Source: a plasmid. Taken from it: DNA of 5,600 bases. A program made the position numbers and the translations under genes. Positions within the stretch are counted from its first letter, which is position 1; each line of letters starts with the position of its first letter. Below, one piece after another: positions 1 through 5,600 of this stretch. The stretch lies in sequence record NZ_MK973083.1, one strand, 5' to 3'. The notes beneath the pieces are model-generated. The model was given only the letters and a program-made list of their open reading frames with translations. It was not told the origin of the DNA and ran no database searches.

Positions 1-320
<320 letters not shown>

Positions 321-384
321 CTGTCAGACCAAGTTTACTCATATATACTTTAGATTGATTTAAAACTTCATTTTTAATTTAAAA

Positions 385-407
385 GGATCTAGGTGAAGAT
401 CCTTTTT
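385..407 (+). terminator. bla intrinsic terminator (GGATCT-AGGTGA-AGATCC hairpin plus T5)
   Basis: Perfect 6-bp stem at 385-390/397-402 followed by TTTTT at 403-407, ~65 nt after the bla stop. Same sequence as downstream of bla in Tn3/pBR322. Confidence 0.6.
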
Positions 408-414
408 GATAATC

Positions 415-582
415 TCATGACCAAAATCCCTTAACGTGAGTTTTCGTTCCACTGAGCGTCAGACCCCTATCTATAAACTCTTGGCTTGGTTCTAATCCCT
501 CTAAACGATTATTATCAATAGCCGCTCTAACCGCTTTTTCTCGGCTTAATTTTTCTGTCTCTGTTATAAAATTGCTATTCAT
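415..582 (-). CDS. Small hypothetical ORF truncated/fused by the transposon end. About 38 native residues are backbone-encoded (MNSNFITETEKLSREKAVRAAIDNNRLEGLEPSQEFID) and the last 17 residues are encoded by the Tn IR. ATG at 582 preferred over the track's TTG at 597.
   Basis: ORF track 415..597. The reading frame crosses the Tn boundary at 467/468, so its C-terminus is not native. It is co-directional with rep and 25-40 bp downstream of it. Contains an RLEGLEP motif (see findings). Confidence 0.4.
   Translation of the reverse strand: MNSNFITETEKLSREKAVRAAIDNNRLEGLEPSQEFIDRGLTLSGTKTHVKGFWS
430..467. repeat. Tn3-family 38-bp terminal inverted repeat (right end, IRR)
   Basis: CTTAACGTGAGTTTTCGTTCCACTGAGCGTCAGACCCC is the reverse complement of the canonical Tn3 IR GGGGTCTGACGCTCAGTGGAACGAAAACTCACGTTAAG. 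Similarity to the Tn3/pBR322 sequence stops exactly at 467. Confidence 0.9.
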
Positions 583-621
583 CTTGTTCTTCTTCAAAAA
601 AAAGTTAAGTAAAATACCTAC

Positions 622-1608
622 CTAAATTTTTACTAGTTCGCAATCTACGAGCTTATAACCTCGTTTTTTCAATTCATTTAAAAAATCAGATTTTGAGCCT
701 AATTTTGATCTATTGCTATCGTTACCCGCTAGAAATACCCAGTAATTACGCAAATCTTCATTGGTAACTTTCGTAATATCGGTGTAATGATCTTCGAGTA
801 TTTTTAAGCAATCTCTAGCCCATAAACCGTACTCGTGATTGCTCATCTTAGGGTTTTGCTTATCGAGTTTGACGAACTTCCCATACTTGTTTTTATGTGG
901 AAATACTGGCCGTTTTGCAACTTCTTCAATTTTTTGAGCTGTTCGTTTTTTACTACCAATCACAAAATTTAAAGAGTGAATAGTACGCCCACGCTTGATT
1001 TGTTCAACCTCAACGACTAAATCAGATTTCTCGTTAATCTCAGTTATTGCAGGTTCCAAAACACGTTGATTTAATGAATTAAATCTAGGGTATTTATTTT
1101 CAACCTGAAGCCATTCTTTTAGTTTTTCTACTGTAATTTCACGACTACCAACAGAGCGATATTGTGTAATTAGCTCATAAATTCGAATTGAATGTACACT
1201 GTTGAAATAAGCGATATGTTTGAGTTGATATTGCGTGAATTGCCCTTTAAGTTGCGTTAGGTATAGCATAACTTCATCAGTCATTGCAATTCTAAAACGC
1301 CCCTCTTTCTTGAAATATGTTCTAGAGGAAACCCAACGAAATTCAGTTACACGGTCTTTATCTTCAGTTTTAACACTTCGGTCATAAATCCGTTTTATAG
1401 CCGCCTGAATTTGCTTATAGGCGTTATCTTGGCTTATTTCTGGAAACTCACGGACAAAATCAGCCACCGTAAAATCAAAAATCTTTTGATTAGATTTCGG
1501 ATCCATAGTCCCAATAGTTAAAGCTAAAATTCTGATTTCATCAATACTCAATCGGTAATTGGCTTCAATAAGGCTATTAGCCTTTACAACAACTAAATCA
1601 TTTGGCAT
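622..1608 (-). CDS. rep: Rep_3-family iteron-binding replication initiator protein
   Basis: 328-aa ORF. The N-terminus ...[23 protein letters not shown]... has the hallmark Rep_3 (pi/RepA-like) signature. It lies immediately beside four 22-bp iterons and an AT-rich region. Confidence 0.92.
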
Positions 1609-1630
1609 AAGACAACAAATTTCCTGTTTA
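1609..1630. promoter_or_regulatory. Inverted iteron copy abutting the rep start codon; likely Rep autoregulatory operator. Additional TTGTTGT/ACAACAA half-site copies in both orientations at 1632-1696.
   Basis: AAGACAACAAATTTCCTGTTTA is the reverse complement of iteron-like TAAACAGGAAATTTGTTGTCTT and ends at the rep ATG (1608). Its AGGAAA lies ~11 nt upstream of the ATG on the rep strand and could double as SD. Confidence 0.5.
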
Positions 1631-1696
1631 AAACAACAAGCAAAATATACCTGTTGTTTATATATAAAACAACAAGTATTTTCTTAAAAGTTGTCT

Positions 1697-1789
1697 ATAA
1701 CAGGAAATTTGTTGTCGTATAACAGGAAATTTGTTGTCTTATAACAGGAAATTTGTTGTCGTATAACAGGAAATTTGTTGTCGTATAAG
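1697..1789. repeat. Origin iterons: four tandem 22-bp direct repeats ATAACAGGAAATTTGTTGTCGT (1697-1718, 1719-1740 with one G->T, 1741-1762, 1763-1784) plus a partial fifth ATAAG
   Basis: Directly visible head-to-tail 22-bp repeats with no spacers, located upstream of the rep start. Confidence 0.92.
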
Positions 1790-1860
1790 TTTGTAACTTA
1801 TTGATTTTACTGGTTTTAAAAACGCCGAAAACAAGTAAAAAACAAAAATATAAAAATATA
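1790..1860. other. AT-rich region adjacent to the iterons; probable DNA-unwinding element of the vegetative origin
   Basis: TTGTAACTTATTGATTTTACTGGTTTTAAAAACGCCGAAAACAAGTAAAAAACAAAAATATAAAAATATA is more than 80% A+T. The iterons-plus-AT-rich layout is typical of Rep_3 origins. Confidence 0.55.
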
Positions 1861-1909
1861 GGGACTTTCGTCCCTTTTTTGGGCTTTCAGCCCTAATTTT
1901 TTCTTTTTT
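1861..1909. terminator. Twin short GC hairpins (GGGAC-TTTC-GTCCC then GGGCT-TTC-AGCCC) flanked by T/A runs on both sides; candidate bidirectional terminator between origin and mob module
   Basis: Hairpin 1 at 1861-1874 is followed by T6 on the plus strand and by TATATTTTTATATTTTT on the minus strand. Hairpin 2 at 1881-1893 is followed by TAATTTTTTCTTTTTT. Confidence 0.45.
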
Positions 1910-1929
1910 CAGGATTAAAAATTACAAAA

Positions 1930-2010
1930 CCCTTACAGAGCAAGTAAACTTGTTTGCTTGTTCTGCAAGGGTTCAGCAACCGTAGCCGTCAGGCGTAGGG
2001 CGGTAGCCTA
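1930..2010 (-). repeat. Left copy of a ~78-bp inverted repeat (IR-A). Contains the nested hairpin CCCTTACAGAGCAAG-TAAACTTGTTTG-CTTGTTCTGCAAGGG (1930-1971). Starts at the stop codon of the 85-aa ORF.
   Basis: The reverse complement of 1930-2010 aligns at ~80% identity with 4167-4243, shown here as rc/plus pairs: TAGGCTACCGCCCTACGCCTGACGGCTACGGTTGCTGAACCCTTGCAG... versus TAGCTAACGCCCTACGCCTACGGCTTCGGTTGTTCAACCCTTAAAG... Confidence 0.8.
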
Positions 2011-2265
2011 TAAAAGCCATTTAATTTTATCTTTAAACTTCCTTTTAAATGCTTTGAGTGGGTGTCTTTTATCGTACTCATCAATCCTTTTTTGCATTCT
2101 TTCGTTTGCTTTGTGATCGGCAAATTTTGAATAAGATTTTTCCATCTCATCTAACATTCTATCAATCCGTTTTTTATGTTGCCATTTCAGGTAAACATAA
2201 ACACTTATAGCAATTAAAGACAATATCAATACATTGTAAAAAATGATTGTTACAATTTCGCTCAC
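2008..2265 (-). CDS. Hypothetical 85-aa protein with one N-terminal transmembrane helix and a highly basic C-terminus; co-transcribed with mobC; possible mobilisation accessory (MobB-like role is speculative)
   Basis: GTG start 2 nt after the mobC stop (TAA-CT-GTG). Hydrophobic stretch IVTIIFYNVLILSLIAISVYVYL, then a K/R/E-rich tail. Followed by IR-A hairpin plus T-rich run. Confidence 0.55.
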   Translation of the reverse strand: MSEIVTIIFYNVLILSLIAISVYVYLKWQHKKRIDRMLDEMEKSYSKFADHKANERMQKRIDEYDKRHPLKAFKRKFKDKIKWLL

Positions 2266-2267
2266 AG

Positions 2268-2564
2268 TTATTTTTTACCTTTTTCAATTTCTTCATTGAT
2301 AAATGCACTCAATTCATCAAATTTCTTGTCATCATTGATAAATTTACGCAACTTAGGGAAGTTTCTATCTACATCTAAAAGAGGGTTATTTATTATTTCA
2401 TTTAGCCAAAAAGCCCCTAATAAAACCTTGTAATGCGTAGCTTTCTTACGCTTTTCTGCTTGTTCTTTTGACTTAATCGCACGAATTTTCGCTTTGATTT
2501 CGTCCTGCTTGCGTTGTAAATCTGCTTGTTGCTGTTCCAATCTTGTAAGTTTTTCGCTTGCCAT
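2268..2564 (-). CDS. mobC: MobC-like relaxosome accessory protein
   Basis: 98-aa ORF divergent from mobA across oriT, as in RSF1010. MASEKLTRLEQQQADLQRKQDEIKAKIRAIKSKEQAEKRKKATHYKVLLGAFWL resembles RSF1010 MobC (...RLAKLEEQRARINAEIQRVRAREQQQERKNETRRKVLVGAMILAK...) from memory. AAAGGGG SD upstream. Confidence 0.8.
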   Translation of the reverse strand: MASEKLTRLEQQQADLQRKQDEIKAKIRAIKSKEQAEKRKKATHYKVLLGAFWLNEIINNPLLDVDRNFPKLRKFINDDKKFDELSAFINEEIEKGKK

Positions 2565-2597
2565 ACTAGCCCCTTTATATAGTTAGAAATTATCGTT

Positions 2598-2626
2598 ATT
2601 TTATTCAGTAGGTGCTAGGCTTGCAA
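2598..2626 (-). promoter_or_regulatory. Candidate mobC promoter: the same palindromic -35 TTGCAA (2621-2626), 17-bp spacer, -10 TAAAAT (rc of 2598-2603)
   Basis: Mirror image of the mobA promoter. TTGCAA is its own reverse complement. Confidence 0.4.
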
Positions 2627-2650
2627 GTGTTCTGTTCATTACGTTAAAAT
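2621..2650 (+). promoter_or_regulatory. Candidate mobA promoter: -35 TTGCAA (2621-2626), 18-bp spacer, -10 TAAAAT (2645-2650)
   Basis: Sigma70-like hexamers read directly. The -10 lies within the oriT IR, compatible with relaxosome autoregulation as in RSF1010. Confidence 0.4.
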
Positions 2651-2732
2651 AACGTAATGCCCACTTATCAGTTTCTCTTCGAGAAACTGGTGGGCAAGCG
2701 TACCGCTTGACCGTTTCGCAATACTCAACACT

Positions 2733-4169
2733 ATGGCAATCTATCATTTAAACGTTCGCTATTGCAGTAAAAGCAAAGGGCAATCAGCTCAAGCCAAAAA
2801 CGACTACATCAACCGCAATGATAAATATTCAAAGCGGTTAGATGATTTACAGTTTTCAGGCTATGGTAATATGCCAAAATTTGCCGAAGATAATCCGCAA
2901 GAATTTTGGCGATTGTCAGATATTTACGAGCGAGCTAATGCCCGAGTTTGTACTGAAATTGAATTTGCTTTACCTAGAGAATTAACCCTAGAACAACAGC
3001 AAAAATTAGTAAGTTCGTTTATAGAAAATACGGTTGATAGCGGTAGCAATAAACTACCCTACTCTTTCGCTATCCATACCGATAAAAATAATCATAATCC
3101 CCATTGTCATTTGATATTTTCAGAACGCCAACTTGACGGCATAGACCGTACAGCCGAGCAGTTTTTTAAACGTGCTAATACTAAATCCCCAGAAAAGGGC
3201 GGAGCGATGAAAACGGCAGATTTTCGAGATCGTGAGTTTATCCAATCTGTCCGAAAAACGTGGAGAGAGCAAGCTAATCAAGCCTTAGAGCAATACGGAT
3301 ATGCCGCACGAATTGACGAACGTAGCTACAAGGAACAAGGCATAGAGCAAGCCCCAAGAGCAAGAATTGACAGGGTAACGTGGCAAGAATTGAACCGATT
3401 AGAGCAAGAAGAACGCCAAATCGTGCAAGAGCTTGCACTTAAAGGACAAGAAATTAACAAAGAAAAATCCTACTTGCAGAAAATCGAAGAAAAACAGGCT
3501 CAAGGAATGGGCAAATATGAATCCAAATTCGCAGCTGCGTTTTCTAAATTATCGGAAAGTGCCCTAAAACACGATTTAAGCAACGAAAAAGAAAAAGACA
3601 GTAAAATACACACTCAAGAAGAAAAAGTGCCTCAAAATCGCATTCAGGGGCTTTCTCAAGCAGATTTTGATCAGTTTTTAATTGATGAATGGCTACCTCA
3701 AATAGAAAAATACGTTAAAGCCCAAGAAAAGCGGGACGGAATGGAAGTAGAGATCACGCAATACGACAAGGATTTACAGCGTATTCAGGGAGACTATAAC
3801 AAGCTCACAGATAAAAATCAGGGTTTTCTCGGTTTATGGGAAACTAAAGAGCAAAAAGCAAAGAAAAAAGAGCTTGAAGATGAATACAAACATACAGCAG
3901 AGCAACGGAACGCTAAAAGCCAAGAATTAGCCGAGTATAGCCAAAAAATAAAAGCATACGAACAGAAAACGCTAGAGCCAATCAACGAGAAGATTGCCAA
4001 ATATCAAGCTGACAACCCTGAAATAAAAATGCGGAGCTTAGGATTTGTGAAAAAAATTAAGGCTCAAGGGGCATATAAAGCGGCTCAAGAGCGAATGGAG
4101 CGAGAAAAACAGCACCAACAGGAAAAACAACAGAGACATTTAGAGCGAGAGAGTGGTTTGAGCTTGTAG
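2733..4169 (+). CDS. mobA: MOBQ-family relaxase MobA (RSF1010 MobA-like N-terminal relaxase domain of ~200 aa, then a long E/K/Q-rich predicted coiled-coil tail; no primase domain)
   Basis: N-terminus MAIYHLNVRYCSKSKGQSAQAKNDYINR... versus RSF1010 MAIYHLTAKTGSRSGGQSARAKADYIQR... (catalytic Tyr at position 25). EIEFALPRE acidic motif. HTDKNNHNPHCHLIF three-histidine motif. KTPEKGGAMKT versus KTPEKGGAQKT. Confidence 0.93.
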   Translation: MAIYHLNVRYCSKSKGQSAQAKNDYINRNDKYSKRLDDLQFSGYGNMPKFAEDNPQEFWRLSDIYERANARVCTEIEFALPRELTLEQQQKLVSSFIENTVDSGSNKLPYSFAIHTDKNNHNPHCHLIFSERQLDGIDRTAEQFFKRANTKSPEKGGAMKTADFRDREFIQSVRKTWREQANQALEQYGYAARIDERSYKEQGIEQAPRARIDRVTWQELNRLEQEERQIVQELALKGQEINKEKSYLQKIEEKQAQGMGKYESKFAAAFSKLSESALKHDLSNEKEKDSKIHTQEEKVPQNRIQGLSQADFDQFLIDEWLPQIEKYVKAQEKRDGMEVEITQYDKDLQRIQGDYNKLTDKNQGFLGLWETKEQKAKKKELEDEYKHTAEQRNAKSQELAEYSQKIKAYEQKTLEPINEKIAKYQADNPEIKMRSLGFVKKIKAQGAYKAAQERMEREKQHQQEKQQRHLERESGLSL

Positions 4170-4243
4170 CTAACGCCCTACGCCTACGGCTTCGGTTGTT
4201 CAACCCTTAAAGAACTCGCAACAAGTTGCAAATTCTTTAAGGG
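4167..4243 (+). repeat. Right copy of the ~78-bp inverted repeat (IR-B). Contains the nested hairpin CCCTTAAAGAA-CTCGCAACAAGTTGCAAA-TTCTTTAAGGG (4204-4243). Starts at the mobA stop codon; probable mobA terminator.
   Basis: Perfect 11-bp outer stem with an inner GCAAC/GTTGC stem. Aligns with rc(1930-2010). Confidence 0.8.
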
Positions 4244-4367
4244 TTCGCAATAAAAACAACCGCTAAACATTTCTGCCCAGCGGTTGAAAATTTACCTATT
4301 CACCATTACAACAATGATCAAGCAGGAAATTTTTTTGATTGCCGTAAATGTCCGTATATCTAGTTGA

Positions 4368-4877
<510 letters not shown>

Positions 4878-4989
4878 TACGCTTATTTTTATAGGTTAAT
4901 GTCATGATAATAATGGTTTCTTAGACGTCAGGTGGCACTTTTCGGGGAAATGTGCGCGGAACCCCTATTTGTTTATTTTTCTAAATACA

Positions 4990-5600
<611 letters not shown>

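What the first reader, a model, noticed from the sequence alone, without database searches (positions are those of the whole stretch)
415..597. Small ORF downstream of rep is cut by the transposon end and carries a Fic-antitoxin (VbhA/YhfG)-like RLEGLEP motif
The backbone-encoded part (MNSNFITETEKLSREKAVRAAIDNNRLEGLEPSQEFID) fuses at codon 44 to residues encoded by the Tn IRR. The gene was therefore interrupted when the TnA element inserted or was truncated, and whatever lay beyond it is gone. ...AxxxNxRLEGLEPS... resembles the inhibitory-helix motif (S/T)xxxE(G/N) of the small antitoxins of FIC-domain toxins (VbhA ...SQRLEGLEP..., YhfG ...SRRLEG..., from memory). The ORF has N where those have S/T. 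If correct, the ancestral plasmid may have carried a vbhA/fic-type addiction pair at this position that the beta-lactamase transposon destroyed. Alternatively it is a small replication-associated DNA-binding protein, as is often found after Rep_3 genes.
Basis: partly seen in the sequence, partly recalled or inferred. Interest (0 to 1): 0.55.

Follow-up and report, generated by a model that had tools for sequence, protein, structure and literature searches.

The report
Transposon-cut orphan VbhA antitoxin gene remnant
The small ORF is the front half of a Fic-toxin antidote (VbhA-family) gene cut by the beta-lactamase transposon on the gonococcal penicillinase plasmid, but relatives that still hold the missing DNA show the gene had no toxin partner, so no addiction module was destroyed.

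Summary
The window is the 5.6-kb 'African' Neisseria gonorrhoeae beta-lactamase plasmid. The ORF at 415..597(-), with a more likely ATG at 582, has 38 backbone codons. Codon 39 straddles the junction with an exact 38-bp Tn2/Tn3 right inverted repeat (430..467).

The VbhA call is also correct. The 38 native residues just pass the Pfam VbhA cut-off. Full-length relatives score higher, fold into the three-helix VbhA/BiaA shape, and are 99-100% identical in the gene core to vbhA genes that overlap real fic genes on 32-kb Haemophilus influenzae plasmids. This assignment is already in RefSeq and in print (NEIS2960).

The idea that the transposon destroyed a vbhA/fic pair is not supported. A Haemophilus ducreyi record carries the same backbone with an intact 4950-bp Tn2 at the same nucleotide. 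Beyond the left repeat lie the rest of vbhA, a terminator, a 42-codon lipoprotein ORF and the mobA end, with no fic. Every other relative of this Rep_3/MobA backbone that I read also has a 70-75-codon solo vbhA.

The window differs from the H. ducreyi form by a 3555-bp deletion running from tnpR to lipoprotein codon 5. The ORF is therefore an ordinary relic, probably inert.

The parts
415..582 (-). vbhA'-IRR fusion ORF (55 aa from the ATG; the mechanical TTG start at 597 adds 5 codons). This is NEIS2960 / WP_164823310-type 'antitoxin VbhA family protein'.
468..582 (-). Native backbone part of vbhA: 38 complete codons plus the first base of codon 39. It covers predicted helix 1, which carries the inhibitory-type motif N24xxxE28G29, and the first 5 residues of helix 2.
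430..467 (-). Right terminal inverted repeat (IRR) of Tn2/Tn3, exact 38/38. It supplies codons 39-51 of the fusion ORF; Tn sequence internal to the repeat (415..429) supplies the last four codons and the stop.
1..467 (+). Tn2 fragment, part 2: the blaTEM 3' part (to 320) and the sequence up to the IRR. The record is circular and opened at PstI inside bla.
4412..5600 (+). Tn2 fragment, part 1: 5'-truncated tnpR (4412..4877, 466 of 558 nt), the bla promoter and the blaTEM 5' part (5060..5600).
4410..4411. Deletion junction (2-nt 'aa' microhomology) joining truncated tnpR to codon 6 of the lipoprotein ORF. 3555 bp present in H. ducreyi (L014 11774..15328) are missing here. The same tnpR-to-backbone junction is present in the Toronto/Rio plasmid (contiguous alignment across it), so it predates the split of at least these two gonococcal variants.
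4296..4411 (-). Remnant of a 42-43-codon lipoprotein ORF ([19 protein letters not shown]...). Its first 5 codons were lost in the same deletion.
622..1608 (-). Rep_3 replication initiator. It ends 39 nt upstream of the vbhA ATG on the same strand, with no sense-strand terminator-like site between them in the relatives scanned.

Best explanation
The ORF is the 5' half of an orphan (fic-less) VbhA-family antitoxin gene. This gene is a standing feature of a family of small Rep_3/MobA mobilisable plasmids of Haemophilus, where it sits directly after rep.

Tn2 inserted into codon 38/39 of the gene in a Haemophilus-type ancestor, a state preserved in H. ducreyi. A later 3.56-kb deletion removed the 5' end of tnpR, res, tnpA, the left repeat, the 3' half of vbhA, its terminator and the first 5 codons of a small lipoprotein gene. 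That deletion gave the gonococcal beta-lactamase plasmid backbone.

What remains can probably still be transcribed with rep and translated into a 55-aa peptide of 38 native plus 17 transposon-encoded residues. The peptide keeps helix 1 with the inhibitory-type Glu-Gly, but lacks most of helix 2 and all of helix 3, the rest of the three-helix fold seen in solved VbhA/BiaA-Fic complexes. With no fic partner on the plasmid, it is most likely an inert relic.

Shown: the family assignment, the insertion point, the deleted content and the absence of fic. Inferred: co-transcription with rep, loss of function, and that the orphan gene originally derived from a vbhA-fic pair.
For: Family. Pfam VbhA gives 26.2 bits on the 38 native residues and 39.2 bits over profile positions 1-44/47 on the full-length relative P0029. 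A profile of the clade hits VbhA chains 3ZC7_B and 3SHG_B and BiaA 5EU0_B first. The AF2 model of P0029 has pLDDT 87 with helices 8-27, 34-44 and 50-60, and its top five PDB fold hits are all VbhA/BiaA bound to Fic domains. The core is 87/88 nt identical to the pF1947 vbhA, which overlaps a Fic gene carrying HPFREGNGRTQR; that Fic's best NCBIfam match is VbhT.

Insertion and deletion. The IRR is exact. H. ducreyi CP011224.1 has a 4950-bp Tn2 at the same nucleotide, flanked by TAGATA, followed by the rest of vbhA, a terminator, the lipoprotein ORF and mobA. The window equals that arrangement minus L014 11774..15328. The same junction is in the Toronto/Rio plasmid.

Orphan state. The Tn-free H. 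parainfluenzae 4.2-kb plasmid has a 75-aa vbhA and no fic. The ~5.3-kb cryptic plasmids carrying P0005 (listed in 410 collection blocks) are the same, as are bla plasmids with an independent Tn insertion downstream of an intact vbhA. No Fic motif occurs in any frame of these sequences.

Already reported. NEIS2960 was described as a predicted VbhA-family antitoxin present in all pbla variants (PMC10438826).
Against: No expression or activity data exist, so 'inert' is an inference. NEIS2960 is retained in all described pbla variants with >98% nucleotide identity, which could be read as selection. However, it lies between rep and the bla end, the plasmid is evolutionarily young, and a variant with R26C inside the motif is seen on 57 contigs. 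The H. ducreyi record is annotated as chromosomal, and its status as the true ancestor is itself inferred. The flanking repeat there is 6 bp, whereas Tn3-family elements usually make 5 bp.
Confidence: 0.9

Rival explanations
1. One reading: the ancestral plasmid carried a complete vbhA/fic addiction pair here, and the beta-lactamase transposon (or the associated deletion) destroyed the toxin gene.
For: Near-identical vbhA cores are paired with fic on pF1947 and pF3028. vbhA-fic pairs with the same overlap occur in Aggregatibacter chromosomes. Small-plasmid vbhA genes contain the fic ATG and its first ~8 codons in the overlapping frame, so the gene very probably derives from such a pair at some earlier time.
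Against: In H. ducreyi the intact Tn2 sits at the same nucleotide, and the DNA past the left repeat holds only the vbhA 3' half, a terminator and the lipoprotein ORF. The distance to mobA matches the fic-less Tn-free plasmid L001. All small-plasmid relatives share the same fic-less 3' end: a poly-A tract followed by a terminator. No Fic motif occurs in any frame. Any loss of fic therefore predates Tn2.
Confidence: 0.03
2. The truncated VbhA'-IRR peptide is still functional in the gonococcus, for example as a minimal Fic inhibitor or as a factor needed for rep expression or plasmid stability, and is retained by selection.
For: The ORF is present in every described pbla variant, down to the 3.2-kb one, and 97.7% of plasmids carry one allele. 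It keeps helix 1 with the E-G of the inhibitory motif. It is placed to be co-transcribed with rep.
Against: Helix 3 and most of helix 2 are missing. An R26C change in the invariant RLEG motif is seen on 57 contigs, and a frameshifted 73-aa form also exists. Retention is explained by position, between the bla end and repA or the rest of the backbone, and by the recent origin of the plasmid. No class I Fic partner was identified here.
Confidence: 0.06
3. It is a small replication-associated DNA-binding or regulatory protein of the Rep_3 replicon, not an antitoxin.
For: It lies immediately downstream of rep on the same strand in all relatives.
Against: The only family and fold matches are VbhA/BiaA. 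Its core is 99-100% identical to genes that overlap fic on unrelated conjugative plasmids, where no Rep_3 gene is adjacent. No HTH or RHH family was hit.
Confidence: 0.01

Closest known systems
NEIS2960 / WP_164823310.1 'antitoxin VbhA family protein' of N. gonorrhoeae pbla plasmids (Elsener et al. 2023, PMC10438826; also called vbhA in PMC9337635)
   Same: It is the same gene. The window matches a 5600-bp N. gonorrhoeae plasmid record with 3 mismatches over the full length, and the identical 55-aa product is listed in 5287 collection blocks.
   Different: The passages retrieved from those papers call it a predicted antitoxin. They do not say that only 38 codons are native, that the C-terminal 17 residues are encoded by the Tn2 end, or that the intact gene is an orphan.
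VbhA of Bartonella schoenbuchensis (antitoxin of the class I Fic toxin VbhT; PDB 3SHG/3ZC7) and BiaA (5EU0, 5NH2)
   Same: The full-length relative has the same three-helix fold (TM 0.73-0.83 normalised to the target, rmsd 1-2 A). The RLEGLEP stretch is conserved, with the Glu aligned to the residue mutated in the 3ZCB entry 'VbhA E24G'.
   Different: Sequence identity is only about 30%. N replaces the S/T at position -4 of the motif. There is no adjacent toxin gene. In the window the protein is cut after residue 38.
vbhA-fic modules of H. influenzae biogroup aegyptius conjugative plasmids pF1947 and pF3028
   Same: The 88-nt gene core is 87/88 (window vs pF1947) and 88/88 (L001 vs pF3028) identical. 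The 3' region of homology runs to within two codons of the pF1947 vbhA stop.
   Different: The pF genes have a different leader (MISKEEK / MMITEEE) and overlap a 311-312-aa VbhT-like Fic gene. The small-plasmid genes have the MNSNFITETEK leader and end in a poly-A tract plus terminator instead of fic.
Orphan antitoxins with proposed anti-addiction function (for example the four orphan antitoxins on pVbh, Harms et al. 2017, PMC5675462)
   Same: A solo antitoxin gene on a plasmid whose cognate toxin lives on another replicon in the same host range.
   Different: That function is only proposed there and was not tested here. The window copy is truncated in any case.

Membership tests
VbhA antitoxin family (Pfam PF18495) | Significant match to the family profile | tested here: met
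   The 38 native residues score 26.2 bits, E 7.8e-6, against a cut-off of 25.9, covering profile positions 1-24/47. The full-length allele P0029 scores 39.2 bits over profile 1-44/47. A profile of the clade hits VbhA 3ZC7_B at E 0.002. NCBIfam has no matching model.
VbhA antitoxin family (Pfam PF18495) | Inhibitory Glu followed by Gly/Asn at the C-terminal end of helix 1: the E(G/N) part of the (S/T)xxxE(G/N) motif recalled from Engel et al. 2012 | tested here: met
   E28-G29 are present in the window ORF and invariant in 30 clade members. E28 aligns with the Glu of VbhA RLEGLEP, the residue mutated in the 3ZCB entry 'VbhA E24G'.
VbhA antitoxin family (Pfam PF18495) | S/T at position -4 of the motif | tested here: inconclusive
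   The window has N24. N is nearly invariant in this Pasteurellaceae clade, including members that overlap a canonical Fic gene (pF1947, pF3028, Aggregatibacter). Two members, P0081 and P0083, have S. S/T is therefore not diagnostic for this clade, but the effect of N on inhibition is untested.
VbhA antitoxin family (Pfam PF18495) | Complete three-helix fold as in Fic-bound VbhA/BiaA | tested here: not met
   The full-length relative has helices 8-27, 34-44 and 50-60, and its top five PDB fold hits are all VbhA/BiaA. The window copy ends its native sequence at residue 38, so it has helix 1 plus 5 residues of helix 2. It is a truncated member, that is, a gene remnant.
FicTA / VbhTA type II toxin-antitoxin module | Adjacent (usually overlapping) downstream Fic toxin gene with the HxFx(D/E)GNGRxxR motif | tested here: not met
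   No H.F..GN.R..R match in any of the six frames of the window, L001, L003, L005, L007, L008, L013, L014, L016, L027 or L029. The motif is present in pF1947, pF3028 and Aggregatibacter L024. No Pfam Fic hit on the four other window ORFs tested: rep, mobA and the 98- and 85-aa ORFs.
FicTA / VbhTA type II toxin-antitoxin module | The antitoxin neutralises Fic-mediated adenylylation or toxicity | not testable with these tools
   Needs co-expression or an in-vitro AMPylation assay.
Tn3-family transposon Tn2 (TnA) | 38-bp terminal inverted repeat at the junction, and continuity with bla/tnpR | tested here: met
   The IRR is an exact 38/38 match at 430..467. Thousands of TEM-Tn matches to the bla/tnpR part were found. 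The full element in H. ducreyi, measured between its two repeats at the same site, is 4950 bp; I recall 4950 bp as the length of Tn2.

The most novel reading that the evidence does not exclude
The intact orphan vbhA that follows rep in the Haemophilus small mobilisable plasmids, of which the window holds only a stump, may be an allele-matched anti-addiction or immunity gene directed against the VbhT-like Fic toxin of pF-type conjugative plasmids.

Two vbhA alleles, only 68% identical in the 88-nt core compared, each occur both as orphans on small plasmids and paired with fic on pF plasmids, at 99-100% identity. The two Fic proteins differ mainly in their first ~45 residues, so the antitoxin and the toxin N-terminus appear to vary together as a specificity block. 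Small plasmids would then track the toxin alleles of co-resident, possibly mobilising, conjugative plasmids by recombination.
Probability: 0.25. Interest if true: 0.5.

Novelty: already known. Interest (0 to 1): 0.2.

Why it matters
It matters little for the window itself. The gene is already named in RefSeq and in the gonococcal plasmid literature, and the truncated-Tn2 architecture of these plasmids has been known since the 1980s.

The useful correction is that NEIS2960 should be treated as a transposon-truncated fusion remnant, not an intact antitoxin. No toxin-antitoxin addiction system was lost when Tn2 arrived, so plasmid-stability arguments for pbla should not invoke it.

A side result may be worth a small follow-up. 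Haemophilus small plasmids stably carry an orphan VbhA whose alleles match those of fic-paired genes on larger conjugative plasmids.

Tried and rejected
- NCBIfam scan of the 38-aa, 55-aa and full-length proteins gave no VbhA model hit, so it was uninformative; Pfam was used instead.
- The sigma-70 promoter scan around rep-vbhA found none, so co-transcription with rep rests only on spacing and the absence of a sense-strand terminator.
- I tried to read Chen & Clowes 1987 (PMC212359) for the original junction description, but it is not held.
- I looked for an Asia-type 7.4-kb plasmid in PLSDB and found none among the 12 records. I used the Toronto/Rio plasmid L003 for the junction and the dimeric Asia-like contig L016 for the Fic-motif scan.
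- I first read the fic start codon and ~8 codons inside the small-plasmid vbhA as a deletion scar proving former fic. I downgraded this: those bases are part of the vbhA coding sequence because the two genes overlap, so they do not independently prove that fic was ever on the small plasmid.
- I tested whether the C-terminal ~110 residues of the pF Fic proteins hit a BID or other secretion domain in Pfam; nothing was found.
- The genome contigs, metagenome contigs and viral scans, the representative-protein search and the RNA tools were not needed.

Full report
**What the window is**

The 5600 bases are a complete circular plasmid opened at the PstI site inside blaTEM. It matches a 5600-bp Neisseria gonorrhoeae plasmid record (L022) over its full length with 3 mismatches. 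Its gene set is as follows:
- Rep_3 initiator, 622..1608(-)
- 22-bp iterons, 1696..1805
- two small ORFs, 2008..2564(-)
- MobA/MobL relaxase, 2733..4169(+)
- truncated tnpR
- blaTEM

This is the 5.6-kb 'African' pbla.1 variant described in the literature. Backbone G+C is 36% and the transposon part 47%.

**Checking the observation**

The ORF 415..597(-) is real. An exact 38/38 copy of the Tn3-family terminal inverted repeat lies at 430..467, one base to the left of where a hand count would put it. From the ATG at 582, codon 38 (D) is 469..471. Codon 39 (AGG) uses backbone base 468 plus two bases of the repeat. RefSeq and all relatives use the ATG, giving 55 aa. The ORF therefore has 38 native codons, followed by 17 codons and a stop read from the transposon end.

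**Family**

- The 38 native residues alone just pass the Pfam gathering threshold for VbhA (PF18495: 26.2 bits against 25.9, E 7.8e-6), covering the first 24 of 47 profile positions.
- A full-length allele from related plasmids (P0029, 75 aa, 36/38 identical over the shared part) scores 39.2 bits over positions 1-44.
- A profile of four clade members finds the solved VbhA chains (3ZC7_B, 3SHG_B) and BiaA (5EU0_B) as its best PDB hits. The RLEGLEP stretch aligns residue for residue.
- An AlphaFold model of P0029, built from an alignment of 30 sequences, has pLDDT 87 with helices at 8-27, 34-44 and 50-60. Its five best PDB fold matches are all VbhA or BiaA bound to Fic domains.
However, N is nearly invariant in this Pasteurellaceae clade, including members that overlap real fic genes; two members have S.
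- The family call is not new. RefSeq names the product 'antitoxin VbhA family protein'. Elsener et al. 2023 state that NEIS2960, present in all pbla variants, is a predicted VbhA-family antitoxin.

**What lay beyond the cut**

Three kinds of relative answer this.

1. A Tn-free Haemophilus parainfluenzae plasmid of 4208 bp (L001) aligns with window 491..4411 at about 94%. It carries rep, then a 75-codon vbhA, then a hairpin terminator (L001 3927-3952), then a 42-codon lipoprotein ORF, then the mobA 3' end. There is no room for fic and no fic gene.
2. Many metagenomic plasmids of the same backbone carry an intact 72- or 75-codon vbhA after rep. Some have a TEM transposon fragment inserted elsewhere in the opposite orientation, which is an independent event; others have different small cargo genes. 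None has fic.
3. Decisively, the exact 55-aa fusion product is also encoded in a Haemophilus ducreyi record (CP011224.1, L014). There the transposon is intact: 4950 bp between the repeats, with full tnpR and tnpA, at the very same nucleotide, flanked by a TAGATA direct repeat. Immediately past the left repeat, the sequence continues with the rest of vbhA (IAQNWVNGILTNEEFGKKVYEIHGLAFPKKTKPL*), the terminator, the lipoprotein ORF and mobA.

The window equals this arrangement minus 3555 bp (L014 11774..15328). The deleted stretch holds the first 92 nt of tnpR, res, tnpA, the left repeat, the vbhA 3' half, the terminator and lipoprotein codons 1-5. The two ends are joined at window 4410/4411 through a 2-nt microhomology. 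The Toronto/Rio plasmid has the same junction, so it predates the split of at least these two gonococcal variants. A six-frame scan finds no Fic motif in the window or in ten related sequences, while the motif is found in the positive controls.

**Relation to real vbhA-fic pairs**

On the 32-kb conjugative H. influenzae biogroup aegyptius plasmids pF1947 and pF3028, a 60-63-codon vbhA overlaps a 311-312-aa Fic gene (HPFREGNGR[T/A]QR). The pF1947 Fic's best NCBIfam match is VbhT.

In the 88-nt core up to the insertion point:
- the window is 87/88 identical to pF1947;
- L001 is 88/88 identical to pF3028;
- the two small plasmids are only 68% identical to each other;
- yet the two small plasmids share a 27-nt leader at 100% that the pF genes lack.

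Homology to pF1947 runs to within two codons of its vbhA stop. After that, the small-plasmid genes continue into a poly-A tract and a terminator instead of fic. The length of that tract (7, 8 or 9 A) produces three alternative C-termini among relatives.

The small-plasmid gene is therefore best seen as an orphan derivative of a vbhA-fic module that keeps exchanging alleles with the paired genes. The loss of fic, or the failure to capture it, is common to all relatives examined and so predates the Tn2 insertion. Whether a small plasmid ever carried fic is inferred, not shown. The fic ATG and first codons inside vbhA are simply part of the overlapping antitoxin coding sequence.

**How it most likely works now**

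The stump lies 39 nt after rep on the same strand. No sense-strand terminator-like site lies between them in the relatives scanned, so it is probably still transcribed and may yield a 55-aa peptide. It keeps helix 1 with the invariant RLEG, but loses most of helix 2 and all of helix 3. With about half of the domain missing and no fic on the plasmid, I consider it an inert relic (inference).

Its universal presence and near-identity among gonococcal plasmids is explained by its position between the bla end and rep, and by the young age of the plasmid. A variant with R26C inside the invariant motif is seen on 57 contigs, and a frameshifted form exists, which argues against constraint.

**Verdict**

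The family guess is right but already annotated and published. The 'destroyed addiction pair' idea is not supported. The DNA-binding-protein alternative is rejected. Interest is low.

The one mildly new point lies outside the window. Haemophilus small plasmids stably carry an orphan VbhA whose two alleles mirror those of fic-paired genes on larger conjugative plasmids, while the Fic proteins differ mainly in their first ~45 residues. That fits, but does not prove, an anti-addiction or immunity role of the kind proposed for orphan antitoxins by Harms et al. 2017.

Noticed in passing
window 4296..4411 (-); L001 4075..4203; L014 15314..15442: A 42-43-codon ORF with a lipoprotein signal ([19 protein letters not shown]|ASTRY...) follows vbhA in the ancestral backbone. 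It is cut at codon 5/6 by the same deletion in the window. Only weak signal-peptide-type hits were found in NCBIfam and Pfam; the function is unknown. The window copy has an extra Cys codon (HCCNGE against HCNGE).
   Followed up: partly
L014 10110..10115 and 15066..15071: The intact Tn2 in H. ducreyi is flanked by an apparent 6-bp direct repeat (TAGATA), although Tn3-family elements normally duplicate 5 bp. The uninterrupted relatives have a single TAGATA.
   Followed up: partly
L001 3918..3925, L007 ~6200, L013 ~4185, L014 15154..15160: A poly-A tract near the 3' end of the small-plasmid vbhA varies between 7, 8 and 9 A. This gives three different C-terminal tails: KKTKPL, KKNKTALTK and KKKQNRSN.
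   Followed up: no
window 468..555 vs L002 (pF1947) and L004 (pF3028); L001 3745..3832: Two vbhA alleles, 68% identical at the nucleotide level, each exist both as orphans on small plasmids and paired with fic on 32-kb conjugative plasmids (87/88 and 88/88 identity). The two Fic proteins are 89% identical, with differences concentrated in the first ~45 residues. This suggests a co-varying antitoxin / toxin-N-terminus block and recombination between plasmid types.
   Followed up: partly
L013 (ENA metagenome contig, 8537 bp): This contig joins the pF-type partition region (ParA, DUF1456) to small-plasmid mobA and rep through a fic-less vbhA with the pF-type leader. It is either a natural cointegrate or recombinant, or a chimeric assembly.
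   Followed up: no
L005-L012 (e.g. L007 6611..7045 and 816..1953): Related Haemophilus-type plasmids carry an independent TEM transposon fragment in the opposite orientation, inserted between the lipoprotein ORF and the mobA end. vbhA is left intact. The vbhA-mobA interval appears to be the tolerated insertion zone of this backbone.
   Followed up: partly
window 1947..2007 and 4169..4227 (also the palindrome at 4202..4245): About 60-bp related sequences (83-85% identical to the corresponding L001 copies) lie in inverted orientation on either side of the mob block. A 21-bp near-perfect palindrome lies just after mobA. These may be recombination or oriT-related sites relevant to the mob-deletion variants.
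   Followed up: no
window 1607..1628 vs 1696..1805: A single inverted copy of the 22-bp iteron overlaps the rep start codon region, opposite four direct iterons. This is the classical layout for Rep autoregulation.
   Followed up: no
L024 3001..4954 (Aggregatibacter actinomycetemcomitans chromosome): Two tandem vbhA-fic-like pairs lie side by side. The second Fic has a degenerate motif (HPFPDGNSRTLR). In other strains the first fic is truncated to 131 aa.
   Followed up: no

Follow-up and report, generated by a model that had tools for sequence, protein, structure and literature searches.

Inverted copies of a conserved core-and-hairpin element bracket the mobilization genes of a gonococcal penicillinase plasmid

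The mob genes of a gonococcal penicillinase plasmid (NZ_MK973083.1) are enclosed by a genuine inverted repeat, as seen in the 5,600-nucleotide stretch analyzed here as a whole (the window). Its left (L) and right (R) arms are two copies of a conserved bipartite cis-element carried by the backbones of small Pasteurellaceae plasmids. In each copy the hairpin is the part nearer the replication module (ori1-rep-vbhA), and the layout is presumably inverted because both copies face that module, with no inversion switch involved. We tentatively favor a reading, to which we give slightly less than an even chance, in which L and R are boundary or terminator elements facing the replication module. They would terminate or insulate transcription, and their cores might be read in single-stranded form by a candidate factor.

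Members of this plasmid family carry TEM beta-lactamase in N. gonorrhoeae, H. ducreyi and Haemophilus species, and the mobilizability of a variant decides how that variant spreads. The bracketing repeats belong to a conserved, selected cis-element of the plasmid backbone, and a deletion between the arms of two hairpins provides a base-level account of the non-mobilizable Toronto/Rio and Australian variants. The recent literature searched on these plasmids makes no mention of an inverted repeat, of a hairpin or of an ssi at the two sites; an earlier description is possible, for instance by Pagotto 2000/2001, Rodriguez-Bonano 2004 or Scharbaai-Vazquez 2007/2008.

Anatomy of the two arms

A first-pass annotation of the window had described inverted repeats of ~78 bp that start at the stop codons of the two outward-facing genes. 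Local alignment of the reverse complement of 1928-2010 with 4167-4245 bears this out, with 63 of 77 ungapped columns identical and three one-nucleotide gaps. The arms begin at the TAG codons of orf85 (the complement of 2008-2010) and mobA (4167-4169); the hairpins extend two bases further at their outer ends than had been given. This pair is the top distant inverted repeat of the window (score 37; 4169-4245 against 2007-1928; 78.8% over 80 columns). Chance similarity had been judged very unlikely, and indeed 100 dinucleotide shuffles yielded a mean score of 15.4 (sd 1.4) and a maximum of 20, compared with 37-40 for the alignments of the two arms. The features of the region are as follows.

1696..1783, + strand: ori1 iterons, four of 22 bp, ~145 bp from the L hairpin
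1860..1893, + strand: two short GC hairpins between the iterons and L, with a T run after each
1928..1973, - strand: L hairpin, ~20 pairs, followed by TTTTGTAATTTTT on the - strand
1974..2007, - strand: L core, GCTACCGCCCTACGCCTGACGGCTACGGTTGCTG, directly after the orf85 stop codon
2008..2564, - strand: mobC (2268-2564) and orf85/NEIS2964 (2008-2265), an operon reading into L (PMC10438826, PMC12080925)
2653..2690, - strand: RSF1010-type oriT, reading CCAGTTTCTCGAAGAGAAACTGATAAGTGGGCATT on the - strand
2733..4169, + strand: mobA, with a MobA/MobL relaxase domain at residues 23-212
4170..4201, + strand: R core, CTAACGCCCTACGCCTACGGCTTCGGTTGTTC, directly after the mobA stop codon
4202..4245, + strand: R hairpin, paired 13+4 on the + strand; the - strand gives 20 contiguous pairs, G.U included
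4257..4286, - strand: canonical terminator, a 13-bp stem followed by TTTTTATT, just outside R

Each arm is bipartite, with a ~34-nt C-rich core made of 6-7-nt units (CGCCCT ACGCCT (G)ACGGCT WCGGTT) preceding a ~45-nt hairpin. The similarity between the arms extends beyond short stems, peaking in the unpaired core (1974-2007 and 4170-4201) and over the outer 7 bp of the stems, while the inner stems differ through compensatory changes. Both hairpins fold well beyond shuffled controls whether treated as RNA (z of -4.3 to -7.2) or as DNA (z of -3.4 to -4.4). Predicted RNA energies are -35.8 kcal/mol for the L arm, taken as a 98-nt stretch, and -31.7 kcal/mol for the R arm; the hairpins alone give -23.1 (L) and -19.5 kcal/mol (R) on the mob-sense strand, with z of -4.3 and -4.8. 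A stable stem-loop, as looked for in intrinsic terminators, is present 3' of the stop codon at both L and R, and both outward-reading mob transcripts would finish in one ~80-nt element, as had been proposed. A read-through coding extension of the upstream genes is not a convincing identity for the core, since indels place L and R in different frames.

A family of elements in Pasteurellaceae plasmids

The same core is found in ~34 plasmid records and plasmid-like contigs, almost all of them from Pasteurellaceae, where it precedes at least 12 different hairpins. The L core is identical or nearly so in L006, L008, L010, L013, L136 and other related loci. Stem pairs were tallied by script in palindrome register, because MAFFT and RNAalifold could not align hairpins of unequal length. 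Across the first 15 stem positions 94% are paired, compared with 44-60% when the register is shifted, and each position is occupied by 2-4 pair types. The covariation of two variable core positions is explained by L/R lineage and not by base pairing. In comparisons of plasmids with mob genes of 66-81% identity, the core matches at 30/30 or 32/34 positions, and identity of 30/30 where the mob genes are only ~80% identical indicates that the core is under selection.

The first-pass annotation had treated the repeats as brackets of a mob module. They do flank the mob genes here, but the core with its variable hairpin occurs in many Pasteurellaceae plasmids, often just once and where mob genes are lacking, and therefore is not a property of a mob cassette. 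What is constant is orientation: the arrow from core to hairpin always points into the replication module, toward either the ori or the 3' end of the rep operon. A 32-kb T4SS plasmid shares its core and loop type with small plasmids classed as non-mobilizable, and the core motif CTACGC is found again in the loops of hairpins of the pJR2, 32-kb and pPN223 types. Some deviation is seen, as the R core of p11745 is shortened to 17 nt. In pGD2107-2 the element lies 12 nt ahead of a pMV158-like MOBV oriT on the nicked strand, and neither strand of its core is likely to be transcribed.

A search of one genome per species across 185,579 species yielded only nine loci, all in plasmid-like or integrated-plasmid contexts, and found none of the multiple chromosomal copies expected of a chromosomal repeat family (REP/BIME, USS, DUS, Correia). 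In a metagenome scan, an 18-base pattern proved too loose, with most of its 120 matches being GC-rich coding sequence; after re-filtering, ~17 loci were true members. Rfam covariance models (E≤1) gave no relevant match, either for the window or for 9 related loci. Inspection of the core by eye against DnaA, IHF, Xer/dif, attC, KOPS, Chi, Ter, DUS and USS sites and for 16S complementarity gave no convincing match, and neither did its consideration as a promoter.

Short conserved cis-sequences of this general kind are familiar from the palA/RSB-type segments of unrelated staphylococcal plasmids, which likewise occupy a hairpin region, occur across unrelated modules and lie close to recombination junctions. 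The host group and the sequence are different, however, and the mosaic junctions seen here are near the element and not within it.

Transcription boundary or single-strand priming signal

Of the roles first suggested, that of a common terminator fits L and only partly fits R. The L hairpin looks like an intrinsic terminator of mobC-orf85 because TTTTGTAATTTTT comes next on the - strand, and with this U tract it would stop the mobC-orf85 transcript short of ori1. Together with the two hairpins at 1860-1893, one of which (hairpin A) shows a compensatory change, L might separate ori1 from the mob operon as a bidirectional barrier. The R hairpin lacks a U tract on either strand (CGCAATAAAAAC on +, GAACAACCG on -), and because a canonical terminator already lies ahead of it on the - strand, R is not a standard intrinsic terminator. 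That terminator (4257-4286) is predicted to serve rep-vbhA transcripts in the Tn-free ancestor, the ancestral layout being taken from L015. Situated between the converging mobA and rep-vbhA units, R could instead act as a strong hairpin barrier or as a 3'-end structure. A terminator consensus scan listed the flanking hairpins, two beside L and one beside R, but neither the L nor the R copy itself.

The resemblance to bidirectional intrinsic terminators is nonetheless considerable. Like them, the element places a long stem-loop directly past stop codons, has A and T tracts flanking the L copy and most relatives, and sits between convergent units, next to an origin to be protected from read-through. 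Variants 6-13 in particular consist of an A tract, a stem and a T tract, and are placed 10-15 nt past the stop codons of rep-vbhA, rep-GIY-YIG or parAB-like operons. In addition to the missing U tract of R, the element differs from such terminators in having a 34-nt conserved, repeat-built core at a fixed 3-nt spacing, and in having conserved loop motifs with variable stems. Termination leaves two observations unexplained, namely the conservation of the core above that of coding sequence and the recurrence of CTACGC in hairpin loops. In the reading that we favor, the core would be recognized in single-stranded form by a putative host factor.

The main rival reading, possible though doubtful, is that L and R are ssi/sso-like signals for single-strand initiation and that their terminator-like behavior is secondary. 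The hairpin and its 3' repeat-built tail, exposed on single-stranded DNA, would recruit a host priming activity. R would act in the recipient, on the (-) strand received through mobilization, and L on the other strand, beside ori1. The - strand is presumed to be the one nicked and transferred because oriT reads CCAGTTTCTCGAAGAGAAACTGATAAGTGGGCATT on that strand, and the orientation of the RSF1010 oriT relative to mobC was verified in IncQ1 plasmids.

The first-pass annotation had raised an ssi-like role, which gains some support from strand asymmetry and from position. In 13/13 variants the hairpins are more stable on the strand antisense to mobA/orf85, where the hairpin is 5' and the tail 3', as expected of a strand-specific single-strand structure. 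On that strand the hairpins have G.T at 29 positions, where the opposite strand has A.C, against A.C at 6 positions (p ~1e-4), again favoring the mob-antisense strand. This is the lagging-strand template for forks leaving ori1 in both directions and, for R, also the strand thought to be transferred; it is the wrong strand for terminating mob transcripts. R-like copies show a strong asymmetry (18:2) and L-like copies a weak one (4:2), and with DNA folding parameters the difference in stability between strands is small. Moreover, selection at the RNA level on a rep-operon terminator could account for it in the U-tract variants. Base-composition skew was set aside as a signal of replication direction, since it tracks gene orientation.

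With respect to position, IncQ1 plasmids with a homologous oriT and mobC carry ssiA/ssiB in the place of L, between the mobC stop codon and the iterons, with ssiA oriented as L is. The element of pGD2107-2 adjoins its MOBV oriT in the favored orientation, as ssoU does in pMV158. Restriction to plasmid contexts is consistent with such a role, and the 6-7-nt period of the core suits recognition of single strands rather than of duplex. The hexamer TAGCGT on the favored strand in the loop of pJR2-type relatives, a putative match to ssoA CS-6, would also count for it. The element shares with RSF1010 ssiA/ssiB, G4-type ssi and pMV158-type ssoA/ssoU signals a hairpin with a conserved tail and one copy per strand, and its structure may likewise be strand-specific.

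In sequence, however, the element is unlike the RSF1010 signals, giving local alignment scores of 13-16 against ssiA/ssiB, inside the shuffle range (mean ~15, maximum 22-27); an apparent likeness (TAGGCTAC..CCGCCC) was lost in a shuffle test. It likewise has no match in Rfam or another family. A cognate plasmid primase of the RepB' type is not encoded, as no ORF has a primase domain and MobA has only its MobA_MobL domain, with no Pfam domain in its C-terminal half. The tail on the favored strand lacks a CTG or CTA primase start triplet, and p11745 keeps an R core of just 17 nt. Unlike ssi pairs, which are adjacent, the copies are 2.2 kb apart. The host replicon is of the iteron/Rep_3 theta type, which does not strictly require ssi.

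A broader proposal, which we regard as rather unlikely, is that core and hairpin are an undescribed ssDNA signal read by the host, either a new class of complementary-strand initiation site or some other site recognized as ssDNA, that is needed for establishment after conjugation or natural transformation. Such a signal would be common to small iteron-type and 30-kb conjugative Pasteurellaceae plasmids, with the core and loop motif as its recognition determinants. A priming or establishment signal would add a new cis-acting requirement to the spread of these resistance plasmids, whereas terminators alone would be ordinary plasmid housekeeping and a useful structural footnote.

Deletion of the mob module and remaining alternatives

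The elements do matter for plasmid rearrangement, as the arms of their hairpins are the breakpoints of a known deletion of the mob module. The palindromic nature of each hairpin means that short direct repeats are present in the inverted copies.

1967..1974, + strand: left endpoint of the deletion, AAGGGTTC, in the core-proximal arm of an L-type hairpin
4239..4246, + strand: right endpoint, AAGGGTTC, in the distal arm of the R hairpin

In the Toronto/Rio and Australian plasmids a deletion of 2.27 kb has fused the two hairpins at this 8-bp direct repeat, and the junction (CTGCAAGGGTTC joined to GCAATAAAAAC) is present in both L014 and L004. The endpoints give a size of 2272 bp (4246-1974), compared with published values of 2270/2273 bp (PMC10438826, PMC4152594). 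As read from these junctions, the AAGGGTTC-to-AAGGGTTC deletion stripped away the whole mob module and gave rise to the non-mobilizable plasmids. As in palindrome-stimulated deletion by replication slippage, one hairpin equivalent was lost along with everything between the octamers; here this is a consequence of the structure and not its function.

The arms had also been proposed as recombination boundaries of an acquired or invertible cassette, either site-specific sites or transposon-like terminal inverted repeats. The repeats of ~80 bp do enclose exactly the mob genes, and modules clearly are exchanged, since plasmids with rep-ori segments just 50-77% identical have mob arcs that are 98-100% identical. 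A relative, pAp-floR, has an insertion junction within the core, and some relatives carry tyrosine-recombinase-like genes beside the element. Nonetheless, the idea is largely refuted already and we consider it very unlikely. The mob genes are inverted relative to rep in 0/19 related loci, all of which are collinear, and we see no sign in these sequences that the segment ever flipped. Mosaic breakpoints, at ~1855 and ~600-610, lie near L but not at it, and not at R. No recombinase or other protein is common to all carriers (the window has just a truncated Tn2 tnpR), and the flanks ACAA/AACCC and GGGTT/CGCA share no target-site duplication. Many plasmids have a single copy, and the position of the element relative to rep is kept in all relatives. 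The one observed event is a deletion through 8-bp direct repeats in stems, typical of slippage and not of site-specific exchange.

Similarly improbable is an oriT-like or HUH-enzyme site served in trans by a relaxase or Rep, one conceivable source being the 32-kb conjugative plasmids with this core. Relaxase substrates are built in this way, the hairpin lying 5' of a conserved single-stranded tail and carrying wobble pairs on the same strand. The sharing of core and loop type between the 32-kb plasmid and small plasmids typed as non-mobilizable would fit, as would a repeat array beside a hairpin with the same loop motif, which resembles rolling-circle Rep origins (a resemblance only). However, on the 32-kb plasmid the putative relaxase gene is ~10 kb from the element, which adjoins parAB-like genes. 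Transfer of the gonococcal plasmid requires its own MobA and its own oriT (PMC12080925), and two inverted oriT-like copies would send opposite strands. Neither are L and R MOBQ oriTs; the RSF1010-type inverted repeat and TAAGTG nick region are at 2653-2690, and the arms share nothing with them.

Least credible of all is a relic duplication without current function, which would suit the lack of a U tract at R and the truncated R core tolerated by p11745, but is opposed by core identity above that of adjacent coding sequence, by compensatory changes that keep the hairpins in at least 12 variants, and by conserved position and orientation.

Anatomy of the repeat arms

The window corresponds to an African-type gonococcal β-lactamase plasmid of 5.6 kb, circularly permuted, in which an RSF1010-type oriT is flanked by orf85/NEIS2964 and mobC on one side and by mobA on the other. 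A 4.2-kb Haemophilus parainfluenzae plasmid (L015) has the same backbone without the transposon.

Features of the window
4412-5600 plus 1-490: Tn2 remnant with blaTEM
415-597, minus strand: VbhA-like gene, next after rep
622-1608, minus strand: Rep_3 initiator gene
1696-1783: four 22-bp iterons
1860-1893: two short GC terminator hairpins between iterons and L, each with a T run on the plus strand
1928-1973: L hairpin (the two arm hairpins are 44-46 nt)
1974-2007, minus strand: L core, unpaired, C-rich, ~34 nt
2008-2265, minus strand: orf85/NEIS2964
2268-2564, minus strand: mobC
2733-4169, plus strand: mobA
4170-4201: R core, unpaired, C-rich, ~34 nt
4202-4245: R hairpin
4257-4286: third hairpin, CAACCGCT...AGCGGTTG, then TTTTTATT on the minus strand

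An inverted partial iteron lies over the rep start (1607-1637; arms 1607-1628 versus the iterons), which is the usual layout for autoregulation by Rep_3 initiators.

The first-pass annotation described inverted repeats bracketing the mob module, and the repeat itself is real. L, the reverse complement of 1928-2010, matches R, at 4167-4245, in 63 of 77 ungapped columns with three single-base gaps. This similarity exceeds chance: 100 dinucleotide shuffles gave a mean score of 15.4 (sd 1.4, maximum 20), against 37 for the top-scoring distant inverted repeat of the window. As claimed, the stop codon of an outward-reading gene forms the start of each arm, and both hairpins are predicted to be far more stable than shuffled sequences, as RNA and as DNA. 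Identity is not confined to the stems. The core and the outer 7 bp of each stem (AACCCTT/AAGGGTT) match best, and the L and R inner stems differ.

A family of plasmid-borne elements

The core is present in about 34 PLSDB records (including two low-coverage Actinomycetota matches with E about 6, apparently due to chance), and the species-genome collection and metagenomes add nine loci and about 17 contigs, respectively. The hosts are nearly all Pasteurellaceae (Haemophilus, Actinobacillus, Glaesserella, Pasteurella, Mannheimia, Rodentibacter, Gallibacterium and Avibacterium), with further carriers in Neisseria and one Vibrio plasmid. Every context is a plasmid or an integrated plasmid remnant, and the element is no chromosomal repeat family. 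Positions 1-5700 of a 1.87-Mb Avibacterium paragallinarum contig (L009) hold an R-type element with the last mobA codons still attached; a fragment of Rep_3 and a pair of tyrosine-recombinase genes adjoin it, and the region looks like an integrated plasmid remnant. One contig (L010), labeled as an uncultured Streptococcus MAG, has probably been mis-binned; it is a near-identical rep-mob plasmid of the Haemophilus type. The element itself has no match in Rfam and is unmentioned in accessible literature; older sequence papers may already describe the repeats. At 945-1105 of a Gallibacterium plasmid, L011, Rfam gives a match to sroH that falls below threshold (51.8 bits and E 2e-9, with a gathering score of 80).

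At least 12 distinct hairpins follow one common core at a fixed spacing of 3 nt. When the first 15 stem positions are counted in palindrome register, 170 of 180 are paired; a shift of the register by 1-2 bases lowers this to only 44-60%. Because the stems stay paired with 2-4 standard pair types at each position, the hairpin is maintained by compensatory change. A CAAGTT apex is common to the mob-linked variants, and variants from pJR2, a 32-kb plasmid and pPN223 have wholly different stems with conserved 11-12-nt loops (AGACTACGCTA, AGACTGCGCTA, CAGGCTACGCCA) in which the CTACGC motif of the core recurs.

The mob genes of the window are 66-81% identical to those of Mannheimia (L013) and Actinobacillus (L136) plasmids; the same comparison shows no change at the 30 positions of the L core and 2 changes among 34 in the R core. 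The core is thus under selection, and the L-core and R-core variants are each kept distinct across plasmids, favoring purifying selection over homogenization. Each core is an array of 6-7-nt units (CGCCCT ACGCCT (G)ACGGCT WCGGTT). The unit number varies from two in the R copy of p11745 (L136, 2185-2255), where the core is shortened to CTAACGCCCTTCGGTTG and the hairpin is perfect, to about seven in the lengthened cores of L026 and pPN223. Since a 6-7-nt period misfits one duplex face, we infer single-stranded reading of the core, as RNA or as DNA. In pAp-floR (L141, about 780-810), a segment inserted beside a transposase fragment cuts the core at ...CCTAACGGCTA, placing the insertion junction inside it.

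The core-to-hairpin direction follows one rule throughout the family: it runs into the replication module. L-like copies lie beyond the iterons as seen from rep and are aimed at the ori (window, L011, L138, L136, L013), and R-like copies follow the 3′ end of the rep operon and are aimed back at it (window ancestor, L002, L005, pJR2, pPN223, pGD2107-2); the 32-kb plasmid has a copy after a parAB-like operon. Many relatives have a single copy, and many lack mob genes. The inverted pair of the window is thus best seen as an L-like copy plus an R-like copy, bracketing the replication arc no less than the mob arc.

The element of the 32-kb conjugative H. parainfluenzae plasmid (L137, 22296-22800) is followed by a GC-rich stretch of about 450 bp that is dense with small hairpins. 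This stretch, in an 800-bp gap between the parAB-like genes and a DnaJ-domain gene, could be an origin or leading-region-type structure. The pJR2-type plasmids (L001, L002, L005, L026, L140, L141) carry another hairpin, whose inner palindrome TTGTC(C/G)GACAA is conserved, accompanied by a conserved 21-mer, CCTGAACTTGCAGTTGGCTCA. Both lie about 60-100 nt away on the non-hairpin side of the core, before a divergently oriented gene whose product is a ribbon-helix-helix-like protein of 165-179 aa, and look like an operator or other cis site.

Transcription, strand asymmetry and proposed functions

A terminator role had been proposed for both arms; it fits L, and R only in part. On the mob-sense strand, the long L hairpin is followed by TTTTGTAATTTTT, making L a plausible intrinsic terminator of mobC-orf85, whereas R has no U tract next to its hairpin on either strand. 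A canonical terminator (4286-4257, minus strand) lies ahead of R for rep-vbhA transcripts, and looks like that operon's real terminator in the ancestor that lacked the transposon. Each of its arms is reminiscent of half an Actinobacillus-type uptake sequence (AGCGGT). Hairpin A, within 1860-1893, shows compensatory substitutions between plasmids (AGGGAC/GTCCCT versus AGAGCC/GGCTCT). Family variants 6-13 resemble bidirectional terminators in their A-tract, stem and T-tract build and in their position, 10-15 nt past the stop codons of the upstream operon. The anatomy of the element, its family, the stem covariation, the conserved core, the constant mob orientation and the deletion junction rest directly on the results, and any function is deduced from them. 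Our preferred reading, tentative and at somewhat less than even confidence, is that L and R are boundary or terminator elements that would insulate the replication module against the mob operons and the rep operon, with the core perhaps read in single-stranded form by a host factor.

A priming signal of the ssi or sso kind is possible, if less probable, and would better account for the conserved core, the plasmid-only distribution and the strand asymmetry. All 13 hairpin sequences are more stable, by 0.7 to 12.1 kcal/mol, on the strand with the hairpin 5′ and the reverse-complemented core 3′; the gap between strands is small when DNA energy parameters are applied. Non-Watson-Crick positions on this favored strand comprise 29 G.T and 6 A.C (p about 1e-4), or 18:2 for R-like and 4:2 for L-like copies when independent variants are counted. 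The favored strand is plus for L and minus for R, antisense to orf85 and mobA, and is the lagging-strand template for forks leaving ori1 either way. Selection on rep-operon terminator RNA could produce the asymmetry of U-tract variants, but cannot explain that of the mob-type R copies, which lack a U tract. In an IncQ1 plasmid, the stretch from the mobC stop to the iterons contains ssiA and ssiB; L has this place in the window and shares the orientation of ssiA. However, the priming reading finds no sequence or protein link to known systems: the core aligns with the IncQ1 oriV region at chance level, and MobA has no primase domain.

In pGD2107-2 (L139, 3340-3497), the element lies directly after a rep-GIY-YIG operon and 12 nt ahead of a pMV158-like MOBV oriT (ACTTTAC ATA GTAAAGT ATAGTGAG, upstream of mobV), in the favored orientation on the mobV-sense strand. 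This arrangement and the likeness to IncQ1 ssi sites are parallels of position only. In the window, the minus strand carries CCAGTTTCTCGAAGAGAAAC-TGATAAGTGGGCATT, the same as the RSF1010 oriT strand with mobC following (checked in IncQ1 plasmids). The RSF1010/R1162 relaxase nicks the oriT strand 3′ of the repeat. By analogy, the relaxase of the window plasmid would nick the minus strand 3′ of the oriT repeat, and the favored strand of R would be the transferred strand.

Deletion and module exchange

In Toronto-type (L014) and Australian (L004) plasmids, an intact L-type hairpin is fused directly to sequence distal to the R hairpin, the junction being ...CTGCAAGGGTTC joined to GCAATAAAAACAACCGC. 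The deletion endpoints are the octamer AAGGGTTC at 1967-1974 and 4239-4246, present as direct repeats because each hairpin is a palindrome. Their distance of 2272 bp fits the published size; the 2270/2273-bp deletion takes out mobA and mobC and leaves the plasmid non-mobile (PMC10438826, PMC4152594, PMC12080925). In the Asia-type parent, the Toronto sequence and published gene content suggest that the left endpoint would be a second L copy, adjoining ori2/3.

The arms had also been proposed as recombination boundaries of an acquired or invertible cassette, which now seems improbable; an oriT-like role, with the relaxase acting in trans, is about equally so. In all 19 loci that combine a rep-like with a mob-like segment, the two are oriented as in the window. 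Plasmids L008, L023, L029 and L100 are 98-100% identical over the mob arc (about 1900-4411, continuing past the transposon site to about 600) and only 50-77% identical over the rep-ori segment (600-1900); modules have therefore been exchanged, and the swapped unit is the rep-ori cassette. Neither L nor R is a mosaic breakpoint: one breakpoint falls at about 1855, to the left of the short hairpins, and the other near 600-610, where rep stops. Least probable of all is a functionless relic, given paired stems and a conserved core. Further internal breakpoints occur within rep in L015, L010 and L103.

Follow-up and report, generated by a model that had tools for sequence, protein, structure and literature searches.

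The divergent mobC and mobA genes of the plasmid record NZ_MK973083.1 are separated by only 168 bp, which raises the question of where this gap is nicked for transfer, what its second inverted repeat (IR) is for, and how the promoters of the two genes are laid out around the nick. The original prediction, made from the sequence, described a compact origin of transfer (oriT) with an RSF1010-like IR and a nick core on the minus strand, a second perfect IR across the nick core, and mirror-image promoters sharing one palindromic -35 box. We analyzed the whole stretch of 5,600 nt (hereafter the window) and, reading both strands, found all these elements in the sequence (Table 1). The region at 2598-2709 is the oriT already characterized for a well-known gonococcal and Haemophilus beta-lactamase plasmid, i.e., a real and largely known feature. 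We consider with good confidence that it is the oriT and control region of a MOBQ mobilization module on a Rep3/iteron replicon, working in the way proposed below. The plasmid, pbla, spreads a TEM beta-lactamase among gonococci that one or two substitutions would turn into an ESBL. Hence, the details of its mobilization have public-health relevance.

The plasmid and its mobilization module

Megablast of the whole window returned Neisseria gonorrhoeae TEM plasmids (pbla variants) and a Haemophilus parainfluenzae plasmid, a cryptic element of 4,208 bp that shares its backbone with the window. When the end of the window is joined to its start, bla spans the 5600/1 junction and an intact TEM beta-lactamase of 286 aa is restored. 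Hence, the 5,600 bases are a complete circular plasmid, the Africa-type N. gonorrhoeae TEM plasmid pbla.1. Directly upstream of Rep3 (1610-1640) is an inverted partial copy, with the four tandem iterons (TATAACAGGAAATTTGTTGTC-type) nearby, a typical origin and autoregulation layout for a Rep3-type replicon. The resolvase reading frame, cut to 136 aa, is a Tn2/Tn3 remnant. According to the list of open reading frames, more than 2 kb upstream of mobA are devoid of any plus-strand gene, and a search of the window with Rfam found no known RNA families. A Haemophilus-type mob/oriT module also occurs on a 4.3 kb contig (CAKMOM010000019.1) binned in a MAG labelled uncultured Streptococcus sp.; this assignment probably reflects misbinning, to which small plasmids are prone.

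MobA has MobA_MobL as its only domain (PF03389, E = 3.5e-30). Its residues 2-190 match the sequence of the crystal structure of the R1162 MobA relaxase (2NS6, E = 3e-55) with Tyr25, ExE and HxH in register: NDY25 is aligned with ADY25, EIEFALP with EVEFALP, and NPHCHL is identical. The protein has therefore the N-terminal MobA/MobL HUH domain, the Tyr25 and the acidic and three-histidine motifs of MOBQ relaxases. MobC is homologous to RSF1010 MobC (36 % identity over 56 aa, E = 3e-9), and its small gene diverges from the oriT as in other MOBQ modules. Hence, the module is MOBQ and RSF1010-like. The plasmid itself is not IncQ, since it lacks the repA/repB/repC replicon and the MobA-primase fusion of IncQ1 and has a Rep3 replicon with 22-bp iterons.

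The mobilization of pbla has been studied by experiment. Its oriT, MobA and MobC are the subject of earlier work (Rodriguez-Bonano & Torres-Bauza 2004; PLoS Pathog 2025), and the literature, citing Rodriguez-Bonano & Torres-Bauza 2004, places the oriT between mobA (NEIS2961) and mobC (NEIS2962). Mobilization of pbla by pConj was abolished by deletion of mobA, lowered by deletion of mobC, and unaffected by deletion of orf85 (NEIS2964) (PMC12080925), which establishes a genetic need for mobA and mobC. Site- and strand-specific nicking and mobilization by a helper conjugative plasmid have also been reported in the literature for this plasmid, and the junction of a natural deletion variant, pEM1, at the predicted nick bond (see below) supports this indirectly.

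Table 1. Coordinates of features in the 5,600-nt window; a slash within a sequence marks the predicted nick or pseudo-nick bond.
Feature	Position	Strand	Description
bla 3' end	9-320	+	
VbhA-like antitoxin	415-597	-	
Rep3 initiator	622-1608	-	Rep3_N/Rep3_C
Iterons	about 1693-1786		four, 22-bp, near Rep3 gene
Terminator-like hairpin	1928-1973	-	after mobC-orf85 operon; 3' foot (TAAGGGTT/TTGT) is candidate pseudo-nic and left endpoint of pEM1
orf85 (NEIS2964)	2008-2265	-	
mobC (NEIS2962)	2268-2564	-	accessory relaxosome protein, 98 aa; ORF and RSF1010 MobC homology
Predicted mobC -10	2598-2603	-	TAAAAT; invariant in all close relatives; ends 33 nt before mobC ATG
Candidate -35, both promoters	2621-2626		TTGCAA, palindromic; consensus match
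IR2	2637-2659 (2637-2646/2650-2659)		CATTACGTTA-AAA-TAACGTAATG; perfect 10/10, 3-nt loop
Predicted mobA -10	2645-2650	+	TAAAAT, inside IR2 loop; consensus match
Predicted nic	2659-2660	-	G2660/C2659, TAAGTGGG/CATT; alignment to RSF1010 substrate, pEM1 junction
Nick core	2660-2668	-	ATAAGTGGG; invariant in all close relatives
IR1	2669-2689 (2669-2677/2681-2689)		CAGTTTCTC-TTC-GAGAAACTG; relaxase-binding hairpin by RSF1010 homology; 9/9, 3-nt loop
Core complement	2690-2696		GTGGGCA, complement of TGCCCAC (2658-2664, spans nick)
IR0	2695-2709		CAAGCG-TAC-CGCTTG; third hairpin, between IR1 and mobA
mobA (NEIS2961)	2733-4169	+	MOBQ relaxase, 478 aa; PF03389, 2NS6 match
Truncated resolvase	4467-4877	+	

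The nick core and the hairpins around it

The minus strand of the region reads CCAGTTTCTCGAAGAGAAACTG-ATAAGTGGG-CATTACGTTATTTTAACGTAATG, as the original prediction had it. For the oriT comparisons, the RSF1010-type plasmids L038 and L003 stood in for RSF1010. IR1 and the core are identical to the RSF1010-type sequence at 30 of 35 positions, including all of the first 20 nt (CCAGTTTCTCGAAGAGAAAC), which bears out the predicted likeness. In RSF1010, the same IR is the MobA binding site (PMC4814116). The MOBQ consensus TAAGTGCGCCCT has TAAGTG in common with the pbla core (PMC3832669). MOBQ oriTs have, some 8 nt before nic on the strand that is transferred, an IR that serves as relaxase binding site; likewise, IR1 ends 9 nt before the predicted nick. 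When compared with the nick-region consensus NWACCNNTAAGTGCGCCCTYNN (as quoted in PMC3832669), the window core TAAGTGGGCATT has the consensus base at 8 of 12 positions of the core, with TAAGTG and the bond-flanking G and C kept and CGCCCT changed to GGCATT. This variant is invariant in the subfamily. In PMC4814116 (Table 1), purified RSF1010 MobA cuts ...GGTAAGTGCG/CCCTCCC at the bond that the slash marks. The substrate as aligned is CAGTTTCTCGAAGAGAAACCGGTAAGTGCG/CCCTCCC (short form TAAGTGCG/CCCT; same table), and the window minus strand aligns to it as CAGTTTCTCGAAGAGAAACTGATAAGTGGG/CATTACG. The relaxase, MobC, the literature and a natural deletion junction described below agree on an RSF1010-like (MOBQ) oriT in the gap between the divergent mob genes, with the minus strand as the nicked one. 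The identity of the element, the strand, and the homology of proteins and site can be taken as shown.

The nick core is flanked by potential for secondary structure beyond what chance would give. IR1 and IR2, 9 nt apart, are among the three longest perfect short-loop hairpins of the window, and only 6.5 % of windows simulated with a Markov-1 model have a hairpin with 10-bp arms anywhere. The predicted fold of the region as single-stranded DNA has -24 kcal/mol, compared with -9.1 +/- 2.2 in shuffles (z = -6.9), with the nicked strand forming three neighbouring hairpins, IR0, IR1 and IR2. Counterparts of IR0 with other sequences are found in Avibacterium L046 (ATCG/CGAT) and in L047 (CTTTCG/CGAAAG), and IncQ1 has CCGCCC-GAA-GGGTGG at the matching place.

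The original prediction regarded a second IR beside the nick as foreign to the canonical RSF1010 arrangement. We analyzed 22 MOBQ oriTs in nicked-strand orientation, drawn from PLSDB matches at 40-50 % MobA identity and from contigs with homologues at 46-81 %. A perfect IR of at least 6 bp starts 0-7 nt past the predicted nick in 13 of the 22, with unrelated sequences. It is CCCTAC-AAA-GTAGGG in the RSF1010 type (6 nt after nic), CCGTAC-AAA-GTACGG in an IncQ1 variant, and CTCATG-TTC-CATGAG in Aeromonas pPH18. It starts right at the nick (+0) in an E. coli Col156 plasmid (CATCCCTGA-ATTAA-TCAGGGATG), in Acinetobacter baumannii (CATTAC-N12-GTAATG), in Fusobacterium (CATTTTATTTTT-CTC-AAAAATAAAATG), and in L047 (CACTGATT-N8-AATCAGTG), whose MobA is 68 % identical to that of pbla and whose core is the same (GAAGTGGG). 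In L056, an 8-bp IR lies at +9. So the perfect 10-bp IR directly 3' of the nick stands as predicted, but its presence is neither unusual nor a departure from RSF1010, which is among the types that have one. Eight of the 22 oriTs have no IR2 or only a weak one, so that the element is common rather than universal and not essential to the MOBQ family.

In pbla, IR2 abuts the predicted nick and makes up the first 23 nt of the transferred strand. Its arms are conserved in close relatives while the loop varies, and some of the changes are compensatory. Plasmids p11745 and pMAF6 differ at only three points of their 168-bp intergenic region, all in IR2: a loop indel and two arm changes, the arms being CACTACG...CGTAGTG in p11745 and CATTACG...CGTAATG in pMAF6. 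Their MobC proteins are identical at 96 of 97 positions and their MobA domains at 200 of 201. A compensatory double change also separates the RSF1010 type from the IncQ1 variant, where MobC is identical at 92 of 94 positions and MobA at 99 %. Scans of genome and metagenome contigs with exact anchors found only near-identical relatives and chance matches in unrelated contexts, with little variation in IR2.

The main alternative to pairing would be that IR2 serves chiefly as a duplex operator, bound by the accessory protein MobC as a dimer, its sequence co-evolving with each MobC. Seen from nic, IR2 lies toward mobC; it overlaps the -10 predicted for mobA and has a lineage-specific sequence across MOBQ oriTs, and in other systems TraJ, TrwA and NikA have sites near nic. 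Yet, in both close pairs IR2 changed symmetrically with MobC nearly constant (96/97 and 92/94), as selection for pairing predicts, and we regard the operator as unlikely to be its main role. Since the symmetric changes accompany MobC and MobA proteins that are 98-99 % identical, they favour selection for intrastrand pairing rather than for a sequence that a protein recognizes, although palindromes can also acquire compensatory changes through template switching, with no selection for function. That IR2 both acts through intrastrand pairing and gates the mobA promoter is a tentative proposal, possible rather than probable. Against it, the minimal R1162 oriT is not known to contain the IR downstream of nic. 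A role of IR2 as intrinsic terminator was rejected because a T-run is lacking after it on both strands. The hairpin at the nick is a recurrent MOBQ feature kept by compensatory change.

A further pairing involves the core itself. The 5 nt that precede the nick, GTGGG, have their exact complement CCCAC directly 5' of IR1, and positions 2658-2696 are a 39-bp interrupted palindrome that spans the nick and extends IR1, with five of the seven outer base pairs present in the predicted fold. A complement of the core 5-mer is found upstream in 19 of the 22 MOBQ oriTs and covaries with the core: GTGGG/CCCAC here, GTGCG/CGCAC in E. coli and IncQ1 plasmids, and GCGTG/CACGC in Fusobacterium. We found no description of this core-complement pairing in the accessible literature. 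In L047, a 17-bp perfect palindrome (GGAAGTGGGCACTGATT...AATCAGTGCCCACTTCC) located about 160-200 nt upstream of the mobA start, in nicked-strand orientation, includes the nick core, and there is therefore a mirror copy of the core on the other strand, at the far side of IR2.

Predicted mob promoters and a proposed mechanism

The palindromic TTGCAA is separated by 18 bp from the predicted -10 box toward mobA and by 17 bp from the one toward mobC, and these TTGCAA/TAAAAT pairs are the best-scoring candidates on each strand of the window. Their hexamers match the consensus at only 9 of 12 positions, in AT-rich DNA, and the four consensus promoter matches in 700 bp are not enriched over shuffles (2.0 +/- 1.4 expected). 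The mobC promoter (PmobC: TTGCAA or TTGAAA, 17 bp, TAAAAT) is kept in every close relative while the neighbouring bases diverge, and its TTG aligns with TTTGCC of IncQ1. TTGCAA is kept in the window and the H. parainfluenzae plasmid, pZ44, L030 and L032; the -35 box is TTGAAA in pMAF6, p11745, L046 and L011, and TCGCAA in L021.

The predicted mobA promoter is more variable. Four lineages have a mobA promoter whose -10 falls in the IR2 loop. It ranks first or joint first among the candidates of pZ44 (TTGCAA-18-TAGAAT) and L030 and, having arisen independently, of L047 (TTGGAA-18-TATAAT), the -10 of pZ44 and L047 standing at the same position as in the window. The sublineage of pMAF6, p11745, Avibacterium and Mannheimia has instead TTGAAA, which is not palindromic, as its -35, and its loop hexamer points toward mobC, leaving a weak hexamer (TATTTT) in the mobA direction. 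The best mobA-direction candidate of pMAF6-type plasmids (L005, L006, L046, L011) is TTGCTA-17-TATTGT, which fully overlaps PmobC. Each -10 there lies over the -35 of the other promoter, a different solution from the shared -35 of the window. Another candidate, TTGACC-16-CACTAT just upstream of mobA, was rejected as its -10 overlaps the ATG. A 10/10 inverted repeat termed I3 (2594-2603/2645-2654, CGTTATTTTA/TAAAATAACG) joins the region of the mobC -10 with the loop of IR2. Its centre nearly coincides with TTGCAA, and it makes both -10 boxes resemble parts of a larger operator. I3 was dropped as an operator for its lack of conservation (pZ44 has TAAAATAACC and pMAF6 TAAAATAGCA), and is probably lineage-specific or due to chance.

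The TTGCAA/TAAAAT hexamers might be chance matches in AT-rich DNA, with the real mob promoters lying elsewhere or having another architecture. The number of promoter-like matches, which does not exceed the shuffle expectation, would fit this explanation, as would the lack of a family-wide shared -35 and the other candidate of pMAF6-type plasmids. However, all close relatives keep the hexamers and spacing of PmobC unchanged or in an improved form (TTGAAA) despite diverging flanks, L047 has again a perfect TATAAT in the loop of an IR2 of unrelated sequence, 18 bp from TTGGAA, and both mobA and mobC need promoters inside the 168-bp gap. Chance matches therefore seem to us a rather doubtful explanation, and we accept the two predicted promoters with modest confidence. 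The predicted compact, overlapping divergent promoters beside nic hold in this comparison. The mirror-image arrangement around one palindromic -35, which the original prediction proposed, scores best among the candidates in the window, pZ44 and L030, and is lost in the pMAF6 sublineage, from which both the palindrome and the mobA-facing hexamer are absent. A single shared -35 is plausible, but would be specific to a lineage. RSF1010 offers a precedent: its divergent mob promoters P1 and P3 reportedly overlap oriT and are autoregulated, with transcription starts within oriT and repression by the Mob proteins.

We propose the following mechanism, in which the two promoters, their autorepression and the role of IR2 are those that the sequence suggests. 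MobA would bind the IR1 hairpin and the core on the minus strand, cut the predicted bond and become attached to the 5' C of C2659. The transferred strand would leave with IR2 first, followed by mobC, and MobC would assist this step. IR2, conserved in position and variable in sequence, would be kept for intrastrand pairing at the nick, as a hairpin or a cruciform arm. In this lineage the mobA promoter would also have its -10 and start region within IR2, with the mobC promoter reading the opposite way from the same -35 region. Given this layout, transcription of mobA, and probably that of mobC, would be expected to cease when the relaxosome assembles or a hairpin is extruded at nic.

The pEM1 deletion and comparison with known systems

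The plasmid pEM1 (NC_019211; Johannesburg variant) consists of window positions 1-1927 joined to 2660 onward, 1928-2659 being missing. The junction (1927/2660; pEM1 1927-1928) shows no microhomology. Hence, its right endpoint is the bond between 2660 and 2659, which is exactly the predicted nick bond. What is kept on that side is IR1 with the core, ending in a 3' G, as joined by a relaxase at termination. The left endpoint, TAAGGGTT/TTGT, has the same 8-nt register as TAAGTGGG/CATT. We therefore strongly infer that the exact nick bond is 2660/2659, and are highly confident of the oriT identity, the nicked strand and the bond taken together. The deletion suggests that the relaxase initiated at a pseudo-site and terminated at the true nic, with loss of the interval. 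The left endpoint lies at a 22-bp imperfect hairpin (z = -3.3) followed by TTTTGTAATTTTT on the minus strand, which, coming just after orf85, resembles an intrinsic terminator of the mobC-orf85 operon. Lacking IR2, both predicted promoters and mobC, pEM1 is expected to be poorly mobilized.

Because both endpoints are at hairpin feet, the left one at the 3' foot of the 22-bp hairpin (1928-1973) and the right one at the outer edge of IR2, replication slippage or breakage associated with hairpins could also have produced pEM1, but this is improbable given that the junction lacks the flanking microhomology that slippage normally uses, that the retained side is precisely the relaxase termination product (IR1 and core with 3' G), that TAAG stands in the same 8-nt register at the left site, that chance would place the endpoint at the predicted bond in about 1 of 5600 bonds, and that R1162 Mob proteins are said to be active at cryptic origins. 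Relaxase action, as suggested by this one natural variant, is the simplest of the readings considered. The published coordinates of the Rio/Toronto and Australia deletions showed no coincidence of endpoints with nic. The natural deletion of pEM1 maps the nick bond, and suggests that the relaxase generates structural variants of pbla. The Meyer laboratory reportedly observed that the R1162 Mob proteins act at cryptic origins and in oriT-specific recombination, and pEM1 looks like a product of such events, from pseudo-site to nic.

A broader reading would be that MOBQ oriTs share an unrecognized structural grammar, with the nick core between IR1 and IR2 and paired with its complement, that these pairings gate nicking and the mobA promoter, and that the relaxase remodels plasmids. 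We consider this whole reading improbable as it stands, although not negligible. If true, alternative intrastrand pairings would decide whether the scissile bond is exposed to MobA. In this lineage they would also open or close the mobA promoter in the IR2 loop, coupling nicking to expression, and the same relaxase would remodel plasmids in the wild, pEM1 being an example of a nic-to-pseudo-nic deletion.

Among the closest known systems is the Asia-type gonococcal beta-lactamase plasmid (pSJ7.4/pJD4/pbla.2), which has the same mobilization module. The window is its Africa-type deletion derivative, with mobA, oriT and mobC kept; nothing substantive differs at oriT, and the variants differ in the repB region. 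Small resistance plasmids of Pasteurellaceae (p11745, pMAF6 and pZ44, from Actinobacillus, Glaesserella, Pasteurella and Mannheimia) have an intergenic region 82-87 % identical to that of the window. They have the same PmobC, and their IR0, IR1, core and IR2 arms either match those of the window or show compensated changes. Differences lie in the sequence and orientation of the IR2 loop, in the -35, which one sublineage has as TTGAAA, and in replicons and cargo.

Another of these systems, RSF1010/R1162 (IncQ1, MOBQ1), has the same IR1 (20/20 over CCAGTTTCTCGAAGAGAAAC), and shares with pbla TAAGTG and the G and C at the scissile bond, the strand and polarity of IR, nick and mobC, the divergence of mobC and mobA, a short IR 3' of nic, and a -35-like TTG at the aligned position. 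The two differ in the core (TAAGTGGGCATT in pbla and TAAGTGCGCCCT in RSF1010/R1162, 8/12) and in IR2, which has 10 bp and abuts nic in pbla, whereas its RSF1010 counterpart has 6 bp and is 6 nt away. The core complement is directly 5' of IR1 in pbla and 5' of IR0 in RSF1010/R1162. Finally, the 478-aa MobA of pbla has no primase domain, and its Rep3/iteron replicon contrasts with the repA/B/C replicon of RSF1010.
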